Virus record (IMG/VR): IMGVR_UViG_3300031992_000021 | Coordinates: 1-64,000 of that record | Reading direction: 5' to 3' (one strand) | Source of the DNA: a virus | Lineage: Duplodnaviria; Caudoviricetes | Length of the DNA stretch: 64,000 nt | Shown: positions 1 to 64,000 of the stretch, one piece after another | Layout of the letters: each line of letters opens with the position of its first letter | How positions within the stretch are numbered: the stretch's first letter is position 1 | Translations under genes and position numbers: made by a program | Notes under the pieces: generated by a model | The model's input: only the letters and a program-made list of their open reading frames with translations | Database searches by the model: none | Told to the model about the DNA's origin: nothing

Positions 1-203
1 CCAATATGGAGGGAATGGGCGGTGTCCGAGCTTATTTCAAGAACCGAAACCACCTTAAACCCCTTCGGTGCGCATCCTTTGCAGAACTCGCTCGCCTCGT
101 CGATTGAAGGCTTGCGCACTCCTCGGATGCACACGCACTTATGCCTCTTGCGTTCCCTTCCTCGCTCAAAAGCGACCTCGTAGTATCGTATTCTCTTAGA
201 CAT
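1..203 (-). CDS. hypothetical protein, partial (runs off left edge)
   Basis: ATG at 203 overlaps the end of the upstream ORF. Manual translation MSKRIRYYEVAFERGRERKRHKCVCIRG... stays open to the window edge. Confidence 0.6.
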   Translation of the reverse strand, partial: MSKRIRYYEVAFERGRERKRHKCVCIRGVRKPSIDEASEFCKGCAPKGFKVVSVLEISSDTAHSLHI

Positions 204-420
204 TTCTGTCTCCTCTCGATTCTTTGCGTTCTCTGCGTTGCTTGATGACAAAGAGGATTACGTATGGCCAAAGGAGACCCAGAATAATCGTTGACTCCAC
301 TTTGACCCATACGCTTCCCCTAACCTTCGTGTAGTCCGTGTGAAGATACACATAGGCCGCCGCGAACGGAACGATGACGAAGTATAGCGCTGCCGCATAT
401 TTCGCCACGGTGGAAATCAT
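196..420 (-). CDS. small membrane protein (two hydrophobic segments)
   Basis: ORF 196..441. Start trimmed to ATG 420 (ATGA overlap with the upstream stop, GGGAGG RBS). Confidence 0.65.
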   Translation of the reverse strand: MISTVAKYAAALYFVIVPFAAAYVYLHTDYTKVRGSVWVKVESTIILGLLWPYVILFVIKQRRERKESRGDRNV

Positions 421-605
421 CTTCCCTCCCACTTGTCGCATACCTGGGCAGCGTCGGTGTAAAGGCCCGTACGTTCATCCTTCAAGTCGCTGTGAACGCA
501 CTGGTGAATACCGTCGTCCATCAGGTCTCGTCCATGTATGCACGTCGAGCAGCATCTGCCGCAGCTACGCAGGTTGTTCGCCTTCTTGAACTGTTCTGCA
601 GTCAT
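417..605 (-). CDS. small Cys-rich phage protein
   Basis: MTAEQFKK...CGRCCSTCIH...C..C. ATGA coupling to the HD gene. Confidence 0.6.
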   Translation of the reverse strand: MTAEQFKKANNLRSCGRCCSTCIHGRDLMDDGIHQCVHSDLKDERTGLYTDAAQVCDKWEGR

Positions 606-1225
606 GGCATCTTCCCGATGTTTTCCGTGATTCTGGTGGCAAGCTCGTCCGCGGCGATGATGACCGAAAGCAACGGGCACTTATCGCACGCCTTCCCGAA
701 GCTGTCGCGAGATTCGCGGTAGTCGGAGAGGTCCCAGCCGGCCATGTGCCAGCGGATCGCATAAATCTCGTCCTCCGTGAGATCCAGACCCATGCGGAGA
801 AGCCTTATCACGGACTTCTCGCCATGTCCCAGCGGACAGTGGCTCTGGTCGTTCTCGTAGGCGAGATACTTCTCCCAGCGGTCGTCCTTGTTCTTGCGGA
901 ACTTCTCGACCTGCCTGTACACCTCCGCCTTGCACACGTCGTGCAGAAGAGCGGCGATTGCGATGCTCTCCGGCCATAGCTTGTTCTCAAGCTCAGGGAA
1001 CATCTTCACCTGGACGGCGCGAATCTCCATCGCCTGCTCGTACACGTTCAGCGAATGCTGCAGCAGTCCGCCATCCTCGGCGAGGTGATGCTTCGCGGAC
1101 GCCGGCGCCTTGAAGAATCCTAGCTTCTCGATCCCGTCAAGGACCTTCTCGATGCCATTCCTGCCAGTTCCCATCAGAAGCTGCGTGAACAGCTCCTTGT
1201 TCTTCTCGATCTTTTCGTTGTCCAT
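602..1225 (-). CDS. HD-domain phosphohydrolase (YhaM-like phage family)
   Basis: Motifs APAS..HH....GGLLQHSLNV, LLHDVCK, GHGEKS, IRWHM, ADE. AAAGGAG RBS before ATG 1225. Confidence 0.9.
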   Translation of the reverse strand: MDNEKIEKNKELFTQLLMGTGRNGIEKVLDGIEKLGFFKAPASAKHHLAEDGGLLQHSLNVYEQAMEIRAVQVKMFPELENKLWPESIAIAALLHDVCKAEVYRQVEKFRKNKDDRWEKYLAYENDQSHCPLGHGEKSVIRLLRMGLDLTEDEIYAIRWHMAGWDLSDYRESRDSFGKACDKCPLLSVIIAADELATRITENIGKMP

Positions 1226-1236
1226 TGTTTCTCCTT

Positions 1237-1509
1237 TCATTTTCTGTAGTAAGCCGGGAAGTGCATCTTCACCGGCTTCATTTTGTACGTGAGCTTCCCG
1301 AACGCATCCTCGAGCGGGATCATGGTGCTTCCATCGTTCGCGATGTACGCCCATTTACGGATCTCATCAAGGATTCGTTCGGCAGCATACTTCAGGCAAG
1401 GCCAGTCGAGTCCGCCTGAACTCTCTATCAGCTCCCGATGCACAACCTTGCGCATCTGGTAGACGGTGAGCTCCACCATCTGCACCATTCCATCTTTCTT
1501 GCTCATCAA
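1237..1509 (-). CDS. hypothetical protein
   Basis: 90-aa ORF translationally coupled within the operon. Confidence 0.65.
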   Translation of the reverse strand: MMSKKDGMVQMVELTVYQMRKVVHRELIESSGGLDWPCLKYAAERILDEIRKWAYIANDGSTMIPLEDAFGKLTYKMKPVKMHFPAYYRK

Positions 1510-2705
1510 TTTCCTCCAGCCAGCATGGCCCTCATCGCAGTCAGGTCTGACATGTCCACGTTCTCTCCTGGTGCGAACGGATCCGTTTCAGGTTCTGCAT
1601 TTTCATGTTTTTGCTTCTCATGCTTCTTGACAGACTTCTTCGCCTTTTTGGCGGCTGCCTTCTGCTCTTCGGAAACCGGCGTGTACTTTTCACGCTCAAC
1701 TCCGCGATCAACAGCAGCAGAGACCTCTTCTGCCTTCTTCTCTGGTTCTTCTTCAGCAGTCTTCCTTGCGGCTTCCGCAAACTGGTCGTCAATCCTTCTT
1801 GCGTCTTCCTCCTGAGCATGCTCGTCGACAGCATACTTGTCTCCGTATGCGAACTTCATCGCCTCCTTGAGCGCCTCGATCTCGTCGGTTCCGTCCTCGT
1901 GCCTGTATCCGCGGAGCATGCCGGCCAGGCGGTCCACAATATCCTGTCCGCCTTCGGGCATTGCCAGGAACGTACCAGGCTCTTCCATGTGAAGCCTGTG
2001 CTGAAGGAGCGTCTCAGGTATCTTCGTCCTGAAGATCGTTCCGTTTGCGCACAACGCAGGACGAGCCACATACCCCTTCCCGCTCCACGCAATCTCGATC
2101 ACGAGCGCATCTTCCGGATTCGTGATGTCTCCGAACACGAGATTCCCGGAATCGTCCTTCTGGAACGCAAGCCCATCCACACGTGCGCCGTTCTTCTTCG
2201 TGGAATACAATATCCCCTTCATCACGGACTCGGAAAGCTCAGTGACGAACACCCCACCACGCGGAGCGGTCGCGTCGACGACGTTCGCGCAGAAGAAGTT
2301 TTTCACACGCGGAAAGACAGCACCCTCCACCTCGCCGGTCAGCCGCTTGCGCCCGTCTTTCGTGAGGTACGACCACTTGTCGCTTCTCGAACAGTAGTCG
2401 TAGAACGCGTCGTACGGATCGTCTGCTTCGAGGTCGAACGTCTTAGGGCTAAGAAAAGAGGTCTTCGCCCTGCGGTTTCCGTGGCCAACGAACTTCGCCG
2501 CACGAATGACGGTGTAGAAGTCAGACTCCTCTCCGTCAACAACGGCAGGCAGAAATCCCGTCGGGCTCGGATCCTTCGGATTGTATGCCGGCAGGATCGC
2601 AAGCTGTAGCGGACGCTTCTGGTCAGGGTAGATAAGCTCCACCCCCTCCTTGAAGTACGCCTGCACCGGCGTACGCGCAACATCTAAAAATCTCTTGAAC
2701 TTCAT
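1506..2705 (-). CDS. hypothetical protein, possible gp32-like ssDNA-binding protein
   Basis: 399 aa, AGGAGG RBS. Globular N-terminal part with a charged low-complexity tail; replication/recombination context. Function is inference only. Confidence 0.55.
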   Translation of the reverse strand: MKFKRFLDVARTPVQAYFKEGVELIYPDQKRPLQLAILPAYNPKDPSPTGFLPAVVDGEESDFYTVIRAAKFVGHGNRRAKTSFLSPKTFDLEADDPYDAFYDYCSRSDKWSYLTKDGRKRLTGEVEGAVFPRVKNFFCANVVDATAPRGGVFVTELSESVMKGILYSTKKNGARVDGLAFQKDDSGNLVFGDITNPEDALVIEIAWSGKGYVARPALCANGTIFRTKIPETLLQHRLHMEEPGTFLAMPEGGQDIVDRLAGMLRGYRHEDGTDEIEALKEAMKFAYGDKYAVDEHAQEEDARRIDDQFAEAARKTAEEEPEKKAEEVSAAVDRGVEREKYTPVSEEQKAAAKKAKKSVKKHEKQKHENAEPETDPFAPGENVDMSDLTAMRAMLAGGN

Positions 2706-2719
2706 CTATTCCTCCTATC

Positions 2720-2754
2720 GCCCCTCCCCGTTTCCTTTCGGGCGTGGGAGGGGC
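2720..2754 (-). promoter_or_regulatory. GC-rich hairpin directly 5' of the RBS of 1506..2705
   Basis: GCCCCTCCC (2720-2728) pairs with GGGAGGGGC (2746-2754). No U-tract. Confidence 0.4.
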
Positions 2755-2782
2755 ATATTCTACCACATGGCTACATGCCATG

Positions 2783-3895
2783 TCACATTGCCGCCATGGC
2801 CATGAGCTGGCCATTGGCAGATTCGATCCTGCCGGAGAGTTCGCGGAGACGGATCTCGCGCTCGAACCTTTCCTGGACGAGCTTGAAATACTTCCTCCTG
2901 CTTTCCCCAAGAGCGGCCACGTCAGCCTCGATGAAGGCCACCGTCTTCTCGATCGTACGGTTGTTCCCGATTTTCGGGAACCGACTCACCATGCAGGGCT
3001 TGCCATCAGCGAGGATGACAACCCCTCCAGAAAAGCCCTTCACAACGAGCTTGGCCTCTTTCGTTCCTCCGCTCACCGCGTCGACCGCTTCAGGGAAGTA
3101 CAGATACAAACCCTTGTTTGCGGCCTTTACGGACTTCTGGGCAGCCTCGACAATCGCCTTGGCGGCCTCGGGATCGCAACCGGCACCGAGAATGGACGAA
3201 TCGAGCCCGGCAGCCACCAACGCGGCGGCGGCCTTGTCGCGCTTCTCGCACTCCTCGGCGAGCGCCTCGGCGTCGGCCTTTATCGACTTGCGCCTTTCGA
3301 TTGCCGAGCGGGTGGCATCCACCTCGCTCCACACGGCGGACTTGATTTCCCTGAGAAGCCCTTCCTTCGAGCCGGCCCTGACGGCCGCGCATACGGGTGT
3401 GCGCCCGCTGCGTATGTAGATTCCCGCCTCGTCGTAATCCACAGACATGCGAACGTCGTCAATCCCGTAAGGGAAGTTTCCAGACTCCTTCACCATGTTT
3501 TCGAGCTTGTCGTTCGCAATGACGAGAAGGTCATTCACCTTATCAATCAAATCGTCGAACGCCATGCCCTTGAGCGGCTTTCCGTCGAACTTTCCCTTCT
3601 TCTCGGACTTCTCAGTTTTTTCAGGCTTTTCCGACTTGCCGCAAACCTCGTCGCGGGTCTTGTCGACTACAGCCCACATCGCACGCTTCGTGGCCTTGAG
3701 AGCCTTGAATACGTCAGCGTTTGGAATCGTCTCAACAATGTTCATGCCACTGCGAACGATTTCCGCGTCGGGACCATGCTCAACGGTGAGCACGACATCT
3801 TCCAACGGCTTCTTGTCGCCGCAGATGTTGACCAACTTGACGTTGGCCTTTCCGAGCACCTCGTCGAGCTCGGCGATCATTTCTTCTTTTTTCAT
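2783..3895 (-). CDS. hypothetical protein (Ala/Lys/Glu-rich, coiled coil)
   Basis: 370-aa ORF with AAGGA RBS. Confidence 0.8.
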   Translation of the reverse strand: MKKEEMIAELDEVLGKANVKLVNICGDKKPLEDVVLTVEHGPDAEIVRSGMNIVETIPNADVFKALKATKRAMWAVVDKTRDEVCGKSEKPEKTEKSEKKGKFDGKPLKGMAFDDLIDKVNDLLVIANDKLENMVKESGNFPYGIDDVRMSVDYDEAGIYIRSGRTPVCAAVRAGSKEGLLREIKSAVWSEVDATRSAIERRKSIKADAEALAEECEKRDKAAAALVAAGLDSSILGAGCDPEAAKAIVEAAQKSVKAANKGLYLYFPEAVDAVSGGTKEAKLVVKGFSGGVVILADGKPCMVSRFPKIGNNRTIEKTVAFIEADVAALGESRRKYFKLVQERFEREIRLRELSGRIESANGQLMAMAAM

Positions 3896-3899
3896 GTTC

Positions 3900-3995
3900 T
3901 TTTTCCTTGTTGTTCCCCTTGTGGGGGATTGTTTTTGTTGTTGCCTCCTTGGTAGGAGGACTTGTCTTGTTGTTCGCCCTTCCGGGCATTATCCG
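3900..3995 (-). promoter_or_regulatory. structured 5' leader with ACAAC tracts and short hairpins
   Basis: Minus strand reads ...CTCCT-ACCA-AGGAG...TCCCC-CACAA-GGGGA-ACAACAAGGA. The second hairpin recurs identically at 12777-12791. Confidence 0.45.
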
Positions 3996-3999
3996 CCCA

Positions 4000-5343
4000 T
4001 CACCCGATGAACGGAAGATGATCGACGTCTGGCACGGAGATCTGCGAGAAACCCATCTCCGCGTACCGGCGCCTTCTTGCCTCGTCGTTCCTCGCAAGCA
4101 TTCCAGGCCGCCCGTTGTGGGCATCCCAGTCATGTGAGAAATCGACGAGGTAGACCTTTCCCTTGTTTGTCCACGGGAACTTGTTCCCCGCGAACTCCCG
4201 TCCTCCGCATGTCACTGACACCATGACATTCTGCGCAGTAGCCGGCGGGAAGCATTCCCATGTCGACAGGACGATAGCGGAGTTCCCTCCGGCTATGTTG
4301 TCGAACGCAATCCTGAGATCCTTTACAGGAACCCTTTTGTTGACAACCGTAACGCCAGGACCGCGAATCATGTCCGCAATCTTCTTTTGAATCTGGTCGT
4401 CCGAACAGACTACGCATCCGATGTCTCCAGGAGTTCTGCGGGCAATCTCATTCACTACGCCGAGGAAGGCGTCGCACATGGCTATCGACGAGAGAGTCTT
4501 GAACGGAGCAGAGCCCCATCTTGCATTCGGCCGCGGAGACTTCAGCCAACACACCGTCACGGGCGCCGCGATTCCGGCGTCTGCCGCATTCTGGTATGTG
4601 GCAGAAGAGCACAGCGGGCCAAACAAGCCTTCGGCCGCAAGATCCAGTTCGCACGGAAGACCTCCACACGCCGTCTCGTAGATCCCCCATCTCGCCGCGT
4701 TGCGGAAGACGGAGATATCCCTGGCTCTCTTCACCATGGACTTCTCGTCGAAGGTGACGTCCCCTATGAGTATGCCAACCTCCTTCATGGGATATGCGTC
4801 AAGGCTTCCGTACGGCGCAACGAGAACATCGTCGCTCGAGCAGTCGCCAAGTCCGACATTCCTGTCCGGAAGAATCTTCCTCATGGAGAAGCAGATCCTT
4901 CTGGCATCCTCCCTGTCTCGGGCAGCCACTACAAGGTGTGGCGTTCCGCGCTCGGCCAGACGATCCTTGTGGAACGCCCTTGCGATAGCGGACGCGAATC
5001 CTGTTATCCCGAACATCTCGGGAATGGCCACCACTCCGCCTCCTGCGGACAGGGCGTCTTTCACTACGCCATGCCACACAGCATCAACGCCTTCCAGCGC
5101 CTTATCGACATCAGGTTCGGGCATGGGTACGCGCTCGTCCTTGACTGCATCTTCCGGACACAGCCCAATCACGCGTTCGGCAAAACCCGGCATCGTCACC
5201 AGGGAGTGATGCTCACGAGAAAGCGTGTAGAGCTCTTCATACTCTCCGCTTCCGTCGGATCCATGCCTGAACCTGCTCAGACCGGACATCAGCTCCTGGC
5301 TTGGATATTCAACCACGATGGAGCCTCGTCCGATGCGAATCAT
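4000..5343 (-). CDS. SF2 (UvsW-like) helicase homolog with degenerate ATPase motifs
   Basis: Layout resembles UvsW-type helicases (EGLFGP, VYLVDFSHDW, ARRRRY..MGF). The Walker A site reads IPEMFGIT and the Walker B site reads ILIGDVT. Start from ATGA overlap. Confidence 0.6.
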   Translation of the reverse strand: MIRIGRGSIVVEYPSQELMSGLSRFRHGSDGSGEYEELYTLSREHHSLVTMPGFAERVIGLCPEDAVKDERVPMPEPDVDKALEGVDAVWHGVVKDALSAGGGVVAIPEMFGITGFASAIARAFHKDRLAERGTPHLVVAARDREDARRICFSMRKILPDRNVGLGDCSSDDVLVAPYGSLDAYPMKEVGILIGDVTFDEKSMVKRARDISVFRNAARWGIYETACGGLPCELDLAAEGLFGPLCSSATYQNAADAGIAAPVTVCWLKSPRPNARWGSAPFKTLSSIAMCDAFLGVVNEIARRTPGDIGCVVCSDDQIQKKIADMIRGPGVTVVNKRVPVKDLRIAFDNIAGGNSAIVLSTWECFPPATAQNVMVSVTCGGREFAGNKFPWTNKGKVYLVDFSHDWDAHNGRPGMLARNDEARRRRYAEMGFSQISVPDVDHLPFIG

Positions 5344-5609
5344 GCAAGATTCCACCTTTCGAGCTCTACCTCCGTGAACCCAAGATTCGACATCCTCCTG
5401 TTGCAAAGGAACGCAACAAGGTACAGAATGCCGCACACGACAGCCGCACACAACGCGACGGCAAACGCCGTAGTGAACGCAGTGGTGCGCACCACCATAA
5501 GCGCAAATGCGAACAATGCCATCGCCGCCTTCATGGCGACAGACGCATAGTACATCGCAGCATCTTTCATACGAAGCGCCCAGTAGGCGCAACTCATCTT
5601 CTTGCTCAT
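5340..5609 (-). CDS. small membrane protein
   Basis: 89 aa with two hydrophobic stretches, AAAGGA RBS. Confidence 0.65.
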   Translation of the reverse strand: MSKKMSCAYWALRMKDAAMYYASVAMKAAMALFAFALMVVRTTAFTTAFAVALCAAVVCGILYLVAFLCNRRMSNLGFTEVELERWNLA

Positions 5610-5661
5610 CGTTTTGTTCCTTTCTTGTTATCCGGTTTGATTGCCGGAAATCTTAAAATTG

Positions 5662-5691
5662 AAAAGGCCCTCCGGACGAATCCGGAGGGCC
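5662..5691 (-). terminator. intrinsic terminator closing the pentamer array
   Basis: Minus strand GGCCCTCCGGA-TTCG-TCCGGAGGGCC-TTTT: 11-bp perfect stem, UUCG loop, U-tract. Confidence 0.85.
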
Positions 5692-5698
5692 GTCGGTT

Positions 5699-6406
5699 GC
5701 AGCCGAGCATTTGTGCGCAACACATTGGAATGCCGCACATAACTTTGCCAAGCCTGCCTGATCGCGCCCTTCCTGGCTACTACATACCAAACCATGCCTG
5801 CCGGTCCGGACAATTCCGAGATCCGCCAGACCCAGCCTAACCAAGCCTGCCATGCAGTACCGAGCCTAGTCGAGCATAACCAATCCGATCACAACCTGCC
5901 ATGCTATACCCCTTTGTGCATGACAATGCCTTGCCCTGACAAACAATGCCAGCCAGACACCACCAATCAGGGCCGGACATGACTCAACCAAGCAACTCAT
6001 TGCTTCGCCTGCCGCTCCGGTCTGTACCAGACCACTCCGAACCGCTCCGGACATTTCCCTACCTTGCCTGCCACACTCTTCCGTGCCAAACATTTCCGCT
6101 CTCTGCCTCTCCAAGCCAATCTTAACCTGCCGTGCCAAACTGCGCTGAACCGGGCCGGTCATAGCCGGACAAAACCGGACATAACCTGCCGAGCCAAGCC
6201 ATGCAGATCAACTCACGACCGGGCCGATCAGGACCGGACATTGCCTGCCTGGCTATTCATTGCTGATCCCCGCTATTCACCGCCGAACTGGTCAGAACCT
6301 AACCGATCCAGCCGGGCAATTCAACGGGCAACTCCACGCAGCTATGCTTTGCATTGCCTGCCGAACCGGACACCACTCTGTAGAGTCATGCCCGTCCATG
6401 CCTGCA
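5699..6406 (-). ncRNA. putative guide-RNA array: 13 units of 4-nt delimiter + 8-12 D-G-H-N-N pentamers (VIPR-like)
   Basis: Delimiter hexamers (+ strand CCTGCC and variants) start at 5699, 5753, 5797, 5846, 5895, 5949, 6008, 6067, 6126, 6185, 6244, 6308, 6357, 6401. Spacings 54,44,49,49,54,59,59,59,59,59,64,49,44 are all 5n+4. By hand count, 119/130 pentamers have G at position 2 and 0/130 have G at position 3. Confidence 0.85.
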
Positions 6407-6422
6407 ATGGCGGATTGTGTGA

Positions 6423-6848
6423 TTATTTGTGGGAATCGATTGCTGTCCAGATGTCACTCAGACGCCTGAGGTGCGAATAGCGTTCACGAAGTCCGCGAAG
6501 CTGCTCAAGAGCGTCCCTCTCGGCAACAGCCATGAGGTCTTGTCTCTTCGCTACGTCGGAAGCAAGGCGATACGGGTTTTCGCCCCTGCCGCCAAGCCTG
6601 TCGGTCGAAAGCCCGATGAACATCGGAACCTCCGTCTTCTTGCCGTTGTCTTCGCACACGACGCGAAACGAGCGGATAAGACGTTGCGCCTGGTCAAGCC
6701 GATACTTTTCGGCCGCCACGCCGTCGTTCCACTCGAATGCGCTATGCAGCGGAGACTTCTCGTCGCGAGCCTCGTCAACCACGGCCTGCGGGCGCAACAG
6801 TCCCCCGTTGCGCTCCGCAATGGCCTTCAACGCTTCGATCTGCGTCAC
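6423..6848 (-). CDS. conserved phage protein, partner of the RAMP-like gene
   Basis: Motif L.P..VVDEARD..SPLHS.FEW.D..AAE.YRL.QA..LIR. GTGA overlap with the upstream gene; ends 16 nt before the array. Confidence 0.85.
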   Translation of the reverse strand: MTQIEALKAIAERNGGLLRPQAVVDEARDEKSPLHSAFEWNDGVAAEKYRLDQAQRLIRSFRVVCEDNGKKTEVPMFIGLSTDRLGGRGENPYRLASDVAKRQDLMAVAERDALEQLRGLRERYSHLRRLSDIWTAIDSHK

Positions 6849-7549
6849 TTCTTCGACCCTTTCTTCTCAAGCTTCATGACCTCTTCCTTGGTCGAGATCT
6901 CGAAGAGACCCCAGCCCATGCCGGCCGAACTCGTGGAGTCGGGACGGCCCTCGCAGATGCCGACCTGCATGCCGACACGCGCAAGAAGGTTGATGATGTC
7001 ATTCGCACGGAACTGGTCGGCATCGTAGCGGAAGCGCAAACGAGCGCCCCATTCGAGCCACTGGGGACGAACGGAGATGTCGGCGACCTTCTGGATTCCT
7101 CCGACGCGCACCATGCTCTCAAGCATCCTCGGCTCGCCGCCGATGATCTTGACCAGAGGAGTGCCCTCGTCGGCATCCCAGCCGTCCTCGAGAATGAAGA
7201 TCGACAACTTGGCGAGGCTCATCTTGAAGCCTACCAAACGGCAGGCCGAGATGCAGGCGTTCCTGAACGCTGCGGCGGGAATGCCGTCCCATCCCTCAAG
7301 GGAAAGGTGGCGTGCGCCGTTGAAGCATTCGGTGAAATCCTTTGCCTCTTTCTTCTTCCCCTTCGCGGCCGTGCTGCCGGCCTCCTGCTTCGCCTTGATG
7401 GCCATCTTGGCCTTGTGGCTGAACTTATGAATTACCAAGGGCGAAATGCCCTTGATCCAGATCTCTCCGATCTGCATGTTCGGAGGTGCGATGTGGATCG
7501 CTTCCTGCTTGACGTTGGCGCTATCGGCCTTCTTGTTTTCTTTGCCCAT
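6845..7549 (-). CDS. Cas7/RAMP-like protein, putative RNA-guided effector
   Basis: RAMP-type motif order: IKGISPLVIH (beta1), GIPAAAFRNAC (P..S/A.K/R helix), C-terminal Gly-rich loop VGMQVGICEGRP....GMGWGLF. AAGGAG RBS before ATG 7549; 234 aa. Confidence 0.75.
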   Translation of the reverse strand: MGKENKKADSANVKQEAIHIAPPNMQIGEIWIKGISPLVIHKFSHKAKMAIKAKQEAGSTAAKGKKKEAKDFTECFNGARHLSLEGWDGIPAAAFRNACISACRLVGFKMSLAKLSIFILEDGWDADEGTPLVKIIGGEPRMLESMVRVGGIQKVADISVRPQWLEWGARLRFRYDADQFRANDIINLLARVGMQVGICEGRPDSTSSAGMGWGLFEISTKEEVMKLEKKGSKK

Positions 7550-7630
7550 TTTGGACTCCTTGTTGTTTTGTTCTTGTTGTTGCCGGAAGCCAACCGGACA
7601 TTTTCCCGGCACCCGCCGGTGGGCTGAATG

Positions 7631-7667
7631 AAAATGAAAATCCGCCGGAGTTTTTAAGTCCGGCGGA
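7631..7667 (-). terminator. intrinsic terminator or attenuator between sbcD and the RAMP-like gene
   Basis: Minus strand TCCGCCGGA-9nt-TCCGGCGGA-TTTTCATTTT. Confidence 0.6.
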
Positions 7668-7687
7668 ATGAATGCAGGTTCCCCTAC

Positions 7688-7698
7688 ATTATATTATA
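7688..7698 (-). promoter_or_regulatory. tandem -10 boxes (TATAATATAAT)
   Basis: Perfect TATAAT hexamers in an intergenic region of a ~58% GC sequence. Confidence 0.55.
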
Positions 7699-7717
7699 GC
7701 CGTTTTTCGACGGTTAT

Positions 7718-8824
7718 TCAGGCCTGCGTCGTCTGCGATTCGCCTTCCATGAACTTCTGGCAGATCAGGTGGATCGACGACGGATCCGGCGAGTGCAGCA
7801 TGCTCGAGATGAGCTTCGCCTCGTCGCTCTCCTTCGGGAACCTCGCCTCGATCGCCGATTCGAGCGTCGCAACGCTCTCCTTGCGGTCGACCACCGGCGC
7901 CAGATCACGCGCCTTGCTGGAGCGCATCACGATCCTCGCGATGGCGCACGTGTCGTGCACGATGGCGGCGATCCGCTTGTATCCGTCCTCTATCGAATCG
8001 TCCGCGATGATCTGGTAGAACGGGCGCTTCACTATCGGCATGTCCGCCGCTTTCTTCGCCTCCTCATCAAGGATGCGCCGAAACTCGTCAAGACCAACCT
8101 CGTCGACGATCTCCACGCCGACGACCTGCCTAGTATTTATCGGAACCGGCATCGCCTCCCATGTCTCGGTGTCAAGCACATAGAAGAACTTGTTCTGCGG
8201 CTCGTTCGACGACTTCATCTCGGTGGACCCCGGATTCACGTAGAGGACTCCGTTCCACTTCCGGCAGTCGGGGATATGCACATGCCCCATGAGCACGGCC
8301 TTCACCCCCAGCTTGTCGAGAAGCGGCGAGAGCTCCCTCACGCCGGTATCCGCGCTTCCTCCGCCGTTCATCTCGGCGAGCGCGAAGTGCATCACGAGGA
8401 TGTCGGTCTTGAAGCCCTCGTCCACCATCCTCTGAATCTCGGCGACCAAGTCCCTTCCGTTACGGTAGTTGATGCCGCTCATGCGGACGTTGCCGACCTG
8501 CGCATAATAGCCTTCCTTCATCGGCTCTACTCCGATGACGTCGAGCCATCCTCCGTTGGAAAGGTCGTGATTGCCGTCGATTCCGTAGACAGGCAATCCT
8601 GCGGACTTGATTTCCGCTACGACCCCCTGCGCCGTGAGAACAGACTTCGCGTCCGGACGCGGCGAATCGAACAGGTCGCCGCCTATCACGACAGCGTCCA
8701 GATTCAACTCTCCGAGACTGCGCCCGAACTCCATGAATGCGTCGAGGAAGTCCTCGTAGCGCTCCTTCAGCCCATACTGCCGCGTGCCAAGATGCACGTC
8801 GCTTACCAAGGCAATTCTTGCCAT
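7718..8824 (-). CDS. sbcD: SbcD/Mre11 nuclease
   Basis: Metallophosphoesterase motifs SDVHLG, GGDLFD, GNHD, GHVH, NPGS; adjacent to Rad50. Confidence 0.95.
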   Translation of the reverse strand: MARIALVSDVHLGTRQYGLKERYEDFLDAFMEFGRSLGELNLDAVVIGGDLFDSPRPDAKSVLTAQGVVAEIKSAGLPVYGIDGNHDLSNGGWLDVIGVEPMKEGYYAQVGNVRMSGINYRNGRDLVAEIQRMVDEGFKTDILVMHFALAEMNGGGSADTGVRELSPLLDKLGVKAVLMGHVHIPDCRKWNGVLYVNPGSTEMKSSNEPQNKFFYVLDTETWEAMPVPINTRQVVGVEIVDEVGLDEFRRILDEEAKKAADMPIVKRPFYQIIADDSIEDGYKRIAAIVHDTCAIARIVMRSSKARDLAPVVDRKESVATLESAIEARFPKESDEAKLISSMLHSPDPSSIHLICQKFMEGESQTTQA

Positions 8825-8825
8825 G

Positions 8826-11150
8826 TCAGTCCTCCTTGTTGATGATTGCCCCGAGATCGATCCTCGTGTCGAGAAACGGCATGATCGCCTTCTCGTGTGT
8901 CGCCATGAGAATCTGCAGGCCCTTGTTCCTCGCGACCTCCCCGACCTTCTGGAGAAGCTCCCCGAGATGCCCGATCGACGCGTCGTCCAGGTACGCCGTA
9001 GGCTCGTCCAGGCTGAGAAGCCCGAGCTCGCCGCCGAAGCACATGTAGATCGCCATGCGGAACGCGATGGCCAAGGCCACCTTCTGCCCTCCGGAGAGGA
9101 GCGATGCGTCCGGATGCGGATCCGGCATGCTGCGGCCGTCGATGAAGCAGCATCGGAAGCCGAAGCCCTCCTCCTCCGCCTCCACGACGAACGGTGCGCA
9201 GAACTGGTCGAGATACGAGTTGACGCACGCGGTCAGCTCCTTCATCACGTTCTGAGACATGATCCGCGGACCTTCCCTGTAGTGGAACCAGTCGCGGGAA
9301 CGCTTGAGCGTGTCGACCTTCGCCTTGACCTTCTCCTCGAGCTCCTTCTTCTGCACGAGCTCGTCCACGAAGCTCCTCGTCTTCTTGATGGTCTCCTCGG
9401 CGGCCTCAAGCTGACCCTTCGTTCCTGCCATGTCGCGCAGGATGCCGTTGTAGGCGTCGAGGTTTGCCCTTGCCTTCCTGAGCGCATTGTCGCAGGATCC
9501 TTCGTCTCCGTTCTTCACGGACTCTGGATCGATGCCCAGGCCGACGAGCTTCTCCGCGCAGTCGCGCCGGTTGTTCCCGATGAGGTCGATCTGGGCGGCA
9601 AGCTTCGCCACGTTGTCGCGGGCGTCCTTCGCCTGCATCTTCGTGGATTCGATCGCGCTCAGCGACTTCGAGATCTCGGACATGCGGTCATTGATCTCGC
9701 CTATCCTGTTCTGGACGTGAACCTGCGTCTTCTGGATGTTCGGAAGGTCGTCAGGCGTCTGGCCCTTGTACGACACGACCTGCGTGAGCACGTCGATCTC
9801 GCACCCCTCGACATTTGCGTCTTTCGCCTTCTGCAAGGCGGCAAACGCGATGTCGTACGCGTTCTTCTCCCGCTTCTCCTTCTCGCGTGCGCCCTGCTCC
9901 TCGGCCCAGCGCTTGTCATAAGCCATCCGGGCTTCCTTCGCCTTGTCGCATGCAGACTTGGACCTTTCCTCCGCGGCCGAGATCCTCTCCTTGAGGTGCT
10001 TCTCGATGTCCTCCTGCGACGCCTGAGCTCCGCAAACTGGACACGTTCCGTCGCTGCTCGCCTCCTTTACGAGGTTGCGCAGAGACCTAAGTTCAGACTC
10101 GGCCGAAACCTGCTCAGCTCCAAGACGTTCGACCTCGGCATTGTCGTCCTCGATCTTCGTCTTGTACTTTCCGGTGATGTCGTTGAGCTCTGCCGTGGCG
10201 GCGCCGTAGCGCTCGCTTGCGCACGTCAATGCGTCTGCAAGCTCCTTCATCCGAGAGAGGAACCTCACCGACTCCTTGCATTCGTCAAGCTCCTTACGCT
10301 TGATGTCGAGCTCCGCGGAAAGTTCGGCATGCTCATTCCTGAGCTTCTGCCACTCATCCTCGGACACTGCCCCCATGCCTGCGAGCTTCGCAAGAGCGCT
10401 CTCGTGCTGGGCCTGCGTATCGGCGAGCGCCTGCTCGGCCCTCACATACGCAGCGATCGCCTGCTGTGCGCCGGCGCACTGGTCGACCTCCGCCTCAAGC
10501 GATTCCTTGCTCGGAAGCGTCTTGACTGCGTTCTCGTACTTGGCGAGAGCCTCGCGGCACTTCTTCGCGACCGCCTCCTGGTCTGCAAGCTGCTGCCGCG
10601 CCCTTGCGATCGCCTCGTCGAATCCCTGAGGCTTGTCATACGCCGCGATCTCGGTACGCAGCGCCTCGTATATCTTCGACGCGTTCCCGATTCCGATGAG
10701 CCGCTGGAAAGCGACTTCGCGGTTCTTGGGATCGTCGAAGAGGATCGCGTCGATTCCCTTCTGGGGAACGAACACGATCTGGCGTATCAGTTCCTTGTCG
10801 AGACCCGCCTTCTCGCGCAGGGCCTCCTCGACCTTCTTGGCCTGCTTGACCGTCTCGTCGCCCACCTTCAGGACGACGTCTCCGTTTGTCTTCCTGGTTA
10901 CGACGAACTCGTCGTTCCGCGGTCCGGCCGTGAAGAACAGCCTCACGGATCCTTCCTTCTCGCCCCATGTCGTGAGGTCGGCCTTGGTGAATCCAGGCTG
11001 CTCTCCGGTAAGGGCGAACTGTATCGCTCCGATCAGGTTGGACTTGCCGCACCCGTTCGGCCCGAGCACGGCGATCAGATTGCCGCTGAAGTCAACGTCC
11101 AGCTGGCGGTGCTGACGGTAGTTCGTCAGCTCAATCCTTTTCAAGTGCAT
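8826..11150 (-). CDS. sbcC: SbcC/Rad50 SMC-like ATPase
   Basis: Walker A GPNGCGKS, coiled coil with CPVC zinc hook, signature LSGGQ, Walker B LSLDEPT, H-loop ATH. Confidence 0.95.
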   Translation of the reverse strand: MHLKRIELTNYRQHRQLDVDFSGNLIAVLGPNGCGKSNLIGAIQFALTGEQPGFTKADLTTWGEKEGSVRLFFTAGPRNDEFVVTRKTNGDVVLKVGDETVKQAKKVEEALREKAGLDKELIRQIVFVPQKGIDAILFDDPKNREVAFQRLIGIGNASKIYEALRTEIAAYDKPQGFDEAIARARQQLADQEAVAKKCREALAKYENAVKTLPSKESLEAEVDQCAGAQQAIAAYVRAEQALADTQAQHESALAKLAGMGAVSEDEWQKLRNEHAELSAELDIKRKELDECKESVRFLSRMKELADALTCASERYGAATAELNDITGKYKTKIEDDNAEVERLGAEQVSAESELRSLRNLVKEASSDGTCPVCGAQASQEDIEKHLKERISAAEERSKSACDKAKEARMAYDKRWAEEQGAREKEKREKNAYDIAFAALQKAKDANVEGCEIDVLTQVVSYKGQTPDDLPNIQKTQVHVQNRIGEINDRMSEISKSLSAIESTKMQAKDARDNVAKLAAQIDLIGNNRRDCAEKLVGLGIDPESVKNGDEGSCDNALRKARANLDAYNGILRDMAGTKGQLEAAEETIKKTRSFVDELVQKKELEEKVKAKVDTLKRSRDWFHYREGPRIMSQNVMKELTACVNSYLDQFCAPFVVEAEEEGFGFRCCFIDGRSMPDPHPDASLLSGGQKVALAIAFRMAIYMCFGGELGLLSLDEPTAYLDDASIGHLGELLQKVGEVARNKGLQILMATHEKAIMPFLDTRIDLGAIINKED

Positions 11151-11307
11151 TTCTTCTATTTACTCCATTGACGAAATCTCTGTACGAAGTTCCGTCGTTC
11201 ATCGTGAAATTGCAGTCGTACCTGCTTTCATGGGGGCATGGACAGCCTGTGTGACAGCAGACCGTCTCGCCCCACTCATTCTCTTCAAGACATGAACAGT
11301 TGCACAT
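11131..11307 (-). CDS. 58-aa Cys-rich protein (below ORF-track cutoff)
   Basis: AAAGGAGG RBS. Manual translation MCNCSCLEENEWGETVCCHTGCPCPHESRYDCNF... Confidence 0.55.
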   Translation of the reverse strand: MCNCSCLEENEWGETVCCHTGCPCPHESRYDCNFTMNDGTSYRDFVNGVNRRNALEKD

Positions 11308-11336
11308 GTCAGCCTCCTTTCGTTAGTACAGCTTCT

Positions 11337-11768
11337 TCATGATTTCCTCCTTTCGTTGATATCGACAAACACGTCTTCGTCGTCAAACATATAGAACTTG
11401 TCGTATTCCTTGAACCAAATGATGTCGCACCGGTTGTGCTCAACGTTCGTCCTCAGAATGTCTCCTATTTTCAGACCTGGAAATTTATTCTCGGCCTTCT
11501 TGGAGATGATGTCCTCCTTGTCGATCTTGCACCCCTTGAAGTAGACCCATCCGGGGTCCATGTACTTCTTCCCCTCCTCGGGATCGGCAACGAACCTTCT
11601 GTACGCCACGAAGTTCTCGCTTTTCTTCGCGACGAACCTGGCGGCATCTTCGTCGTCAATCCATTCGCGTCCAGGGCACCTCAGCTCAGTAGCATCCCCG
11701 AACATAAGACCCGGCACTATGGCCTCTATGAACCTATGCGCCGGCGGAATGTCTTGCATCCTCATCAT
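11337..11768 (-). CDS. hypothetical protein
   Basis: 143-aa ORF, AAAGGAG RBS, ATGA overlap. Confidence 0.75.
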   Translation of the reverse strand: MMRMQDIPPAHRFIEAIVPGLMFGDATELRCPGREWIDDEDAARFVAKKSENFVAYRRFVADPEEGKKYMDPGWVYFKGCKIDKEDIISKKAENKFPGLKIGDILRTNVEHNRCDIIWFKEYDKFYMFDDEDVFVDINERRKS

Positions 11769-12253
11769 GACTTTACTCCTTTCATCATCGCAAACCTGAT
11801 TGCGAGCGTGAGCTTTTCAGGGTTGCTTCCCTTCGTGACGACCGCAACACCACGTTCGGACAGCGCGTCACGATCGCGTCCGTAAGCACCCAGGCCGCTG
11901 TAGTATACGACCGACTGTCCCTCCGGCTTGTCATACGCCATGAGGAGGTCGATGCCCTCCTTGAACCTGCCGTTCCCGATTCCCAGGCCGTCAACCACGA
12001 CGGCGTCATATCCCTTCAGAACGTTCAGGTCGTCCGGGATCCAGTATAGCTGATCGACCTTGAAGCTTCCGGTCATGAACTTCTCGATGAACGACTTCAT
12101 CGCCCGGTCGTCGTCGATCACGAGGATCTTTCTCTCCAATGGCTTCTGGATCTTGTCCAGGGTTTCGTTGATGCTCTTGATCTTCCTGTCTAAGATCTTC
12201 TCGAAGATCCACGCGAACAGAGAAAATCCAAACATCTGTTTTATCCAAAACAT
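11765..12253 (-). CDS. response-regulator receiver (REC) domain protein with N-terminal hydrophobic segment
   Basis: KILVIDDD, YDAVVVD (phospho-Asp), G.DLL, VVYYSG, VVTKG. AGGAGG RBS before ATG 12253. Confidence 0.8.
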   Translation of the reverse strand: MFWIKQMFGFSLFAWIFEKILDRKIKSINETLDKIQKPLERKILVIDDDRAMKSFIEKFMTGSFKVDQLYWIPDDLNVLKGYDAVVVDGLGIGNGRFKEGIDLLMAYDKPEGQSVVYYSGLGAYGRDRDALSERGVAVVTKGSNPEKLTLAIRFAMMKGVKS

Positions 12254-12277
12254 AATACCTCCTTCTTCTTGAAGTTG

Positions 12278-12306
12278 AAAAAAACCGACCCCCTTCCGGG
12301 GGCCGG
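12278..12306 (-). terminator. intrinsic terminator
   Basis: Minus strand CCGGCCCCC-GGAA-GGGGGTCGG-T7. Confidence 0.85.
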
Positions 12307-12312
12307 CGCGGG

Positions 12313-12777
12313 TCACTCCCATGCGTCCACAAACGCCTCAAGCACCCCGAACAGACCTCCGGCAATGCAGCCGGCCGCCCTGCACAGTCCGCCTCCGATG
12401 TCGGATACGTTCCGAGCAAGACCTCTTGCGTTGTGGCCGATTACGTTCACGGCCTCTTCGCAGAGTTCGCTTTCGCTCATTCCGGCCGCAACGTCGTAGT
12501 CGAGCAGGCCTCCTGTCGCGCAGAATCTCTGGAGCTTCGGCGGGCGCCTTTCGCGCTCGCTCGGAAGCGCAAGCCTGCGTTCCTTCTTGTGCCTGCCTCT
12601 CTTCGTCGATCTTACCGGCCCATAGGCCACTGGAACAATGAAGTTCGAGACCTTGGTTATGTTGGTCACGTTTGTGATGTTTACGTTCGAGTTGTTTGCG
12701 TACGACTGGATTTTCAGCCCGCTTCTGTGCCTTCTGTTGCGCATGCCAAGCGCCTTTCTTCTGGATTCACGCGGCAT
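12313..12777 (-). CDS. hypothetical basic protein
   Basis: 154-aa ORF ending just before a terminator. Confidence 0.5.
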   Translation of the reverse strand: MPRESRRKALGMRNRRHRSGLKIQSYANNSNVNITNVTNITKVSNFIVPVAYGPVRSTKRGRHKKERRLALPSERERRPPKLQRFCATGGLLDYDVAAGMSESELCEEAVNVIGHNARGLARNVSDIGGGLCRAAGCIAGGLFGVLEAFVDAWE

Positions 12778-12838
12778 CCCCTTGTGGGGGACTGTCCTTT
12801 AGGGCCGCGCTGCATCCGGGAGCTGAGGACAGGCTCCT

Positions 12839-13240
12839 TCACGGAAGCAGAGTTCCGCGAGGCCGCCACCCGCATTCCATCTTCGCGATGGAGGCTTCCA
12901 GCGCCTTTCTCCCGGAAAGGTATTCGTCCCGCGTCCAGAAGGCACCAAATTCACTGCCTTCGATAAGTATGACAACCTCTTCTGGCGAATCAAGCGTCGC
13001 CTGGTTCCTTACGTAGGTCTTGACAACCTTGCGGCATCCGATGTCATGACGGCATATGCGCCTGATGCCCTTGTTTGCCGCGAGCGAGACGCACGCCTTG
13101 GCCATCACGCCTACGGCTTCAATGTCCTCGAGCGCCTCTTCGCTCGGGCCAATGAAGAAGAAAGACGATCTTACGCCAAGCATAACGGTCTTGCCCTTCT
13201 GCCTGCGCAATTCGTCAACAAGCGTCTCCGCGGATCCCAT
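12839..13240 (-). CDS. hypothetical protein (probably leaderless mRNA)
   Basis: 133-aa ORF. TGATATAAT ends 6 nt before the ATG. Confidence 0.7.
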   Translation of the reverse strand: MGSAETLVDELRRQKGKTVMLGVRSSFFFIGPSEEALEDIEAVGVMAKACVSLAANKGIRRICRHDIGCRKVVKTYVRNQATLDSPEEVVILIEGSEFGAFWTRDEYLSGRKALEASIAKMECGWRPRGTLLP

Positions 13241-13246
13241 GAGGTT

Positions 13247-13255
13247 ATTATATCA
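13247..13255 (-). promoter_or_regulatory. extended -10 promoter TGATATAAT
   Basis: Exact TGnTATAAT; the motif recurs in several intergenic regions. Confidence 0.65.
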
Positions 13256-13277
13256 TATCCAGAATCAATAGCGAAAG

Positions 13278-13304
13278 AAAAAGGCCGGTATGTTTCAACC
13301 GGCC
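13278..13304 (-). terminator. intrinsic terminator
   Basis: Minus strand GGCCGGT-8nt-ACCGGCC-TTTTT. Confidence 0.75.
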
Positions 13305-13310
13305 AGGCAC

Positions 13311-13487
13311 TCAAGATTCATCTGACGACTTTGGATGGACGGGCTTCTTCCTGCCCTGATTCCTTATCGTCAAAAGCTCCCTGAGAAAAACCTCGTCTGA
13401 GTAGCTCGGCTTCAGGTGACACCCGACATTGTCCCACCTCTTCGGGACGTACGGGTTCTGCAACTCTTTCGGTATGAAAGTGCGCAT
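13311..13487 (-). CDS. 58-aa hypothetical protein (below ORF-track cutoff)
   Basis: GAGGAGG RBS. MRTFIPKELQNPYVPKRWDNVGCHLKPSY...; stop immediately precedes the terminator. Confidence 0.55.
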   Translation of the reverse strand: MRTFIPKELQNPYVPKRWDNVGCHLKPSYSDEVFLRELLTIRNQGRKKPVHPKSSDES

Positions 13488-13542
13488 GTCAACCTCCTCA
13501 TCCGCCAGTTATCACCATCAGCAGATACAGGATGATCGCCAT

Positions 13543-13947
13543 CTAGCACCTCCTGTCCGTTGCCGAGAGAACCACGACGTCGCCCTTGTCCGTGCGGCGC
13601 ACCAGGTCGTACTGATGCTCGCTGCGGCGTACGACGCTGTACTCGGACAGTTCAGGGATCTCCACCTGGACAGGCTCATGGTCTTTCTGGGCGTCCATAG
13701 CCTTCCTTTCCGCAACCTGCTCCTCAATGATCTCCGCGGCTTTGTTCATCAGCGTGTTCATCGCGGCCTTGGCGAACGTGTGCTTTCTGGTGTCGTACAT
13801 CTGCGTGTCGAACGCAAACGACTGCCAGTTCACGACCTTGCCGTCCTTGCTGCCGGACTGGATCGGAACCGCAGAAACCAGCGAGTACGTCCGGAACCAC
13901 TCGTGCTCCGGCTTTACCGCATTCTTTATCTTCTCTATGATGTTCAT
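13543..13947 (-). CDS. hypothetical protein
   Basis: ORF trimmed to MNIIEKIK (AAAGGA RBS); the longer version overlaps the RNA gene. Confidence 0.7.
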   Translation of the reverse strand: MNIIEKIKNAVKPEHEWFRTYSLVSAVPIQSGSKDGKVVNWQSFAFDTQMYDTRKHTFAKAAMNTLMNKAAEIIEEQVAERKAMDAQKDHEPVQVEIPELSEYSVVRRSEHQYDLVRRTDKGDVVVLSATDRRC

Positions 13948-13980
13948 AGTTTGTCCTTTCTTGACTTTGTGTTGAACAAA

Positions 13981-14334
13981 TGGTCGTCCCGGCGGGGCTC
14001 GAACCCGCACTCCATTAGCTACTCGGGCGCACAGTCGGGGCACGTGTACAGGGAATTTCACCCTGCTCGAACGATACAATTCATGGTCCAGCCATTCGGT
14101 TTCCGCTTCATTCAGGTCACGGCGTAGGAAAACTTCGGTCGAACAGACCTGATCAAAACCTCGCTGCTGAATGTGGTACTATCCGAACCGACCACTATAT
14201 CTCTCGTCGAACCCGATCCTGGCACCCTTTCGCCTAGGACTTTTGTTGCGCACTGCTCTTTCCGTTTCGCCTCAGGATCCACCCCCATGTGGCCCAACGG
14301 CCGAGGGATGTCTTCCATTTTGCATCACGGGACG
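13981..14334 (-). ncRNA. tmRNA-like RNA (354 nt) with non-canonical acceptor stem
   Basis: 5' CGTCCCG pairs with 3' CGGGACG-ACCA. T-arm GCGGG-TTCGAGC-CCCGC. Long-range helix CTCGG/CCGAG and GTTGGGCCACATG/CACGTGCCCCGAC. Internal frame ATA GTG GTC...FSYAVT*. Confidence 0.55.
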
Positions 14335-14446
14335 TTAAATCGAATAGGCTGGTTCCCCAATATAAAGGTGCTTGACGTTGATGTCGTACTTTGCTCTCGG
14401 GGCCAGGACGCTTCCGGATTGCGGCCTGTTTTACCAGCCATGAAAC

Positions 14447-14614
14447 TCATTTGGAGATGATGCCCTTCTGCTGCATCTCCTCGCGCAGAGCCTCGCACTC
14501 AGCGCTGTACTGGTCCGGCGTGATCACAATGAACAGCCAGAACAGTATGATTATCAAAGCAATCGCCAGGATCCCCCCGACGACTTCAAGGGCATTCATC
14601 AGAAACTTCTTCAT
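14447..14614 (-). CDS. small single-pass membrane protein
   Basis: MKKFLMNALEVVGGILAIALIIILFWLFIV..., AAGGAG RBS. Confidence 0.7.
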   Translation of the reverse strand: MKKFLMNALEVVGGILAIALIIILFWLFIVITPDQYSAECEALREEMQQKGIISK

Positions 14615-14636
14615 GATCTTCTCCTTCTGTTTGTTG

Positions 14637-14722
14637 TGGAGGTGCGTGGATGGAATCGAACCATCCGGCATTGCTACAGGTGCGACCTGCCTGCGATGCT
14701 ACGGGATTCCGCCGCCCGCACC
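14637..14722 (-). ncRNA. tRNA-like RNA or degenerate tRNA
   Basis: GGTGCG/CGCACC-TCCA acceptor and GGATGG-TTCGATT-CCATCC T-arm. The anticodon arm is replaced by a long bulged stem with no 7-nt loop. Confidence 0.5.
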
Positions 14723-14735
14723 ATTGAAATCGAAT

Positions 14736-14812
14736 TGGCGGAGATGCCGGGGATCGAACCCGGAACCTGCGGTTTAGGAAACCGCCGCTCTGTCCAATTG
14801 AGCTACACCTCC
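14736..14812 (-). tRNA. tRNA-Arg(CCT)
   Basis: 77-nt cloverleaf GGAGGTG...CATCTCC-GCCA. D-arm GCTC/GAGC, anticodon arm GCGGT-TTCCTAA-ACCGC, T-loop TTCGATC. Confidence 0.95.
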
Positions 14813-14903
14813 AAAGACGCGCCGGTCAAGGCGCGACGGTCCGGAATTTTGAATACACCGGACGAAAATCGACATTGGAAAATATTTCATTTTCCGTCAC
14901 CTT

Positions 14904-14909
14904 ATTATA
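14904..14909 (-). promoter_or_regulatory. -10 box upstream of the tRNA cluster
   Basis: TATAAT in an AT-rich intergenic stretch about 90 nt before tRNA-Arg. Confidence 0.5.
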
Positions 14910-14969
14910 ACCGAAAAAAGGCCATTTTTAAGGCATTTTAAGGCTTTTTTATGAGCTAATTTCAGTTTT

Positions 14970-15959
14970 TTAGCACCTATTCAGATCTCGCCACCTGGCT
15001 GTCATGGAGAAATCCTGCAACGGAAGCCTGAAAAGATATGTCCACCGGTCATGTACGCACACCGGAAGGATGGCTTCATCGCCCTCTACGGCCATCCCGC
15101 AGCAGAAGTTTATCTTGCTGATGTCCTGGAAAACGGTGAAATCGTCGCTTATCCTGCACTGCAAAAGAGCCTTGTCGAAGAACGCGAACGCATTTGAGTA
15201 CACGTTTTTGCGTTTCATGTGCACCAAGGCCACATATCCATCCCGATAGCGCAGAAGAGGCGACGATCCGCGGTACTGGACGAGTCCGCGGCACCTTTGC
15301 ATTGTCTTTCGGCCCGGATTTGACGTCGAAACGACGTTCAGGGAGTTCAGCATGAGGTCTGACACGAAAATTCCGCGCCCATCCTCTACCGGCATGTAGT
15401 TTTTCTCCCTCGCGACCGGAAAAACGCATACTTTGCCGGCATGAAGCAGATTTTCCCTCAGATCGAAGTCGATGGATGCCATCCTGAACCTGTCGCGGCC
15501 GAGAGACACCTCAGTACCGCTCGCCTGGATGGAATTTCCGTATTTTAGGAGCCTCAGATCCTCGAACATGGCTAGATTTTCCAGATCGCAGCCTACTTTG
15601 CCCAAAAACCTGAAATTTTCGTCCGCCCACAGGAAAAAATAGGCCCTTTTTTCGAGAAAATCTCCAAACCATCCGCCTGGCTCGTCTTTTATCCGGATCT
15701 TGTAGTTGAACTGCCTCACTGACATGAGCCAGCGGTCTCCGACCCTGCAAAAAGACATGTTTCCGAGCGGAATCGACTTATCGACTCCCAATTCATCATG
15801 GAAATCAAGTTGCCGAGAGGGATATTTCTTCGATATGTCCATTATGTGCCTAATCCTGCAGTCTTGAGAGCCTCTTCTAAGCACGCAGTCCCTCGACTTC
15901 AGGAATGCGCTCAACCTAAGCCGGCTTGCATCCTGTCTTTTCGACACATACATTGCCAA
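14970..15959 (-). CDS. putative five-bladed beta-propeller glycoside-hydrolase-like protein
   Basis: Motifs FEDLRL, EKNYMP, RGSSP, ALVH, FCCGM...V..D. The true start may be ATG 15842. Confidence 0.6.
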   Translation of the reverse strand: MAMYVSKRQDASRLRLSAFLKSRDCVLRRGSQDCRIRHIMDISKKYPSRQLDFHDELGVDKSIPLGNMSFCRVGDRWLMSVRQFNYKIRIKDEPGGWFGDFLEKRAYFFLWADENFRFLGKVGCDLENLAMFEDLRLLKYGNSIQASGTEVSLGRDRFRMASIDFDLRENLLHAGKVCVFPVAREKNYMPVEDGRGIFVSDLMLNSLNVVSTSNPGRKTMQRCRGLVQYRGSSPLLRYRDGYVALVHMKRKNVYSNAFAFFDKALLQCRISDDFTVFQDISKINFCCGMAVEGDEAILPVCVHDRWTYLFRLPLQDFSMTARWRDLNRC

Positions 15960-15961
15960 AC

Positions 15962-16549
15962 CTACGATTTCTTCGGAATGAGACCCTTGAACGCCTTTAC
16001 AGCGTCCATTCTGCGGTTCAAAAGCCCTTTCACGACCTTCCCTCCTGATTTCTTGTAGGTCGGAACCTCCTCGAACGCGATCGCGTCCCTGTCGGCCCCA
16101 GGCGCGTTCATGCGCCTGTTAAGGGAAGGCGACTTGGCGGCCGAGAGCGTGCCTGTGCCGGCGTTGTAGGCCACGTCGTAGAGTGCTGCAAGCGCACCTG
16201 GGCTTAACGAGCGCGTCCACTGAAGGTCCTTGTACATTTTCGAGGCGTTTTGGCGTAGCCTGTTGCGCACAAGGGACGAACTCGCATTCGCGTCGATCGT
16301 ATCGCCCTTCACGACAGCCCGGAGCTTGCCCGTCTTGGGGTCTGGTATGAACGTATGCCCATGTCCTACGGTCCATTTCTTGCCGATCTTGTCCCAGTAG
16401 GCATTCTGTCGGAAGCCTTCGTGCTTCTCAATGAACGGCGCGACGAGCTTCATGGCCTGCTCGGCCCTCTGGGCCACGAGGTCAGGCGATGCCGCCGGCT
16501 GTGCAACAGGTTTGGACTGTGCGATTTTGGTCAGGGCTTCGAGGTTCAC
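15962..16549 (-). CDS. GH24 (T4/RrrD-type) lysozyme
   Basis: Catalytic E..D..T in HEGFRQNAYWDKIGKKWTVGHG; AL....YN.G; KGLLNRR. Confidence 0.9.
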   Translation of the reverse strand: MNLEALTKIAQSKPVAQPAASPDLVAQRAEQAMKLVAPFIEKHEGFRQNAYWDKIGKKWTVGHGHTFIPDPKTGKLRAVVKGDTIDANASSSLVRNRLRQNASKMYKDLQWTRSLSPGALAALYDVAYNAGTGTLSAAKSPSLNRRMNAPGADRDAIAFEEVPTYKKSGGKVVKGLLNRRMDAVKAFKGLIPKKS

Positions 16550-16561
16550 AAGGACTTCCTT

Positions 16562-17182
16562 TTATTTTAGAGTGCAGTTCGGATATCTTGCCACCCGCTT
16601 CATCGAAAATGAGCCGCAGAGGGGCGTGATGTCGCTTACGAGGCATCCGAGGGTGCGCGTTGGGCTTACATGTCCGTAGGCATAGCATCCACAGCCTATC
16701 TGGCCTGTGACATAGCCCTTTATCGTGCCTTCGTTCGGACCGTATCCGGCAAGGGTGATGATGAGTGTGTTGTCAGGCTCGTCTTCGCCGATGTTGTATG
16801 AGGGGTCGAGGTCGAGGCTGAACCTGATGTTGGTGTTCTTGAACACGCCGGTCTTGTTGCTGCCGATGTACCGCCACATGACGTCCTCGGCCGCGGTATC
16901 TCCGTACGTCACGCACTTGCCGGAGACCTTGTGTGTTTTGTTGACGACGTCGTAGACCTCGATGATCGGCTCGGTCTGGTCCTTGCCGAGCGCCTTGTCG
17001 ACGTAGACATAGGCAACGATCTTCTGGGACTGCACCTTGCGGTAGCCCTTGGATTTCATGTTGTCGTACACACGAGGAACCTTGAGGTTCATCGTGAGCT
17101 TGTAGGCGACTACTTCCGCGCCGGCCGCGAAGGCGAAAGCGGATATCAAGGCCGCCATGGCGATCTTGAGTTTCGTTCTCAT
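16562..17182 (-). CDS. secreted hypothetical protein
   Basis: Sec-type signal peptide (...AFAAGA|E), 206 aa. Confidence 0.75.
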   Translation of the reverse strand: MRTKLKIAMAALISAFAFAAGAEVVAYKLTMNLKVPRVYDNMKSKGYRKVQSQKIVAYVYVDKALGKDQTEPIIEVYDVVNKTHKVSGKCVTYGDTAAEDVMWRYIGSNKTGVFKNTNIRFSLDLDPSYNIGEDEPDNTLIITLAGYGPNEGTIKGYVTGQIGCGCYAYGHVSPTRTLGCLVSDITPLCGSFSMKRVARYPNCTLK

Positions 17183-17194
17183 GCCATTATCATA

Positions 17195-17545
17195 TCATTT
17201 CTGGCGAGAGGACGCATTCCCCTTTACGAGGTCGAGGGCCTTTCCGAGGAAGATGACGCCGACGAAGAACGTGAAGTACCCGCACATGTCGTGGACAATT
17301 CCCGTTCCGATCTCATACGACATGGCTGAGGCCACGACGATGATTGCGATTCGCAGGACGTTCTGGGCGATCGCGAGCGCGGCTCCGCAGAGGAGGACGA
17401 GGCAGAACCTATGTGGCCTGAGCCTGTTCAGGACCGCCAATGCAATGGCTAGGCAGAGCATCGACACCATGCTGTTGATGCCTATGCACTCCTTCGTGAC
17501 GTTCAGGGCGTGTCCGCAGAACCTTATCGTGAATATCGGTTCCAT
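17195..17545 (-). CDS. minimal exosortase/archaeosortase-family protein
   Basis: V..ECIGINS (Cys), NVLRI (Arg), VHD..G (His) with three hydrophobic helices. Confidence 0.75.
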   Translation of the reverse strand: MEPIFTIRFCGHALNVTKECIGINSMVSMLCLAIALAVLNRLRPHRFCLVLLCGAALAIAQNVLRIAIIVVASAMSYEIGTGIVHDMCGYFTFFVGVIFLGKALDLVKGNASSRQK

Positions 17546-17550
17546 GACGC

Positions 17551-18123
17551 TTACGATAGATGCTTGGCAAGCTCACGGTCGAGGCTTCCGTCGGATATGT
17601 ATTTCTCGGCGTCATTGCGTGTGAAGCCAGGATTGCGCCTCATGATGACGCGCAGCAGGCGATCGTGGCATGACAGGGCGGCCTTCTTCTCAAGCTTCTT
17701 GGCCATTCCGAGCACGGCCTTGCGGGCCTTTTCGGACGGCTTGGGAAGAGCGTCCGGCCAGCCTCCGAGGATCTTGCCCGTGTTCTGCTCCACCGACACC
17801 GCACGGTCGTCGAACAGCGCGACCATCGAAGCGTCCTTGACGTACGTGACCTCCGGAGTGAAGCCGAGGTTCTTCTGGCACCACTCCTCGACATACGCCC
17901 TGGCCTTGGCGCTGTCGTTCTCTCCGTCTCTCGGCGCGACTCTGGCCGTGAGGATCTTGATCTTCTTTCCGAGCCAGTGGAGGAGCTTTGCCATGATCAC
18001 CTGCGACTCCACCGGTTCTCCGATGTGGTCTATGCCCTTCCACCCGTCGTACTTGGCGAGAGTGCCGTCGAGATCGAACCCGATCCACTCCTCTTCGTTG
18101 CTTCCATGCGTGTCGTTCTTCAT
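17551..18123 (-). CDS. HAD-superfamily hydrolase (phage type)
   Basis: WIGFDLDGTLA, ILTAR, T..KD..M..LFDDR. Confidence 0.85.
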   Translation of the reverse strand: MKNDTHGSNEEEWIGFDLDGTLAKYDGWKGIDHIGEPVESQVIMAKLLHWLGKKIKILTARVAPRDGENDSAKARAYVEEWCQKNLGFTPEVTYVKDASMVALFDDRAVSVEQNTGKILGGWPDALPKPSEKARKAVLGMAKKLEKKAALSCHDRLLRVIMRRNPGFTRNDAEKYISDGSLDRELAKHLS

Positions 18124-18161
18124 TTTTTCTCCTTTTATGAGCCGGCTGGGCTCGATGAACT

Positions 18162-21100
18162 TTACGGACTTGAGCTATCGGCGCCCAACGTCTTCAGAAC
18201 AGACCATTCGGATCCCGTGCCCTTGTATGGCGTCATGTTTGACACCTCGGAACCAGGCGGCAGGTATAGTGTGCCGTTCGGGGCTACTTCATTTGCCCAG
18301 TTAGAGTAGGTGGCCGCGTCTGGGTCTGCCATGAACATGAGCGCTATCTCGCCAAGGTTTGTGCATCCGTTGAACATTCCATTCATGGCGCCGCTTGCCG
18401 ACGTCTCTGCGGCGATGAATACGACAAGCTGTCCTGTTCCGAGATTCTCGCATCTGTTGAACATGTTTTCATAGCAGTTGTTCTCAAGGGATTTCGCAGG
18501 AAGCGACGGGGCATCCGCGATGGCCGTAGACCAGAACATGCCATAGTAGCAGTATTTCGCAAGCACAAGCGCCGGCAGCTCCGGTGCGACACGAAGGCTC
18601 TCGCATCCGAAGAACATATTGTAGAAACATCTTTCTCCAAGCGGTATGTTCTCCGCCGGCATTGTCGGAACGAGTGCGTACGGATCCGAACTGCCGTCGT
18701 CCGCTCCAAGGCTTTTACAATTATAGAACATCGAGTAGCAGCAACTCGATCCAACGGATTCGACCCTGCTGAAGTCTATTCCTCCGGCAGACGAGATGTT
18801 GTAGCAGCTGTAGAACATGTACTCGCAGCAGCTTTCGCCCAGGACCACAGGACTGATCGACGGAGCGATTTCAAGACCGTAGTACCCCGATATTCCGGTG
18901 GTGACGTAGCATTCGGAACCGCATCCATAGAACATGTATTGGAATGCCCGTTCGGCGATGACGTCGCATTCGGGCATTGCCGGCGGCGTCTTGAGGCTTT
19001 CGCAATCCCTGAACATGCTCTCACAGCACAACTTCGGCGCCTCTGACAGATGCGACAGGTCTACACTTCCTGCGTCGGTCATGTTGCGGCACTCCCTGAA
19101 CATCTCTGCGAAGCATTGCTCTCCGGCGTTAGTCACGCTGATCGAAGGAGCCGCCTCAAGGCCTGAGTACTCCTTGAGGCAGTTGCTGTCCGGGATGCTG
19201 ACGACGAACTCATTGCTTCGGATGTTGGTCTCCTCGAAATGGAACGCATGGAACTTTCCGCCTTCGCACGTGACGGTGGCCGCATTGCCTTCTTCGTCTA
19301 TGATTGAAGCACCATATATCTCGACCGTGAATCCAAATGCGTCTCCCACCCCGACAATCAGCCAGAACGACCTCCTGTACGGAAGGTCTTCAAGATGGAA
19401 CGGGAAGACTTCTCCGTTTCCTGTGATCAGGTTCACCTTTCCGTTTTCTATTTCTGTGACGTTGTTATGGGACCACGCATACGTCGTCTGCCTGTTGGTG
19501 TACGACCCGGTCTGGTAGAACATCTGGTAGCAGCACTTCTTGCCCATTGTCGTCGCAGAGATCGACCTTCCAGACGCATTCTCCATTCCCGTGCATCCGT
19601 AGTACATCTGGTAGCAGCACTCTTCGCCCATGGTATCGGCCGACATGGACGACGGATACCTGAGCGAAGTGCAGAGGGAGAACATCTGATAGCAGCATCT
19701 GTCGCCCAATAACGCTCCGGATATCGAAGGGCCGGAGGTAAGGCTTGAACATTTCAGGAACATCTGGTACAAGCACTCGTCGGCTATGTCGCCCGATGTC
19801 GAGAGACTTACGCTCGAGGCGGATGTCAATCCCGTACATCCGTAGAACATCTGGTAGAATCCGCGTTCCGCCGTCTTGGATATGGATATCGCCGGCGCCG
19901 TGGACAGAGACGTGCATTCGGCGAACATCTCCTTGCAGCATTCGTATGCCATCGACGGGATTCCGGACAGATGGACGTAGCTTACGTCCGTGAGACGTTC
20001 GCACCTGTAGAACATCCTTGAATAGCAAGATTCGTACAGGGCTTTGCCGCTTGGCAGGATGGGTGCATGCGTAAGGTAGGAACATCCAAGGAACATCATC
20101 TCGAAGCAGCGGTCGGCAAGCGCCGTTATGCTAGACGCTGTTCCGGATGCCGGCAGGAGCGACCTCATATACTTGAAGTTCTCGTTTGTGCATTTCGCAA
20201 ACATCTCGTAGCAGCACTTGTGAGCCATCTTCTTGGCCGACAGCCTTATCGCGACATGTGTGCTGTCCGGGCTGGTTATTCCAGTGCAGCCGTAGAACAT
20301 GTACTGGTAGCATCCCTCCTCCATTTCCTCTGCCGGGAGGCTGTAATTGGAAAGATTGATCGATGTGCAGCGGTAGAACATCGAATCGTAGCACTTCTTC
20401 GCAAGCGTAGTGCGTGGAAGCGATGGCACGGACTGAAGCGACGTACATCCCGAGAACATCGACTGGTAGCACCCCTCGGCAAGCGGAACTCCGGCCCCAG
20501 GAAGCACGGGTGGCGTCTCCAGACCTGCGCAGTTCGCGAACATTCCGCTGAAGCACTGAACGGACATCGCCGTTATTCTCGTCGAAGACCCGCTTTTCGG
20601 AAGGACGTTCGCGGCGGTCGTGATTCCGGTGCACCCAAGGAACATGTTGCAGTAGCAGCGCGGAGCCTCGGAGAGGTCCGTTGCCGGAAGGTTATGGATG
20701 CTAGACACGGAGGTGCAGTTTGCAAACATCTCCTCGTAGCACGACGTAGCAAGCGTTTTCGAAGGAAGGATTGGCACATTGGATATCCCGGTACACTCTC
20801 CGAACATGCCGAAGAAGCACGACGGAGCCAATGCGACATCTGGGAACGACGGAAGATTGTCCACAGAGTCGCTCCTCACGAGAGACTCGCACCCGCGGAA
20901 CATCTCGTAGCAGCACGAATCGGCAAGCACGGTCACGCTTGAGAGCGCGAACGGAGTCGCGTCGGACAGCGATGTGCATCCGTAGAACATCTGAGCATAG
21001 CATGAATCCGACAGGACCGTGGCCTCAAGAGACGGGATCGTCTGCAGGCTCTCGCACATGTAGAACATCGCCTGAAAGCACGACGGAACGAGCGCAACTT

Positions 21101-24100
21101 CGCTTGACGGCATGACAGGCGGAGTCGTAAGCGACGTACACCCGGAGAACATCTCGTAGCAGCACGAATCTGCAAGCTCGTCGACGCGAAGATCCACAGA
21201 TCCTGCATTCTGCAAGCTCACGCAGTCCATGAACATCTGCGTGAAGCACTGGTCGGCCACGGAGGCGACTTTCATTCCAGGAGCCGTCGAGAGCCCGACA
21301 AAGACCTCCTCGCCATCCTCTTCGTACGAATATCCGCATCCGGCGAACATCTGGTCGAAGCAAAGCTTCGCCATGGAATGCGTGCCGGCATTCGGAAGCA
21401 GCGGGGGCGCAGAAAGCTTCTCGCATCCATAGAACATCTGCTCGCAGCAGCTTTCGGCCATGTCTACTCGCAGGTTCACCCCAGATGCGTCTGACAGGTT
21501 GAAGCAGTTTCTGAACATTCCGACCATGCAGTTGGAAGCCATGGACGAAACGGTTATGGAAGGCGCTGTGGCCAATCCGGAATATGTCCGTTCAGATCCT
21601 TCTCCGTTCCTCTCTCCGCACCCCTCGAACATCGACATGCAGCAGGAATCCGACATCTCTCCGAACGACATCGGCTGGACGCTCGATATGCTCTTGCAGC
21701 CTCGGAACATGTTATTGAAGCACATTGACCCCGACGATCCGACCGTGATCGATCCGACGGACGACAGACTCGAACAGCCAAAGAACATCTGTGCGCAGCT
21801 TGACGGTCCGACAGTTGTCGCGGATATCGATCCTGAAGACGTGATTCCGGTACAGTCGCTGAACATGCTATAGCAGCATCTCTCGCCCATTGTAGAGGCG
21901 CTGATGGCTGGAGAGGATTTCAGTCCATGGCAGCCGCTGAACATGTTGATGTAGCAGTATGGCGCGAGATCGGATGCGGACGGCAACGCTCCGCTTGCTA
22001 TCCCGTCCACGCCAGACTGCGTTCCGAGTCCGGTGCATCTGCTGAACATCGAATAACAGCAATACTGGCCGAGTGCAGTCGCCTTGATCCTGCCGGCCGC
22101 CAACGTCTTGAGGCCCGTGCATCCCTCAAACATGCTGCTGTAGCAGTATGTGGCGCTTGATATGTTTGTGGCCTTCAGGACCGGTATGTCGGAAAGACCC
22201 GTGCATCCGTAGAACATTTGCTTGTAGCATCCGACAGCAAGGGAGGTTGCCGGAAGGGCGTCGCTCGCAACTCCTGCCACGCCAGACTGCGTTCCGAGGC
22301 CTGTGCATCCGTAGAACATGCCTAAGTAGCATTCGTATCCGAGCCTTGTGGCTCTCAGCCTTCTGGAGGGAACAGTCTTGAGCGCAACGCATCCTTTGAA
22401 CATGCACTGGTAGCACCTGTCTGCAGACGAAATGTCCGTCGCCGGAAGGTTCGGGACGACATTCAGTTTCGTGCATCCCTCAAACATGCTGCAGTAGCAT
22501 TCGACGGCGCCAGACATATTTGTGGCAGGCAGGGCGTTTGCCGCAATTCCGTCGACTCCCGACGTTCCGCCTAGGCCCGTGCAGTCTTGGAACATTCCAT
22601 AGCAGCAGTAAGGCCCCATCGTCGTGGCCTTGATCTTGTTTGCGGGAACGGAGCTCAGTCCTGAGCATCCACTGAACATCTCCCTGTAGCAGTTTGCCGC
22701 GGAAGATATGTTCGTGGCCGGGAGCTCGGGAATCTCCGTTAGACCAGAGCATCCACTGAACATGCCGTAATAGCATGATTGCACAACAGACGTGGACGGA
22801 AGCGACATCGAGGCGGATGTCGTATCCGCCGACCGCGACGCATACACATGATACTCGAAGTCGAACGAAGTAGATGTCCTCACGCCGTCATAGCCATCTA
22901 CTCTCACCTGAGTGTTTTTTATTCTGAGAACTGTTGGAGTGCCTGACGACGGAACCTCAATCAGCGCCATGTCTACATACTCGGCCTGCCTCAGGTAGTC
23001 TGGATAGTCCTCGTTGTCTGCGTATGGTTTGTAGGACTTGTTTTTTGCGACTGCGTATACGCATCCGGACGGAGGCTCCTTGTCGAACGTGAAGTATCCG
23101 TTGTACCAGGACGTGTCGTAGGCCGTGGCCGTCACGGTGCGCGACCCCGTGAAGCTCACGGTTGTTGAATTTCTGGTTCCTGTTCCTGTTGCCACAACCG
23201 AAGTGATTCCGTTGTTCTTGTTCACGTCGATGAGGCGGCAGCTGATGTTCCCGCGCCAGTCCGGTGCGCCGTTTACGACTGCGTACAAGTGTCCGTCCGG
23301 AGGCTCGGGACTGAACGTCCATGACTGGGAATCCAGCTGCGCGAAGTATGTGTGGAACGTAGCTTGCACGTCGTAATACATGTTTCCGAACGACGCGGAA
23401 GACGAACCGCTTGCAACATTATTGCTGCTTACCGCCTCATATTCTTCGAGGACCCTTTCATAGTCCCACTCGGTCCAGTCCGTGTCCGCACCTTCCGGAA
23501 CCTTCAGAAGCGAAAGATGGTCGTCGTCCCCATAGACATATCCGGCCGGAGCCTTTGCGACAGCGTATTTATATCCAGACGGAAGGTCTCCGTATGGAGA
23601 AGTCCAGCTGAATGTCCACGATCCAAGGCCGCTCACGAAACTGGAGATGCCGGAGCAGCCGGCGAACATTTCGCGATAGCACGACTCCGCAAGCGTCGCA
23701 TCGGGGAGCTGGTATGCCTTTGTGATCGACGAACATCCCTTGAACATGTATTCATAGCACGACGGAGCGAGCGTAGTGGACCTGAACCTGGGAGCCTCGG
23801 TTATGGAGGTGCACCCGTTGAACATCCCGCTGCAGCAGTATTCCGCAATAACGCCGTCCGATGTTCCCAAGGCATAGATGGGATATACGGTAGCGATGCT
23901 CACGCATCCTGAGAACATGTCTTTGTAGCACGACTTGGCAAGAGTTGTGGCAGGAAGCGAAATCGACCTTGATAGGCTCGTGCATCCATAGAACATGGCT
24001 TCATAGCAGCTCTCGGCAAGAACCGTAGATGTCAGACGAAAACCGTAGAATCTTTCCAGATTCAGACTTGTGCATCCATAGAACATTCCCTTGTAGCACG

Positions 24101-27100
24101 CCTTCGCCATGTCGGCATTGTAAGACCACCCATCGTAGAATATACCCTCGAGCCCTGTGCATCCATTGTACATTCCCTCGAAGCATCCTTCGGCAAGCGT
24201 GGAAGGCGTAGGGAACATGATATCTTTTATTCCGGCACATCCGCTGAACATGTAGGAACAGCACTGATTCGCCATTGTCGAAGATCCTACATCGACGTAC
24301 AGAAGGCTTGCGCAGCCGTCGAACATGTGCGTGAAGCAATACGGCTGGAGAGTTGCCGTCGTAATCGAGTTTGGCGTGCCGGAAAGTTTCACGCATCCGC
24401 GGAACATATGCGCACAGCACCGCGATGCAAGCGTGGAGTTCTGTGTGACGAGAGCTGTCACGCCGCGCATCGTCACCAGACCTGTGCATCCGTAGAACAT
24501 GTTCTCGTAGCACGAATCGCTCAACGTGGTGGCAGGGAGCGCGGCGGATGCCTTCAGGCTTGTGCAGTCTTGGAACATGGACTTGTAGCACGCCTCGGCG
24601 AGCGCCATTGCCGGCAACGCGTTCTCCTCAAGACCTTCTACGTTCTCGTCGCTCCCAAGGCCCGTGCATCTATAGAACATCTCCTCGCAGCAATGCGGAC
24701 CCATCTTAGTCGCCTTGATGGTCCCTTCCGGAATGCCATTCAGGCCCGTGCATCCGTAGAACATGCCCTTATAGCATCCATCCGCTCCGGACAGGTCCTT
24801 TGCGCAAAGAGCAGGGACATTCTCCATAGCAACGCATCCGTCGAACATGTGCGTGCAACAGTACTGGGCCATTGAAGCGTTCTCGTCGGACAGCGAGACG
24901 ATGCCGCTCACGTCGTTGAGGGACGTGCATCCGTAGAACATGTACGCGCAGCAGTATTTCTCGAGCGTGGTCGCGCTTACGGAAGGAGCGGACGTCATCG
25001 CGGTGCATCCGGCGAACATGTACCCGAAGCAGTATTCGCCAAGCGTAGTGGCGTCTATGGATGGAGCCGCTCCGAGAAGTATGCAGTTGTAGAACATCCC
25101 GTAGCATGCGCCGTACCCGATCGTTCCGCCGTCGTCGAACGCAGCTATCTCCCCCACGGTCACGAGAGCCGAACACCCGTTGAACATGCACTTGCAGCTC
25201 GACTCCTCCAGGCTGGTGGCGTCTATCGCCGGCGACGTCTCAAGCGCGGTGCATCCGCTGAACATGTACGAATAGCATCCGAGCGCGAGCGACGAGGATC
25301 CGAGGCGCGAGACGTTCTTGAGATTCCTGCATCCGGCGAACATGTACGAGCAGCATGCCTCCGCCATCGCCACCGACGGAACGGAAGGGGCCGTCACGAG
25401 GCTCGAACACCCGTTGAACATCTTGTAGAAGCACCTCGGCGCAAGAGTGGTGGCAGATATGCTTGTGGCCGTCGTAAGTCCAGAGCACCCGGAAAACATG
25501 TACGCGCAGCACGATTCGGCCATTTCGGATGCCGCGACGTTAGGCGTGGTTCCAAGCGACGTGCAGTCCTGGAACATGCCGTAGAAGCATTCCAATGCAC
25601 ATGTCGAAACAGACGAGAAAAGGCCCGATCCGAAAATAGTCAAGGACGTGCATCCGGAGAACATCTCACGGCAGCACCCTTCATCCATGCCGGCAGGAAG
25701 CGCGAACCCGGATATGGAAGTCATGCCAGAGCATCCGGAGAACATATTCGCGTAGCATCCGCTCTTGAGCGTTTTTCCGGATGGCAGAGACGGCATGCTA
25801 GGGATCGATGTCAGCCCAGAGCATCCGCTGAACATCTCATTGAAGCAGTCCGCTGCGAGGTCCGTCACGCTTCCGATAGAGAACTGGTTCGTTCCGTTCC
25901 TCGTAAGGCTCAAACACCCGCTGAACATTCCACCAAAGCATCCGTCTGCCATTTCCTGCGGAACGAACCCCCTTGCAGTCGTGAGGCTCGTGCATCCTGC
26001 GAACATGTACGAGTAGCAGTTTGCGGCCAACGCAAACCCTGAAACGCCGCTTCCGGGGAGGATTGGAGATGTCACGATCGCCGAGCATTCGCTGAACATG
26101 CTCTGGAAGCACTCGGACTCCAACGAGGTGACGGAAGTGAACAGGTTTCCGTTTATTCCGCCAGAAAGAAGCATGGAGCACCCGCTGAACATGTTCCGGC
26201 AGCAGGCAAACTTCATGTCTCCGTAAAGCCTGAAGTTCGTGGCGTCGGTGAGCCCGGAGCAGAACGAGAACATTCCGTCGTAGCAGCAGTCCTGAAGCTC
26301 CACCCCTGATCCCGGCATCGTCGGAACCGTCGACATCCCGGAGCCGGAAAACATCTCCGAGAAGCAAGATTCCGCGAGAGTCGACACGCCGCCAAACCCG
26401 AATCCGCTGCCGAAGCTCGAGTTCGTGATTCCGGCGCATCCGCTGAACATACCGTAGAAGCAGCCCGTCTTCATCTCGGACGGAACATAGAAACCGGTGA
26501 CGGACGCAATGGCGCAGTTGCGGAACATTCCCTCGTAGCATCCGTTCTTCAGCGCAGACAGCGAGGGAAGCGCAGCCGTTCCTGACATCAGGACGCATCC
26601 GTCGAACATGTACGAACAGCACGAATCTGCCAATGTCGTAACGTGAGAAAGCGACGGCGCGGCAGTCAGGTGGTCGCAGTCAAGGAACATTTCATGGTAG
26701 CAGCCCGTCTTCAGGATTTCTGCAGGCAGAGAAGGGGCCGACGTCATCCTGTCGCATCCGGCGAACAGGTTTGCGAAGCAGTATTCCGACGGTATCTCGG
26801 TCTTGTCGGCGAAAGACCTGTAGAGCAGCGACATGATGTTGCCGCCGCAGGCGCATTTGGCGAACAGATCCTCCAGGAACAGATCGCCTTCTTCGCTCGG
26901 GCTTTCGATCTTGAAACACCTGTAGTTGCCGTCGTCAACGCTGAAACCGGTGTTTCCGTAATATCCAGAGCGAAGATACAGCCTAGTTCCGACGGGTATC
27001 GTCACCGCCGTGCCGTCCACCGGGAACGACGACCAATTCCCGGACCCGGTAGTCGACTTCTCAAGCGTTACAGAAGGAAGACCGTTGCCATGGCTTTCAA

Positions 27101-27158
27101 GACATACTGTGATATCTGCTCCGGTAGCCTCAAGATAGAATGGTGTCGTATCCGCCAT
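18162..27158 (-). CDS. giant Cys-rich BspA/DUF285-type leucine-rich-repeat protein (2998 aa)
   Basis: Dozens of ~25-aa repeats CY..MF.GCTSL..AP.LPAT.LA..C; GGAGGAG RBS. Confidence 0.85.
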   Translation of the reverse strand: MADTTPFYLEATGADITVCLESHGNGLPSVTLEKSTTGSGNWSSFPVDGTAVTIPVGTRLYLRSGYYGNTGFSVDDGNYRCFKIESPSEEGDLFLEDLFAKCACGGNIMSLLYRSFADKTEIPSEYCFANLFAGCDRMTSAPSLPAEILKTGCYHEMFLDCDHLTAAPSLSHVTTLADSCCSYMFDGCVLMSGTAALPSLSALKNGCYEGMFRNCAIASVTGFYVPSEMKTGCFYGMFSGCAGITNSSFGSGFGFGGVSTLAESCFSEMFSGSGMSTVPTMPGSGVELQDCCYDGMFSFCSGLTDATNFRLYGDMKFACCRNMFSGCSMLLSGGINGNLFTSVTSLESECFQSMFSECSAIVTSPILPGSGVSGFALAANCYSYMFAGCTSLTTARGFVPQEMADGCFGGMFSGCLSLTRNGTNQFSIGSVTDLAADCFNEMFSGCSGLTSIPSMPSLPSGKTLKSGCYANMFSGCSGMTSISGFALPAGMDEGCCREMFSGCTSLTIFGSGLFSSVSTCALECFYGMFQDCTSLGTTPNVAASEMAESCCAYMFSGCSGLTTATSISATTLAPRCFYKMFNGCSSLVTAPSVPSVAMAEACCSYMFAGCRNLKNVSRLGSSSLALGCYSYMFSGCTALETSPAIDATSLEESSCKCMFNGCSALVTVGEIAAFDDGGTIGYGACYGMFYNCILLGAAPSIDATTLGEYCFGYMFAGCTAMTSAPSVSATTLEKYCCAYMFYGCTSLNDVSGIVSLSDENASMAQYCCTHMFDGCVAMENVPALCAKDLSGADGCYKGMFYGCTGLNGIPEGTIKATKMGPHCCEEMFYRCTGLGSDENVEGLEENALPAMALAEACYKSMFQDCTSLKASAALPATTLSDSCYENMFYGCTGLVTMRGVTALVTQNSTLASRCCAHMFRGCVKLSGTPNSITTATLQPYCFTHMFDGCASLLYVDVGSSTMANQCCSYMFSGCAGIKDIMFPTPSTLAEGCFEGMYNGCTGLEGIFYDGWSYNADMAKACYKGMFYGCTSLNLERFYGFRLTSTVLAESCYEAMFYGCTSLSRSISLPATTLAKSCYKDMFSGCVSIATVYPIYALGTSDGVIAEYCCSGMFNGCTSITEAPRFRSTTLAPSCYEYMFKGCSSITKAYQLPDATLAESCYREMFAGCSGISSFVSGLGSWTFSWTSPYGDLPSGYKYAVAKAPAGYVYGDDDHLSLLKVPEGADTDWTEWDYERVLEEYEAVSSNNVASGSSSASFGNMYYDVQATFHTYFAQLDSQSWTFSPEPPDGHLYAVVNGAPDWRGNISCRLIDVNKNNGITSVVATGTGTRNSTTVSFTGSRTVTATAYDTSWYNGYFTFDKEPPSGCVYAVAKNKSYKPYADNEDYPDYLRQAEYVDMALIEVPSSGTPTVLRIKNTQVRVDGYDGVRTSTSFDFEYHVYASRSADTTSASMSLPSTSVVQSCYYGMFSGCSGLTEIPELPATNISSAANCYREMFSGCSGLSSVPANKIKATTMGPYCCYGMFQDCTGLGGTSGVDGIAANALPATNMSGAVECYCSMFEGCTKLNVVPNLPATDISSADRCYQCMFKGCVALKTVPSRRLRATRLGYECYLGMFYGCTGLGTQSGVAGVASDALPATSLAVGCYKQMFYGCTGLSDIPVLKATNISSATYCYSSMFEGCTGLKTLAAGRIKATALGQYCCYSMFSRCTGLGTQSGVDGIASGALPSASDLAPYCYINMFSGCHGLKSSPAISASTMGERCCYSMFSDCTGITSSGSISATTVGPSSCAQMFFGCSSLSSVGSITVGSSGSMCFNNMFRGCKSISSVQPMSFGEMSDSCCMSMFEGCGERNGEGSERTYSGLATAPSITVSSMASNCMVGMFRNCFNLSDASGVNLRVDMAESCCEQMFYGCEKLSAPPLLPNAGTHSMAKLCFDQMFAGCGYSYEEDGEEVFVGLSTAPGMKVASVADQCFTQMFMDCVSLQNAGSVDLRVDELADSCCYEMFSGCTSLTTPPVMPSSEVALVPSCFQAMFYMCESLQTIPSLEATVLSDSCYAQMFYGCTSLSDATPFALSSVTVLADSCCYEMFRGCESLVRSDSVDNLPSFPDVALAPSCFFGMFGECTGISNVPILPSKTLATSCYEEMFANCTSVSSIHNLPATDLSEAPRCYCNMFLGCTGITTAANVLPKSGSSTRITAMSVQCFSGMFANCAGLETPPVLPGAGVPLAEGCYQSMFSGCTSLQSVPSLPRTTLAKKCYDSMFYRCTSINLSNYSLPAEEMEEGCYQYMFYGCTGITSPDSTHVAIRLSAKKMAHKCCYEMFAKCTNENFKYMRSLLPASGTASSITALADRCFEMMFLGCSYLTHAPILPSGKALYESCYSRMFYRCERLTDVSYVHLSGIPSMAYECCKEMFAECTSLSTAPAISISKTAERGFYQMFYGCTGLTSASSVSLSTSGDIADECLYQMFLKCSSLTSGPSISGALLGDRCCYQMFSLCTSLRYPSSMSADTMGEECCYQMYYGCTGMENASGRSISATTMGKKCCYQMFYQTGSYTNRQTTYAWSHNNVTEIENGKVNLITGNGEVFPFHLEDLPYRRSFWLIVGVGDAFGFTVEIYGASIIDEEGNAATVTCEGGKFHAFHFEETNIRSNEFVVSIPDSNCLKEYSGLEAAPSISVTNAGEQCFAEMFRECRNMTDAGSVDLSHLSEAPKLCCESMFRDCESLKTPPAMPECDVIAERAFQYMFYGCGSECYVTTGISGYYGLEIAPSISPVVLGESCCEYMFYSCYNISSAGGIDFSRVESVGSSCCYSMFYNCKSLGADDGSSDPYALVPTMPAENIPLGERCFYNMFFGCESLRVAPELPALVLAKYCYYGMFWSTAIADAPSLPAKSLENNCYENMFNRCENLGTGQLVVFIAAETSASGAMNGMFNGCTNLGEIALMFMADPDAATYSNWANEVAPNGTLYLPPGSEVSNMTPYKGTGSEWSVLKTLGADSSSP

Positions 27159-27179
27159 TTAGCTCCTCCCGTCAAATCC

Positions 27180-27226
27180 TGAAGCCTCCGCCCAGCCCGC
27201 GTGATGCGAGTCGGGCGGAGGCTTCA
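27180..27226. terminator. strong hairpin (terminator or processing site)
   Basis: TGAAGCCTCCGCCC...GGGCGGAGGCTTCA inverted repeat with no clear U-tract. Confidence 0.5.
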
Positions 27227-27246
27227 CATTCCTGGTCTCGCCCAGG

Positions 27247-27612
27247 CTACTTCATCCAGTTTTCGATCGCGTCCTTGACGGATCCAATGATCTTCTCGAT
27301 CTCCTCCTTGGTCAGGCTGCCATCCTCGAGAGCGTCGGGGATTGTCTGTATGGCCGCCTTCAGACGGAGATAGTCGTTCGCCCATATCGCAGGGCAGTAC
27401 TTCTCGTACTTGGTGAGGTACTTCAGGATCGTGAGCGCGAACTCGCGAACCTTCTGCACGTTGCCGGCCACGCCCTCCCTGTTGAGGAAGTCGTTGAGAA
27501 GCTTGAGCAGGTAGTCAGTGGCAGACTCGAATCCGCCGAACATGAACTTCACGCCAAGCACGATCTTGTTCCACAGTCCCATGGTCTTTCCTTTCTTTGG
27601 GTTTCTTGACAT
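27247..27612 (-). CDS. hypothetical protein
   Basis: 121-aa ORF. Alternative start ATG 27582 with AAAGGA; TGATATAAT 7 nt upstream of 27612. Confidence 0.75.
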   Translation of the reverse strand: MSRNPKKGKTMGLWNKIVLGVKFMFGGFESATDYLLKLLNDFLNREGVAGNVQKVREFALTILKYLTKYEKYCPAIWANDYLRLKAAIQTIPDALEDGSLTKEEIEKIIGSVKDAIENWMK

Positions 27613-27635
27613 GTCCTATATTATATCAAATTGAA

Positions 27636-29165
27636 CTACCGGTAGAACTCCGCCAGCAGTCCTATGCACCGGCTGTCCCTGAGCTTCTCGATCGCCGACA
27701 TCTCGATCTGGCGTATCCTCTCCCTCGTGACGTTGAACAGGAGCCCGACCTCGTCAAGCGTCCTCGGAACGCCGTCTGAAAGTCCGTATCTCGACTCCAT
27801 CACGATCCTCTCGCGCTCCGTTAGCCCCTTCAGCACCTCGGCAACCCGCTCCTTCAGAAGGTTCCTGTCGCACACGTCCGCCTGGTTCTCCGTCTTGTCG
27901 TCCGCGATGAAGTCTCCGTACGTGGCGCTTTCGTCGTCTCCGATCTTGCAGTCAAGCGACACGGTGTGCTGAGACATCTTGCGGAGCTCCGACACCCTGT
28001 CGGCCGTGACGTTCGCCGAATCGCCAGACTTCCCCATTCCGACCAGCTTTGACGTTATCTCGTCCGCCACCTCCGCATCGGTCGCCTTTCGACCAAGCCT
28101 GTCCATCAGCTTCCTGTCGGCCCTTTTCATCATGTCCATCTGCTCGATGACATGGACGGGTATCCGGATGGTCCTTGCCTGGTTCTCGATCGCCCTCGTT
28201 ATCGCCTGACGTATCCACCAGATCGCGTAGGTGGAGAACTTGTGCCCCCTGCGGTAGCTGAACTTCCTCACGGCGTTCATGAGGCCGAGATTCCCCTCCT
28301 GCACGAGGTCGAGGAACGAAATCCCGCGGTTGACGTACTTTTTGGCCACGAACACGACGAGGCGCTGGTTTGCCTCTATGATGCGCGTCCTGGCGGCGTT
28401 TCCCTCGTCGATCGCCCTCCGCAGCTCCGAGAAGCATGATCGGAAGTCGTCAGGCGTCATCCCGAACGTCGCTTCCATCTTTCTGACTTCGTCGGATTCC
28501 GAAGAGTCCTTTACGAGTTTCAGGTATGGTAGGTAGATGGTCTCGTGGGCGGTGTCGCAGAGCTTCTCAAGGACGTCGTGGCGGAACGACAGCTCGTCGA
28601 AGCACCGGCGGAGTTCCGCCCTGGCTCCGAACACGTCTCCGCCGGCGGCAAACTCCCTGGCGAGGCGATCGCGGGCGGACTCAACCTTTCCGCGGAAGGT
28701 TGGGATTAGGGCGATGTAGGCGTTTCGCTTGCCGCTGAAGGCGCCGCCGACTATGTGGTCGAAACGCTCGCTCCTTTCGTCCAGACGGTCGAGCACCTTG
28801 AGGTACATTTCCGGTGCGAAGAGGAATTTGTTGAAGAGGTCGCGTGCGCATATCTCGGAGTCGCAGATGATGCGGAACGCGTCCGACTCCTCGTCCTTCG
28901 TGAGAAGCTTCACCTGCCCGACGTGCCTGAGGTACGAACCCACAAGCGTCTCAGGCCCCCTTTCGCGCCTTGACTTCGGAGACCGTATGTCGGACGGAAC
29001 GTCGACAACCTCGATCCCAACAGCCCTCAGAACGTCTATGTACCGACACGACACCGTGCTGGCCGGAACTCCTCCCGGCAAGGCCGAAAGAAGCTCTGCG
29101 TAGGCAATCCTGCCTCCGTTTTCGCAGCTTCGACGCCTAAGATCGTCGAGCATGCGTGCGAACAT
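27636..29165 (-). CDS. rpoD: RpoD-like group 1/2 sigma-70 factor
   Basis: Region 1.2 [14 protein letters not shown]; region 2 [31 protein letters not shown]...[17 protein letters not shown]; region 4 [18 protein letters not shown]. Start uncertain. Confidence 0.92.
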
Positions 29166-29227
29166 GTTCGCGCTATCGCTGTTCAGGCATGATACAGACA
29201 CTGAAACTCCCAAAGAAATTTCAATAT

Positions 29228-29256
29228 ATTGTATCACGGACTTATGTAAAAGTCAA
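29228..29256 (-). promoter_or_regulatory. sigma-70 promoter of the sigma factor gene
   Basis: Minus strand TTGACT-17nt-TACAAT with extended TG. Confidence 0.7.
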
Positions 29257-29306
29257 TGGGCTACATGTTCAAATCGTCTTTCAGGTTTTATGGATCTCGG
29301 GCGTTC

Positions 29307-30077
29307 TCAATCTTCAAGAAGCCACTTGTTCATCGTCTCGTCGAACGCCTTCTTGAGGCTCGATACATCCTCTCCTCGCTCGGCACGCATCTTCGCCACG
29401 CGGAGAATCCACCACATCTTGGATCCGCCTTTTGCATGGAACTTCTCGTACCATTCGGTCTGTATCTTGGCAAGCTCAACCGGCGAGCAGTTCTTGACGG
29501 TCGCCCTGACAAGCTCTGCATACATCGCAGCTGCTATGTACGGAACCTGGGCATCAGTCGCCTTTTCGAGAGCAACAGCGAGAAGATCCGGGAGCTTAGA
29601 GAACTCCATCTTCGCAAGGGCGGCATCGAAAACGGCAGGAACGTCCACCGGATTCACCTTGGCCAGTACCGCGGCGAAGACGTCCGGCACGTCGACAGGA
29701 TCTGTTTTCGCAAGCGCAACCTGTGCGATGTACGGAACCTGCGCCTCGGTGGCCTTCTCGAGGGCAACCGCAAGTAGAGCCGGCACTTCAGACGATGCCG
29801 CCACCGCAAGCTCCGCCGCGAACGCCGCTACGACCTTGGACTTTACAGGGTCGGCCTCCTTTACCGGCTCTACGTCCTTTACCTCGAATGCAGCAGGCTT
29901 TGCAGGCTTCACCTCCGACACCGATGCCTTGTAGGACACCGGTGACGAAAGTTCCACCTTCACCCTTTCCTGCTTTCCGTCCTCGACCCATCCAAACTCA
30001 GGATCGAGGCGCATTCCGTCCTGCCCGAGGCACAAAAACGCAAGAGAGGACGCAAAAGCTATGACGTAAGTGCGCAT
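29307..30077 (-). CDS. secreted Ala-rich protein with internal repeats
   Basis: Signal-like N-terminus; LLAVALEKAT(E/D)AQVPYIA x2 and PVDVP.VF.A.LAK x2. Confidence 0.7.
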   Translation of the reverse strand: MRTYVIAFASSLAFLCLGQDGMRLDPEFGWVEDGKQERVKVELSSPVSYKASVSEVKPAKPAAFEVKDVEPVKEADPVKSKVVAAFAAELAVAASSEVPALLAVALEKATEAQVPYIAQVALAKTDPVDVPDVFAAVLAKVNPVDVPAVFDAALAKMEFSKLPDLLAVALEKATDAQVPYIAAAMYAELVRATVKNCSPVELAKIQTEWYEKFHAKGGSKMWWILRVAKMRAERGEDVSSLKKAFDETMNKWLLED

Positions 30078-30090
30078 CTCGATCCCCGGA

Positions 30091-30984
30091 CTAGTTGTTG
30101 AACTTCTTCACGAAGTCGTTGTAGGCATCGACTCCAAGATGCGAGCGAAGGATAAACCGGTTCGCCGCGTCGAAATTGATATCCCCGTAGAAGATGTCGT
30201 CCTTGAACTTCGCGAGCTCTTCGTCAGACATCCACTTGACGTCAATCCACCTGTAGTCAGGAAACCACTTCGACAGCCACTCCCTGACGCCGGCCATCTT
30301 TGGCGCGTTGAGGGCGGACGAAAGCTCGTCGACCGCGTCCTGAACGTGATTCACCCCGTCCTTCACCACGATAGGCACGCCGCGTTCGCGAAGCTTGCGA
30401 CGGATATGCCTTGGCGCTTCACGCAAAACCATCGAAGCTGCGCGGTCGACACCGCCGTAACCGAAATATCCGTTTCTCTTCGTTCCGCATTCGGCAAGGA
30501 CGTTTATGTACGCGCATATGTCAACAAGTGTACTCTTGTTTTCGATTGCCTTTCGGGTATACTGCACGAACGCAGGGAACTCTTTAAGAAGAGCACCTTC
30601 ACGGTGCGTGACGAGAAACTTCTCAGTGCTCTTCGGGGCGTTCTTGAACATAATCGCGCTCAACAAAATTCCCGCGTCAGCAAACTTCGCGTCGTACTCA
30701 GGGGCGAGCTCCAATCCTGGCGCCGGGCCCCAATGTCGGAATATCGATCCATATACATGTGACGCTATGGACTTGCCGGCAACGAGATTCGTCTTGGAGA
30801 CTTCAAGGGCATAGTCTGCCACAGCCTTGATCTCGTCCACCTTGAGCGTATACTGCCATTCGCTGCGGACATTGTAATCTGCCCCGGACGGATAGCCTGC
30901 CAGGATCTCCTGCGCCGTCTTAGCGTCCTGGGCGAACGCCGAACATGCCGCTGCGATCGCTAAAATAACTGCCTTGAATTTCAT
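30091..30984 (-). CDS. secreted protein, paralog family A (copy 3)
   Basis: Signal peptide; C-terminal domain shared with the next two genes. Confidence 0.8.
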   Translation of the reverse strand: MKFKAVILAIAAACSAFAQDAKTAQEILAGYPSGADYNVRSEWQYTLKVDEIKAVADYALEVSKTNLVAGKSIASHVYGSIFRHWGPAPGLELAPEYDAKFADAGILLSAIMFKNAPKSTEKFLVTHREGALLKEFPAFVQYTRKAIENKSTLVDICAYINVLAECGTKRNGYFGYGGVDRAASMVLREAPRHIRRKLRERGVPIVVKDGVNHVQDAVDELSSALNAPKMAGVREWLSKWFPDYRWIDVKWMSDEELAKFKDDIFYGDINFDAANRFILRSHLGVDAYNDFVKKFNN

Positions 30985-31007
30985 TGCTTCATCCTGTTCT
31001 TCTGAAT

Positions 31008-31871
31008 TTACTTGTTGTACTTCTTGATGAACTCGTTGTACCCGTCGAGACCGAGGTTGGCCCTGAGCACGCTCTGGACTCTCCAGTTGAAGTCGGTCTG
31101 ACCGTAGAACACGTCATCCATGAGCTTCTTGAGATCCTCCTCCGACATCCACGAAGGCTCGATCCAGACATGGTCCGGATACCATTTCGCAACCCATTCC
31201 TTGAGGCCCTGCATGCGAGGACTGTTGAACGCAGCGGAGAGCTCGTCCATGGCGTCCTGCACGGGATTCTTGCCGTCAGCCCCGACAAGGAACGATCCGC
31301 CCTTTTCGCGGATGAGCTTCTTCAGCGCCTTCGGAGCGGACGAAAGGATGAGCTTTGAATAACGGTCGAAATTGCCGTTGTACCACAGAACGCCTCCGAC
31401 ATCCGCATAGCTTTCAGCGAATACCGTGATATGCTGCAGCAGGCTTGCCGACACAAAAGCCCCCCTAACTGCCCTGCAAACCTCAGCCGTAACAGGACGC
31501 TTCTCCCCGATGATCTCGACATACTTCAGCGTACACTTTGGCATGCATTCAAAACCTCTCTTGCCGCCAAAGTATAATTTAGGCAGTTTTGTGGCGGCAT
31601 ACTTGCCGTCGTACTCATTGAGCAGGGATTCGCAGTTCTTCCTCTTGCCCAAAACCATGTTGACGAACGCAGAGGGGAGAAGCCTCTTGTTGGAGGCGAT
31701 TTCGAGATCTGCGATCTGACGCCACTCGTCGGTCGTGACGTTGTCCAGAAAAGCCTCGATCTGGTCCTTGTCGACGGACTTGAACTCCGCAAACACCTCT
31801 TCCGCGGTCCTGGCGTAGGACAGCGAGCAGAGCATGGCGCACGCAATGGCAATAAGCTTATTCATTTTCAT
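31008..31871 (-). CDS. secreted protein, paralog family A (copy 2)
   Basis: Signal peptide; GKNPVQDA.DELS.A.N.P.M.GL.EW..KW.PD domain. Confidence 0.8.
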   Translation of the reverse strand: MKMNKLIAIACAMLCSLSYARTAEEVFAEFKSVDKDQIEAFLDNVTTDEWRQIADLEIASNKRLLPSAFVNMVLGKRKNCESLLNEYDGKYAATKLPKLYFGGKRGFECMPKCTLKYVEIIGEKRPVTAEVCRAVRGAFVSASLLQHITVFAESYADVGGVLWYNGNFDRYSKLILSSAPKALKKLIREKGGSFLVGADGKNPVQDAMDELSAAFNSPRMQGLKEWVAKWYPDHVWIEPSWMSEEDLKKLMDDVFYGQTDFNWRVQSVLRANLGLDGYNEFIKKYNK

Positions 31872-31900
31872 CTCCTTTGTTTGTCGTTCTGTGGTTTGGT

Positions 31901-32818
31901 TTACTTGACAGTGCCGTTGTACAGCCTGACGAAGTCGTTGTAGGCCTCAATTCCAAGATGGGCTTCGAGCTTCACCTTGTAATCGGACCTGAAATCCTTT
32001 TCTCCGTAGAATACGTCGTCCTTCAGCTTCTGGATATCGGCATCTGACATCCAGTTCGGCTCAACCCACTCGTAGTCCGCGAACCACTTCGCGATCCACT
32101 GCCTTAGCCCGGACATCTTGGGCGCGTTGAGGGCCGATGAAAACTCGTCTATCGCATCCTGGACCGGATTCTTTCCGTCAGACCCAACGACAAAGCTGAC
32201 GCCCTGCTCCCTCATGCGCCTCTTCACGGCTTTCGCCGCCATCGAGACAAGCCTCTCCTTGGATTTGCCTCCCATGTAGTATCCCAAGCCTCCGTTGCAC
32301 GAGTGCTCTGCGACGACATTGACGGCCTCGGGGAATGTGGCGACGCTCCAGATCATTCCGGACTTGTGTTTTCTCACTGTACGGACCGTCACAGGATACT
32401 TGGCAAGCCAGTCGACTTTAGGATTTTCCATCGACAGCATTTTCTCGCTTGTTCGAGGTATCGTGTCGTAGGTCCTCAGAGGATTGACATCGTATCCGTC
32501 AATGGCGAGCAGCTTCGCGTCGACCTCCTCGCTCAGATCCGAACACTGGTTGCGAAGCCAGTTGCCGAGGATGTCGAACGGATAAACCATGGCTCCGTTG
32601 TTGCCTGACCTTACACGTTCGATCGCTCTGTCTATAACGGACTTCATCTCGTCCTTGGAGAGAGACTTCGCAAACTCCTGCAGTTCCCTGATAGTTCCGG
32701 GATAGCCATCCCGCAACTCCTTTCCCCTTGCGACTATCTCGTCTGCCGTTCTGGCGGCAAAGGCGCTGATACACATGGCTGACGACACGAGAGCCATTAT
32801 GACTACCATCTTTTTCAT
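31901..32818 (-). CDS. secreted protein, paralog family A (copy 1)
   Basis: Start trimmed to MKKMVV (AAAGGA RBS; TGGTATAAT at 32852-32860); same C-terminal domain. Confidence 0.8.
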   Translation of the reverse strand: MKKMVVIMALVSSAMCISAFAARTADEIVARGKELRDGYPGTIRELQEFAKSLSKDEMKSVIDRAIERVRSGNNGAMVYPFDILGNWLRNQCSDLSEEVDAKLLAIDGYDVNPLRTYDTIPRTSEKMLSMENPKVDWLAKYPVTVRTVRKHKSGMIWSVATFPEAVNVVAEHSCNGGLGYYMGGKSKERLVSMAAKAVKRRMREQGVSFVVGSDGKNPVQDAIDEFSSALNAPKMSGLRQWIAKWFADYEWVEPNWMSDADIQKLKDDVFYGEKDFRSDYKVKLEAHLGIEAYNDFVRLYNGTVK

Positions 32819-32865
32819 GATGTTCCTTTCCTTTGATTTTTCTGTCTCACCATTATACCATAAAA

Positions 32866-33660
32866 TCACTGCACAGCCCAATTCGGGAGTTCAGAGAACC
32901 AGCGCACAGGAGCTATCGGGTGCCACAGGGTCTTCGTCGACCCATCCTCGTGCTCTGCATCGTTGTTCATGTTCCTCAGATAGCACCACATGAGGTCCTC
33001 GTTGTCCTCCCTGAGCCAGTCGCCTGGGTGTTTTACAATGCAGGATGAGTCGACGAGCACCACGACGTTCCTGAGCTCATACCCCCAGTCGATCGTGTTC
33101 CCTATCTTGGTATACGCACGGACGTCCCACGAGCTTCCGTATCCCGTTCCAACGTACATCTTCATCTTGTCCCAGTTGTTCCCGTCTTCGGACCCCTTGT
33201 CCGCCACTTCGCTCTGGGAGTAGAACTGGAGTCGGGTCTCCTCCGTGCCGGCGGAGTGCGAGAAGTTGTTCGTGGATGCCTTCAGCTCGAACCCCGCGAA
33301 ACTGGACGACATGGACCTCCAGTAGTTTGAATACCACGAGCTCGCCGTGTGTGCAGTAACGCATCGGTACGGAGAGCCATTGTACATCACGGCGTCTCCT
33401 CTGTAGTAGTACGTGCCGGTAGAGAACTCAGGATATCCCATCGGAGGTTCCCTGTTGACCGGTATGATGAACATGGCTATCCGCCTGACCGGCGCCCTGT
33501 CGTCAACCACCCTGTCTACGTAGTTGCTGACCGCCGAAACCTTGTTCGTCACGAACGTCTCGGTGGCCATCCTCGCCGTTGCCCCGATCGTCTGAAGCGG
33601 AAGCGCCGACATGGCTGAAACTGTAAATGCGCAAAGCGCAGCTGCCTTTGTTTTTTTCAT
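32866..33660 (-). CDS. secreted/virion protein with CBM5/12-like module
   Basis: F.....Y..GD.V.YNG..YRC..AHT...W motif; signal-like N-terminus. Confidence 0.7.
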   Translation of the reverse strand: MKKTKAAALCAFTVSAMSALPLQTIGATARMATETFVTNKVSAVSNYVDRVVDDRAPVRRIAMFIIPVNREPPMGYPEFSTGTYYYRGDAVMYNGSPYRCVTAHTASSWYSNYWRSMSSSFAGFELKASTNNFSHSAGTEETRLQFYSQSEVADKGSEDGNNWDKMKMYVGTGYGSSWDVRAYTKIGNTIDWGYELRNVVVLVDSSCIVKHPGDWLREDNEDLMWCYLRNMNNDAEHEDGSTKTLWHPIAPVRWFSELPNWAVQ

Positions 33661-34151
33661 CTTGTCACTCCGTTTTGTTCTACGGCTATGGTCTTTACCC
33701 CGTTGCCGTCCTCAACAGTTATCTTGTGGTACAGTCCGGTAGACTCGTCCTTTGCGTACGCGTCGTCCGAGGACACTCCAGAGATCCCGTTCTGGTCGAC
33801 CGCGATCGTCTTTATACCACCGGAATCCTCTATCGCAAGCTTGTAGAATAGTCCTGTCGAGGCTTCCCTGGCGTAGAGATCTTCAGGTATTCCGCCTCCG
33901 CCTCCTCCGCCGCCATCTCCTTTCATTGAAAGCGCTTCGTCGACCGTCGTTTCGGTGAAATGCGATGGATCCCACGCCCCTGAATGCACGACTGTGCATC
34001 TGTAGAGCGTGTCCCCGCGGTACACAAGGCGCCCTTCTGAATACGCTGCCGATTCGCTGAACGTCGGCGCAAGGGCCGACTTCTCGACCTTCTGCCCGAT
34101 CGCGCTCCGGAGCATTCCGAACGCCGCTATGACTTTCTGGTATAGTGTCAT
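33657..34151 (-). CDS. fibre-associated protein with CBM5/12-like module and duplicated C-terminal motif
   Basis: FSESAAYSEGRLVYRGDTLYRC...W; YA....TGL..K...ED..G.KTIAV.QNG x2. Confidence 0.7.
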   Translation of the reverse strand: MTLYQKVIAAFGMLRSAIGQKVEKSALAPTFSESAAYSEGRLVYRGDTLYRCTVVHSGAWDPSHFTETTVDEALSMKGDGGGGGGGGIPEDLYAREASTGLFYKLAIEDSGGIKTIAVDQNGISGVSSDDAYAKDESTGLYHKITVEDGNGVKTIAVEQNGVTR

Positions 34152-34167
34152 GGCGCTTCGCCCCCGG

Positions 34168-34689
34168 TCACTCCTCCGCCGCCTTCAGTATGGCCGCAAC
34201 AGTTTCGTCGTCAACGCCAAGCGCATTCTTCGCAAGGCTTACCCATGAATTGAAAAGCTCGTTGTCAGCTGAAAGGTCCTGGGACAGCGAGAACGCCTCC
34301 CATGCGTTAAGTCCGTCGACCTCCTGCGTCTGAAGCCACTCCTTCAGCTGCTGCCACTTGCCTATCTTGGACAGGGCGACGTACAGCTTGAGCTTTGAAT
34401 ATCTTGGAGGCTTGACGAAACCGGTGGCGGAGAACAGCTTGTTCGTGACCGTCCATGACCTGCCGCTCTGGACGTACGTGCAGATCATCACGCCGTTAGT
34501 CACCGTCCTCGACTGGAGCCTGCGCTGCGACGATATCGCCTCAAGCCTCCTCACGGCAGCCTTTCCGATCGCCTTCTCAAGGGAGTTGGTCGATGAAGGC
34601 GATGCCGCAAGAGACGTCACGGCCGAGAATATCGCCAGAAAGGCGGTCGCCGCCACCGATATGAAAGATCTCGCTCTTGGTGTATTCAT
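34168..34689 (-). CDS. secreted hypothetical protein
   Basis: Signal-like N-terminus, AAAGGAG RBS. Confidence 0.7.
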   Translation of the reverse strand: MNTPRARSFISVAATAFLAIFSAVTSLAASPSSTNSLEKAIGKAAVRRLEAISSQRRLQSRTVTNGVMICTYVQSGRSWTVTNKLFSATGFVKPPRYSKLKLYVALSKIGKWQQLKEWLQTQEVDGLNAWEAFSLSQDLSADNELFNSWVSLAKNALGVDDETVAAILKAAEE

Positions 34690-34706
34690 GGTATTCTCCT
34701 TTTGTC

Positions 34707-35573
34707 CTAGTTTTCGATGGGTACGAGCCCGAGAAACGCTCCGTTGTCGAACAGGGCGACCACACCGGTCTCGCTGTTTGTCACCGGTCCGGTGAAAGTC
34801 GGATATGTAGCGCCGCCATCCGTTACCGTAAGAAGGTAGCTTCCGAACGCAACACCGTCAGGGCCGCCCCATTTCCCGTGCGGATTGAGGTTGCAAGGTA
34901 TGTTCCTGAGCGCCTCAGGGCGCTTCACGTAGAGCTTGTGGCACGTGTAGTGGACGTCCGCGGAACTCGTCCTGTGCAGGACTATGTCGTATGTGTTCGT
35001 GAAGTGGTCGGTCGTGTTCTTCTTCGTCCAGCTTCCTGCAACGCGGTTTGTCGTGAATCCGGACTCCCATACGTACGGAACCGTCATCGTTGGAGAATTG
35101 GTGAAGCTCTGGCCGAAATAGATGTACAGCACGTCCTCGTTGGAGGCTGAATCGTAGCTGTTTGACGCGACATAGATGTCGAACCTCCTTGACGTAAGGG
35201 GAACCACGGGAAACTGAAGAGTCACGAACCTGCCTGTCTTCGGCACGTTCGAGAGCGAAGCCCTGAGCGACTCCACTCCGTTCGAGAATCCCTGCTGCCA
35301 GGCCTTTGCGACCCTTCCTATGTTCTTCGCCGTCTCCTCCTCCGCGGCCGCGTCGGCAATCGACGCAAGAACTCTGTTCTTGTCCCTCAGCTGCCCGTCT
35401 TCAGTCTCGGTTATGACGTTCTTCTGCCACGAGAAGTTCGTCACCACTCCGGACACCGACTCCGCCACGACAGACCTTTCAGCCCCAAGCCCCGTGCCAA
35501 GTCCCTCGCCAAGCTGCGCAGACGACGCAACTGCAACGAAGGCAGCCATTGATGCGATTGCGAACCTCATCAT
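34707..35573 (-). CDS. secreted hypothetical protein
   Basis: Signal peptide; C-terminus (..GAFLGLV) resembles that of 36403..37179 (..KGLLVGV). Confidence 0.75.
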   Translation of the reverse strand: MMRFAIASMAAFVAVASSAQLGEGLGTGLGAERSVVAESVSGVVTNFSWQKNVITETEDGQLRDKNRVLASIADAAAEEETAKNIGRVAKAWQQGFSNGVESLRASLSNVPKTGRFVTLQFPVVPLTSRRFDIYVASNSYDSASNEDVLYIYFGQSFTNSPTMTVPYVWESGFTTNRVAGSWTKKNTTDHFTNTYDIVLHRTSSADVHYTCHKLYVKRPEALRNIPCNLNPHGKWGGPDGVAFGSYLLTVTDGGATYPTFTGPVTNSETGVVALFDNGAFLGLVPIEN

Positions 35574-36406
35574 TCAGCCACCTCCACCTGAAGCCTGAGA
35601 CGCCACATCGACCGTCTGTCGACCATGAATCCTGGAATTATCATGACATGCTGACCGGCTTCTGCCTCTACAGTCATGACCGATTCCCAGTGCCCTCCCC
35701 TGAACATCCTCTCAAATATAACCTGTCCAGGACCCGTCAGAGCCTCAGCTTCCACGGTGTAGGTTATCGTGGCCTTGCTTGACGTCATGACGAGCGAGTC
35801 GAATGTGATTCCACCCTCTGTCTCTATGTATACCGGCGGAAGGTCGTCGCCGACATAAATCTGCTTGTGCTCCCAGGAGTTCGTCGGTCCGAACACGTAG
35901 TACACTGTGGTCGTGGCTCCGTTGATCGTCCACCCCGAATCCATCTCTACGCCAGAAGGGAGAGCTGCCGTGTTCGCGAAGTTTGTCCATGCGTTTCTGT
36001 TGTCCTCGCGCCACCATATCTTCTGCGCAAGCTCCGAAGGGGTAAACACGGCGTTCGTGACGGAGAATGCGTAGGCGGCTATGTTCGTGCCGTGTCCGAA
36101 GTCATCTATCAACGTATCCGGCACAAGATTCGTAACCGATCCGCCGTGGGCGTATTCGGCGGCGACAAGGCCAATCTCGGGGTCGTGCCCCGTCTTGGAC
36201 ATGATGTTCTTCGATCCTCCGTACATGACGGCCATGCAGACCGAAAGCGTCACGACGATCTTCCCTACGGCGCCAAGCTCCATGAATCTCCTGTGGATGT
36301 CGGACAGGGTCCCGGAGACCATAGGCCACAGGGCGATCGCCGCGCACATTGCCGAAAGAACGGCGGCCGCACAGACAAGTGCGTACATGGCGATTCCGTC
36401 TATCAT
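35570..36406 (-). CDS. membrane-anchored hypothetical protein
   Basis: Two N-terminal hydrophobic segments; start from ATGA overlap. Confidence 0.7.
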   Translation of the reverse strand: MIDGIAMYALVCAAAVLSAMCAAIALWPMVSGTLSDIHRRFMELGAVGKIVVTLSVCMAVMYGGSKNIMSKTGHDPEIGLVAAEYAHGGSVTNLVPDTLIDDFGHGTNIAAYAFSVTNAVFTPSELAQKIWWREDNRNAWTNFANTAALPSGVEMDSGWTINGATTTVYYVFGPTNSWEHKQIYVGDDLPPVYIETEGGITFDSLVMTSSKATITYTVEAEALTGPGQVIFERMFRGGHWESVMTVEAEAGQHVMIIPGFMVDRRSMWRLRLQVEVAE

Positions 36407-37179
36407 TCCGCAACCCCCACAAGAAGCCCCTTCCTGAACGTAAGCGTCTTCCCTCCCCACGAAACGACGGTTGACACCCCGTCCTTAACTCCGTTCGGAA
36501 GGTCTATAGTCGCGCCGTCGGCTATCGCGGCGTCGTTCGGTATCTTCATGTATGTGAATCCGGAGTTCGCCCTCGGAAGCCACACGTCAACGTAGTACAG
36601 GTGCGAGTATTCGTTGCCGTCTTTGTCCTCATAGGTTCCGGACTCCGCAACCGGTGCGGACACGAAGTCCTCGGCAAGGAAATCCCATTCGCTCCTCGGA
36701 ACCCCGTCGATAACCTGCGCGTAACCGACAAGCGGCTGTACGGTCTGGATGTCTTCCGTGAAGGCGAACCTCATCCTCCACTTCCTCGATTCAACGCCTT
36801 GGATCGTTCCGTTCTCTCCTGTGTCCTTGATGTCTATGACCATGACCTTCGCCGTGGCTTCGTCGAACACGACGGCCGCGTCGAAGGACGACAGCTCTAC
36901 GGAATAGAACACTATCGGAGTGCCGGCGGCAACGTTCGTCGCCACCGCGGAAAGAAGATCGACAGCCTGGTTGAAGCCGTCCCTTGCCGCGTCCTGCTCA
37001 GCCATGGCGACCTGGTTAGACGCGGCCACCTTGGCAAGATCCGCCTGCGTGGCCACTGCGTTTGTGGAGTTGAGCTTTCCGTCGTCTCCTACCATCAGCT
37101 CACGCTGTGCAGGCGGAAGTTCTGCGAATGCCTCCGAAGCCAGAGCAAGAAACGCGAATACAGCAAGTACGGATTTCAC
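36403..37179 (-). CDS. secreted hypothetical protein
   Basis: Signal peptide (...EAFA|E). Confidence 0.75.
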   Translation of the reverse strand: MKSVLAVFAFLALASEAFAELPPAQRELMVGDDGKLNSTNAVATQADLAKVAASNQVAMAEQDAARDGFNQAVDLLSAVATNVAAGTPIVFYSVELSSFDAAVVFDEATAKVMVIDIKDTGENGTIQGVESRKWRMRFAFTEDIQTVQPLVGYAQVIDGVPRSEWDFLAEDFVSAPVAESGTYEDKDGNEYSHLYYVDVWLPRANSGFTYMKIPNDAAIADGATIDLPNGVKDGVSTVVSWGGKTLTFRKGLLVGVAE

Positions 37180-37421
37180 TTCGCCCCTCCGTTTCCAAAG
37201 CGATTTGAACGCTTCACTCGGAACGGGGCGTTAGGAGGACCGTTGCGCTCGCTTTCCCTGCGCCTTCTGGCCGCCTCCATCCTGGCCTTGCGCTCTTCGC
37301 GCTCTACCCACAGGATCTGGACGCGGTTCGTGAGCTGAGTCCATGCATCGACAGTTGCGATCGGGACCGCATTTGTTGGATTTGCGGCTGCGAGAGCCAC
37401 CATGAAAAGCAGGTTAGTCAT
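37176..37421 (-). CDS. small hypothetical protein
   Basis: 81 aa, coupled at both ends. Confidence 0.6.
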   Translation of the reverse strand: MTNLLFMVALAAANPTNAVPIATVDAWTQLTNRVQILWVEREERKARMEAARRRRESERNGPPNAPFRVKRSNRFGNGGAK

Positions 37422-39195
37422 TCTTGTGTTCCTCCAGGTAGTTCAGCACGGAGATGTTCTCCGGCAGAAGCGCGTTTACGTTCGTGACAGGTGTCCAGTA
37501 GAGGTAGCCGGCCTTCATTTCACGCCGATACAGGCACTCTTCCTGGGCGTCCCAGATGTAGCTTGAGGTGACGGACACGACAGATCTGACGGCGTTCGTC
37601 ATCGTATCCGGCGAGAGCGACTCGGATTTCTTGGCATAATCCATCGATATCGCCTCATCGAGGGTGTTCGTACCAATCCACACGTCGTGAAGACCGTTCG
37701 TCACTCCCAAGGTGATGGTCCCGTCGCCATGCGATCTCGTCTCGGGTCCGTTTACCGTGTTGAAACCTGCCGATATCACGACTGCACGGCTGTTCGTGTT
37801 CCACGCATACGTTCCGATCGATACGGAGTCTGTGACATTGGATGCGACATGTCCGCCAAGTGCGTATGTGCGGGTTCCAAATGCCTGCGATCCATAAATG
37901 CCGAAGATGCTCGTCGGACGCCGCCCCATGCCGAGCGCGACGGAACCCGGCCCTGCGTAGCTGTTGTATCCGATGGCCAATCCGTTCTCTTCGGCTTCGG
38001 CAAGCGTTCCGATGGCCGTTCCAAGATACGCCTTTGCCTTTGCTCCAGATCCTATGGCGATCGTGTTCGTCGCCTGCGCTTCCGCAAACGTTCCGATGCC
38101 TATCGAATTGAGATCCATTGCCTTCGCAGGGCCAAGTGCGAGAGCCTGAGGTCCTGTAGCCTCGGCGAAAGCGCCGAATGCGCTTGCATAGTTGTTGGAA
38201 GAGACGGCCTTGTATCCGACGGCAGACCCCCATGAGAAGAACGCCTGCGAGAACAGGCCGCCCGCGAACGCCTCGCTTGCAAGGGAGAGGTTGTTGAATC
38301 CGAGCGCTACCGCGTAGTCGGCCTTTGCCTCGGAAGTTCCGAACGCCATTGCGAAATCTCCGTTAGCTATGGCATATGGGCCTACAGCCATGGCATGTTC
38401 GCCTTCAACGGTGCTGTCATGTCCTACAAGAATGATTCCGTCGCTAGACTCGCTCCAGGTATTGTCTCTGCCTATTATGATATTGGAATTTGTCTGCCAC
38501 TCGTCGAAGTCTTCGATCAGGAGAAGCTTTGACAGATCAGGCTTGTCTGTAAGGTCGTAATACGCGCCAGATGTAGCCACTGCTGCGAACGACGGCTTAG
38601 ATCCTATCTCGGTCCACGTGTAGCTTGGCTTGGTCTGCGCCTTCGCCCACGGGTAGATCGTTGGATCGGATTCCGTGAACGAAGTGAGCCACGGAGGGTT
38701 GTATATCGCAGAAGGAGGTATTGCGTTCGTTGGGTATGGGAGCTTGTCCTGCTTCTTAGCAAGATGAGTGTATGCACCACCTGTCGTGAATTTAGTTGTT
38801 CCGCCCGATACAGGCGTAGCGCTGTCTCCGGTATTCGCAACGTTGCCAAGATCCACGTCAGACTTCCCGATCGTCACGGAGCCGGTCTTGCCGTTTACGC
38901 TTGTCACCGGAGCCGCAGGGACTCCGCTTATCGACGAGTATGGTATTGCGTTCGTCGGATACGGAAGTTTGTCCTGCTTTGCGCCAACCTTCTCGTCAGT
39001 CTCATCCTTGGTGTAGGTGTTATCCTCGATTGATTCTATTTTTCTCAGATTAGACGAGACCTCGTCCATTATCGAGTTGCTGACCGAAGTCACCTTCCGG
39101 TCGACATATTCCCTGGAGGCGGTGACGTTCACCGCTCCGTACGATTCGATTGCCGCGAACGCCAGAATCACAGCCGACATTCTGCAGAACCTCAT
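37414..39195 (-). CDS. fibre/adhesin with YadA-head (Hep/Hag)-like repeats
   Basis: ~14-aa repeats A.A.G..A.A; fibre motif VTSVNGKTG.V; KQDKLPYPTNAIP x2; signal-like N-terminus. Confidence 0.8.
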   Translation of the reverse strand: MRFCRMSAVILAFAAIESYGAVNVTASREYVDRKVTSVSNSIMDEVSSNLRKIESIEDNTYTKDETDEKVGAKQDKLPYPTNAIPYSSISGVPAAPVTSVNGKTGSVTIGKSDVDLGNVANTGDSATPVSGGTTKFTTGGAYTHLAKKQDKLPYPTNAIPPSAIYNPPWLTSFTESDPTIYPWAKAQTKPSYTWTEIGSKPSFAAVATSGAYYDLTDKPDLSKLLLIEDFDEWQTNSNIIIGRDNTWSESSDGIILVGHDSTVEGEHAMAVGPYAIANGDFAMAFGTSEAKADYAVALGFNNLSLASEAFAGGLFSQAFFSWGSAVGYKAVSSNNYASAFGAFAEATGPQALALGPAKAMDLNSIGIGTFAEAQATNTIAIGSGAKAKAYLGTAIGTLAEAEENGLAIGYNSYAGPGSVALGMGRRPTSIFGIYGSQAFGTRTYALGGHVASNVTDSVSIGTYAWNTNSRAVVISAGFNTVNGPETRSHGDGTITLGVTNGLHDVWIGTNTLDEAISMDYAKKSESLSPDTMTNAVRSVVSVTSSYIWDAQEECLYRREMKAGYLYWTPVTNVNALLPENISVLNYLEEHKND

Positions 39196-40715
39196 TTCTC
39201 CACTCCTTCCTGATCAACTCCGATGTTTACCTCGCCAGTCTCCTCGTCGGTGACGGCAAGAATCCTGTAGAACTTGCCGTCTCCCTCGTTCGGGACGAAC
39301 ACTCCGGGAACGAACGGGACGACTCCGCCGTCGGCGAGTATCGCGTCGAGCGCCCTCTCGATCTCCATTACCTTCACATACGCAGGATCTGACACGCCGA
39401 AAACCGTGAACACTCGGCCTTCGGTTGCTGATTCTACAAACCTGTACGTGACGACCTGACCTGCCGGCGCGTAAAGGGTCACGTCTCCGCCGGCGTAGTC
39501 CTTGAGGCTCGCCGACGCAAGTACGACAGGAACATCTTCCTCGGAGGATATGTTCAGGACGACATAGAAGTCCCTCGCGTTTCCTGTTCCGACGGAAGCC
39601 GGAAGTCCGAGCCTGATCGTCTTGTTTTCCGAGATGGTAGCCGTGACGACGTTTACGGTCCTGTCCTTCAGGTTGAAGAGCATCACAGTGCTGTCGCCAG
39701 ATGCCGAAGAGAGGATGTTCTCGACCCTGTACCTGATGTTCGGCTTGTTCTTGATGAACGCAGGATCCTCCGGATCCTCCTCGTTCCAGTCCGGATGGGC
39801 CTGAATCGAAGCCGCTGCGACTATCTCGTCCAGGTCGGCCTCTCTCCAGTCTTCGGCATTCCACTCTGCTCCCTGTGAGACGGCAGAGGTGCAGATGTAC
39901 AACTTGCCGCCGCGGGAACACTTGTCGCCTGCGGCATATCCGCTTTCCGACGTGTCGTACGCCTTCAGGAGCGAACTTCCTGGAAGGTATCCTGAGTCGT
40001 TCTCGAACTCGCTCAGCTTGGTCGGAAGGTCGTCCTCCGTGATGAATCCGGAGTCGTTGGTAAGCTGGCTCGTCTTGGACGGAAGCGATCCGGCAAGCTG
40101 CGCTATCCTCGTGGCGATCGAAAGCTCCACCGAAGCGTTTGTAGAGAAGATCGCAGCCGGTCCTCTTCCTGCAGTTGTGCATATCTGTAGGACGACGTCT
40201 CCAGTCTCATCGTCCCTCTTCCTGGCAAGCATCCCGACCGTGTAGTACTTGCTTCCGCTGTATGCAGGGGCGAGGTTCAGGAGCGACGCAAGGCCCTCGT
40301 TCGAGTAGGCAGACAGCATCGCGAGGATGACGTTTGCGCCAGCTGCTGTGAGGACCAGATCCCACTTTGACGGATCGAACGAAGACGAAGACGTGTGGGC
40401 GGCCTTGCACCGGTAGCCGGCTCCACCATGCTTGCAGTAGCTTCCTACTGAATATGACGTAGAGGCAGACCACGCGGACGAGTTGAACGCAGCGATCGCG
40501 TAAACTCCGTTCACGGCGTCCCAGATCGATCCGGATGCCTCCTCGACGGCAGACTCTACATCCTCCTGCGTTATGAAATCGGATGGCTTCTTGCCGCTGT
40601 CGAGAAGTGCTCCGTTAGTGCCGAACAAGGCGATATTTCCAGAGACGGCGCCAGAGGGCACTGTTGCGGCACCCTCTACGTCGCTCAAATACGCTATGTT
40701 CTCCTTCTGGGCCAT
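39192..40715 (-). CDS. tail-fibre-like protein with CBM5/12-like modules
   Basis: W.....Y.VG..C...G..YRC..AHT repeats; P.KTSQLTNDSGFI and DW...DP....FIKNKP fibre motifs. Confidence 0.75.
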   Translation of the reverse strand: MAQKENIAYLSDVEGAATVPSGAVSGNIALFGTNGALLDSGKKPSDFITQEDVESAVEEASGSIWDAVNGVYAIAAFNSSAWSASTSYSVGSYCKHGGAGYRCKAAHTSSSSFDPSKWDLVLTAAGANVILAMLSAYSNEGLASLLNLAPAYSGSKYYTVGMLARKRDDETGDVVLQICTTAGRGPAAIFSTNASVELSIATRIAQLAGSLPSKTSQLTNDSGFITEDDLPTKLSEFENDSGYLPGSSLLKAYDTSESGYAAGDKCSRGGKLYICTSAVSQGAEWNAEDWREADLDEIVAAASIQAHPDWNEEDPEDPAFIKNKPNIRYRVENILSSASGDSTVMLFNLKDRTVNVVTATISENKTIRLGLPASVGTGNARDFYVVLNISSEEDVPVVLASASLKDYAGGDVTLYAPAGQVVTYRFVESATEGRVFTVFGVSDPAYVKVMEIERALDAILADGGVVPFVPGVFVPNEGDGKFYRILAVTDEETGEVNIGVDQEGVEK

Positions 40716-40790
40716 TTAATTCCTCTTGAAAGTTCTTACCTTAATTATATCAAAATGACCGGATCGGTTCGGGGACCGACGGCATGGTTT

Positions 40791-41390
40791 CTAAAGAAGG
40801 CCTTCCTGCTGAATCGCAAGGTCTACCACTCCAGTCTTCTTGTCCGTCACGGCCACAATGCGGTGCCTGAGCCCGGTCTCCGAGTTTCTCGCGTACGGAT
40901 CGTGCGAGTTCTTAATGTCCGCCGGATTCTCCTCTCCGGCCGGCGTGAACTTCTCGGACGTTCCGTCGCGATAGGGTATGGAGTGCTGATCAGACGTAGG
41001 CATGTACTCGACAAGGAAGTTTCCGGACAGCTGCGTGTCGTATGAATACCTCATCCTGTCGCTTACGCGAAGGCTGAACATGTACGATCCGCGGCGAAGG
41101 GCCTTAGTCACCTCCCTTGGAATCTTCACATGGACTAGTCCTGCGTGGTGGTCGTCAGGGTACACTCCAGACATCCACTCCCCGGTCCATATGGGAGGCG
41201 AGAACTGGTTTTCAGAGAGGACGAACTCCACATGGCTGTTCTTTGGCGAAGCCGGACCGCAGTCTGCTGCGACAAGCCTCGCGTCGACAATCCACGTGTC
41301 TCCCGACACCACCTTGAGTACAGGCATCCTGTCCTCGCTTCGGAGAGGATTGACACCTGGCGGAACGGGCTTCATTCCCTTGACGAACAT
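40791..41390 (-). CDS. BppU-like/baseplate-associated protein
   Basis: V..GDT...; V.I....T..L..G.Y.F..R pattern. Function is inference. Confidence 0.55.
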   Translation of the reverse strand: MFVKGMKPVPPGVNPLRSEDRMPVLKVVSGDTWIVDARLVAADCGPASPKNSHVEFVLSENQFSPPIWTGEWMSGVYPDDHHAGLVHVKIPREVTKALRRGSYMFSLRVSDRMRYSYDTQLSGNFLVEYMPTSDQHSIPYRDGTSEKFTPAGEENPADIKNSHDPYARNSETGLRHRIVAVTDKKTGVVDLAIQQEGLL

Positions 41391-41557
41391 CTCTCGGTCT
41401 CCTTCTTGGTCTTGAAAAGGAAGAACTTGCAGCTTTCGGCAATTCTTCCTGCGCATATCACCTGTGCGGTGACGGGGCAATACCTGCGACTGAAGTCATA
41501 ATCGGATATCCTTCCGCAGTTTCTGCATATCCTTGGCGGCTGTTTTTCATTCTGCAT
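41372..41557 (-). CDS. small Cys-rich (zinc-binding) protein
   Basis: CRNC...YCPV...C...C; AAAGGA RBS. Confidence 0.55.
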   Translation of the reverse strand: MQNEKQPPRICRNCGRISDYDFSRRYCPVTAQVICAGRIAESCKFFLFKTKKETERCSSRE

Positions 41558-41569
41558 CTAAAATCCTTT

Positions 41570-42184
41570 CTACGATGCTGACGAGCTCGACGAAGAGCTA
41601 GACGAAGAGCCCGACAGGTTCCTTATGCGGTCCAGGAGCACGCGAAGCGTACCCTTTACATCCTCAAGCGTATCCCCGTCCTGCACCGAGAGATCCGCAG
41701 CAAGAGCCGCCACGTCGGATTTCTTGACAAGCGACATTATTCCTCCGAGCGCGGCATCTATCATTTCGAGCTTGCCGACTACGGACTGGTCTAGCGATAT
41801 CTGTATGTACCTGCGCTCCTCGCCTGACGAGCTGTCGGTTACGTACACTTCATCGACAGAGACCTCGCCTTGGGTACCTCTAAGCGAGTTCAGCAAGTCT
41901 GCAGACCTGGACGCCGCTATTTCGGCGATCGTCTTTCCGCCAACCTTGAGCTCCCCGTCCACGTTCACGGTGTCGGCCTTAAGGTTGATGGCCTTGCCTC
42001 TACCGCCTCCCTTTGAGACTGTGAGCGTATCCCCTCCGTTCCCTCCGTAGTCGAGAACGGGGTTTTTGTCCGTTGACAGGATCCGCTTGACGAACTTCTT
42101 GTAGCGTCCGCCCTCGCGGACGTTGCCTGCCACGTCTATGAGGGCTCCTGTTGCGGAATCGACGACCAGTACAACTCTTGCCAT
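41570..42184 (-). CDS. hypothetical virion-associated protein
   Basis: 204 aa, poly-Ser C-terminus, AAGGAG RBS. Confidence 0.7.
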   Translation of the reverse strand: MARVVLVVDSATGALIDVAGNVREGGRYKKFVKRILSTDKNPVLDYGGNGGDTLTVSKGGGRGKAINLKADTVNVDGELKVGGKTIAEIAASRSADLLNSLRGTQGEVSVDEVYVTDSSSGEERRYIQISLDQSVVGKLEMIDAALGGIMSLVKKSDVAALAADLSVQDGDTLEDVKGTLRVLLDRIRNLSGSSSSSSSSSSAS

Positions 42185-42199
42185 GGCTGCTTGGACTCC

Positions 42200-44008
42200 T
42201 TACATTTGACCCTTCATCTGCTCGAGCATCATGGCTCCGCCCTGGCTTCTCGCCTGCGAACGGATGTCGTTCATGATTCCCATGACCTGGTCGTGCAGCG
42301 TCGGGTTGGACTGCTTGATCTTGATCAGCATTCCGCGGCGCTGCGAATCCGGCATCGCGAGGAGCTGCTGGGCGTATGCCTCGGCCTGAGCCCTCACGTC
42401 TCCAGGCGTTGCGCCTACGCTGCCTCCAGGAACCCCTGCTGCGTCGGCATCCTCGTCCTGCGGGCCGCCGTTGAGCTGCTGGGCCTGCTGGGCCGCCATG
42501 GCACGCTGCTGGATGTTCTGTATCTGCTGCTGCTCCGTGACGACCTTCTTCTGCTCGTCCATGTAGTCGAGGTCCGCGACCGTCCTGTAGGCCGTGCCCT
42601 TCGAGATGTCGCCTGCAGCGGCGGCCTGAAGCATGAGAGCCTTGCGCTCGATGTCGTCGGCGAGGGTTGTGGTCTGAAGGCTTCCGGTGATGTCGTCCCA
42701 GTGCAGGTGTCGTGCGATCTTGCCGAGGGACCAGTCAACGACGTCGTTGAAACCGTCTACCATGAACTGGTACTGCTTCTCGAACACGCGAATAGCGACC
42801 GGGGCAGTCTGCATCGTCAGCTTGCCGGTGTACATGTCCTCCGGATATCCGATCGCGTTGATGAGGTCTGTCATCGCCTGCTGGAGATTCTCCTTGGGGG
42901 CAAGCTGCTTTCCTTCCCCACCGAGCATCTGGTAGTTGATCGGGTAGGGTGCAATCTGGACGTCTGTGATGTTCTTTCGCTTTCGCTGGACCATCGCCTC
43001 CATCGCCGCCACGAACCCCCTCATCGACGCCATGGTGAGCGCGTCCTGTCCGTCAACGTTGTTCTGCGGGCTTGGCGATATCACGCGGAACGGGGTTATG
43101 AAATCCATCGCGATCGCCTCGTCGTACCTTCGCATGAGCTGGACATAGTATGCGAGCTTTAGGTACGGCAGAAGAGGAGGCATTCCCCATCCGTACATCT
43201 CGATCCCGGCGAGGGCGGGCACTTTTATGTGAAGGATGCTGTCGTCCTTGAACTTGAAGAGCGGAGTGCCAAGCCCCATCCTCGTGCAGCATGCCTCGAT
43301 GAAGTCCCACGGGGCTTCGTCGACATAGAACCGGTCGACGATCTTTCCAGACGTGATGTGGGATACGAGCTTGTCTTCGTCGAGGCGGTAGTAGTATTCG
43401 GTCTTTCCGGAAACGGGATGCACCCTGAGCTCGAAGCGCTTGGGGTTCCACCTGCGGATGCAGATGCGCGACTGGTCCGGCGAAGGGTAGTCGAACCGGT
43501 TGAACGTGACCTTTTCGCCGCATCTGTAGCATTTGCCGGAGAAGGTCATCGTTCTGGGATCGAACCTGTAGTCTATCTTCTTCGCCATGTACCTCGTTCC
43601 GCATTTCGGGCACGTGAGCACGCGCTCGAACGGAAGGTAGACGCTCACAAACGAGTTCCCGTACACGAGGAGGTCGTTTCCGATCTCACCCAGGCGGTCG
43701 AGAAGATGCAGCTGCCGGCGTATGAACTTCTCGTACTTCTCCTTGTTGGCGCCGGACGCGCCTGTGATGCCTATGCTCGTCAGAAAGTACCTCACCACGC
43801 GGTTCGTCACGGACGCGAACGGAGGAGTCGTCGTCATCATGTACTCGCTGATGGTGAAAGCGTCGTATATGTTAGTCGGGAGAAGCGAGCCGAGCACGTC
43901 GTCGAAGATGTCGGGGAGGTTCTGGGCGTTCTCCCTCGATATCCCGGCCGCTCCGGTCGTCCCACCGAACACGCGTGCGAGCCCGTAGTTCTGCGTGAAT
44001 CCGGTCAT
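42200..44008 (-). CDS. putative portal protein with zinc-ribbon insertion
   Basis: 602 aa; D.LVYGNSF, YGWG.PP, Gln-rich C-terminus as in large-phage portals; CPKC...CYRC insert. Confidence 0.55.
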   Translation of the reverse strand: MTGFTQNYGLARVFGGTTGAAGISRENAQNLPDIFDDVLGSLLPTNIYDAFTISEYMMTTTPPFASVTNRVVRYFLTSIGITGASGANKEKYEKFIRRQLHLLDRLGEIGNDLLVYGNSFVSVYLPFERVLTCPKCGTRYMAKKIDYRFDPRTMTFSGKCYRCGEKVTFNRFDYPSPDQSRICIRRWNPKRFELRVHPVSGKTEYYYRLDEDKLVSHITSGKIVDRFYVDEAPWDFIEACCTRMGLGTPLFKFKDDSILHIKVPALAGIEMYGWGMPPLLPYLKLAYYVQLMRRYDEAIAMDFITPFRVISPSPQNNVDGQDALTMASMRGFVAAMEAMVQRKRKNITDVQIAPYPINYQMLGGEGKQLAPKENLQQAMTDLINAIGYPEDMYTGKLTMQTAPVAIRVFEKQYQFMVDGFNDVVDWSLGKIARHLHWDDITGSLQTTTLADDIERKALMLQAAAAGDISKGTAYRTVADLDYMDEQKKVVTEQQQIQNIQQRAMAAQQAQQLNGGPQDEDADAAGVPGGSVGATPGDVRAQAEAYAQQLLAMPDSQRRGMLIKIKQSNPTLHDQVMGIMNDIRSQARSQGGAMMLEQMKGQM

Positions 44009-44009
44009 G

Positions 44010-44207
44010 TCACACCATCCTGTCAGATTTCTCGTCCTCCGCCAAGGCCTTCTTCTCGAAAGAAGTCACGGAAGCGTCAGAAGCCTTCTTGACGCGTCCC
44101 TGGCCGAACGCCTTTGCGCCGGCGGCCAGGACGTCGTCGATGTCGGACGCACCCTCCATAGGCGTCCTCGAGCTTGTCACAAAATTTCTCTTCTCCATCA
44201 TGGTCAA
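44010..44207 (-). CDS. small hypothetical protein
   Basis: 65 aa, AAGGAGG RBS. Confidence 0.65.
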   Translation of the reverse strand: MTMMEKRNFVTSSRTPMEGASDIDDVLAAGAKAFGQGRVKKASDASVTSFEKKALAEDEKSDRMV

Positions 44208-44217
44208 CCTCCTTCTT

Positions 44218-45546
44218 TTATGCAGACCTTATCACAAGCCTGCCATCTTCCACAGATACTGCATATTCAGTTCCAGAATCCGGATCGTACACGGTCATCA
44301 CGTCTACGGGATCCGAGGACGAGCTTTCGTCGTCGGCTCCGGCGATGTACATTCTGCCGTTCGACACTCCAAGCATGTAGAGCGCACCGTTCACCGTGTC
44401 ACGAAGAAGAACCACGCTGTCCGGAGGCCTTGGCGGAGTGGCGGATCCGTCGGACACCACGAGATATCCGTACGCGTCGATCTCTATCCTGTATCCTCCG
44501 AGAGCCAGAGAGTCCATCCGCAGCTCCTTCGTGCGAACGGAATCTGCGACAACCGTCTTCGCCGTGACCGAATCGGCAACGATGTTCTTGCCGCGGTCGA
44601 AAAGTCTCTTTATGCTCTCCACCAACACCCTGTCGCGCATCCTGAGGTCGAATACGCCGAAGCTGTCTCCGCTCGAAGAGGTCTCTGACACGTCGACGAA
44701 CGACGACGAGTCGATGTCTATCCCGGAGCTGTCAGCCGTTATCTTGGAGATCCTGACCTTGCGCCGGCCAAGACGTCCGACTGCATCTTTTACGGTATCG
44801 CCCTTGACTCCGGAGGTGTTTCCGATGCGCGAGTCCTCGGACAGGAATGCGACAGTGCCGGCGTTTGTCGAATCGACGCGGCAGTCCGAAGCGATCGACA
44901 CCTTTGACCCGGAACCGACGCTGAGCTGGTGGACGTAGGTCTTTCCGATGACGACGGCGTCGGCTCCGGTGGATACCGATATCTCGCCCGCCATGTATAC
45001 GTTCTGCAGGAACAGGACCGGGCGCCTTCCTCCAGAAGCGGAGGACATGCCGTGTATCGAGAACGTCGTTATGTTAGACGCGAAAATGCAGTTTCCTGTT
45101 CCGATGAGGTATACGCTCAGAGGAGAACGTCCTGACGGGAATCTCATCTCCGTGTCTTCGTACTTGCCCGGAGCCAGCACGAACGCGACGTATTTTCCAG
45201 ACTTCGCGTCTTCGGTAGGAGAGAAGTTGGCCGCGGCCTCATCTATGCTCTTGAACGGAGCCACGACCGATCCGACCCTAAGCCTTGTGCTTCCGTCCGC
45301 CGCATATTCCTCAACGTCCGTGTACGGGTCGACGTATGCGACGTTCGACAGCGTCGGAATCGATATCTGGGCCGCCTCTGGCGGAATGAAATTCGCGTTA
45401 AGCCTTCCATTGGCGTCGAGTACCGGCAGGAAACCTTCGTATTTCGACGCATCCTCGCCTGCCGGTATGAACGATATCGCGCCCTTCACCCCAAGAGAGG
45501 CTATGATGTTTGCGGCCGTGGGAGTCTTCTGTGTTGCTTCAGCCAT
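44218..45546 (-). CDS. fibre/spike-like protein
   Basis: P.LDANGRL; YVD...GS...PFKSI..A...LAPG.Y (beta-helix-type N-cap motif). Confidence 0.6.
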   Translation of the reverse strand: MAEATQKTPTAANIIASLGVKGAISFIPAGEDASKYEGFLPVLDANGRLNANFIPPEAAQISIPTLSNVAYVDPYTDVEEYAADGSTRLRVGSVVAPFKSIDEAAANFSPTEDAKSGKYVAFVLAPGKYEDTEMRFPSGRSPLSVYLIGTGNCIFASNITTFSIHGMSSASGGRRPVLFLQNVYMAGEISVSTGADAVVIGKTYVHQLSVGSGSKVSIASDCRVDSTNAGTVAFLSEDSRIGNTSGVKGDTVKDAVGRLGRRKVRISKITADSSGIDIDSSSFVDVSETSSSGDSFGVFDLRMRDRVLVESIKRLFDRGKNIVADSVTAKTVVADSVRTKELRMDSLALGGYRIEIDAYGYLVVSDGSATPPRPPDSVVLLRDTVNGALYMLGVSNGRMYIAGADDESSSSDPVDVMTVYDPDSGTEYAVSVEDGRLVIRSA

Positions 45547-46033
45547 TTTCCGGCTCCTTCCTCAGCTCCCTGGTGACAAGCTTGAATCCATCCTCGATTC
45601 CGTGCTTCTTGAAAAATCCCTTTTTGACTTCTACGGCCGACGCTGCGTTTTCATCGTATTCGTAGTGCTCCTTGCCGCCATCGGCCTCCATCGTGCATAT
45701 CTTGACGATGATCCCATCCTTGTCCATGAATGCTATGTCGAGAGGAATAAGGCATCCCTTCATCCAGAAATAGCCTCCTCCGGACAGCCCCTCGAACAGC
45801 ATTCCGCAGACAGACGGAAGATCCTTCCGTCCCATGAGTCCGTGCATTCTGGACTCTGGCGTGTCCGCAACCTCCAGAAGGATGCTCGTTATGGAGTCCT
45901 CTTCGTCCTTGAACGTCCCTACCCTGGAAATCCTTACAGGAGGGCGAGGGTTTATCTCCGGTGCGCCCTTGATCTTGGCGACGCCAGAGATGCGCTTCGT
46001 CATCGAAGCACCCTTATGGAAGAAGTCTATCAC
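45539..46033 (-). CDS. DUF192 (COG1430) family protein
   Basis: LEVADTP..R..GLMGR..L....GMLF......FWMK....PLDIAF.D..G.I; .EV..GF...HGI..G. Confidence 0.9.
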   Translation of the reverse strand: MIDFFHKGASMTKRISGVAKIKGAPEINPRPPVRISRVGTFKDEEDSITSILLEVADTPESRMHGLMGRKDLPSVCGMLFEGLSGGGYFWMKGCLIPLDIAFMDKDGIIVKICTMEADGGKEHYEYDENAASAVEVKKGFFKKHGIEDGFKLVTRELRKEPENG

Positions 46034-46743
46034 GACGCACCCTCTGTGTCTTCGTGCAACGCCCTCATGACCCCCTTTTCAAGCACCACGTCGTCCACAT
46101 TCGAGAGGCCCGGAAGGGAATCGAGCTGCTTCAGGCATATTACGATTCGACGCTTCAGAAGGTAGTCTATGTTGGCGATGTTGTTTTCAGCGGCGGTAGG
46201 AAGCTCGGACTCTGGACGTCCAATCAGGTCGGAGAGCTGGCTGCGCACTTTCACGTCCGACGGCTTGCGGTCGAACACGCATGAGAATATTGGCGGAAAC
46301 TGCTCGTCGTCGTAGCCGTCCTTGATGATCGACAGCCTCACGAGCTCCTGTACGGACGGAGCGAACGGAAGCATGTCCCGGTTCATTCCGACCGTCGCTA
46401 TCGCAACTGCCATCTCCTCCGCCTTGAGCGGAGTGAACGTCTGGAAGAACGGCTGTCCGTTGGCTATCGTGTTGACGATGTTCCTGAACGCGTCAACCCT
46501 CCTGAAGAAGTCGCCGGTGCCCATGACGATCTGCATGGCGCATATCTTGTCCATGACCTCGCTTGCCGGAGTGACGCCGAAGTCGTCCTGAATCTCCATC
46601 TGTATCGTGAGAGGATCCCAGTCGAGGGCCTCCTCTCCGTACTTTGAGAGCACCATGGCGTTTAGCACCGTGGCGTCGGCCTCGGGATTCTCCCACATTT
46701 CGCGCCATGCGGCCGAATCTACGGTTTCGTCGGGAAAAGGCAT
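46030..46743 (-). CDS. hypothetical protein
   Basis: 237-aa ORF, coupled. Confidence 0.8.
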   Translation of the reverse strand: MPFPDETVDSAAWREMWENPEADATVLNAMVLSKYGEEALDWDPLTIQMEIQDDFGVTPASEVMDKICAMQIVMGTGDFFRRVDAFRNIVNTIANGQPFFQTFTPLKAEEMAVAIATVGMNRDMLPFAPSVQELVRLSIIKDGYDDEQFPPIFSCVFDRKPSDVKVRSQLSDLIGRPESELPTAAENNIANIDYLLKRRIVICLKQLDSLPGLSNVDDVVLEKGVMRALHEDTEGAS

Positions 46744-47880
46744 TTAGTCCTCCTTTTCCCCGGAATCTCCTTTTCCGCCTTCGTCTTCGTCGTCTTCAAC
46801 GTCGGTCACTCCGTCGGTGAAATCCTTGATCGTCTTCTTGAGATGGGACGATTCGGGCGACTTGAGGCTGATGATCGTGACGGACAGCTTCTTGGGGCTT
46901 ATCTTGCCGTCTTCCATCATGCCGTCCACCATATCCTTAGGAAGCACCTTCTCGAAGAGCGACCTCGGAAGTCCGGCAAGTGCTTTTGCCGAGAACGTGT
47001 CGCCACCCATCGGGACGGCGTCGTCAACGACCTCCTTCATGGCGCTCAGCGGAATGTCGAACACAACCTCCTCCGGGGCGCAGAACTTGCGTCCATAGCA
47101 GTCGTCGATGCCGGTTATCTCGTCCATGCCGGCAATCGCGTCGAACAGACCTTCGCGGTTCCTGTCGAGATCCTCGTCAGAGCATACGCAAACCTCCTTG
47201 GCGAACTTGCACAGCTCCGAGGCCATCTTGTACGTCCCGCGGCGCATGAGTTCGTTTGCGCGGAAAAGCAGGTTCTCGGCAAGCGTCTCGCGGTTCGGAA
47301 AACCGTCGCCGGCGGAGAGGCGAACCTGCTCTGCGGCCTTGACGCCGTATTCGGCGCACTTCTTCAGGATGTTCTTCGCGATAGACATGCGGCGCTCGTG
47401 CCCGTACTTGTACGCGTTGCGGGAGAAGAACTCGCTGGCAAGCTCTGCGCCCTTCTTGTCGAAGACGGGATATCCCTTGTGGTCTGGATCGCAGTAGTTG
47501 CCTGGATCCTCGGCCTTTTTCTCGGTCTCATCAGATGCCGACGATGCAATCTTGGACATGAGATCGTCGACTTCCTTTCCGATTCCGTAGATGTCTGCCG
47601 CACGCTTGATGCGGGAAAGCACGAAGTCATGCTCGACCTTGGAGTATCCGCATTCGGACGCGGTCTTCGCGAAATAGCCGGCCGAGGCCCAGGTATTGGC
47701 CTTGTCCGTAAGAGGGAACCTCCTGTGGACGCGGTCTGCGAAAGACGTATCGGGAAGGGCTTCGGCCTCCTTGCAGTCCACAAGAGTGCCGTCGACCAGA
47801 TAGTCAGGCATGCCGGCTTCCCCTGCCGTCTTTACGATGCCCCACAAGGTGCGAAGCGAATTGTCGGTTGTAGAGTCCAT
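46744..47880 (-). CDS. hypothetical protein with internal duplicated domain (possibly head-associated)
   Basis: Two similar segments (FAD....RFPL...SA.YF / YCD....YPV...AS.FF). Confidence 0.75.
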   Translation of the reverse strand: MDSTTDNSLRTLWGIVKTAGEAGMPDYLVDGTLVDCKEAEALPDTSFADRVHRRFPLTDKANTWASAGYFAKTASECGYSKVEHDFVLSRIKRAADIYGIGKEVDDLMSKIASSASDETEKKAEDPGNYCDPDHKGYPVFDKKGAELASEFFSRNAYKYGHERRMSIAKNILKKCAEYGVKAAEQVRLSAGDGFPNRETLAENLLFRANELMRRGTYKMASELCKFAKEVCVCSDEDLDRNREGLFDAIAGMDEITGIDDCYGRKFCAPEEVVFDIPLSAMKEVVDDAVPMGGDTFSAKALAGLPRSLFEKVLPKDMVDGMMEDGKISPKKLSVTIISLKSPESSHLKKTIKDFTDGVTDVEDDEDEGGKGDSGEKED

Positions 47881-47993
47881 AGGGTCCTGTTCTCCTTAGA
47901 TTCTTTTGAGTTGGTAATATAATATCATTTTAGAGTTGAGGCGGCAATGTCGCCTTTGTTGATAAATGACTGTGCGTGTGGTAGAATATCTGC

Positions 47994-48206
47994 ATGAACA
48001 TCGTCTCAAAATCACCGCTACGCTACTTTCAGCGCCATGGCAGAGGACGCCACGACGCGATCGACTACGCAAGGGCTGGCAGGAAGGACCCGTTCCGAAA
48101 CGGGCAGGTATGCTTCCAGCCGCGGCTTGGGATGCACCTCAACACGATCGACCGCATGATATCCAAGCCGTGCGAGACGAAGAAAAAGCTCAGGAATATG
48201 TACTAA
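47994..48206 (+). CDS. small hypothetical protein (probably leaderless)
   Basis: 70 aa; TGGTAGAAT ends 6 nt before the ATG. Confidence 0.55.
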   Translation: MNIVSKSPLRYFQRHGRGRHDAIDYARAGRKDPFRNGQVCFQPRLGMHLNTIDRMISKPCETKKKLRNMY

Positions 48207-48224
48207 ATTCTCAAGGAGCTCGAA

Positions 48225-48464
48225 ATGCCAGCAAAATCCAAGTCGCAGCAGAGGCTGTTCGGTATAGTCCATGCAATCCAGAAAGGCGAAGTACGCCCAG
48301 GACGGTTCTCCAAGAAGATCCGCGACATGGCGAAAAGGGTTGATCCAGGAGACGCAAAGGACTTTGCGTCAACCAAGACAAAGGGTCTCCCGGAGAAAAA
48401 GGCGTCGTATCTCGAAAGGGCTTTCGCCCTCGGCTTCCTCTCCGGGATGTCGGATTCCGTTTAG
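48225..48464 (+). CDS. small basic phage protein (DUF3008-like)
   Basis: MPAKSKSQQRLFG...FASTK.KGLPEK; AAGGAG RBS. Confidence 0.75.
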   Translation: MPAKSKSQQRLFGIVHAIQKGEVRPGRFSKKIRDMAKRVDPGDAKDFASTKTKGLPEKKASYLERAFALGFLSGMSDSV

Positions 48465-48742
48465 GACTTCCGGACTTTCCTGAAGGCATTGTTTTCCTTC
48501 AGGATGGCCGAGACGCGCCTGTCGTCCATGTGGATGGATCTGGCGATCTTCCGGATGTTGTATCCCTGCCTGCGGAGGTTGAGGATCGTTTCTTCCGTCA
48601 TGCAGTCGATAATGGTGTTCGCCGCACGGAAGATGTTGATGAAGTCCAGATTGTTCCTTTTCTCCATCGCCTTGAGAAGCTTCATGGACTTCTCGATCTG
48701 CTCAACGTCCTTCTTTGGATATCTGCCTTTGTTGGTGTACAT
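48461..48742 (-). CDS. HTH DNA-binding protein
   Basis: I..LRRQG..IRKIA..I......VS.IL. Confidence 0.7.
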   Translation of the reverse strand: MYTNKGRYPKKDVEQIEKSMKLLKAMEKRNNLDFINIFRAANTIIDCMTEETILNLRRQGYNIRKIARSIHMDDRRVSAILKENNAFRKVRKS

Positions 48743-48766
48743 GACTTGCTCCTTTTTTGTGATACA

Positions 48767-49135
48767 TCACTTCTCTTCGACTACAGCCTGCTCGTCCTGA
48801 GCCTCTGAAGACCTCTGCTTCTTAGACTGCCTGGCGTTCTTGTCTCGCTCCTTCTTGAGCGCGTCCTTGAGAGAGTCAACCTCTGCAGCGAACTCTCTCT
48901 TGATCCGGGCAATCTCGGCGTTGAGCCTGTCGATGTCCTTGTTCGCGGATTCGAGCGACGCCATGGCGGCAGAAAGATTGGCGTTGAGTTCGTTCACCTT
49001 TCGCCTGTATTCCATGATCTGCTCGTGCTGGCGCATTGCATCTCCGTGGAGATTGAGCGCCGCGATCCTCGGCTTGGTCGGAGACATAGGCGGCTTTTTC
49101 GAGCCTCCGATGTCTATTACTGCATCTATCACCAT
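48767..49135 (-). CDS. coiled-coil protein
   Basis: 122 aa with heptad pattern, AGGAGG RBS. Confidence 0.7.
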   Translation of the reverse strand: MVIDAVIDIGGSKKPPMSPTKPRIAALNLHGDAMRQHEQIMEYRRKVNELNANLSAAMASLESANKDIDRLNAEIARIKREFAAEVDSLKDALKKERDKNARQSKKQRSSEAQDEQAVVEEK

Positions 49136-49159
49136 GTTCTCTTCCTCCTGTTTGGCATG

Positions 49160-51049
49160 TTAGTACGTGAAGTGTTCAGATTTGTTCTTCGAGAGGGGCT
49201 GTCCCCAGTCGCCGAACTCGACGCCCTTTGCGATGCCGGGGTATGGTTCGGTAGAGTGGAGATGCGACTTCGCTCCGCGGGCTACGTCCTCCTGAAGCCT
49301 GCTCTTGAGGTATGTCGTTCCGAGACGCGCCATCCAGTCCGGCTTCTCGGCGTTCGAGTCCTCGATTCGCTCCATGAACGGCGTCACGTCGGGCTGCGTG
49401 TCGTTCACCATCATGCGGTCGACCTTGAACTTCTTCATGGTCTTGATGACCGAAGGCGTGATGCGCGTGCCGATCGTGTAATGCAGGACCGGCTGCTCAA
49501 GGTATTTTCCGATGGAAGCTACAGTAGGCGCAACAATTGCCGAGTTGCTCCTCGGCTTGAACCCGTTGGACCAGCGCGTGTAGGTGACGACATCGCCAGG
49601 AAGCCCTTCGCCGGCTTCGTCCTCGTTGTTGAGCCGCACGGTATTCATGACCGTCCTGGCAAGCACCTCGGCGTTTCTGCGGTTCGCCGCCATGCCAGAG
49701 TCTCGGATCGCCTGCGTGAAGCGGTTTGCCCAGTAGCGCCGAGCCTCGCCGATTCCCTTGTACTTCACGAGCTCCGAGGGGTCGATGACGCCGTCTGAAA
49801 TCTGGTCGCCGGCCTCAAGCTCATCCCCAACCTTGACTTCGAGTTCGTAGCCAGGCGCGACGTAGTGGCGCTTCTCCTCGCCCTTCTGGTCGGTCACGAA
49901 AATGTAGGTTCCTCCCTGAGGGGCGTCTTCAATCTTGGACACCGTGCCGTCTACCGACGAAATCGTTGCGCGATCGGGAAATACCTTCGGCACCTTGGCA
50001 AGCGATGTGAACATGTTGAAGCCCTGATAAGTGCCTTTTCCGGTGGTTTTCTTTCCTGAATGTTTGACATTCAGTGCCCCTTGGGTTATTCTTTCGGCAA
50101 ATGCGGACGCTGCGTTAGTGCCCAGATTGTACCCAATCGGCGGGAATCCGCCGGTTTCGCGGATGCCTGCGCACTTTGAGCATACACCATCCTTGCAGCC
50201 ACACGTGACAGGCGATCTGACGACGATCTCGTCGTGCCTCTTGTCCTTGCGGAGGTCGGAAAGTACGTTTTTGGTGATGACCGTGCCGGCTTCGTATCCG
50301 CCGGCCGGCCTTGCGAGTACGGCTCCGATGTTGTCATCGTCGTCAACCTTGACCGGAAGGCCTCCATCGGTTTCGCAGTCGTCCTCCGTTACGACCTGAG
50401 CGATCGCAGATGCGCTGAGGAGCTTTCCAAACGCGCCGCCCTTTGCGGTAGCCGTCTTGGTCGATACGACGCCCGTTCTGGCGCCGAAGCTGCCGGCCCA
50501 GTATTCTGCCGGCGACAGACCCTCGGCGAACGAGTGGCGTATAAACATCGGAACCATCTTGCCTGACGGGTCGGAATACGTGCCTGGCGTGGAGATGAAC
50601 GCCGCGAGCTGGGTTTTGTTTCCCCTAGCCTTTGAGGCCACCTGGAGGGCGAGCTGGTTCTTGCGTGCGAGTTCGGAGTTGTACGTCTCCTCCATGATTC
50701 GGCTGTTGGCCTTCTCATAGAGTTTCTCGACCATCTCGGTCTTCTGCGCATCTGTAAGGTTCTTGTCGTTACGTATCTGGGCCTCTGCGATATCGAGGGC
50801 CTGAAGAATGGGACGCTTGTCGTACGATGGGCGGAGGTCGGAGAGGCGGATCGTGGTGCCGGTATCGTAGGCCGCGGCGTTCCCGATGTCCATGAGCCGC
50901 TTCGTGACGCCGGCGTAGGAATCCGGGTCTTCGCGGGCTATGGCTTCGAGAACCTCCTCGATGCCCTTCGAGTCCATCACCCTCCCGTAGTCGCGGAAGC
51001 GAGGCGGGAGGGCGTCGTTTACTAGCACCTGTCCGATCGTCGTGAGCAT
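49160..51049 (-). CDS. rpoC: DNA-directed RNA polymerase beta' C-terminal half (split subunit, RpoC2-like)
   Basis: TTIGQVL.N..LP start, SKARG, bridge helix SF.EGLS..EY.....GAR.G...T...TA..G, zinc site EDDC..RSPVTC....VCSKC.G, trigger loop AA....E..TQ..L...H.G. No NADFDGD motif. Confidence 0.9.
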   Translation of the reverse strand: MLTTIGQVLVNDALPPRFRDYGRVMDSKGIEEVLEAIAREDPDSYAGVTKRLMDIGNAAAYDTGTTIRLSDLRPSYDKRPILQALDIAEAQIRNDKNLTDAQKTEMVEKLYEKANSRIMEETYNSELARKNQLALQVASKARGNKTQLAAFISTPGTYSDPSGKMVPMFIRHSFAEGLSPAEYWAGSFGARTGVVSTKTATAKGGAFGKLLSASAIAQVVTEDDCETDGGLPVKVDDDDNIGAVLARPAGGYEAGTVITKNVLSDLRKDKRHDEIVVRSPVTCGCKDGVCSKCAGIRETGGFPPIGYNLGTNAASAFAERITQGALNVKHSGKKTTGKGTYQGFNMFTSLAKVPKVFPDRATISSVDGTVSKIEDAPQGGTYIFVTDQKGEEKRHYVAPGYELEVKVGDELEAGDQISDGVIDPSELVKYKGIGEARRYWANRFTQAIRDSGMAANRRNAEVLARTVMNTVRLNNEDEAGEGLPGDVVTYTRWSNGFKPRSNSAIVAPTVASIGKYLEQPVLHYTIGTRITPSVIKTMKKFKVDRMMVNDTQPDVTPFMERIEDSNAEKPDWMARLGTTYLKSRLQEDVARGAKSHLHSTEPYPGIAKGVEFGDWGQPLSKNKSEHFTY

Positions 51050-51059
51050 GCGAACTGCC

Positions 51060-51638
51060 TTATCGGGTAAGCCCCATGTCGCCTAGAGCCTCGACAACTG
51101 CCGCCTTGATGTCGGCAGAACCAGGTGCGGCAGCCTGAGCAGGTGCGGCAGCCTCCGGAGCCACGCCGGGGCCGAGCATCTTCGAGACGCCGGCAAGCTT
51201 CTTGATGAGATCGATGAGCTGGCCGATCGTGATCGTGATGGTAGGCTCGGTAGCCCCGCCTGCACCGGCCGCGGCGGCATCTGGAGCAGGGGCGGCCGCA
51301 GGGGCGCCAATCATCCCGGCAGTTGCCGGATCGACACCCATCGGAGCACCTCCGGCCATTGCCGCGAGCATGGCAGGATCCATTCCGGCCATTGCCGGAT
51401 CCACTGGAGCTCCGCCTGCGGCAGGATCTCCAGCAGGCGGCATTCCGCCGGCCATAGCAGGGTCTACAGGTGCGCCTCCGGCAGCCTGGTCGGCAGGTGC
51501 GCCTCCTGCGGCAGGGTCGCCGGCGGGCGCCCCTCCAGGCATCTGCACAAAAGACTGCTTAAGCGCCTCTGCGCGTTTAACGAGGTCCTTCTTGGCCTCT
51601 TCCAGCTGACTCCAGTCAAACTTTTCAGACTCTGCCAT
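51060..51638 (-). CDS. Ala/Gly/Pro-rich low-complexity protein
   Basis: DPA(A/M)(A)GG repeats; AAAGGAG RBS. Confidence 0.75.
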   Translation of the reverse strand: MAESEKFDWSQLEEAKKDLVKRAEALKQSFVQMPGGAPAGDPAAGGAPADQAAGGAPVDPAMAGGMPPAGDPAAGGAPVDPAMAGMDPAMLAAMAGGAPMGVDPATAGMIGAPAAAPAPDAAAAGAGGATEPTITITIGQLIDLIKKLAGVSKMLGPGVAPEAAAPAQAAAPGSADIKAAVVEALGDMGLTR

Positions 51639-52587
51639 CTTTTTCTCCTTTGGTTTTGATCTGTTTGATCAATCTTTGCATTCCTCTTGCTATTGTATCA
51701 AAAAAACTGCCAGAGGGCATCCCTGCGTACGCCGGAAGACCGACAGTAGGGTCGTGATTCCGCCTTCTGCCGCATATTGCCCCGTATCCGGTATCTGAAT
51801 CCCATCCTGGAGATCCGACATCTCTCGATATCGTGCGAAGTGCGGCCATTACAGACTTCATGCTTGAATCAGGCCTGTCAAAACGTCCGTATTCGTCTTT
51901 TCGATCGATCTTGTCGGCAAGCAGCAATGCCGCCAGACCGGTTACGATGGCGGCAGAGAACGATGTCCCTTTCACCTCCTTGACCTTACCGGAAACACCT
52001 ATAACCGGAAGATCAACGCCAGGAGCCACGAAATCAACCTCGCCGACGCTCGAGAAAGACGTCTTCAGTCCGTCTTCTCTTGAAGATCCGACGCTGATAG
52101 TTGTCGGAAGGGCTGCAGGCCAGTTTACCGGCCCTGAATCGTTTCCTGCGGCGCATATGACAGTCTTTCCTGCGTCGAATGCCGCCTTGCAGGCAATTTC
52201 GAGCTCATACGGACATTTTTCCGTGCGAAGGAATCCAAGCGACAGGTTGATGATGTCGACGTCTTCCTCGATCGCCCTGTATATTCCGCGTGAAACAGAT
52301 TTTACACTTCCGCATCCTTTCGAGTCGAGAACTTTGATGAATACAGGGATCACATACTCGCAAAGTCCTACTATCCCTCCTCCTCCCAATAGGATGCTGG
52401 CTATCTCGGTGGCATGTCCGAACTCGTCAGGATTGTCACGGTATTCATCTGCAAGGCATTCGTTCCATCCTCCGCGAAGAACGCCTGGCCGAGGCACTCC
52501 AGAGTCAAGAACGGCGATTCTTATGCCATCTCCGAAATGCGACGACGCCGAGAGGCGACTCACACCCATGAAGTTGCCGTAATTCAC
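51625..52587 (-). CDS. subtilisin-family (S8) serine protease
   Basis: IAVLDSG (D), GHATEIA (H), AAGN, GTSFSA (S). Confidence 0.92.
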   Translation of the reverse strand: MNYGNFMGVSRLSASSHFGDGIRIAVLDSGVPRPGVLRGGWNECLADEYRDNPDEFGHATEIASILLGGGGIVGLCEYVIPVFIKVLDSKGCGSVKSVSRGIYRAIEEDVDIINLSLGFLRTEKCPYELEIACKAAFDAGKTVICAAGNDSGPVNWPAALPTTISVGSSREDGLKTSFSSVGEVDFVAPGVDLPVIGVSGKVKEVKGTSFSAAIVTGLAALLLADKIDRKDEYGRFDRPDSSMKSVMAALRTISRDVGSPGWDSDTGYGAICGRRRNHDPTVGLPAYAGMPSGSFFDTIARGMQRLIKQIKTKGEKDGRV

Positions 52588-52595
52588 GACGGACC

Positions 52596-52925
52596 TCAGA
52601 ACTGCTTCAGTATCAGCTGTCTCGTGGCTGGATTAACCGCCCTGATGTAAAAAGTCTGGTCTTCGCCGATTCCAAGGTACTTCTTGAGCACCTTTGCTCG
52701 ATCATCGGGAAGTCTCGACGCGATTGCCGCGAAATTTCCGTCGATGTTGGCATGAAGCCTGCGCTTGTTGCACGTATTGCACCCCTTCTTGGCCTTCACG
52801 TCGATGTGCATCGTGGCAATCTGCGCCCTTATGGACGCAAATTCCGGCATCAGCTGAAAGAATCCGCTGTCAGCCACGGCCTTTGATACGTGGCTGCCTC
52901 CAAGCATAACTCCTGGTTTTGACAT
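52596..52925 (-). CDS. hypothetical protein with CxxC
   Basis: ORF trimmed to MSKPGV (GGGAGGAG RBS); GCNTC. Confidence 0.7.
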   Translation of the reverse strand: MSKPGVMLGGSHVSKAVADSGFFQLMPEFASIRAQIATMHIDVKAKKGCNTCNKRRLHANIDGNFAAIASRLPDDRAKVLKKYLGIGEDQTFYIRAVNPATRQLILKQF

Positions 52926-52945
52926 AGCTCCTCCCTGAAATGCAT

Positions 52946-53269
52946 CTACTTTTTGTTCCTGTAGGCCGACAGCGGCCAGTCTACCGGCAGGCACACGGTG
53001 TCTATCGCCGCCTCGCATGCAGTATCGACCCATCCGATCAGCCCAACGGGTATCGTGAACAGGTTCTCCCACATGAAGTGCTCGCCTCCCGTCGGAGACA
53101 TGATCTGCGGAAACGTCAGCACGTACGAGAAGCCGGCGGCGGTCTTTGTAGCCTGGTACACCTCGGTTATGTCCTCGTTGTCGAGAACCCTGTTCACGAA
53201 GTTCACGCATCCGCACATGAAAGACATCGATGCGCAGACGAGCATTGCGATAAGACGGAATGTTCTCAT
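52946..53269 (-). CDS. YceK/YidQ-like lipoprotein
   Basis: Lipobox-like MCGC; Y.AT; D......DT..LP.DW. Confidence 0.7.
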   Translation of the reverse strand: MRTFRLIAMLVCASMSFMCGCVNFVNRVLDNEDITEVYQATKTAAGFSYVLTFPQIMSPTGGEHFMWENLFTIPVGLIGWVDTACEAAIDTVCLPVDWPLSAYRNKK

Positions 53270-53685
53270 GACGCCTCCTGTTTAACGGATCCGTTACCGG
53301 TGAACTCAAGCGTCGTCTGGTCGGTGAAGTTGTCTTCACTCGTCAAAATGCTGAACGTGCGCTGAAGCCCGGATATGTCGTCCACGAAGAGCTGCTTTGC
53401 CGTAGCGAGGTCATCCAGAGACCTCACCCATACCGTGCACTTGTCCGTCCTGAACCACGGAACGGTCTCGGAGGCGGCGTCTTCCGGAATCTCATGCAGG
53501 TCCACGGGCGTTGCCACATGATCGAACTCGGCAAACGTATTTCCGTCAGCTCCAGCAGGCATCTGGTGGAACACGAAAATCTTTGTGGAGATTTTTGACG
53601 CAGAAACGACCTCAACGTGGAGGGCGTACTGAAAAACTCCGCGCCTTTCTGGAGACTGACTGAACCTTACCTTGAGTCCGCACAT
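53266..53685 (-). CDS. hypothetical protein
   Basis: 139 aa, GAGGA RBS. Confidence 0.75.
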   Translation of the reverse strand: MCGLKVRFSQSPERRGVFQYALHVEVVSASKISTKIFVFHQMPAGADGNTFAEFDHVATPVDLHEIPEDAASETVPWFRTDKCTVWVRSLDDLATAKQLFVDDISGLQRTFSILTSEDNFTDQTTLEFTGNGSVKQEAS

Positions 53686-53694
53686 GGCATTTCC

Positions 53695-54252
53695 TCAGTT
53701 GGACACACCGCATATCTTCTCAAGAAACTCGAAGTGGCCTGAAATGAATACGAGAAGAATTACGAATATGAATGCGTTGAACGCTATGAGCGGATGCTCT
53801 GAAATGAACTTGGAGAACGTCTTTGGGCTGCTCGACTTTGATTTGGACGATGAGTTCGACGAACTGTCGCATCCTGAACTTTCGATTGTGGTCTTGATGC
53901 TGCTGAGGCCTGCGCGGAGCTCCTGCTGAAGTGCCTCGAAGTCCCTTGCGTTGATCTTCTTGATCTCGTCGCATTCGCGCTTGTATTCGTCCCTTGTGAG
54001 ACGCATTTCTCTCCGCAGCGCGTCATACGTCCTCTCCTGTGCGCATGTGAGCTCGAACAGATTCTCCGCAGTCTTCTGGACCTTCTCGTCCTGCGTAAGG
54101 CCATTGCACCCATCCATCGACGCCTCCACCCTGGCTATCCTATGCTCCAGCTCCTCGGAGTCGTCGATGTCATCGCCGTACTTTTCGTAAAATTTCTGCA
54201 TCCCGTCGATCGTTCGGCGGGCTTCAGCGCGGATTCTGTCCGATATTGCCAC
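53695..54252 (-). CDS. coiled-coil protein with C-terminal transmembrane helix
   Basis: 185 aa, AAGGAGG RBS before GTG. Confidence 0.75.
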   Translation of the reverse strand: MAISDRIRAEARRTIDGMQKFYEKYGDDIDDSEELEHRIARVEASMDGCNGLTQDEKVQKTAENLFELTCAQERTYDALRREMRLTRDEYKRECDEIKKINARDFEALQQELRAGLSSIKTTIESSGCDSSSNSSSKSKSSSPKTFSKFISEHPLIAFNAFIFVILLVFISGHFEFLEKICGVSN

Positions 54253-54305
54253 TTTCGCCTCCTTGTATGAGGTTGATGATAAATAGATGATGTGGCATTA
54301 TTATA

Positions 54306-56465
54306 TCATTGTAAACGCCTTGTGCGCAAGGACTGGAGCACCCTCTCCCTAAGCGTTTTTCTCGTTTCCGACGATGCTGGACTTGGCAGCTTCCTGACAG
54401 GAAATACAGGTTTCTCCGCATCCTGTACGGTCTGAGGCCCGAACCTTACCGAACGCATGGATTCAGGGTTCGACATGTATGCGCTCACAACCTTTGCCGA
54501 CTCCAGTGAACGACGGCTTTCAACAGGGACATAGTCTGTTCCGTTGCAGGTCGCCGACCTCCATCTCTCTATGATGTCCCGCCACACGGTGCGCCATCCG
54601 CGCACGCCGAACAGGCGGAGCTCCTCCGCCCTCGACACTTCACCAAGCATGCTGTGCCACATCGGGTTCTCGCGTATCCGCGCCGACACCGACAGTATGT
54701 CTGCAGTCTCGGCAGGACGTGCTGGCGAAGGGTCGTCGTCGACCAGCCTGTATTCTCTGTTTTCTGCTTCCGTCGGCTTCTTCCTGTCAGGAGGTGGAAG
54801 CTGTGGGCGACGGACTATTGCCTTGAAAGGTTTCGTTGTCTTCGAGGAATCAGACTGCACCTCAAAGCGGCACCTTTCCGGAAACAGCGACTTCATGACC
54901 TTGAGAGCCGCAGGAAACGAAGGGTCGTGATACGCCACATGGGTGGCATCTGGAATATCGCCTTCGTCTCCGGTAAGGAAAACGTGGTCGAAATCCGGTC
55001 GCCCTTCAGTCTCGGCAAAGTTGTAGTATCCTGATGCTATTATCGTATCCTGTCTGCGCTCGTATCCGCACCAGCGTGCGTATTCGATGAACTTGTCGCG
55101 GTCCATCGGCATCCAGATGTGCGGCTGGAAGTAGTAGACCTTCGACGCATCAAGTCCGATCGCCTTCCTGCGCCTCACCTCGCGCTCAAGCGTATCGCGC
55201 AGCCTGTCGTGCCACACACGCTTCTTGAGGGCGTACCAGTTGTCCTTAGACGAGTACCTGCGGAGGTATCGCGGCGCGAAGTCGTCCCATGTGCACTCCC
55301 TGGTCTGGAACTGGTCGTCTGAACAGAAGAGGATTCGCTTGGCGATTCCTGGCTGCTCGCAGGCGTGGCGGAGCTTGTCGATGATGTTTGCGTCCTTGGC
55401 GTGCCCGAAGCGGTCCGGCCACTGGAGGTGCTTCACAATGCTCTTGTCCACCCACGGGGGGCAGTATCCGCAGATGTACACGTCGCGGACGAACTTGCAG
55501 TTGTTTGCGAGGCTCCTGAGCGCATAGCGTAGCTCCTCGTTGTTGCTTACCGAGTCTGTTCCGATGACAAACACCGCGTCGACAGGCTCTTCCTTCTTTC
55601 CCTTCTTGGCGACTTTTGCCGACTTTGCCGACTTCTTCTGCATGGCTATCTCGAACGGCGCCTTTGGAAGACTTTCGGCCTTTGCGGCCCAGTGTTTCTT
55701 CACCTCTCCTCCGTTTCGCTGGGTCGTGTAGTGGAGAAGCTTTCCGAACCAGTTCCTCGGAATCTGCGAGAGCGTCTTGCAGTTGTCCTGCCAGTTCCTG
55801 ATGGAGAAGTCGCAGAATCCATCTCTCCACGCGGCGTTGTGCTGGTAGAGGTATCCGAACACGATCTCGTCATCTTCAACCGGGAAGTCCTTGCCAAGCT
55901 CCTCGGAAAGGCGCCTGTTGGCTTCGCCGTGGAAGAACACGAGGGAGTTCCAGCACACCTTGTCTCCGGTATCTATGTTCGACCGGTAGAAGCGTGCAGG
56001 GTGGCGGTTGTCGATGCTGTCCGGGTAGTAGAACTGGGTGAAGATGAAGCCTGGGGCCATTTCTGCGGCCTCAAAGCATTCGTCGATGTTGCCAGTCACT
56101 TCCGCGTCGTCGTCTATCCAGGCCCATGACTTTGGCGCGAGCCTTGTGGCCACGGCGTGCAAAATGCTCTTCTTCGAGTACCATCCCACGTTCTTTCGTA
56201 CTGCGCGTTCGGACAGACGTTCAGACGCCTTCCACTCCTTTGAGCAGTCGAATACGAGACCTCCGCTGAACTTCGCTGCGGACTTGCAGTATTCCATGTC
56301 GCCGTCCTTCCAGTCTCCTTCGGGGCCTGGCACGATGACGAGCGGCGTGGTGTTCCCTGTGGCGAAGTACGCCCTTATCCACGGCCTTATGAAGGCGTGG
56401 CGCGGCGATACGACGACGCACCGGTTCAATATATCGGTTTTTCTCTTTTTGGATCTGGTCTTCAT
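54306..56465 (-). CDS. glycosyltransferase (GT-A-like) fused to Stealth-family phosphotransferase domain
   Basis: N-half W.KK..., WIDDDAE (DxD), NS.V.F; middle VDAV...ELRYALRSL......R.VYI.G..P.W...F.SDDQF. Confidence 0.75.
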   Translation of the reverse strand: MKTRSKKRKTDILNRCVVVSPRHAFIRPWIRAYFATGNTTPLVIVPGPEGDWKDGDMEYCKSAAKFSGGLVFDCSKEWKASERLSERAVRKNVGWYSKKSILHAVATRLAPKSWAWIDDDAEVTGNIDECFEAAEMAPGFIFTQFYYPDSIDNRHPARFYRSNIDTGDKVCWNSLVFFHGEANRRLSEELGKDFPVEDDEIVFGYLYQHNAAWRDGFCDFSIRNWQDNCKTLSQIPRNWFGKLLHYTTQRNGGEVKKHWAAKAESLPKAPFEIAMQKKSAKSAKVAKKGKKEEPVDAVFVIGTDSVSNNEELRYALRSLANNCKFVRDVYICGYCPPWVDKSIVKHLQWPDRFGHAKDANIIDKLRHACEQPGIAKRILFCSDDQFQTRECTWDDFAPRYLRRYSSKDNWYALKKRVWHDRLRDTLEREVRRRKAIGLDASKVYYFQPHIWMPMDRDKFIEYARWCGYERRQDTIIASGYYNFAETEGRPDFDHVFLTGDEGDIPDATHVAYHDPSFPAALKVMKSLFPERCRFEVQSDSSKTTKPFKAIVRRPQLPPPDRKKPTEAENREYRLVDDDPSPARPAETADILSVSARIRENPMWHSMLGEVSRAEELRLFGVRGWRTVWRDIIERWRSATCNGTDYVPVESRRSLESAKVVSAYMSNPESMRSVRFGPQTVQDAEKPVFPVRKLPSPASSETRKTLRERVLQSLRTRRLQ

Positions 56466-56493
56466 TGTGCTCTTCCTTTCGTTGACAAAATTG

Positions 56494-57033
56494 TCATGCG
56501 GCCGTGATGGTATAGTCGCCGGTCTTGCTGTTGATAGTCACCCTAAAAGAAGCGCCTCCGCCGCATGTCCCCTGCTTGGATGCGCTGTGGGTTCCGCCAG
56601 AGCCGTTCTTTCCGCCACCCCAAAGTCTGTAGGTGCACTCAGCGCTTGCATCCCATTCGCAGTCCTTTCCGCTGCTCTTCAGCGCAAGCTTCACCGTCAC
56701 GCTTCCGCTGGTCTTTGTGATCTTGTAGGCGACAACGTGCGACGGACTGTGCTGAGAGCACACCTCTTTGCCGTTTAGGATGGCTTTGGGAAAAATGTTC
56801 TTTTCACCCATCGAAAACGACCACTGAGCCCAGAGTATGAGATTCGACGAATAGATCAGTCTTCCTCCGCTGCTGTGAAGCAGCTCATCAGGCACGACCT
56901 CATATCCAGAGTCGCCATTCTCGTCGTAATCGTCGTATCCTGGAAGTATCGGCGGAGGCTCCGGAATGGGGTCTTCGTTATAGCCAGACCCTGATCCGTT
57001 AGCTATGTCTCTGTATATGAGCTGGTTCAGCAT
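56494..57033 (-). CDS. hypothetical protein
   Basis: 179 aa, GAGGT RBS. Confidence 0.7.
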   Translation of the reverse strand: MLNQLIYRDIANGSGSGYNEDPIPEPPPILPGYDDYDENGDSGYEVVPDELLHSSGGRLIYSSNLILWAQWSFSMGEKNIFPKAILNGKEVCSQHSPSHVVAYKITKTSGSVTVKLALKSSGKDCEWDASAECTYRLWGGGKNGSGGTHSASKQGTCGGGASFRVTINSKTGDYTITAA

Positions 57034-57041
57034 GGCATACC

Positions 57042-59159
57042 TCAGACATCGTTGCAGCAGGCGTGATCAGACATGTGCGACACTGCCGTGAACACGTCTG
57101 TCCAGCTGAGCTCGTCTATAGTCTTGTCGCCGTCCTTCTTCGGATTGTACTTCTTGACCTGAAGGGCATGCTTCGACTGGTTGTACCTGATCCCGACGAG
57201 AAAATCCATGTCAAGATTCAGCTTGCTGCTCTTCGGGAACGTTACCTTCAGCGTAATGTGCCTGCCGCATGCTTCTCCTCCAGCAGACGAATCCTTCTTG
57301 ACCTCGAATTTGCCAACGGAGTCGCTTGTCATTGACATCGAAGTGTCGATAGACAAAAGCGACTTTTTGGTAGGGCAAGGCACATTGAGCGTGACGGTCA
57401 CATCCTGAGGATTGATTGTGCAGTCCTGCTTGTTGACCTGCCAAAAGTTCGTGGACTGTTGTATTCCAGCCGTCACATTCTTGAACTGAGGCTTGATCTT
57501 GAGCTTCTTCCACCCTGACTCCGCATTGATAGGACATGGTATGTCAAGCCTGATGTCAGGCTGATAGTGCTCGACGGTGCAATTCTTCCTATCCACGATC
57601 ATCCAGCTTGCCGACTGCGTGGATGTATATCTTGCCGCATGCTGGTATTTATACTTCAGCTTGAAGCGAAGCCTGTACCTGTCATTGCCGATCGAGACCC
57701 ATGGAGGCGTTGAAACGGTGAACGGACATTTAAGATTAAGCCTAAACTGCTTATCAACGACCTGAAGTCTGCACGACTGTGAATCCGCCGTAAGGAAACT
57801 AGACGATACGCTGCTTCCAGAAGATCCCCATCCTATTTTAGCCCTGAACTTCGGGAAGCTCTCGCCAGGCTTCCTTCTCACCGGGCAAGGAAGGTTAAGC
57901 CTGATGTCTATCGGCAACGGCTCTATAGTGCAAGATGAAGAGTTCATCTTGATGTAGCTCACCGATGCAGAACCTGACGAACTCCCGTATTTGATCTTCA
58001 GCTTCATGTGAGGAGGCTTCTTTGCCCCCCCTGCACCCTCTTCCTTATGCACCTTTATCGGGCAAGGAATCTGAAGGTTCAGCTGGACATCGCTTCCCTT
58101 TATGAGACATGACTGCGAGTCGGCCTTTAAGAAGCTGATAGATGCGCTTCGATTGGAAGATCCCCAGTCTAGCCTTGCTCTAAGCTTCGGGAAGCTCTCG
58201 CCAGGCTTCCTTCTCACCGGGCAAGGAAGGTTAAGCCTGATGTCTATCGGCAACGGCTGTATGGTACACGATGACGGGTCTGTCTTTATGTAGCTTACAG
58301 ATGCAGAGCTGCCCGACATCCCGTACTTCAACTTTATCTTGAGGTGCGGGTCTTTGTTCTCCGGCTTCTTTATCGGGCAGGGAACTTCAAGATTGAGCGT
58401 CGGGGACAGCGGCTCTATTGTGCATTCCTTTACGTCGCGTCTGACATAGCTTACCGATACGCTATTGCCAGACTTTGCAAAACGAGCCTTTGCCCTTATC
58501 TTGGGAACATTGTCGTTTCTGCCGATTACTGGGCAGGGAAGGTTGAGGTGCAGAGTTGGAGACAGCGGCTCGATCTCGCATTTCTGCGTATCGGTCTTGA
58601 TGAAGCTTGCTGACGCAACCTTGTCTCCTTCTCCGTACGAAATGCCTATCTTGATCTTCTTTCCACTGGCGTCATTCACCGGGCAGGGGATGTTCAGGTT
58701 GATGTCTATGTCCTTCGCCTCGACCGTGCAGCTGTCGGTGTTGGTCTTTATGTACGATTCGTCCGCAGACGCCTTGCCGGTCCCGTACCCGATCTTCATC
58801 TTTATCTTCTTGGATCCTCCTTCGAGGATAGGGCACGGGATCTGAAGGTTGAAGTTCGATACGTAGTTTCCCTCGCAGCAGTCGCCGCTTGCGGTGAAAT
58901 CAGCGCTCGCGCCGAACTTCCTGTCCTTGCTGTACTTGAAGTTGAGGGCGTACTTGATGTTGACGCACGCGCACGATGGCGGAACCGGAATAAGAATCGG
59001 AGTGTCCACTATCTCCGGAGGTATGTCCGGCATCGTGGGGTCTATTGTCTCGCAGTACGGAAAGTCGTCGAACTGGTTTATGTCTACATTGCCACGATCG
59101 CACCCATCACCTGAAAGGAATGGGCGTCTGTTGCAAGACTTCTGACCGCTTTTTGACAT
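57042..59159 (-). CDS. Cys/Lys-rich tandem-repeat protein (about ten ~53-56-aa repeats)
   Basis: Repeat core S.S(F/Y)IK.D...C.I......L.L.(I/L)PCP. Confidence 0.8.
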   Translation of the reverse strand: MSKSGQKSCNRRPFLSGDGCDRGNVDINQFDDFPYCETIDPTMPDIPPEIVDTPILIPVPPSCACVNIKYALNFKYSKDRKFGASADFTASGDCCEGNYVSNFNLQIPCPILEGGSKKIKMKIGYGTGKASADESYIKTNTDSCTVEAKDIDINLNIPCPVNDASGKKIKIGISYGEGDKVASASFIKTDTQKCEIEPLSPTLHLNLPCPVIGRNDNVPKIRAKARFAKSGNSVSVSYVRRDVKECTIEPLSPTLNLEVPCPIKKPENKDPHLKIKLKYGMSGSSASVSYIKTDPSSCTIQPLPIDIRLNLPCPVRRKPGESFPKLRARLDWGSSNRSASISFLKADSQSCLIKGSDVQLNLQIPCPIKVHKEEGAGGAKKPPHMKLKIKYGSSSGSASVSYIKMNSSSCTIEPLPIDIRLNLPCPVRRKPGESFPKFRAKIGWGSSGSSVSSSFLTADSQSCRLQVVDKQFRLNLKCPFTVSTPPWVSIGNDRYRLRFKLKYKYQHAARYTSTQSASWMIVDRKNCTVEHYQPDIRLDIPCPINAESGWKKLKIKPQFKNVTAGIQQSTNFWQVNKQDCTINPQDVTVTLNVPCPTKKSLLSIDTSMSMTSDSVGKFEVKKDSSAGGEACGRHITLKVTFPKSSKLNLDMDFLVGIRYNQSKHALQVKKYNPKKDGDKTIDELSWTDVFTAVSHMSDHACCNDV
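57849..58258. repeat. perfect 74-bp direct repeat (57849-57922 and 58185-58258)
   Basis: Identical by direct comparison; offset 336 bp, in frame. Confidence 0.9.
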
Positions 59160-59198
59160 ATTGGATATTATACCATTTGGAAGGCCTGAATTGAAGCG

Positions 59199-60077
59199 TC
59201 ATCCTTCTGTCTGTTCCGATTCCGAATCCGCCACTGGATTGCAGATATCGACGAGCTCCCTGCCGGCGACTATCTCTATGCACGGTATGGTCATTCCGTT
59301 GCACTTGGATTTCGCATCCATTACGGTGTAGCTTCTTCCCTGTGAAACGCCGACGCCCTTTCCGCCGCGCAAAACGATGTTTCCATTGTTCACGGCGTTC
59401 TGTCCGCAGAAGAAGAAAAGCGGGCGCCTGCAATCCCTCGATCCTGCATCCCCGAAGTCGAACTTGCACGGATCGTATCCGTATCTACGTCCTACACGCA
59501 CGAACACCTTGCCGCCGTATATGATCGGACTTGTGCGGTATCCATCCTCAAGAACGACATCACCCGAAGCATTAGACGCGGAGTCGTGTCCCGAGACGCC
59601 CTCGCTTCCGTTCACCGATATGCCGTCAACGCCCATCCCGTCCGACACCCTGACAACCCTCGAATCGAGCACCGGCGAATCAAGCTTCCATTCTCCGTCA
59701 CCGACGACGGACCGTATGTACGCATGGCTTGAGAAAACGAGGGACACCGAGGCTCCCCTGATTCCGGATCCCTCCACTACTCCCCTGACGCGCTCGAACG
59801 ATCCATCTCCGATTTCTTCACCGCCTGACAATACGACGCCAAACATCCTTCCGCCGTATACGAAGGCTATTCTCGTGGCGTTTTCGGCAACCTCCACCCT
59901 TGAAACCATAAGACTTTCGTCTCCTCTCGCGTCCGGATCGAACAGCGTAGCGTCAAGGAGAATGCAGTCCAGCCCAGACGTCGGAGACGCCTTCTCGCGC
60001 CATTCTTCGCGCTTCATCGGATATGAGCGGTGACGGTTGTGGTTCAGCCACTCCATCGTCTTCGAGGTAAGTGTCAT
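59199..60077 (-). CDS. putative baseplate/tail protein, family B
   Basis: N-terminal EW...N..RSYP...ILLDA motif shared with neighbours; Cys-rich C-terminus. Confidence 0.6.
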   Translation of the reverse strand: MTLTSKTMEWLNHNRHRSYPMKREEWREKASPTSGLDCILLDATLFDPDARGDESLMVSRVEVAENATRIAFVYGGRMFGVVLSGGEEIGDGSFERVRGVVEGSGIRGASVSLVFSSHAYIRSVVGDGEWKLDSPVLDSRVVRVSDGMGVDGISVNGSEGVSGHDSASNASGDVVLEDGYRTSPIIYGGKVFVRVGRRYGYDPCKFDFGDAGSRDCRRPLFFFCGQNAVNNGNIVLRGGKGVGVSQGRSYTVMDAKSKCNGMTIPCIEIVAGRELVDICNPVADSESEQTEG

Positions 60078-61150
60078 TCGCTGCCTCCGTTTCCTCCGGA
60101 CAGTCCCGGAACCTGAATAACGACGCCCTTCGAGGTCATTTCGTCGAGCATTTCCCCTTCTGCAAGATCCGCGGAATCGCCCTGTACCACGACCTTAAGA
60201 TCCTCGGTTCTCGGCGACACCGCTCCGTCTTCAAGAGTGATCGAAAGCGGATTCCTTCCCTCTCCCATCACATTCGGAACCACGATGTAGAACGCATTGT
60301 CTGCGCCTTCGGGGATTCCTCCCTCCGGCCGTCCATCCTCCTCGTCAGGAGGTATGAACACCTCCTCGAGATGGTAGTGTTCCGGAAGCGACTCCTCGTC
60401 TGGCAGCGGATCCTTCTCGCATTTGCACGTGTCGGCCATCTCAAAGTGGTTCTCGCGGCGAACCGATGCGCACACTCCGTCCCTGTCCATGTTGAGAAGG
60501 TACAGACGGATCGTATTGTACGAAATCCTGTCGATCCTGAAAGGAGTCTGCCCGTCGACCACGCATATTATCCTCCTGATGGACCCGGAATCCTTGGATC
60601 CCGGCCTCGGCAGCACGTCGAACCTCAGCGTCTTCAGCCCGTCCTTTGTCGTGCTCGACACCCTTATGTCGTCCGACTTCGAGTTCGAGAATGCGACTAC
60701 GCCGGCCGTCTTCACGGATTCCATTACCGACATTGAAGTCACGCCGTCTATCACCACCGGAAACACGCATCCGGCCGCGAAGGCAGCATTCTCCTGCGAA
60801 TACTCCCTGCGAGAACCCCTGCCTGCGAACTCAGACAGCGCCTCTGCGGACGACGCGACGAGCGTTCCTACATGCCTGCCAAGCCCCGAAAGATCGTGGA
60901 ACTCCACGTTCCTTCCGTTCGCCGTCCCCTCCATTATCACGCCAGTGCCGTCCGATATGCTGAACACGCCTGTCTCGGATATCCCTGAAAGGTACACCAC
61001 CCCGGACGGGTTCACAGGGTAGATTGCCGCATCAACGAACACGCCTGACGGTATCTCAGAGTATTCATCTCCGGTCGGAACGCATCCTTCCGCGAAAGGG
61101 TAGCTCCTCAAAGCGTTCTCGTTCTCGAACTCCGCAAATATTCCATCCAT
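60074..61150 (-). CDS. putative baseplate/tail protein, family B
   Basis: FENENALRSYPF...FVDA. Confidence 0.6.
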   Translation of the reverse strand: MDGIFAEFENENALRSYPFAEGCVPTGDEYSEIPSGVFVDAAIYPVNPSGVVYLSGISETGVFSISDGTGVIMEGTANGRNVEFHDLSGLGRHVGTLVASSAEALSEFAGRGSRREYSQENAAFAAGCVFPVVIDGVTSMSVMESVKTAGVVAFSNSKSDDIRVSSTTKDGLKTLRFDVLPRPGSKDSGSIRRIICVVDGQTPFRIDRISYNTIRLYLLNMDRDGVCASVRRENHFEMADTCKCEKDPLPDEESLPEHYHLEEVFIPPDEEDGRPEGGIPEGADNAFYIVVPNVMGEGRNPLSITLEDGAVSPRTEDLKVVVQGDSADLAEGEMLDEMTSKGVVIQVPGLSGGNGGSE

Positions 61151-61159
61151 AAGACCCTC

Positions 61160-61900
61160 CTAGTGGAACCAGAGCACGATGTTGCCGTTCTCATCCGGAT
61201 TCACGCCATTTATCGAAACTATCGGCGTGGCCCCGCATGCGTCGACGCCAGACGCCTTTGCGCATTCAGACGCAAGCTCAACATCGGCGCCGTCTTCAAG
61301 CGACAGCCTGAACGACTTTCCGGACTTCTCCGACTTCACGTATCCAGAGAAGTCTATCTCCACATCTCCAGACAGGCGCTCTCCGCTTCTCTTGTCTACG
61401 AAGCTCCTGAGAGACGCAGGCCTTGCGACGGCGACGCAGCACTGATGCACTACTACTCCAACGTCACCGTCGAACCTGTCCCTGAAGAAGTACGTCTCAG
61501 GAAACCCAGGAAAGTCGATGTCTCCAAAAGTTACCACGCCGCCGGCGTCCTCGGAGCCGGCGAGCTTTTCGAGCATATACGGGAAATATGGCCTGAACGA
61601 ATCCCTGGACACCGTGACAGAAAGCGATGCGGATCCGCACCTGAAGCATGCCGACACCATGTGGCTCGACACGTGGAAGCTCGACAGAGAAACGCGTGGA
61701 AGCGCATCTGAGTCCGCATGTATCATCTCGGAATGGTCTCCAAGAGCGGCGGGGACGAACAGATGGAGGTCTACTATCGCGTCACGAGACAGCTCCTTTC
61801 CGTCTTTGTCCACCAGAGAGCTTCCGCTCTCGAACGGATACATCCTAAGCGCGTTCTCGTTCTCGAACTGCGCAGACGCCATGTCGACGTAAACACCCAT
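61160..61900 (-). CDS. putative baseplate/tail protein, family B
   Basis: FENENALRMYPF...IVDL; C-terminal SINGV.PD.NGNI. Start trimmed to ATG 61900. Confidence 0.6.
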   Translation of the reverse strand: MGVYVDMASAQFENENALRMYPFESGSSLVDKDGKELSRDAIVDLHLFVPAALGDHSEMIHADSDALPRVSLSSFHVSSHMVSACFRCGSASLSVTVSRDSFRPYFPYMLEKLAGSEDAGGVVTFGDIDFPGFPETYFFRDRFDGDVGVVVHQCCVAVARPASLRSFVDKRSGERLSGDVEIDFSGYVKSEKSGKSFRLSLEDGADVELASECAKASGVDACGATPIVSINGVNPDENGNIVLWFH

Positions 61901-61901
61901 G

Positions 61902-63326
61902 TCACACCTCCACCGTTTTGCGCAGGATGCCAAGGCTTCCGGAACGTCCGCCTTCAGATGAATACGAAAGGCCGACGGATATCGATCCCGAGTATCCTCC
62001 AGTCGAAGCAGCTCCGACCATGTCGTTCTTCACTGACACGAACGCAATGACAAGGGACATGCCAGGCATGACCGTGAACGACTGCCCGACCAAGTCGGAA
62101 GCCGAATTTCCGGACTTCGACTTCGGGACGCCGTTCTCGTCAGACCACGACGCAGAGACCTCCGCCACTACGTCCGAACCTGCGAGCGAATACACAGTCG
62201 CCGTGACAACAGAATACGACGAGTTGCGTAGCGTTGCCGTGAACGCGCACCGCCCCATTCTGCCCTTAACTCCGGTCTCGGCAAGCTTGGGGCTAAGATT
62301 CGCGCCGACAGGCATTCCTGAAAGCGACAGCCTCACGTCAGACAGAGTTGGCCTAGAGAGTCTCTGATTGAAGCGTTTTACCGCTGCTTCGTAGTCTGAA
62401 AGATGCCTGGCAATGTCAGACCTGGCCTGCCTTACGGCGTTAGACAGCGGAACAAGCCTGTCGTTGACGATCGATTCGTACATCGCGCATGTGCAGCACG
62501 CCGTGCACTTGGCGTGAAGCTGGATATGTCCTATCCTCTTGACTACGGCGCCGTTCTCGATCACGGACTCGATCCATGGCTCTATGTCGTAGCACGTGTC
62601 GTTGAAGATCCGGGTATGTCCGTCCGGGCTCATTATGGGAGACTTCACGGACGCCACGTCTTCGCATGAGCACGGTACGGTCCCCATGCCGGCCCCAGGA
62701 ACCGCGCCGATCTGCATCCCGTTCTCATCCGGATCGGATATCAGCATGTTGTTTCCGGGAATTACGGATATGTTCCCCTTGAGGACGAAATGGGGTCCGC
62801 TAGACTTCGGGTTCACTCCGTCGAAGACCCTGATTGACGTAAGTCCTGACGGAGACTTTGCGGCGCATCTTGCGCACAGCCTCAAAAAGGCCCCGTCCCG
62901 CACCGAGGGGGAAGAGCTGCCTGGAGCGGGAGGGGAAATCGACTTTTCGGAGCAGAACGAGAGAAAGTCCCTCAATCCCTCCGACGACATTATGACGACG
63001 TACGATCCGAACGGAGCCCTTCCGCTCAGGATCGGGAATCTCGACGCTGAATCGGATATCGTGACGGACGCAGACATTCCGCCGGCGCATATCGAGAACG
63101 ACATGCGTGAATCTCCGGCCGAGAATCCGCCAATGGAAGGCCATCCGTCCTCGATGTCGGCTCCATACGCATTGACGAAGGCGTCGGCGAAGCATCTTTC
63201 CAGCAGACGCTGCGCCTCGGCGTCCAGGTCAGGGCTTCCGGAGCTCCACGCAAGCGTCTGCCCGTCCTCGAACGGGAACGGCACGAGCATGTTCCCAGAG
63301 AGATATCCGTTTCCCGCGCAGCTCAC
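61902..63326 (-). CDS. putative baseplate/tail protein, family B
   Basis: Start trimmed to GTG 63326 (GTGA overlap); N....FPF...F.DA; PD.....I...CY...C.ACC.C. Confidence 0.6.
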   Translation of the reverse strand: MSCAGNGYLSGNMLVPFPFEDGQTLAWSSGSPDLDAEAQRLLERCFADAFVNAYGADIEDGWPSIGGFSAGDSRMSFSICAGGMSASVTISDSASRFPILSGRAPFGSYVVIMSSEGLRDFLSFCSEKSISPPAPGSSSPSVRDGAFLRLCARCAAKSPSGLTSIRVFDGVNPKSSGPHFVLKGNISVIPGNNMLISDPDENGMQIGAVPGAGMGTVPCSCEDVASVKSPIMSPDGHTRIFNDTCYDIEPWIESVIENGAVVKRIGHIQLHAKCTACCTCAMYESIVNDRLVPLSNAVRQARSDIARHLSDYEAAVKRFNQRLSRPTLSDVRLSLSGMPVGANLSPKLAETGVKGRMGRCAFTATLRNSSYSVVTATVYSLAGSDVVAEVSASWSDENGVPKSKSGNSASDLVGQSFTVMPGMSLVIAFVSVKNDMVGAASTGGYSGSISVGLSYSSEGGRSGSLGILRKTVEV

Positions 63327-64000
63327 TGCATGGTCTTTCTCGACAGGACGTAGCTCGTTATGAACGCAGTCAGCCTGTCGCCTAGCGACGACACGTTGCC
63401 CGCGAGAGTGTTCACCGAAGTCTGCAGGTCGTTTATCGTCTGGTTTATGAAGGCGGTTTCGGCGCATCCGCAGCATGGCTTTGCGCACTCGTCGGTCATC
63501 CTGATGATGCCGCTGTCGGTGGAGACCTGGATGCAGTCGTCGCCGTCTATGACGACTTCCTCCACCGCTATGCCGTTTATCGACCTTACGAACGACTGCT
63601 CCGACACCTTGCAGTCGCATTCGTCCGTGTATCCGGAGTTCGGATCCGCGCTGACGACGAGCGCGTTTTCGTCCGGCTTGTAGTCGAACCTGATGTTTTC
63701 GCCGGCCACGAGGCTGACATCTCCGGTGAGACGGAGCGAGACGTATCCCGACGAATCCACCGCACGAAGAGACCTCACACCCGAAAGAGACGGCCTGATG
63801 CATGTCGGCTCGATCATGGCCTCGTCAGGGGAGAAGCTGTACAGTCCGTCTGGAGTGCGCTCGAAGAACTCGTCGAGGTCCCCGAGGCACACCACGCCTC
63901 TTGCGTCCACGAACGAACCGGTTCCCGATACGTGGTAGGCGCCGTTCTTCTCGTGTCCGGCCGATGTCGCATAGACCGACATCACCCTGTCGCCGTTCCT
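63323..64000 (-). CDS. putative baseplate/tail protein, family B, partial (starts beyond right edge)
   Basis: Frame is open to the edge; LTGDVSLVAG.N, RSINGI, CAKPCCGC.E motifs. Confidence 0.65.
   Translation of the reverse strand, partial: RNGDRVMSVYATSAGHEKNGAYHVSGTGSFVDARGVVCLGDLDEFFERTPDGLYSFSPDEAMIEPTCIRPSLSGVRSLRAVDSSGYVSLRLTGDVSLVAGENIRFDYKPDENALVVSADPNSGYTDECDCKVSEQSFVRSINGIAVEEVVIDGDDCIQVSTDSGIIRMTDECAKPCCGCAETAFINQTINDLQTSVNTLAGNVSSLGDRLTAFITSYVLSRKTMQ

What the first reader, a model, noticed from the sequence alone, without database searches (positions are those of the whole stretch)
5662..7549. Putative phage RNA-guided system: Cas7/RAMP-like gene + partner gene + 13-unit pentamer-coded guide array
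Seen in sequence: one - strand unit comprising a 234-aa RAMP-like gene, a coupled 141-aa gene, a 708-bp non-coding array starting 16 nt later, and a perfect UUCG terminator. The array is not CRISPR, since it has no long identical repeat. It has 14 GGCAGG-type delimiters with every spacing equal to 5n+4 (44-64 nt). Each unit is 4 nt plus 8-12 pentamers. Example unit 6190->6132: GGCA GGTTA TGTCC GGTTT TGTCC GGCTA TGACC GGCCC GGTTC AGCGC AGTTT GGCAC. Position 2 is G in 119/130 pentamers, position 3 is never G, and positions 4-5 are free. Established: Cas7-family RAMPs polymerise along guide RNA with a fixed nucleotide period. Inference: each protomer grips a constant DGH triplet and exposes a variable dinucleotide, so each unit is a separate guide with a non-contiguous code. 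No cas1/2/3/5/6 is present in the window. From memory this resembles recently reported phage 'VIPR'-type GGY/NN systems. I could not verify that here, so novelty needs checking.
Basis: partly seen in the sequence, partly recalled or inferred. Interest (0 to 1): 0.97.

Follow-up and report, generated by a model that had tools for sequence, protein, structure and literature searches.

The report
Phage VIPR system, staggered guide array
This 163-kb sheep-gut phage carries a VIPR RNA-guided silencing system, a kind first described in 2026 preprints, and four of its 13 pentamer-coded guides match replication genes of rival phages and a bacterial restriction-modification gene.

Summary
On the minus strand lie a 234-aa gene, a coupled 141-aa gene, 13 head-to-tail units of DGH-NN pentamers (6404-5700) and a strong terminator. 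The one-base phase slip at each GGCAGG matches their 'staggered vrRNA array'. So it is a new member of a known kind, not a new system.

Tested here:
- The protein has a Cas7-like RAMP fold (Z up to 10.1) and is distantly homologous to the SUSP1 Vipr prototype.
- 74 of 82 related loci carry the same kind of array, and 566 of 598 phase steps are the stagger.
- The published 1-nt skip rule, and only that rule, gives natural targets. Guides 3, 4 and 5 match DUF669, Prim-Pol primase and Sak4 genes on the same foreign phage contigs. Guide 11 matches 18/18 bases at the 5' end of a type I R-M methylase gene in 43 bacterial genomes.
- The phage does not target itself.

The R-M target suggests an anti-defence use that the VIPR papers do not report. 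RNA evidence is weak (contigs only). The other nine guides have no identified target.

The parts
6845..7549 (-). vipr: 234-aa minimal RAMP (Cas7-like) protein, the vrRNA-binding filament subunit
   Evidence: ORF and RBS. No Pfam hit; phrog_4652, E 2.3e-15. 6,472 unannotated relatives. AF2 pLDDT 83.4. RAMP fold with Z up to 10.1. The family profile finds the SUSP1 vipr gene at E 1.3e-6, and hhalign gives 88% probability, E 3.3e-6.
6423..6848 (-). vap-type accessory gene: 141 aa, start overlaps the vipr stop; a winged-helix-like N-terminal domain plus a long C-terminal helix
   Evidence: ORF. phrog_15946, E 5.6e-24. A homologue sits directly after vipr in at least 60 of 80 related loci. AF2 pLDDT 93.5. 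Only weak winged-helix-type matches, Z up to 6.0 and Foldseek E at least 0.7. Not homologous to SUSP1 vap1.
6422..6449 (-). sigma-70-like promoter match just upstream of the array (possible array promoter)
   Evidence: TGGACA-16-AATAAT, 10 of 12. This is a consensus match only: 2 such sites were found in the region against 1.2 expected.
5700..6404 (-). staggered vrRNA array: 13 units of 9-13 DGH-NN pentamers, with neighbouring units sharing one G at GGCA(G)G
   Evidence: The delimiter is conserved across the clade: C 95% and A 88% at the two positions the search pattern barely constrained (non-G, then any base). It matches 'staggered vrRNA arrays' in Fig. S18 of 10.64898/2026.04.26.720920.
6245..6309 (-). 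guide 3: predicted target is the N-terminal motif of DUF669 genes in other phages
   Evidence: 17-18 of 20 NN bases in 12 loci under the 1-nt skip rule only; 0/200 and 0/500 shuffles reach this. Target family PF05037, E 2e-18.
6186..6245 (-). guide 4: predicted target is the Prim-Pol catalytic motif (TRGEGG) of phage primase-helicase genes
   Evidence: The 18-base core of pentamers 1-9 hits at least 120 viral contigs, and 116/120 are Prim-Pol-type. PF09250 and phrog_19930. Equal-sized cores of guides 7 and 8 give 0 hits.
6127..6186 (-). guide 5: predicted target is the GGYGKGY motif of Sak4-like AAA_24 recombination ATPase genes
   Evidence: 20/22 in L011, with 0/1000 shuffles reaching it. The 18-base core hits 67 viral contigs, 62 of them at 21/22. 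PF13479, E 1.8e-48, and phrog_124.
5798..5847 (-). guide 11: predicted target is codons ~20-50 of a long type I R-M methyltransferase (hsdM) gene of bacteria
   Evidence: The 18/18 core gives 49 genome hits, and 43 lie on one in-frame antisense motif. HsdM_N plus N6_Mtase, and PADLOC MTase_I PDLC03027 at E = 0. hsdS lies downstream.
5666..5691 (-). intrinsic terminator closing the operon
   Evidence: 11-bp stem, 9 GC pairs, TTCG loop, T-tail.

Best explanation
This is a phage-encoded VIPR (Viral Interference Programmable Repeat) system with a staggered 13-guide array.

Shown here by computation:
- The vipr product has a RAMP/Cas7 fold and is related to the SUSP1 Vipr.
- It is coupled to a conserved vap gene and followed by 13 vrRNA units built of (G/D)G(Y/H)-NN pentamers.
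- Four guides have natural matches that appear only under the published 1-nt skip rule, with the skipped base on the codon wobble position.

Inferred from the published SUSP1 biochemistry and cryo-EM: the array is transcribed from the operon or from its own promoter. One Vipr protomer binds each pentamer, flips out and holds the GGY triplet, and presents the NN pair. The resulting filament binds double-stranded DNA whose sequence reads xNN xNN and so on, and it blocks transcription.

My inference about the delimiter: the 4-nt 'short pentamer' GGCA at each unit end breaks the 5-nt register. It therefore ends one filament or guide and starts the next, and the last one or two pentamers act as a handle rather than as guide. 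In guides 4, 5 and 11 the matches stop before the end of the unit.

Biological role (inferred): the phage silences conserved catalytic-motif DNA in the Sak4 / DUF669 / Prim-Pol replication-recombination module of competing phages or proviruses. With guide 11 it may also silence a type I restriction-modification operon. Reading only codon positions 1 and 2 makes synonymous escape mutations useless.
For: Literature definition of VIPR.

Protein: RAMP fold. Homology to SUSP1 Vipr, with the thumb arginine R138 (SYRP) aligned to invariant R161 (SVRP). Identical gene order vipr - ~145-aa gene - non-coding array in SUSP1.

Array: statistics and parse. Positive control on SUSP1. Clade-wide co-occurrence and conserved GGCAGG delimiter.

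Targets:
- Guide 5 to Sak4.
- Guide 4 to Prim-Pol.
- Guide 3 to DUF669.
- All three sites lie on one strand of the same contigs, including two proviruses.
- Guide 11 to hsdM.
- In every case only skip = 1 beats the shuffles.
- Clade-wide, 237 guides give 96 hits at 18/20 or better (45 at 19/20 or better). Three shuffles per guide give 17 hits in total, none above 18.

Self-avoidance: no self-target, and no Prim-Pol or AAA_24 gene in the phage.

Expression hint: RNA-library contigs over the array have the highest depth of the 5-kb stretch in three runs from two studies.
Against: - No direct evidence of transcription, processing or Vipr binding. The RNA runs are assembled contigs and may contain DNA.
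- The link to SUSP1 Vipr is weak at sequence level (62 aligned columns). The G-loop contacts D177/W178/R179 cannot be mapped with confidence, because this clade has an 8-residue insertion there.
- The vap protein is unrelated to vap1 and its fold matches are weak.
- Nine of the 13 guides have no identified target. Guides 6, 7, 8 and 10 were searched in public collections or genome panels and came back at chance level.
- Guide 4 matches only pentamers 1-9; its pentamers 10-11 are at chance. No perfect full-length site was found for guide 5.
- The native host and the native competitor are unknown.
Confidence: 0.9

Rival explanations
1. The guides act on RNA rather than DNA. The vrRNA-Vipr filament would bind target mRNAs as an antisense silencer, like a type III CRISPR backbone.
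For: All four targets of this phage's own guides are antisense to the coding strand, so the guides are complementary to the mRNAs as well. The closest structural relatives are RNA-targeting Csm3/Cmr4/Cas7-11.
Against: Four of four has a chance of only 1 in 8. Guides of related arrays hit Sak4 in the sense orientation. The published SUSP1 system binds double-stranded DNA and silences from either strand.
Confidence: 0.07
2. Guide 11 does not disarm the host. Instead it targets a type I R-M system carried by a competing mobile element, or it is a decoy or regulatory site. The array would then be purely an inter-element weapon, as already published.
For: In one hit the hsdM gene lies next to a tyrosine integrase, and in another it lies in an island with other defence-like genes. 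One hit is on a viral contig. Pre-made R-M enzyme would still cut incoming phage DNA, so silencing transcription gives no immediate protection. Satellite vrRNAs aimed at host decoy sites are published.
Against: 43 hits lie on bacterial contigs of up to 660 kb from many families. The site is at the 5' end of the first gene of the operon, which is ideal for a transcription block. The phage is large and may have a long or chronic cycle.
Confidence: 0.35
3. The pentamer tract is a DNA-level element (protein-binding iterons or a recombination or packaging signal), and the RAMP-like protein is unrelated to it.
For: No direct RNA evidence. Some related arrays score on both strands.
Against: Strict same-strand linkage to vipr in 74 of 82 loci. 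An operon terminator follows the array. The variable NN pairs decode into foreign gene motifs under one specific rule. The identical repeat grammar in SUSP1 was shown to be RNA bound by Vipr.
Confidence: 0.02

Closest known systems
VIPR systems with staggered vrRNA arrays (Fig. S18 of bioRxiv 10.64898/2026.04.26.720920)
   Same: A Vipr RAMP gene next to an array in which successive GGY/NN vrRNAs overlap by 1 nt. It is a two-gene locus, virus-encoded, with no cas genes. Targets obey the 1-nt skip rule with the skip on the wobble position, and there is no self-targeting.
   Different: Nothing structural that I can show. The paper says only the ribozyme-interspersed and single-vrRNA layouts were confirmed by small-RNA-seq, so the staggered layout is still a prediction. 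I could not assign the type (I-VII) or the vap class because the supplementary data are not held. The conserved GGCAGG delimiter and the target set reported here are not in the text I could read.
Type II VIPR of Escherichia phage SUSP1 (NC_028808.2; vipr agp039, vap1 agp038)
   Same: Same gene order and sizes (195/146 aa against 234/141 aa). Distant but significant Vipr homology, with the thumb Arg and the beta-sheet His conserved. Same DG(Y)-NN pentamer grammar.
   Different: SUSP1 vrRNAs are about 100 nt, each with a conserved ~70-nt structured 3' tail, and one lies upstream of vipr. Here there are 13 tail-less units of 45-65 nt joined by a 1-nt overlap. The vap proteins are unrelated. SUSP1 guides converge on a satellite, whereas these converge on a Sak4/DUF669/Prim-Pol module and an hsdM gene.
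Class 1 CRISPR-Cas backbone filaments (Cas7/Csm3/Cmr4/Csf2)
   Same: RAMP fold with thumb and glycine-rich loop (Z 8-10). One protomer binds per fixed RNA step and flips bases at regular intervals.
   Different: 5-nt step instead of 6. Three of every five guide bases are sequestered. There are no long identical repeats, no spacers, no Cas1/Cas2 and no Cas5/Cas6/large subunit. Sequence identity is about 10%.
Phage anti-restriction strategies (e.g. Ocr/ArdA DNA mimics; from my own knowledge)
   Same: If guide 11 acts on the host, the outcome (neutralising type I R-M) would be the same.
   Different: Those are proteins that inhibit the enzyme directly. Here the proposed mode is RNA-guided silencing of the hsdM operon, which is unproven.

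Membership tests
VIPR | Vipr protein: minimal single-RRM RAMP fold with thumb and glycine-rich loop | tested here: met
   AF2 pLDDT 83.4, pTM 0.78. The top 35 of 50 VIA-align rows are all CRISPR RAMPs, Z up to 10.1; Foldseek E 1.5e-5. A conserved Gly-rich C-terminal loop has invariant G197, G201, G210, G212 and G214.
VIPR | Sequence relationship to published Vipr proteins | tested here: met
   The family profile finds only the SUSP1 vipr ORF in the 90.7-kb genome, E 1.3e-6. hhalign gives 87.9% probability, E 3.3e-6, over 62 columns. I could not test against X1U2U4 because no sequence is held.
VIPR | Conservation of GGY-contact residues (H17, R138, D177, W178, R179 of SUSP1 Vipr) | tested here: inconclusive
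   R138 aligns to invariant R161. H17 matches nearly invariant H41 by motif comparison. The G-loop trio cannot be placed because of an 8-residue insertion; E200, R202 and W213 are candidates.
VIPR | vrRNA: at least 4 tandem YNNGG (GGY/NN) pentamers in an intergenic region flanking vipr, same strand | tested here: met
   13 units of 9-13 pentamers. Position 2 is G in 132/143 and position 3 is never G. Score 153.6 against a shuffle maximum of 6.9.
VIPR | Staggered array variant: successive vrRNAs overlap by 1 nt | tested here: met
   All 13 units are multiples of 5 nt when the shared G is counted. 566/598 phase steps are -1 in related loci.
VIPR | Minimal locus: vipr plus one vap gene, no CRISPR array, no other cas genes | tested here: met
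   No Cas1 in the 163-kb genome. The vap is conserved but is not vap1, and its class among vap2-6 could not be determined.
VIPR | Encoded by a virus or provirus | tested here: met
   The window lies in a 162,950-bp IMG/VR virus record, 92% complete. There are 539 relatives in viral contigs.
VIPR | Natural targets follow the 1-nt skip rule (at least 80% NN match), skip base on codon wobble, no self-targets | tested here: met
   Guides 3, 4, 5 and 11 exceed shuffled controls only at skip = 1. The own genome scores at shuffle level.
VIPR | vrRNAs are expressed and co-purify with Vipr; the RNP binds dsDNA and represses transcription | not testable with these tools
   There is only a hint: RNA-library contigs over the array have the highest depth in 3 runs from 2 studies.
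CRISPR-Cas (class 1) | Array of long near-identical direct repeats separated by unique spacers | tested here: not met
   The only recurring element is the 6-nt GGCAGG. No Rfam CRISPR or other family hit.
CRISPR-Cas (class 1) | Adaptation and effector partners (Cas1/Cas2, Cas5, Cas6, large subunit) | tested here: not met
   No Cas1 in the genome. The neighbouring genes are SbcD/SbcC-like and unknowns. Other cas families were not searched one by one.

The most novel reading that the evidence does not exclude
A phage uses one guide of its VIPR array (unit 5847-5798) to silence the host's type I restriction-modification operon at the 5' end of hsdM. VIPR would then serve as a programmable, RNA-guided anti-defence device as well as a weapon against rival phages. 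Reading only codon positions 1-2 of a conserved HsdM motif would let a single guide cover the R-M systems of many hosts. A second new point would be that the 4-nt GGCA register break alone delimits guides in tail-less staggered arrays.
Probability: 0.3. Interest if true: 0.8.

Novelty: new member of a known kind. Interest (0 to 1): 0.45.

Why it matters
VIPR is a months-old discovery, and only E. coli and Pseudomonas type II systems have been studied at the bench. This locus is a clean, compact example of the staggered array layout, which has not been validated experimentally. It has 13 guides, a conserved 6-nt delimiter, and four decodable natural targets that can go straight into reporter assays.

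The targets extend the known repertoire. The published targets are satellites, prophage regulators and other VIPRs. Here the targets are the catalytic motifs of a replication-recombination module (Sak4, DUF669, Prim-Pol) shared by many phages, and possibly a host defence gene.

If the hsdM guide works on the host, it would be an example of RNA-guided anti-restriction by a phage. It would also show that wobble-skipping guides can be aimed at protein motifs rather than at particular genomes.

Tried and rejected
- **Family and structure look-ups with no result:** Rfam found nothing above chance on the locus. Pfam found nothing for either protein. A sequence search of the PDB found nothing, so the VIPR cryo-EM chains are either not in the copy or too distant.
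- **VIPR type and vap class:** not assignable, because no supplementary files are held.
- **Other pentamer tracts in the genome:** 41316-41246, 37961-37920, 72395-72346, 95874-95772 and 144666-144633 all lie inside open reading frames and are taken as chance.
- **Guide 5, full 22-base exact pattern:** 0 viral hits.
- **Guides without a target:** guides 7 and 8 gave 0 viral hits, and their hits in 401 genomes of the class of a Kiritimatiellae MAG were at control level. Guide 6 gave 1 viral hit, which is chance. Guide 10 gave 27 metagenome hits scattered over unrelated frames, many with stops. Guides 1, 2, 9, 12 and 13 were tested only on fetched loci and scored at shuffle level.
- **No further convergence:** whole contigs of four elements hit by guides 3, 4 and 5 showed no hits by the other ten guides.
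0 of 120 hits are dUTPase-like and 116 are Prim-Pol-like.
- **vap:** no homology to SUSP1 vap1. The fold search is inconclusive, winged-helix-like at Z 6 or below.
- **Skip base:** it does not correlate with pentamer position 1 or 3.
- **Read evidence:** contigs cannot show RNA ends, so processing at the delimiters could not be tested.
Full report
**1. What is there**

On the minus strand there is a 234-aa ORF at 7549-6845 with an AAGGAG ribosome-binding site. A 141-aa ORF at 6848-6423 follows, and its GTG start overlaps the upstream stop. After about 18 nt comes a 705-nt non-coding tract (6404-5700). The unit closes with an 11-bp GC-rich hairpin with a TTCG loop and T-tail at 5691-5666. The upstream neighbours are SbcD- and SbcC-like genes. 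The window is the first 64 kb of a 162,950-bp IMG/VR virus record estimated 92% complete. Its DNA is held in sheep-gut metagenomes.

**2. The array is real**

- GG dinucleotides keep a constant position modulo 5 within a unit and slip by one at each GGCAGG.
- A five-phase Viterbi model parses 13 consecutive units, each starting one phase lower than the last.
- Counting the shared G, all 13 units are exact multiples of 5 nt (9-13 pentamers) and end in GGCAG or GGCTG.
- Position 2 is G in 132/143 pentamers and position 3 is never G.
- The model score is 153.6 against at most 6.9 in 300 dinucleotide shuffles.
- The model was tuned on this array. As an independent control I ran it on phage SUSP1, where it recovers exactly the one upstream and three downstream vrRNAs that were mapped there by small-RNA-seq.
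- Elsewhere in the 163-kb genome it flags only short tracts inside open reading frames.

**3. It is a known kind of system**

The library holds four 2026 preprints on VIPR.
- The discovery paper defines a minimal RAMP protein (Vipr), an accessory vap gene, and vrRNAs of 9-16 YNNGG repeats whose NN pairs read double-stranded DNA with one skipped base per pair. These systems are mostly encoded by phages. There are seven types and several array layouts, including 'staggered arrays' whose vrRNAs overlap by 1 nt. That is the layout found here.
- The cryo-EM paper shows one protomer per pentamer, with the GGY triplet flipped out and held.
- A third paper shows phage-versus-satellite conflict.
- A fourth recovers 99 VIPR-like clusters from period-5 signals.

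**4. Membership tests**

- *Fold:* the protein has no Pfam family but 6,472 unannotated relatives. Its AlphaFold2 model (pLDDT 83.4, pTM 0.78) matches CRISPR Cas7-type RAMPs almost exclusively. The best matches are 6s6b_I (Z 10.1, rmsd 3.8, 153 aligned) and 9g9a_D (Z 9.9); Foldseek gives E 1.5e-5.
- *Homology to the prototype:* I recalled the SUSP1 accession from memory and the tool confirmed it as NC_028808.2. The profile of my family finds one place in that genome, the 195-aa gene agp039, at E 1.3e-6. hhalign gives 88% probability.
- *Contact residues:* the published thumb contact R138 (in SYRP) aligns with invariant R161 (SVRP). H17 corresponds by motif to nearly invariant H41. The G-loop contacts cannot be placed because this clade has an insertion there.
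- *Locus layout:* SUSP1 has the same order, vipr, then a 146-aa gene, then a non-coding array.
- *vap:* the 141-aa partner is conserved directly after vipr in at least 60 of 80 related loci. It is unrelated to SUSP1 vap1. Its confident model (pLDDT 93.5) gives only weak winged-helix-like matches plus a long C-terminal helix.
- *cas genes:* no Cas1 occurs in the genome.

**5. Relatives**

Of 82 related loci (80 viral contigs plus two GenBank phages), 74 carry a same-strand array beside the gene. It lies after the vap gene, directly after vipr, or upstream. 566 of 598 unit-to-unit phase steps are the -1 stagger. Unit lengths cluster at 44, 49, 54, 59 and 64. The delimiter is conserved as GGCAGG, with C 95% and A 88% at the two positions the search pattern barely constrained (non-G, then any base).

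**6. Targets**

I converted each unit to the four skip rules of the paper and scanned with shuffled-guide controls.

- *Own genome:* it gives nothing above the shuffles, as the paper reports for other systems.
- *Guide 5:* it reaches 20/22 and 19/22 in two loci under the 1-nt rule only, and 0 of 1,000 shuffles reach 20. The site is the GGYGKGY motif of Sak4-like AAA_24 genes, antisense, with the skipped base on the wobble position. An exact 18-base core search finds 67 viral contigs, 62 of them at 21/22. Pentamers 1-10 match 20/20.
- *Guide 4:* its core hits at least 120 viral contigs, 116 of 120 in the TRGEGG motif of Prim-Pol primase-helicases.
- *Background:* equal-sized cores of guides 7 and 8 give 0 hits, and guides 6 and 11 give 1 each. 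The background is therefore about nil.
- *Convergence:* in contigs selected only by guide 4, guides 5 and 3 score independently (19/20 and 18/20; 0/200 shuffles). Guide 3's sites are the N-terminal motif of DUF669 genes. Six contigs, two of them classed as proviruses, carry all three sites on one strand within about 4 kb.
- *Self-avoidance:* the phage itself has neither Prim-Pol nor AAA_24.
- *Clade-wide:* 237 guides from related arrays give 96 hits at 18/20 or better (45 at 19/20 or better). Three shuffles per guide give 17 hits in total, none above 18. Both orientations occur.

**7. Guide 11**

Its single viral hit lay in an HsdM gene, which alone is at chance level. Of these, 43 sit on one in-frame antisense motif (RGGMDPSQYK) at codons ~20-50 of ~820-aa type I methyltransferases. 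The other six are unrelated frames, which serves as the chance background. The proteins match PADLOC MTase_I PDLC03027 end to end and carry HsdM_N and N6_Mtase domains. hsdS follows, and the surroundings include an integrase in one case and a defence-island-like set of genes in another. The hits are mostly Bacteroidota, with some Verrucomicrobiota and Kiritimatiellae, including sheep and deer gut MAGs. None of the VIPR papers mentions R-M, methyltransferase, primase or Sak4 targets. Whether this guide disarms the host or attacks an R-M-bearing mobile element cannot be decided here.

**8. Expression**

Eight metatranscriptome runs hold the locus. Laid on 5 kb, the contigs over the array have the highest depth in three runs from two studies: 22.6, 20.9 and 29.7, against about 2-9 for the flanks. 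These are contigs from RNA libraries that may contain DNA, so this is only a hint. Several contigs leave the reference near 5854 (close to a delimiter) and at 6032 (mid-unit, about 20 nt from the nearest delimiter), and they continue with other pentamer guides. That suggests strain-level guide turnover.

**9. Earlier notes of this scan**

I reached both independently before reading them, and I tested them against databases.
- Its dUTPase guess for unit 6191-6249 is not supported; the target is Prim-Pol.
- Follow-up agents called the genome a rumen or gut phage (e1-5780659), which agrees.

**10. Verdict**

The system is a new member of a kind already described in preprints, including its array layout. 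The residual interest lies in the decoded target set, the possible anti-restriction guide, and the fact that this array type has not yet been validated experimentally.

Noticed in passing
window 5852-5897, 5854 and 6028-6032: Contigs from sheep and cattle RNA libraries match the array up to about 5854 (near a delimiter) or 6032 (mid-unit, about 20 nt from the nearest delimiter). They then continue with different pentamer-coded sequence, or carry small indels and a 52-nt replacement. This suggests strain-to-strain gain, loss or swapping of guides.
   Followed up: partly
L346:2309-2338 and 5976-6005; L352:5393-5422: Guides from two related phage arrays (L005 unit at 5542, 19/20; L006 unit at 5506, 18/20) hit the same Kiritimatiellae R-M island contigs that guide 11 retrieved, including a 196-aa gene just upstream of hsdM. 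These scores are near the shuffle ceiling, so the link is only suggestive of a shared host group.
   Followed up: partly
L055, L059, L071, L041, L070 and other related loci: Many related arrays score as pentamer arrays on both strands over the same coordinates. NN pairs rich in CC make the reverse complement fit the DGH-NN grammar too. It is unclear whether this is composition or bidirectional use.
   Followed up: no
L004:7095-7467: An 18-nt tandem repeat of 20.7 copies (88% matches) lies about 2 kb downstream of the VIPR array of a related phage. L064 shows a similar short-period pattern.
   Followed up: partly
window 7718-11150 (-): SbcD-like (Metallophos, phrog_100) and SbcC/Rad50-like (774 aa) genes lie immediately upstream of the VIPR operon on the same strand. 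A hairpin terminator at about 7668-7640 separates them from vipr.
   Followed up: no
L083 (Mycobacterium phage Brocalys gp45) and L082 (Cyanophage Cy-LDV1 g34): Cultured GenBank phages carry homologues of this Vipr annotated as hypothetical proteins, with pentamer tracts beside them: 27 Mycobacterium, 5 Gordonia, 1 cyanophage and 1 Pseudomonas record. In Brocalys and Cy-LDV1 the gene sits next to the immunity and excision region. These are ready laboratory models for this clade.
   Followed up: partly
window 6128-6069 (guide 6): Guide 6 contains an internal GGCAG pentamer that is not followed by GG and causes no phase slip. The delimiter signal therefore appears to be GGCAGG, or the register break itself, rather than GGCAG alone.
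   Followed up: no

Follow-up and report, generated by a model that had tools for sequence, protein, structure and literature searches.

A probable VIPR guide-RNA array in a rumen phage, with guides matching recombination genes of rival phages and the restriction-modification gene hsdM

Introduction

The Viral Interference Programmable Repeat (VIPR), first described in 2026, is a CRISPR-like, RNA-guided silencer of DNA, which comprises a phage-encoded Vipr protein (an ancestral RAMP), a vap gene and guide RNAs, known as vrRNAs, of 9–16 GGY/NN repeats (10.64898/2026.04.26.720920). The guides obey a 1-nt skip rule, the skipped base being the codon wobble, and target competing phages and satellites; seven types have been defined, with Escherichia phage SUSP1 and a Pseudomonas fulva prophage as examples of type II, and natural targets were scored at 80% NN identity or better (10.64898/2026.04.26.720920). 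In the SUSP1 complex, each repeat is occupied by one protomer, which sequesters the GGY triplet while the NN are paired (10.64898/2026.04.26.720927), and the targets lie on both strands, either of which silences (10.64898/2026.04.26.720920). Codon-periodic targeting blocks mutational escape, a property described alongside satellite competition (10.64898/2026.10.15.759431). Finally, a genomic language model has yielded non-canonical VIPR arrays of WGT/NN and TGH/NN, in 99 clusters with ~10 repeats per array and no targets given (10.64898/2026.10.21.760802).

The phage locus described here resembles the SUSP1 and P. fulva systems in several respects. It pairs a gene for a RAMP-fold protein with a gene for a small accessory protein and has a guide region on the same strand; that region consists of tandem pentamers, each a G-containing triplet plus NN, with 8–12 of them per guide; and its guides match genes of competing mobile elements with a 1-nt skip on the wobble base, without self-targeting. 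It also departs from them. The type II examples use separate RNAs of ~100 nt, in which a 3′ tail or pseudoknot is conserved, whereas here the units abut without a tail in one contiguous, staggered array. Other differences from SUSP1 are a looser motif, [G/U/A]-G-[C/U/A], an accessory protein without relation to vap1 and a guide that matches hsdM. Because tails and pseudoknots are absent and the accessory protein is a different one, the locus is regarded as a VIPR system, but not one of the SUSP1 type. With the WGT/NN and TGH/NN arrays, it shares a degenerate first motif base and adjoining Vipr-fold proteins (10.64898/2026.10.21.760802).

The Cas7 filaments of class 1 CRISPR-Cas systems (Csm3, Cmr4, type VII Cas7) are a more distant likeness: they have the RAMP fold, place one protomer on each RNA repeat segment and use a thumb that interrupts pairing periodically. 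Their RNA period is, however, 6 nt and not 5 nt, and in the array described here just two of each five guide bases would pair. This array has neither CRISPR repeats nor spacers, and VIPR guides are, as far as known, inherited and not acquired.

In this report, we describe region 5697–6406 of the phage sequence, which is very probably the guide-RNA array of a VIPR system with three guides aimed at genes that the phage itself lacks. The principle (the 1-nt skip, the wobble alignment and the anti-escape logic) is already published and is not new here. New are the clade, the guide that matches hsdM and a target set made up of the Sak4–DUF669 recombination module that rival phages and proviruses carry.

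The phage and related loci

The phage is an uncultured, 163-kb rumen virus, represented by a 162,950-bp IMG/VR contig (56% GC, CheckV 92%); the window, that is, the whole stretch of 64,000 nucleotides analysed here, is the start of this record. Public runs with this stretch are metagenomes and metatranscriptomes of sheep and bovine gut, and the phage genes include those for tail, sigma-factor and SbcCD-like proteins. Elsewhere in the window are a 2998-aa ORF (18162–27158, minus strand), a 533-aa protein (27636–29237) that matches the phage RNA polymerase sigma-factor PHROG 351 (E 1.4e-74) and a tRNA gene (14739–14812, minus strand; Rfam RF00005, 67 bits).

A 141-aa gene that borders the array is present in 15 related loci, whose protein identity ranges from 91% down to ~31% and whose GC content ranges from 45 to 66%. 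In 14 of the 15, a period-5 array with GGCAGG junctions 44–64 nt apart directly follows this gene; in the exception, L001, the array lies just upstream of it. The G-rich strand is the coding strand in every one of the 15 loci.

Architecture of the array

The array is intergenic and lies between two minus-strand genes, at 6423–6848 (141 aa) and 5340–5609 (89 aa, hydrophobic). A Viterbi parse of the minus strand of 5697–6406 resolves it into ~140 pentamers of the pattern NN-[G/U/A]-G-[not G]. Positions 1 and 2 are variable, with only 13–15% G; position 3 is G (58%), U (25%) or A (15%); position 4 is G in 90% of the pentamers; and position 5 is C (47%), U (30%) or A (22%), G being absent there. 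Compared with the canonical GGY, this motif is relaxed, as has been described for other VIPR clades (10.64898/2026.04.26.720920, 10.64898/2026.10.21.760802), and its second G alone is near-invariant. This rhythm is strong and confined to a single place: the period-5 score of the region is 0.2–0.29, against a genome mean of -0.003 (sd 0.03), and it is the sole region of its kind in the 162,950-bp contig. Searches of the array region against Rfam and, by blastn, against the phage collection gave no match. The region contains no CRISPR direct repeats (~23 nt or more) with unique spacers, only the 5-nt rhythm, and no Cas-type families are found among the Pfam and PHROG matches of nine neighbouring ORFs.

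A second, longer periodicity is superimposed on the first. In the autocorrelation of the array, base identity at lags 5, 10 and 20 is 0.40–0.43, against ~0.2 at other lags, and beyond a lag of ~40 the peak moves to 44, 49, 54, 59 and 64, which indicates that one base is lost per ~59. The array falls into 12–13 units of 44–64 nt, each with 8–12 NN separated by [G/U/A]-G-[C/U/A], and the unit junctions read GGC-A-GGY, with a spacer of one base instead of two. In a 59-nt unit there are 12 motif triplets and 11 NN, which may be set beside the 12 protomers of the SUSP1 complex. Since the junction is one base short, the register breaks there and the guides are delimited; as read from the sequence, this would give 12–13 separate guides of 8–12 dinucleotides. 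We infer that the GGC-A-GGY junctions are the guide boundaries, for which the literature offers only the 'staggered arrays', with vrRNAs from positions overlapping by 1 nt (fig. S18 legend; 10.64898/2026.04.26.720920), a layout that is not listed among those confirmed by sRNA-seq (10.64898/2026.04.26.720920).

Two details of the array stand apart from this regular plan. In its irregular second unit (6311–6359), the register breaks several times (T|GC, CCG|TTGA), yet the sequence is nearly identical in the related loci L007 and L016; the unit may represent not a guide in decay but a conserved element of another kind. In addition, TA makes up 7.9% of the array NN, ~2.7 times the 2.9% predicted from Tyr codons. 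Given this excess, the depletion of G in the NN and the absence of G after the invariant G, some guides may be aimed at non-coding AT-rich DNA, or be decaying.

Proteins of the locus

The candidate vipr gene (6845–7549, minus strand) encodes 234 aa and was assigned to the Cas7/RAMP fold by AF2, Foldseek and hhalign; in Vipr proteins, this fold takes a minimal form made up of an RRM core, a G-loop and a thumb. Its reading frame is open as far as a GTG at 7612, and the start in its relatives is the ATG at 7549. The AF2 model (pLDDT 94.3) gave 36 Foldseek matches in the PDB at E <= 1e-3, all of them Cas7-type RAMPs (best E 1.7e-5, probability 1.0) and including Cmr4, Csm3, type VII Cas7 and Cas7-11. 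At the level of sequence, the protein has no match in Pfam, NCBIfam or the PDB sequences. The family is nevertheless large, with 2250 representatives at 50% identity, and carries an invariant G/R-rich C-terminal loop, GEGRP...GxGWGxF. The similarity to SUSP1 resides in this G-loop region: hhalign of the family profile with SUSP1 agp039 covers 56 C-terminal columns only (probability 95%, E 3.3e-8), and tblastn of the Vipr candidate did not reach SUSP1. Here, agp039 was taken as the SUSP1 Vipr by its locus layout and flanking GGT-NN arrays, and not by the accession list of the paper; in SUSP1 (NC_028808), such arrays flank both agp039 and agp038.

The accessory gene (6423–6848, minus strand), which overlaps the vipr stop by 4 nt, is vap-like in position and encodes the 141-aa protein phrog_15946. 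Its AF2 model (pLDDT 92.8) has weak winged-helix-like matches only (Z 4.3–6, residues 1–97), followed by a helical hairpin, and hhalign with the SUSP1 vap1 candidate agp038 detected no similarity (probability 0.2%).

Vipr homologues also occur in cultured phages, with 52% identity in Cyanophage Cy-LDV1 and 28–34% in 27 mycobacteriophage and 5 Gordonia phage records. Among these records are BK059895.1 (31481–32116), Mycobacterium phages Brocalys, Donkeykong, Saal and others, and Gordonia phages Pipp, ODay and UmaThurman; all of the homologues are annotated as hypothetical proteins. These phages would be convenient laboratory models for the clade.

Transcription signals and RNA coverage

The array is bracketed by predicted transcription signals. 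A sigma-70-like promoter, TGGACA-16-AATAAT, is predicted upstream of it at 6422–6449 (minus strand; 10/12 positions in a consensus scan), and an intrinsic terminator at 5666–5691 (minus strand), consisting of an 11-bp stem with 9 GC pairs followed by a T-run, would mark the end of the array transcript. From these predicted signals, the minus strand would be transcribed from ~6415 to the terminator at 5691–5666.

Metatranscriptome contigs from the sheep gut (two runs, one sample) cover 5702–6996 at ~20x, against 0–5x in the flanks, although strand and ends are not resolvable from contigs. The contigs concerned lie at 5770–6996 and 5702–5976, spanning the array and the vap-like gene, with a depth of ~21–23 in the two runs from that sample, while 5608–5684, just beyond the terminator, has zero contig cover in the same two runs. 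The cover of 5702–6996 in RNA libraries points, if weakly, to expression of the array, and the gap at 5608–5684 is a weak hint that fits termination at 5691–5666.

These signals bear on whether the region acts as RNA at all. Its neighbours include genes for SbcCD-like and other proteins of DNA metabolism, a setting that would suit an element of a replication or recombination module that works at the DNA level, for instance a set of iterons, a packaging site or an origin. The strand asymmetry of the array, however, always follows the coding strand, the promoter and terminator bracket the region, RNA-library contigs cover it, and a 5-bp period with a slip of -1 every 59 bp fits no DNA helical phasing. 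Such an element would also leave the target matches described below unexplained, and we consider this explanation barely credible.

Guides matching the recombination module of rival phages

If the array belongs to a VIPR system, its NN should correspond to target genes read with a skip of one base. The original prediction had proposed precisely this from the array alone: it took the first two bases of each plus-strand pentamer as codon positions 1 and 2, translated six units accordingly and suggested that targets are read as NN-x-NN-x, with x the wobble base. The six dinucleotide strings that it quoted are all reproduced exactly in our parse, for example GA AA AT GA AC CG GG GA GG GG TT from 6242–6188, and the proposed reading is supported by three guides with in-phase target matches.

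The first of these guides (6247–6306, minus strand) has the plus-strand reading TG AT TT GA CC AT CC GA GG GA TA GA and matches DUF669, or phage single-stranded DNA-binding protein (SSB), genes. Its 10-NN core has 21 exact matches in IMG/VR viral contigs, where ~0.02 would be expected by chance, and all 21 are in phase on the motif F[DE]P[IM]P[DE]GDY[DE], ~25 codons into the gene; the unit decoded earlier as 6250–6313 thus finds its counterpart in the DUF669 motif FEPIPEGDY. The full guide agrees with these targets at 20–22 of 24 positions. The 21 target genes belong to several diverged families, and their wobble bases vary.

The second guide (6129–6183, minus strand), with the plus-strand reading GT AA GC GA GG GG TA GG AA GG TA, matches AAA_24 (Sak4-like) recombinase genes. 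This match was found on the 21 DUF669 loci, with the guide that had fetched them (6306–6247) left out. It agrees at 20/22 positions, in phase, with EKADGGWGNGY in the AAA_24 gene of provirus G169/L098, and at 17/22 with the homologous AAA_24 motif in 14 other contigs; the unit given as 6132–6190 in the original prediction likewise falls in phase on KADGG[W/Y]GNGY. The AAA_24 gene adjoins the DUF669 gene, and the two guide sites are ~500 nt apart. In L007 and L009, the orthologues of this guide carry variants of a Y/F (Tyr/Phe) codon at the same position. As a full-length gap-1 pattern, the guide has 0 exact matches in IMG/VR, and no further guides were found to converge on the complete 63-kb provirus G169.

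The dependence of these matches on a skip of exactly one base was assessed on local sequence sets, to which the gap 0/2/3 and shuffled controls were confined. On the 21 DUF669 loci (L094–L114), a gap of 1 gave 7 matches at >=0.85, against 0–1 for shuffled guides, and gaps of 0, 2 and 3 remained at or below the shuffled level. The skipped base lies on codon position 3 in all 21 DUF669 matches, in the AAA_24 matches and in all 60 in-phase HsdM matches discussed below.

No self-target was found for the guides. Scans for self-targets in its genome and in the loci of its relatives, with gaps of 0–3, gave best matches at the level of shuffled guides, and DUF669, N6_Mtase and dUTPase genes are absent from the phage's own genome. 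At this locus, we find together a RAMP fold, homology to SUSP1, a pentamer array, targets, wobble alignment and no self-targeting.

A guide matching hsdM

The third guide (5800–5844, minus strand; plus-strand reading GG GG AT GA CC AG CA TA AA) was not among the units decoded in the original prediction. It has 68 exact matches, in 1 viral and 67 metagenome contigs, of which 60 fall on GGMDPSQYK, codons ~22–30 of HsdM, the methylase of type I restriction-modification, at 18/18 positions and all in phase; the remaining 8 look like chance background. The target genes encode the Pfam domains HsdM_N and N6_Mtase and are followed by HsdS. Their sites represent 39 different 27-mers, set in contexts whose median identity is 69%, and the skipped bases vary freely. 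The NN of this guide are the same in L007 and L009, two relatives in which its GGY motif has drifted. The HsdM matches are homologous to one another, as are those to DUF669, so that each guide stands for a single match event whose count is multiplied by the size of the gene family. No site for the HsdM guide was present in 168 Latescibacterota genomes.

In the VIPR papers, the targets are phage, prophage, satellite and VIPR only (10.64898/2026.04.26.720920, 10.64898/2026.10.15.759431), and restriction-modification as a VIPR target is not mentioned in any of three of them (10.64898/2026.04.26.720920, 10.64898/2026.10.15.759431, 10.64898/2026.10.21.760802). Through the guide at 5844–5800, on the most conserved N-terminal motif of HsdM, the phage could use VIPR to counter restriction under RNA guidance, or to attack mobile islands that carry restriction genes; we put this forward tentatively, as a proposal whose chances we judge slightly less than even.

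A side observation concerns a degenerate 8-NN guide of a relative, L007 unit 9, which matches IDEAGHFF of a DUF3987 gene (L032, ~8864–8886) at 16/16 positions and in phase. This sequence match is suggestive. The DUF3987 gene lies 5 kb from the hsdM-hsdS genes matched by the guide of the window, on an 83-kb metagenome contig, and because of this proximity the restriction genes of L032 may belong to a mobile island, and this island may itself be the rival.

Strand of the targets

For each of the three targets, it is the plus-strand reading that matches, and the vrRNA would accordingly be complementary to the coding strand, and hence to mRNA. A VIPR-type array whose filament acts on mRNA, or on both RNA and DNA, in the manner of an antisense silencer would account for this orientation. 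It would also agree with the guides as a whole, since likelihood favours the antisense orientation for 41 of 62 non-redundant guides and NN usage correlates with codon position 1–2 usage when read as antisense (r 0.66) but not as sense (r 0.03). The SUSP1 complex can indeed pair with ssRNA, but forms mostly incomplete filaments without the stabilizing triplex (10.64898/2026.04.26.720927), and SUSP1 guides have targets on both strands, with silencing from either. The strand bias may equally stem from avoidance of G in the NN, which keeps the register unambiguous, and a bias cannot be established from three targets. Since all three lie on the coding strand, we retain targeting of mRNA as a minor alternative, and an unlikely one, to a VIPR array that silences DNA.

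Constraint on the guides and guides without targets

A comparison of the guides common to the window, L007 and L009 shows which pentamer positions carry information. Between orthologous guides, the frequency of differences is 0.084 at N1, 0.089 at N2, 0.305 at G1, 0.089 at G2 and 0.342 at Y3. The low values at N1 and N2 mean that a guide lineage preserves the very positions at which guides differ from one another. Such a comparison provides a simple, sequence-only test of which positions of a VIPR repeat carry information: the NN are kept and the motif drifts.

The same values weigh on a quite different explanation, which had been our initial reading. TRAP binds 11 (G/U)AG triplets spaced by 2–3 nt. 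An array with a 5-nt period, a conserved triplet, 2-nt spacers and ~11–12 repeats per unit could be a multi-site platform or sponge for an oligomeric RNA-binding protein of this kind, its dinucleotides being meaningless spacers. The likeness extends to triplets that recur ~11 times with 2-nt spacers, but here the spacers carry the information: they are the most conserved positions between orthologous guides, and, read in phase, they correspond to conserved protein motifs of unrelated genomes. Furthermore, a search of the 163-kb genome for TrpBP (PF02081) gave nothing at E <= 10, and the adjacent protein has a Cas7 fold. This reading was dropped after the Cas7 fold search and the VIPR papers, and we now rate it as very improbable.

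The original prediction had also pointed out that the decoded strings look like real protein fragments. Two of the quoted units do have real targets, but the look itself is mostly a matter of base composition. The NN strings fit codon positions 1–2 better than positions 2–3 or 3–1, by 52 and 155 nats, respectively, and 49/62 guides prefer this phase; the gain is, however, mostly mononucleotide composition, with a dinucleotide-level signal of z 1.07. The codon-phase fit is thus supporting, and not independent, evidence.

Of the units scanned on their own, which did not include 6124–6070, 6065–6011, 5893–5849, 5795–5756 or the unit quoted as 5705–5758, several gave no credible target. For the guide at 6188–6242 (minus strand), previously decoded as [DE][KN][IM][DE]TRG[DE]GG[FL], the full 11-NN gap-1 pattern has 0 exact matches in IMG/VR, and there are 0 matches within 3 mismatches in four rival-phage records; dUTPase, considered as its target, has no match within 3 mismatches in these four records. 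Exact gap-1 scans in IMG/VR gave 0 matches for the units at 6006–5952 and 5947–5898, as did an exact gap-1 scan of the metagenome collection for the former. The 11-NN version of guide 5947–5898 in L007 and L009 has two matches, to one SDR gene of Latescibacterota MAGs with the NN on codon positions 2–3, which are out of phase and, with ~0.14 expected, are taken as probable chance. Chance was also taken to explain six scattered, non-recurrent matches of the 8-NN guide at 6399–6360 and the A-rich matches of L005 unit 0, which agree at 17/20 positions.

Proposed mode of action

By analogy with the SUSP1 complex as resolved by cryo-EM, copies of the 234-aa, Cas7-like Vipr would bind the array transcript, one per pentamer, each sequestering a [G/U/A]-G-[C/U/A] triplet and presenting the two variable bases. 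These would pair with target DNA two at a time, every third target base being skipped, and the resulting filament would block transcription. At least three guides appear, from their sequence matches, to be aimed at the Sak4-like AAA_24 gene of rival phages and proviruses, at its neighbouring DUF669 SSB gene and at the 5′ end of hsdM.

As the skipped base falls on the wobble position, one guide can cover a diverged gene family and a synonymous mutation offers no escape. The original prediction had anticipated such insensitivity to synonymous change; the wobble bases do vary freely among the matches, and the same logic has been published (10.64898/2026.04.26.720920, 10.64898/2026.10.15.759431).

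Concluding remarks

The guides described here lend independent support to the 1-nt skip of VIPR, since they come from a distant Vipr clade that is beyond the reach of tblastn from SUSP1 and has a relaxed motif and a staggered array. The targets are short, highly conserved protein motifs of families that the phage lacks, and hence one guide can reach many rivals. Silencing of type I restriction-modification genes is a candidate new use of VIPR; if it is true, one wobble-blind guide would shut type I restriction-modification operons across many diverged hosts.

Follow-up and report, generated by a model that had tools for sequence, protein, structure and literature searches.

A VIPR locus with a staggered, relaxed-scaffold guide array in an uncultured rumen phage and its probable targets among the replication genes of other phages

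Results

A minimal RAMP gene, an accessory gene and a non-coding array

The window analysed here (64,000 nucleotides, the first part of a viral record of 162,950 bp) contains a minus-strand locus made up of a vipr gene, a vap-like accessory gene and a pentamer array, with a terminator and a candidate promoter (Table 1). The AF2 model of the vipr product, P0001 (pLDDT 89), has Cmr4, Csm3, type VII Cas7 and gRAMP as its top Foldseek matches (probability 1.0, E 1e-5), and VIA-align gives Z scores of 11.1 for a Cmr4-type protein and 10.9 for Csm3, all 50 of the 50 listed rows being CRISPR RAMPs. The C-terminal Gly-rich loop is invariant in the family (G214, G218, G222, R223, G231 and G235). P0001 matches phrog_4652 and no Pfam family, and HMMER finds 2238 relatives at E ≤ 0.001, counted as 50%-identity cluster representatives. 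No cas family is present among the eight flanking ORFs scanned around vipr, and the vipr locus has no nuclease. From the modelled fold, the Gly-rich loop and the neighbouring genes, P0001 can be classed as a predicted minimal RAMP encoded outside any CRISPR-cas locus.

Table 1. Minus-strand features of the locus, in window positions
Feature	Position	Strand	Description
Intrinsic terminator	5666..5691	-	11-bp stem with 9 G-C pairs, TTCG loop, then TTTTCAATTT; predicted to close the array transcript
Staggered vrRNA array (predicted units)	5694..6410	-	About 13 units of 8-12 pentamers (D-G-H-N-N), closing 4-mer GCAG or GCTG
Neighbouring guide	6131..6189	-	11 NN, decoded as xKADGGYGKGY, motif of AAA_24 (Sak4-like) ATPase genes
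Guide A	6190..6248	-	11 NN, decoded as [DE]x[IM][DE]TRG[DE]GG[FL], conserved Prim-Pol (AEP primase-polymerase) motif
Guide B	6249..6312	-	12 NN; dinucleotides 3-12 decoded as F[DE]P[IM]P[DE]G[DE]Y[DE], DUF669 N-terminal motif
Candidate sigma-70-like promoter	6422..6449	-	TGGACA, 16-base spacer, AATAAT; 10 of 12 consensus positions; consensus match only
vap-like accessory gene (P0002)	6423..6848	-	141 aa; 4-base overlap with the vipr stop
vipr gene (P0001), lone Cas7-like RAMP	6845..7549	-	234 aa from ATG at 7549; ORF open to GTG at 7612

The accessory protein, P0002, matches phrog_15946 but no Pfam family; Foldseek returns nothing for it at E ≤ 0.001, and VIA-align does not exceed Z 4.5, with weak winged-helix-like rows over residues 1-91. 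A P0002-like gene adjoins the vipr homologue in the related loci L008-L012, and a P0002-like ORF precedes vipr in L005. As for the surrounding genes, those immediately upstream of vipr (7718-11150, minus strand) encode SbcD-like (Metallophos) and SbcC-like (SMC_N) nucleases, an arrangement also seen in L008, L009 and L011, and the other flanking ORFs scanned match no family; a 530-aa ORF without a Pfam or PHROG match lies just 3' of the array terminator (4000-5592, minus strand); and an HD-domain/TraI_2-like protein of 250 aa is encoded at 602-1354 (minus strand).

The array region is a non-coding stretch of about 720 bases flanked by two minus-strand genes. On the plus strand, a C occupies each fifth base in 91 of the 95 pentamers of nine clean units, and the phase slips by -1 at every plus-strand CTGC or CAGC 4-mer, so that the clean units measure 49, 49, 54, 59 (five times) and 64 bases, all of them 5n-1. 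The pentamer pattern in these 95 pentamers is H-N-N-D-C on the plus strand, that is, D-G-H-N-N on the RNA strand; within this scaffold the middle G is present in 96% of pentamers and the first G in 58%, and A is tolerated at the Y position. The entropy of the NN letters is 1.9 bits per position, compared with 1.4-1.6 for both flanking scaffold letters. By its unit lengths and the -1 slip at each junction, the array would count as staggered, the cut sites themselves being predicted. The candidate promoter sits directly upstream of the array, and a 1227-nt contig from a sheep-gut metatranscriptome (RNA library) is identical to 5770-6996, which gives a weak hint that the array is transcribed, DNA carry-over being possible. 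A scan with Rfam found no match in the array, its sole match in the window being a tRNA gene (14739-14812, minus strand), and a TRF scan of the window found no CRISPR-type repeat.

Assignment to the VIPR systems

VIPR systems, described in 2026, combine a minimal RAMP, Vipr, with an accessory gene, vap, and with vrRNAs built from 9-16 YNNGG repeats. In these vrRNAs the NN letters base-pair with double-stranded DNA, and one target base in three, usually the wobble base, is skipped; the natural targets of the systems are rival phages and satellites, mostly with perfect matches (bioRxiv 10.64898/2026.04.26.720920). That the NN letters direct targeting has been established biochemically (10.64898/2026.04.26.720920; 10.64898/2026.04.26.720927), and the mechanism has been explained by cryo-EM structures (10.64898/2026.04.26.720927). 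Relaxed scaffolds (NNNGG, YNNNG and NNNNG) have been listed, and staggered vrRNA arrays overlap by one nucleotide according to the legend of fig. S18 in the same work (10.64898/2026.04.26.720920). The characterised examples, from Escherichia phage SUSP1 and a Pseudomonas fulva prophage, are of type II, and it is for type II systems only that the 1-nt skip rule has been proven (10.64898/2026.04.26.720920).

The locus is a natural VIPR system with a staggered, relaxed-scaffold array, of a kind already published, because it combines a pentamer array of 5n-1 units, the RAMP fold with its G-loop and a conserved three-part module, and because these fit the published description. Like the known systems, it has a lone minimal RAMP with a small accessory gene, is borne by a phage and has no self-targets; its guides are pentamers with a scaffold and two free letters (8-12 pentamers here, 9-16 in the published systems), one target base is skipped at the codon wobble position and the predicted targets are codon-determining positions in conserved genes of rival mobile elements. 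As far as the fig. S18 legend describes staggered arrays, the lack of a spacer or tail and the one-base overlap are also shared, and 5n-1 lengths with GGCAGG-type junctions are how such an array would be expected to look. On the other hand, the scaffold is D-G-H rather than GGY, no long 3' tail or pseudoknot separates the units, the accessory protein, of no recognisable fold, may or may not be one of the published vap1-6, the targets found are replication genes (Prim-Pol, DUF669 and AAA_24) and the likely host is a PVC-group rumen bacterium, not a proteobacterium. The published Vipr set comprises the seed X1U2U4 and its PSI-BLAST family (10.64898/2026.04.26.720920); that the present protein belongs with that set is a prediction from fold, array and gene order.

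P0001 also shares the fold of the Cas7 backbone proteins of class 1 CRISPR effectors (Csm3/Cmr4 and Cascade Cas7; Z 9-11), and in both cases one protomer would cover a fixed stretch of guide, with a thumb breaking the duplex periodically. In contrast to class 1 CRISPR, however, there are no CRISPR repeats, other cas genes or adaptation genes here, two bases pair in each period of 5, against five in each period of 6, and the VIPR guide itself bears a sequence-specific scaffold.

Guide B matches DUF669 genes

The preliminary description of this locus had read [FL][DE]P[IM]P[DE]G[DE]Y in unit 6250-6313 (one base off the coordinates of Table 1, with no effect on the reading) and had proposed DUF669 genes as the target, a match of at least 10 dinucleotides being its threshold. 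This proposal is borne out. Guide B has the NN letters TG AT TT GA CC AT CC GA GG GA TA GA, and its nine-dinucleotide core, an 18-base pattern, has 65 exact matches in IMG/VR, 64 of them in frame; the matching sites encode F[DE]P[IM]P[DE]G[DE]Y in the N-terminal part of small proteins. For comparison, the 18-base, 9-NN core of unit 5954-6012, taken as the empirical chance level, has one IMG/VR match. Ten consecutive dinucleotides of the 12 are reached by 21 IMG/VR matches, and all five target ORFs scanned match PF05037 (DUF669; E 8.5e-22 to 2e-3), four of the five above the Pfam cut-off. The full-length exact pattern with one skipped base has no match in IMG/VR or GTDB genomes, and an 11-NN version has no exact match in metagenomes. 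Guide B is, by these matches, a predicted reader of the N-terminal FxPIPxGxY motif of DUF669 genes.

Guide A matches Prim-Pol rather than dUTPase genes

The NN letters of guide A (GA AA AT GA AC CG GG GA GG GG TT) decode as [DE][KN][IM][DE]TRG[DE]GG[FL]. The preliminary description (unit 6191-6249 in its coordinates) had the closing RG[DE]GG[FL] right letter for letter and took it for motif V of trimeric dUTPases. In two scans, which yielded at least 222 matches with 7 or more of the 11 dinucleotides and in which families were sorted by a motif filter, the seven-dinucleotide core matched dUTPases and a second family. That dUTPase genes are the target is very improbable: the last six or seven dinucleotides, (T)RG[DE]GGF, are indeed carried by dUTPases, and 19 in-frame dUTPase-like matches (GGFGST) occur among those listed, but these reach only 7-8/11, short of the threshold of 10, and none of the matches listed at 9/11 or 10/11 is dUTPase-like. 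At 9/11 there are at least 108 matches, 97 of them Prim-Pol-like among the matches listed, and at 10/11 at least 15, all Prim-Pol-like among those listed; in both groups the motif is IETRGEGGF or GIDTRGEGGF and APS or APT comes next, and the upstream [IM][DE]T context fits Prim-Pol. The Pfam scan agrees, with all five target ORFs scanned being PF09250 Prim-Pol fused to AAA_25, D5_N or DUF3987 helicase domains. We chose Prim-Pol over dUTPase because RG[DE]GGF is common to both families, so that it is the five upstream dinucleotides that discriminate. The full-length exact pattern with one skipped base has no match in IMG/VR or JGI metagenomes. Guide A is thus assigned, on its matches, to the IDTRGEGGF/IETRGEGGF motif of Prim-Pol genes and not to dUTPase, which illustrates that six residues taken by themselves can mislead, RGxGGF being common to two unrelated families.

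The neighbouring guide matches AAA_24 genes

In loci fetched for the other guides, the neighbouring guide reaches 9/11 with a skip of one base and with no other skip, a score equalled by 1 of 400 shuffles, and the match falls on EKADGGYGKGY. The one hit ORF scanned, in L154, matches PF13479 at 4e-45 and adjoins the DUF669 gene there. The 10-NN pattern of this guide (10/11) has 62 exact matches in IMG/VR, every one of them in frame, and 55 exact in-frame matches in genome contigs (species genomes). These genome matches (L354-L408) come mostly from Kiritimatiellae, Lentisphaeria, Victivallales, Verrucomicrobia and Planctomycetota MAGs, many of them from the fore-stomachs of sheep, goats and deer. 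A strain variant, T6133A, present in contigs of runs X5, X9 and X14, changes GT to GA and would give 11/11. The predicted reading of this guide is EKADGGYGKGY of AAA_24 (Sak4-like) ATPase genes.

Independent loci, gene order and self-targets

An independent test set of 117 loci was chosen with the neighbouring guide alone, without guides A and B. In these loci guide A has 23 matches at 8/11 or better, a count reached by none of 500 shuffled guides, and guide B has 62 matches at 7/12 or better, a count reached by 1 of 500. With skips of 0, 2 or 3 bases instead of one, guide A has no match at 8/11 or better and guide B only 1-8 at 7/12 or better. Judged computationally, the predicted targets obey the 1-nt skip rule: NN falls on codon positions 1 and 2, and the wobble base is skipped. 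The AAA_24, DUF669 and Prim-Pol matches lie on one strand, in gene order, on single contigs (e.g. L311, L321, L351 and L342). The best matches of guide A, guide B and the neighbouring guide sit on different contigs and in different phage groups; on contigs that have all three genes, guide A reaches only 8-9/11 and guide B only 7-8/12, about 65-80% of the dinucleotides. Cross-tests of guide A on DUF669-selected loci and of guide B on Prim-Pol-selected loci gave background only. For 10 of the 13 units no target was found, the remaining window units not rising above shuffles in about 2.6 Mb of fetched loci, and most units of the arrays in L001-L003, L008 and L010 likewise have no match above shuffles in those loci.

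In the phage's own genome, no unit matches better than permuted guides at target periods 2-6 (0-4 skipped bases); the best match at a skip of one base is 5-7 dinucleotides per unit (about 50-67% of 9-12), equal to the permuted controls, and there is no self-target at 80% NN match or more, which is the VIPR criterion. None of PF00692 (dUTPase), PF05037 (DUF669), PF09250 (Prim-Pol) and PF13479 (AAA_24) is encoded anywhere in the 162,950-bp record. The preliminary description had noticed neither of its two motifs among the proteins of the window, which holds for the whole record as well; its suggestion that the guides aim at conserved motifs in competing phages agrees with our results, but its alternative, the regulation of genes in the phage's own genome, does not, there being no match above permuted guides.

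Related arrays and strain turnover

Pentamer arrays lie beside vipr/vap homologues in L001-L003, L005, L006, L008 and L010, and those of L001 and L006 have a clean GGC-NN pattern with GGCAGG junctions. In the locus whose Vipr is 81% identical (L010), one guide matches a second DUF669 motif at 9/11, a score that none of 400 shuffles attains. Between unit 5954-6012 of the window and 2751-2810 of L010, nine consecutive NN are kept (18 of 18 bases) while the scaffold letters mostly differ; by eye, scaffold position 2 agrees in two of these nine pentamers and position 5 in five. Unit 5954-6012 decodes as P[KN]GG[CW][HQ][KN]T[FL], with a single IMG/VR match of unclear meaning. Seven NN (AT GA CC AG CA TA AA) are also common to 5802-5850 of the window and 3148-3192 of L010, in a shifted register, and these too yielded no target.

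A strain with a 98% identical Vipr (L008) has 6 of 12 units in common with the window and lacks both guide A and guide B, and other strains differ at NN positions 6133, 6192 and 6266. Strains seem to differ by whole array units. Contigs of runs X3, X9 and X14 join the array differently within 5790-6050 of the window, the junction variants being a step back of 49 bases, a replacement of 3 bases by 52 and a step back of 113 with 88 other letters between.

Two further kinds of array were seen among the relatives. In L004 (1940-2310) and L005 (3090-3470), whose Vipr is 58% identical, the scaffold is C-G-C, not G-G-C, with GCAGGC junctions kept and the array upstream of the vap-like and vipr genes. 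The arrays of L001 (5130-5400) and L006 (5150-5640) are of low complexity, with NN mostly GA, GC, GG and CA and with whole units duplicated; they are unlike guides to ordinary coding DNA, and no matches were obtained for them.

Discussion

Our main reading, to which we would give a probability of roughly three in four, is that guides A and B are vrRNA guides of the staggered array of a phage VIPR system and target replication genes of rivals. In the mechanism we propose, transcription of the array would run along the minus strand, starting at about 6420 and stopping at the terminator, and the transcript would then be cut into units; each pentamer would bind one Vipr protomer, with D-G-H (a relaxed G-G-Y) buried and NN presented; and the Vipr filament would pair NN with double-stranded DNA with every third target base skipped, so that the guide would read codon positions 1 and 2 and ignore the wobble base. 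The three adjacent guides would in this way read motifs of DUF669, Prim-Pol and AAA_24, which are one replication/recombination module of other phages and of prophage-like contigs. Many of the contigs with the target module belong to MAGs of Kiritimatiellae, Lentisphaeria and Victivallales from the ruminant gut, where the phage also lives. Because no nuclease is encoded at the locus, the replication genes of a rival phage would most likely be silenced at the level of transcription, during co-infection or in a lysogen. Filament, triplex and repression are taken over from the literature by analogy, and we infer both the activity in vivo of partial matches (83-91% of dinucleotides) and the identity of the actual rival.

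VIPR has so far been tested only in proteobacterial type II systems, and the present locus adds an example from an uncultured rumen phage, with a looser scaffold and a tail-less staggered array in which three adjacent guides decode directly to three genes that are neighbours in a rival replication module. It also confirms the 1-nt skip rule independently, purely by computation, in a distant branch. One published VIPR guide is fixed on those positions of a satellite recombinase that determine its codons (10.64898/2026.10.15.759431). As a target class, phage replication genes did not turn up in word searches of the discovery and satellite-conflict papers (main texts), where neither 'DUF669' nor 'dUTPase' occurs in the former (10.64898/2026.04.26.720920) and none of 'primase', 'DUF669' and 'AAA_24' in the latter (10.64898/2026.10.15.759431).

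How broad the targeting would be is a separate matter. It is quite possible, if at somewhat less than even odds, that every guide is exact for a single site in some particular unsampled rival phage or satellite and that the family-wide partial matches are a shadow of motif conservation, with no broad panel behind them. The mostly perfect matches of published natural targets (10.64898/2026.04.26.720920) would fit such a situation, as would the NN differences between near-identical strains at 6133, 6192 and 6266, one of which would lift the AAA_24 guide from 10/11 to 11/11, and the scatter of the best matches of the three guides over different phage groups. Against it, no exact full-length target was found for guide A in IMG/VR and JGI metagenomes or for guide B in IMG/VR and 185,579 species genomes; moreover, the 3'-terminal dinucleotides may not be read, in which case guide B already has perfect 10/10 targets.

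More tentatively, and against the odds as we see them, the array could be a standing panel of family-level guides set on the least mutable codons of the AAA_24 ATPase/DUF669/Prim-Pol helicase-primase module. If that were true, the module would be one that many temperate phages of rumen Kiritimatiellae and Lentisphaeria share, and a 163-kb phage that lacks it could keep nearly every resident prophage or co-infecting rival from replicating, tolerating one or two mismatched dinucleotides at the guide 3' end. This would amount to RNA-guided superinfection exclusion directed against a gene module and not against one enemy.

It is improbable that the motif matches are a coincidence of short degenerate strings in very large databases and that the units have other targets or none. 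By our own rough estimate, about one chance 10/11 match is expected per random guide in the approximately 1e11 positions of IMG/VR, and 10 of the 13 units do show background matches only. Since a single 10/11 match is expected about once by chance, the case for VIPR guides against rival replication genes rests on reading frame, family-wide recurrence and synteny. In these respects the matches depart from coincidence: 64 of the 65 guide B matches and all 62 of the neighbouring guide keep the reading frame, the counts are 60 to more than 100 times the one empirical baseline (a single match of an 18-base pattern), shuffled guides fail in independently chosen loci, where a skip of one base alone works, and three adjacent guides map to three syntenic genes.

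Least credible of all is that the array is a periodic RNA or DNA scaffold binding a multimeric protein (a TRAP-like ring, an annealase ring or a Rho loading site) with uninformative NN letters, an idea for which the 10-13 pentamers per unit and the low-complexity arrays of L001 and L006 could be cited, but which is at odds with NN letters that are conserved while scaffold letters drift and that match foreign coding motifs in frame, with the Cas7-like RAMP next door and with the published biochemistry on NN-directed targeting (10.64898/2026.04.26.720920; 10.64898/2026.04.26.720927). An RNA wrapped around a ring (TRAP-like or annealase), a site for Rho loading and a coat-protein assembly site with 5 nt per subunit had each been considered and were rejected in view of the relatives, the RAMP fold and the in-frame matches.

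From an ecological perspective, the taxa in which the targets of the neighbouring guide are found suggest a PVC-group host for the 163-kb phage.
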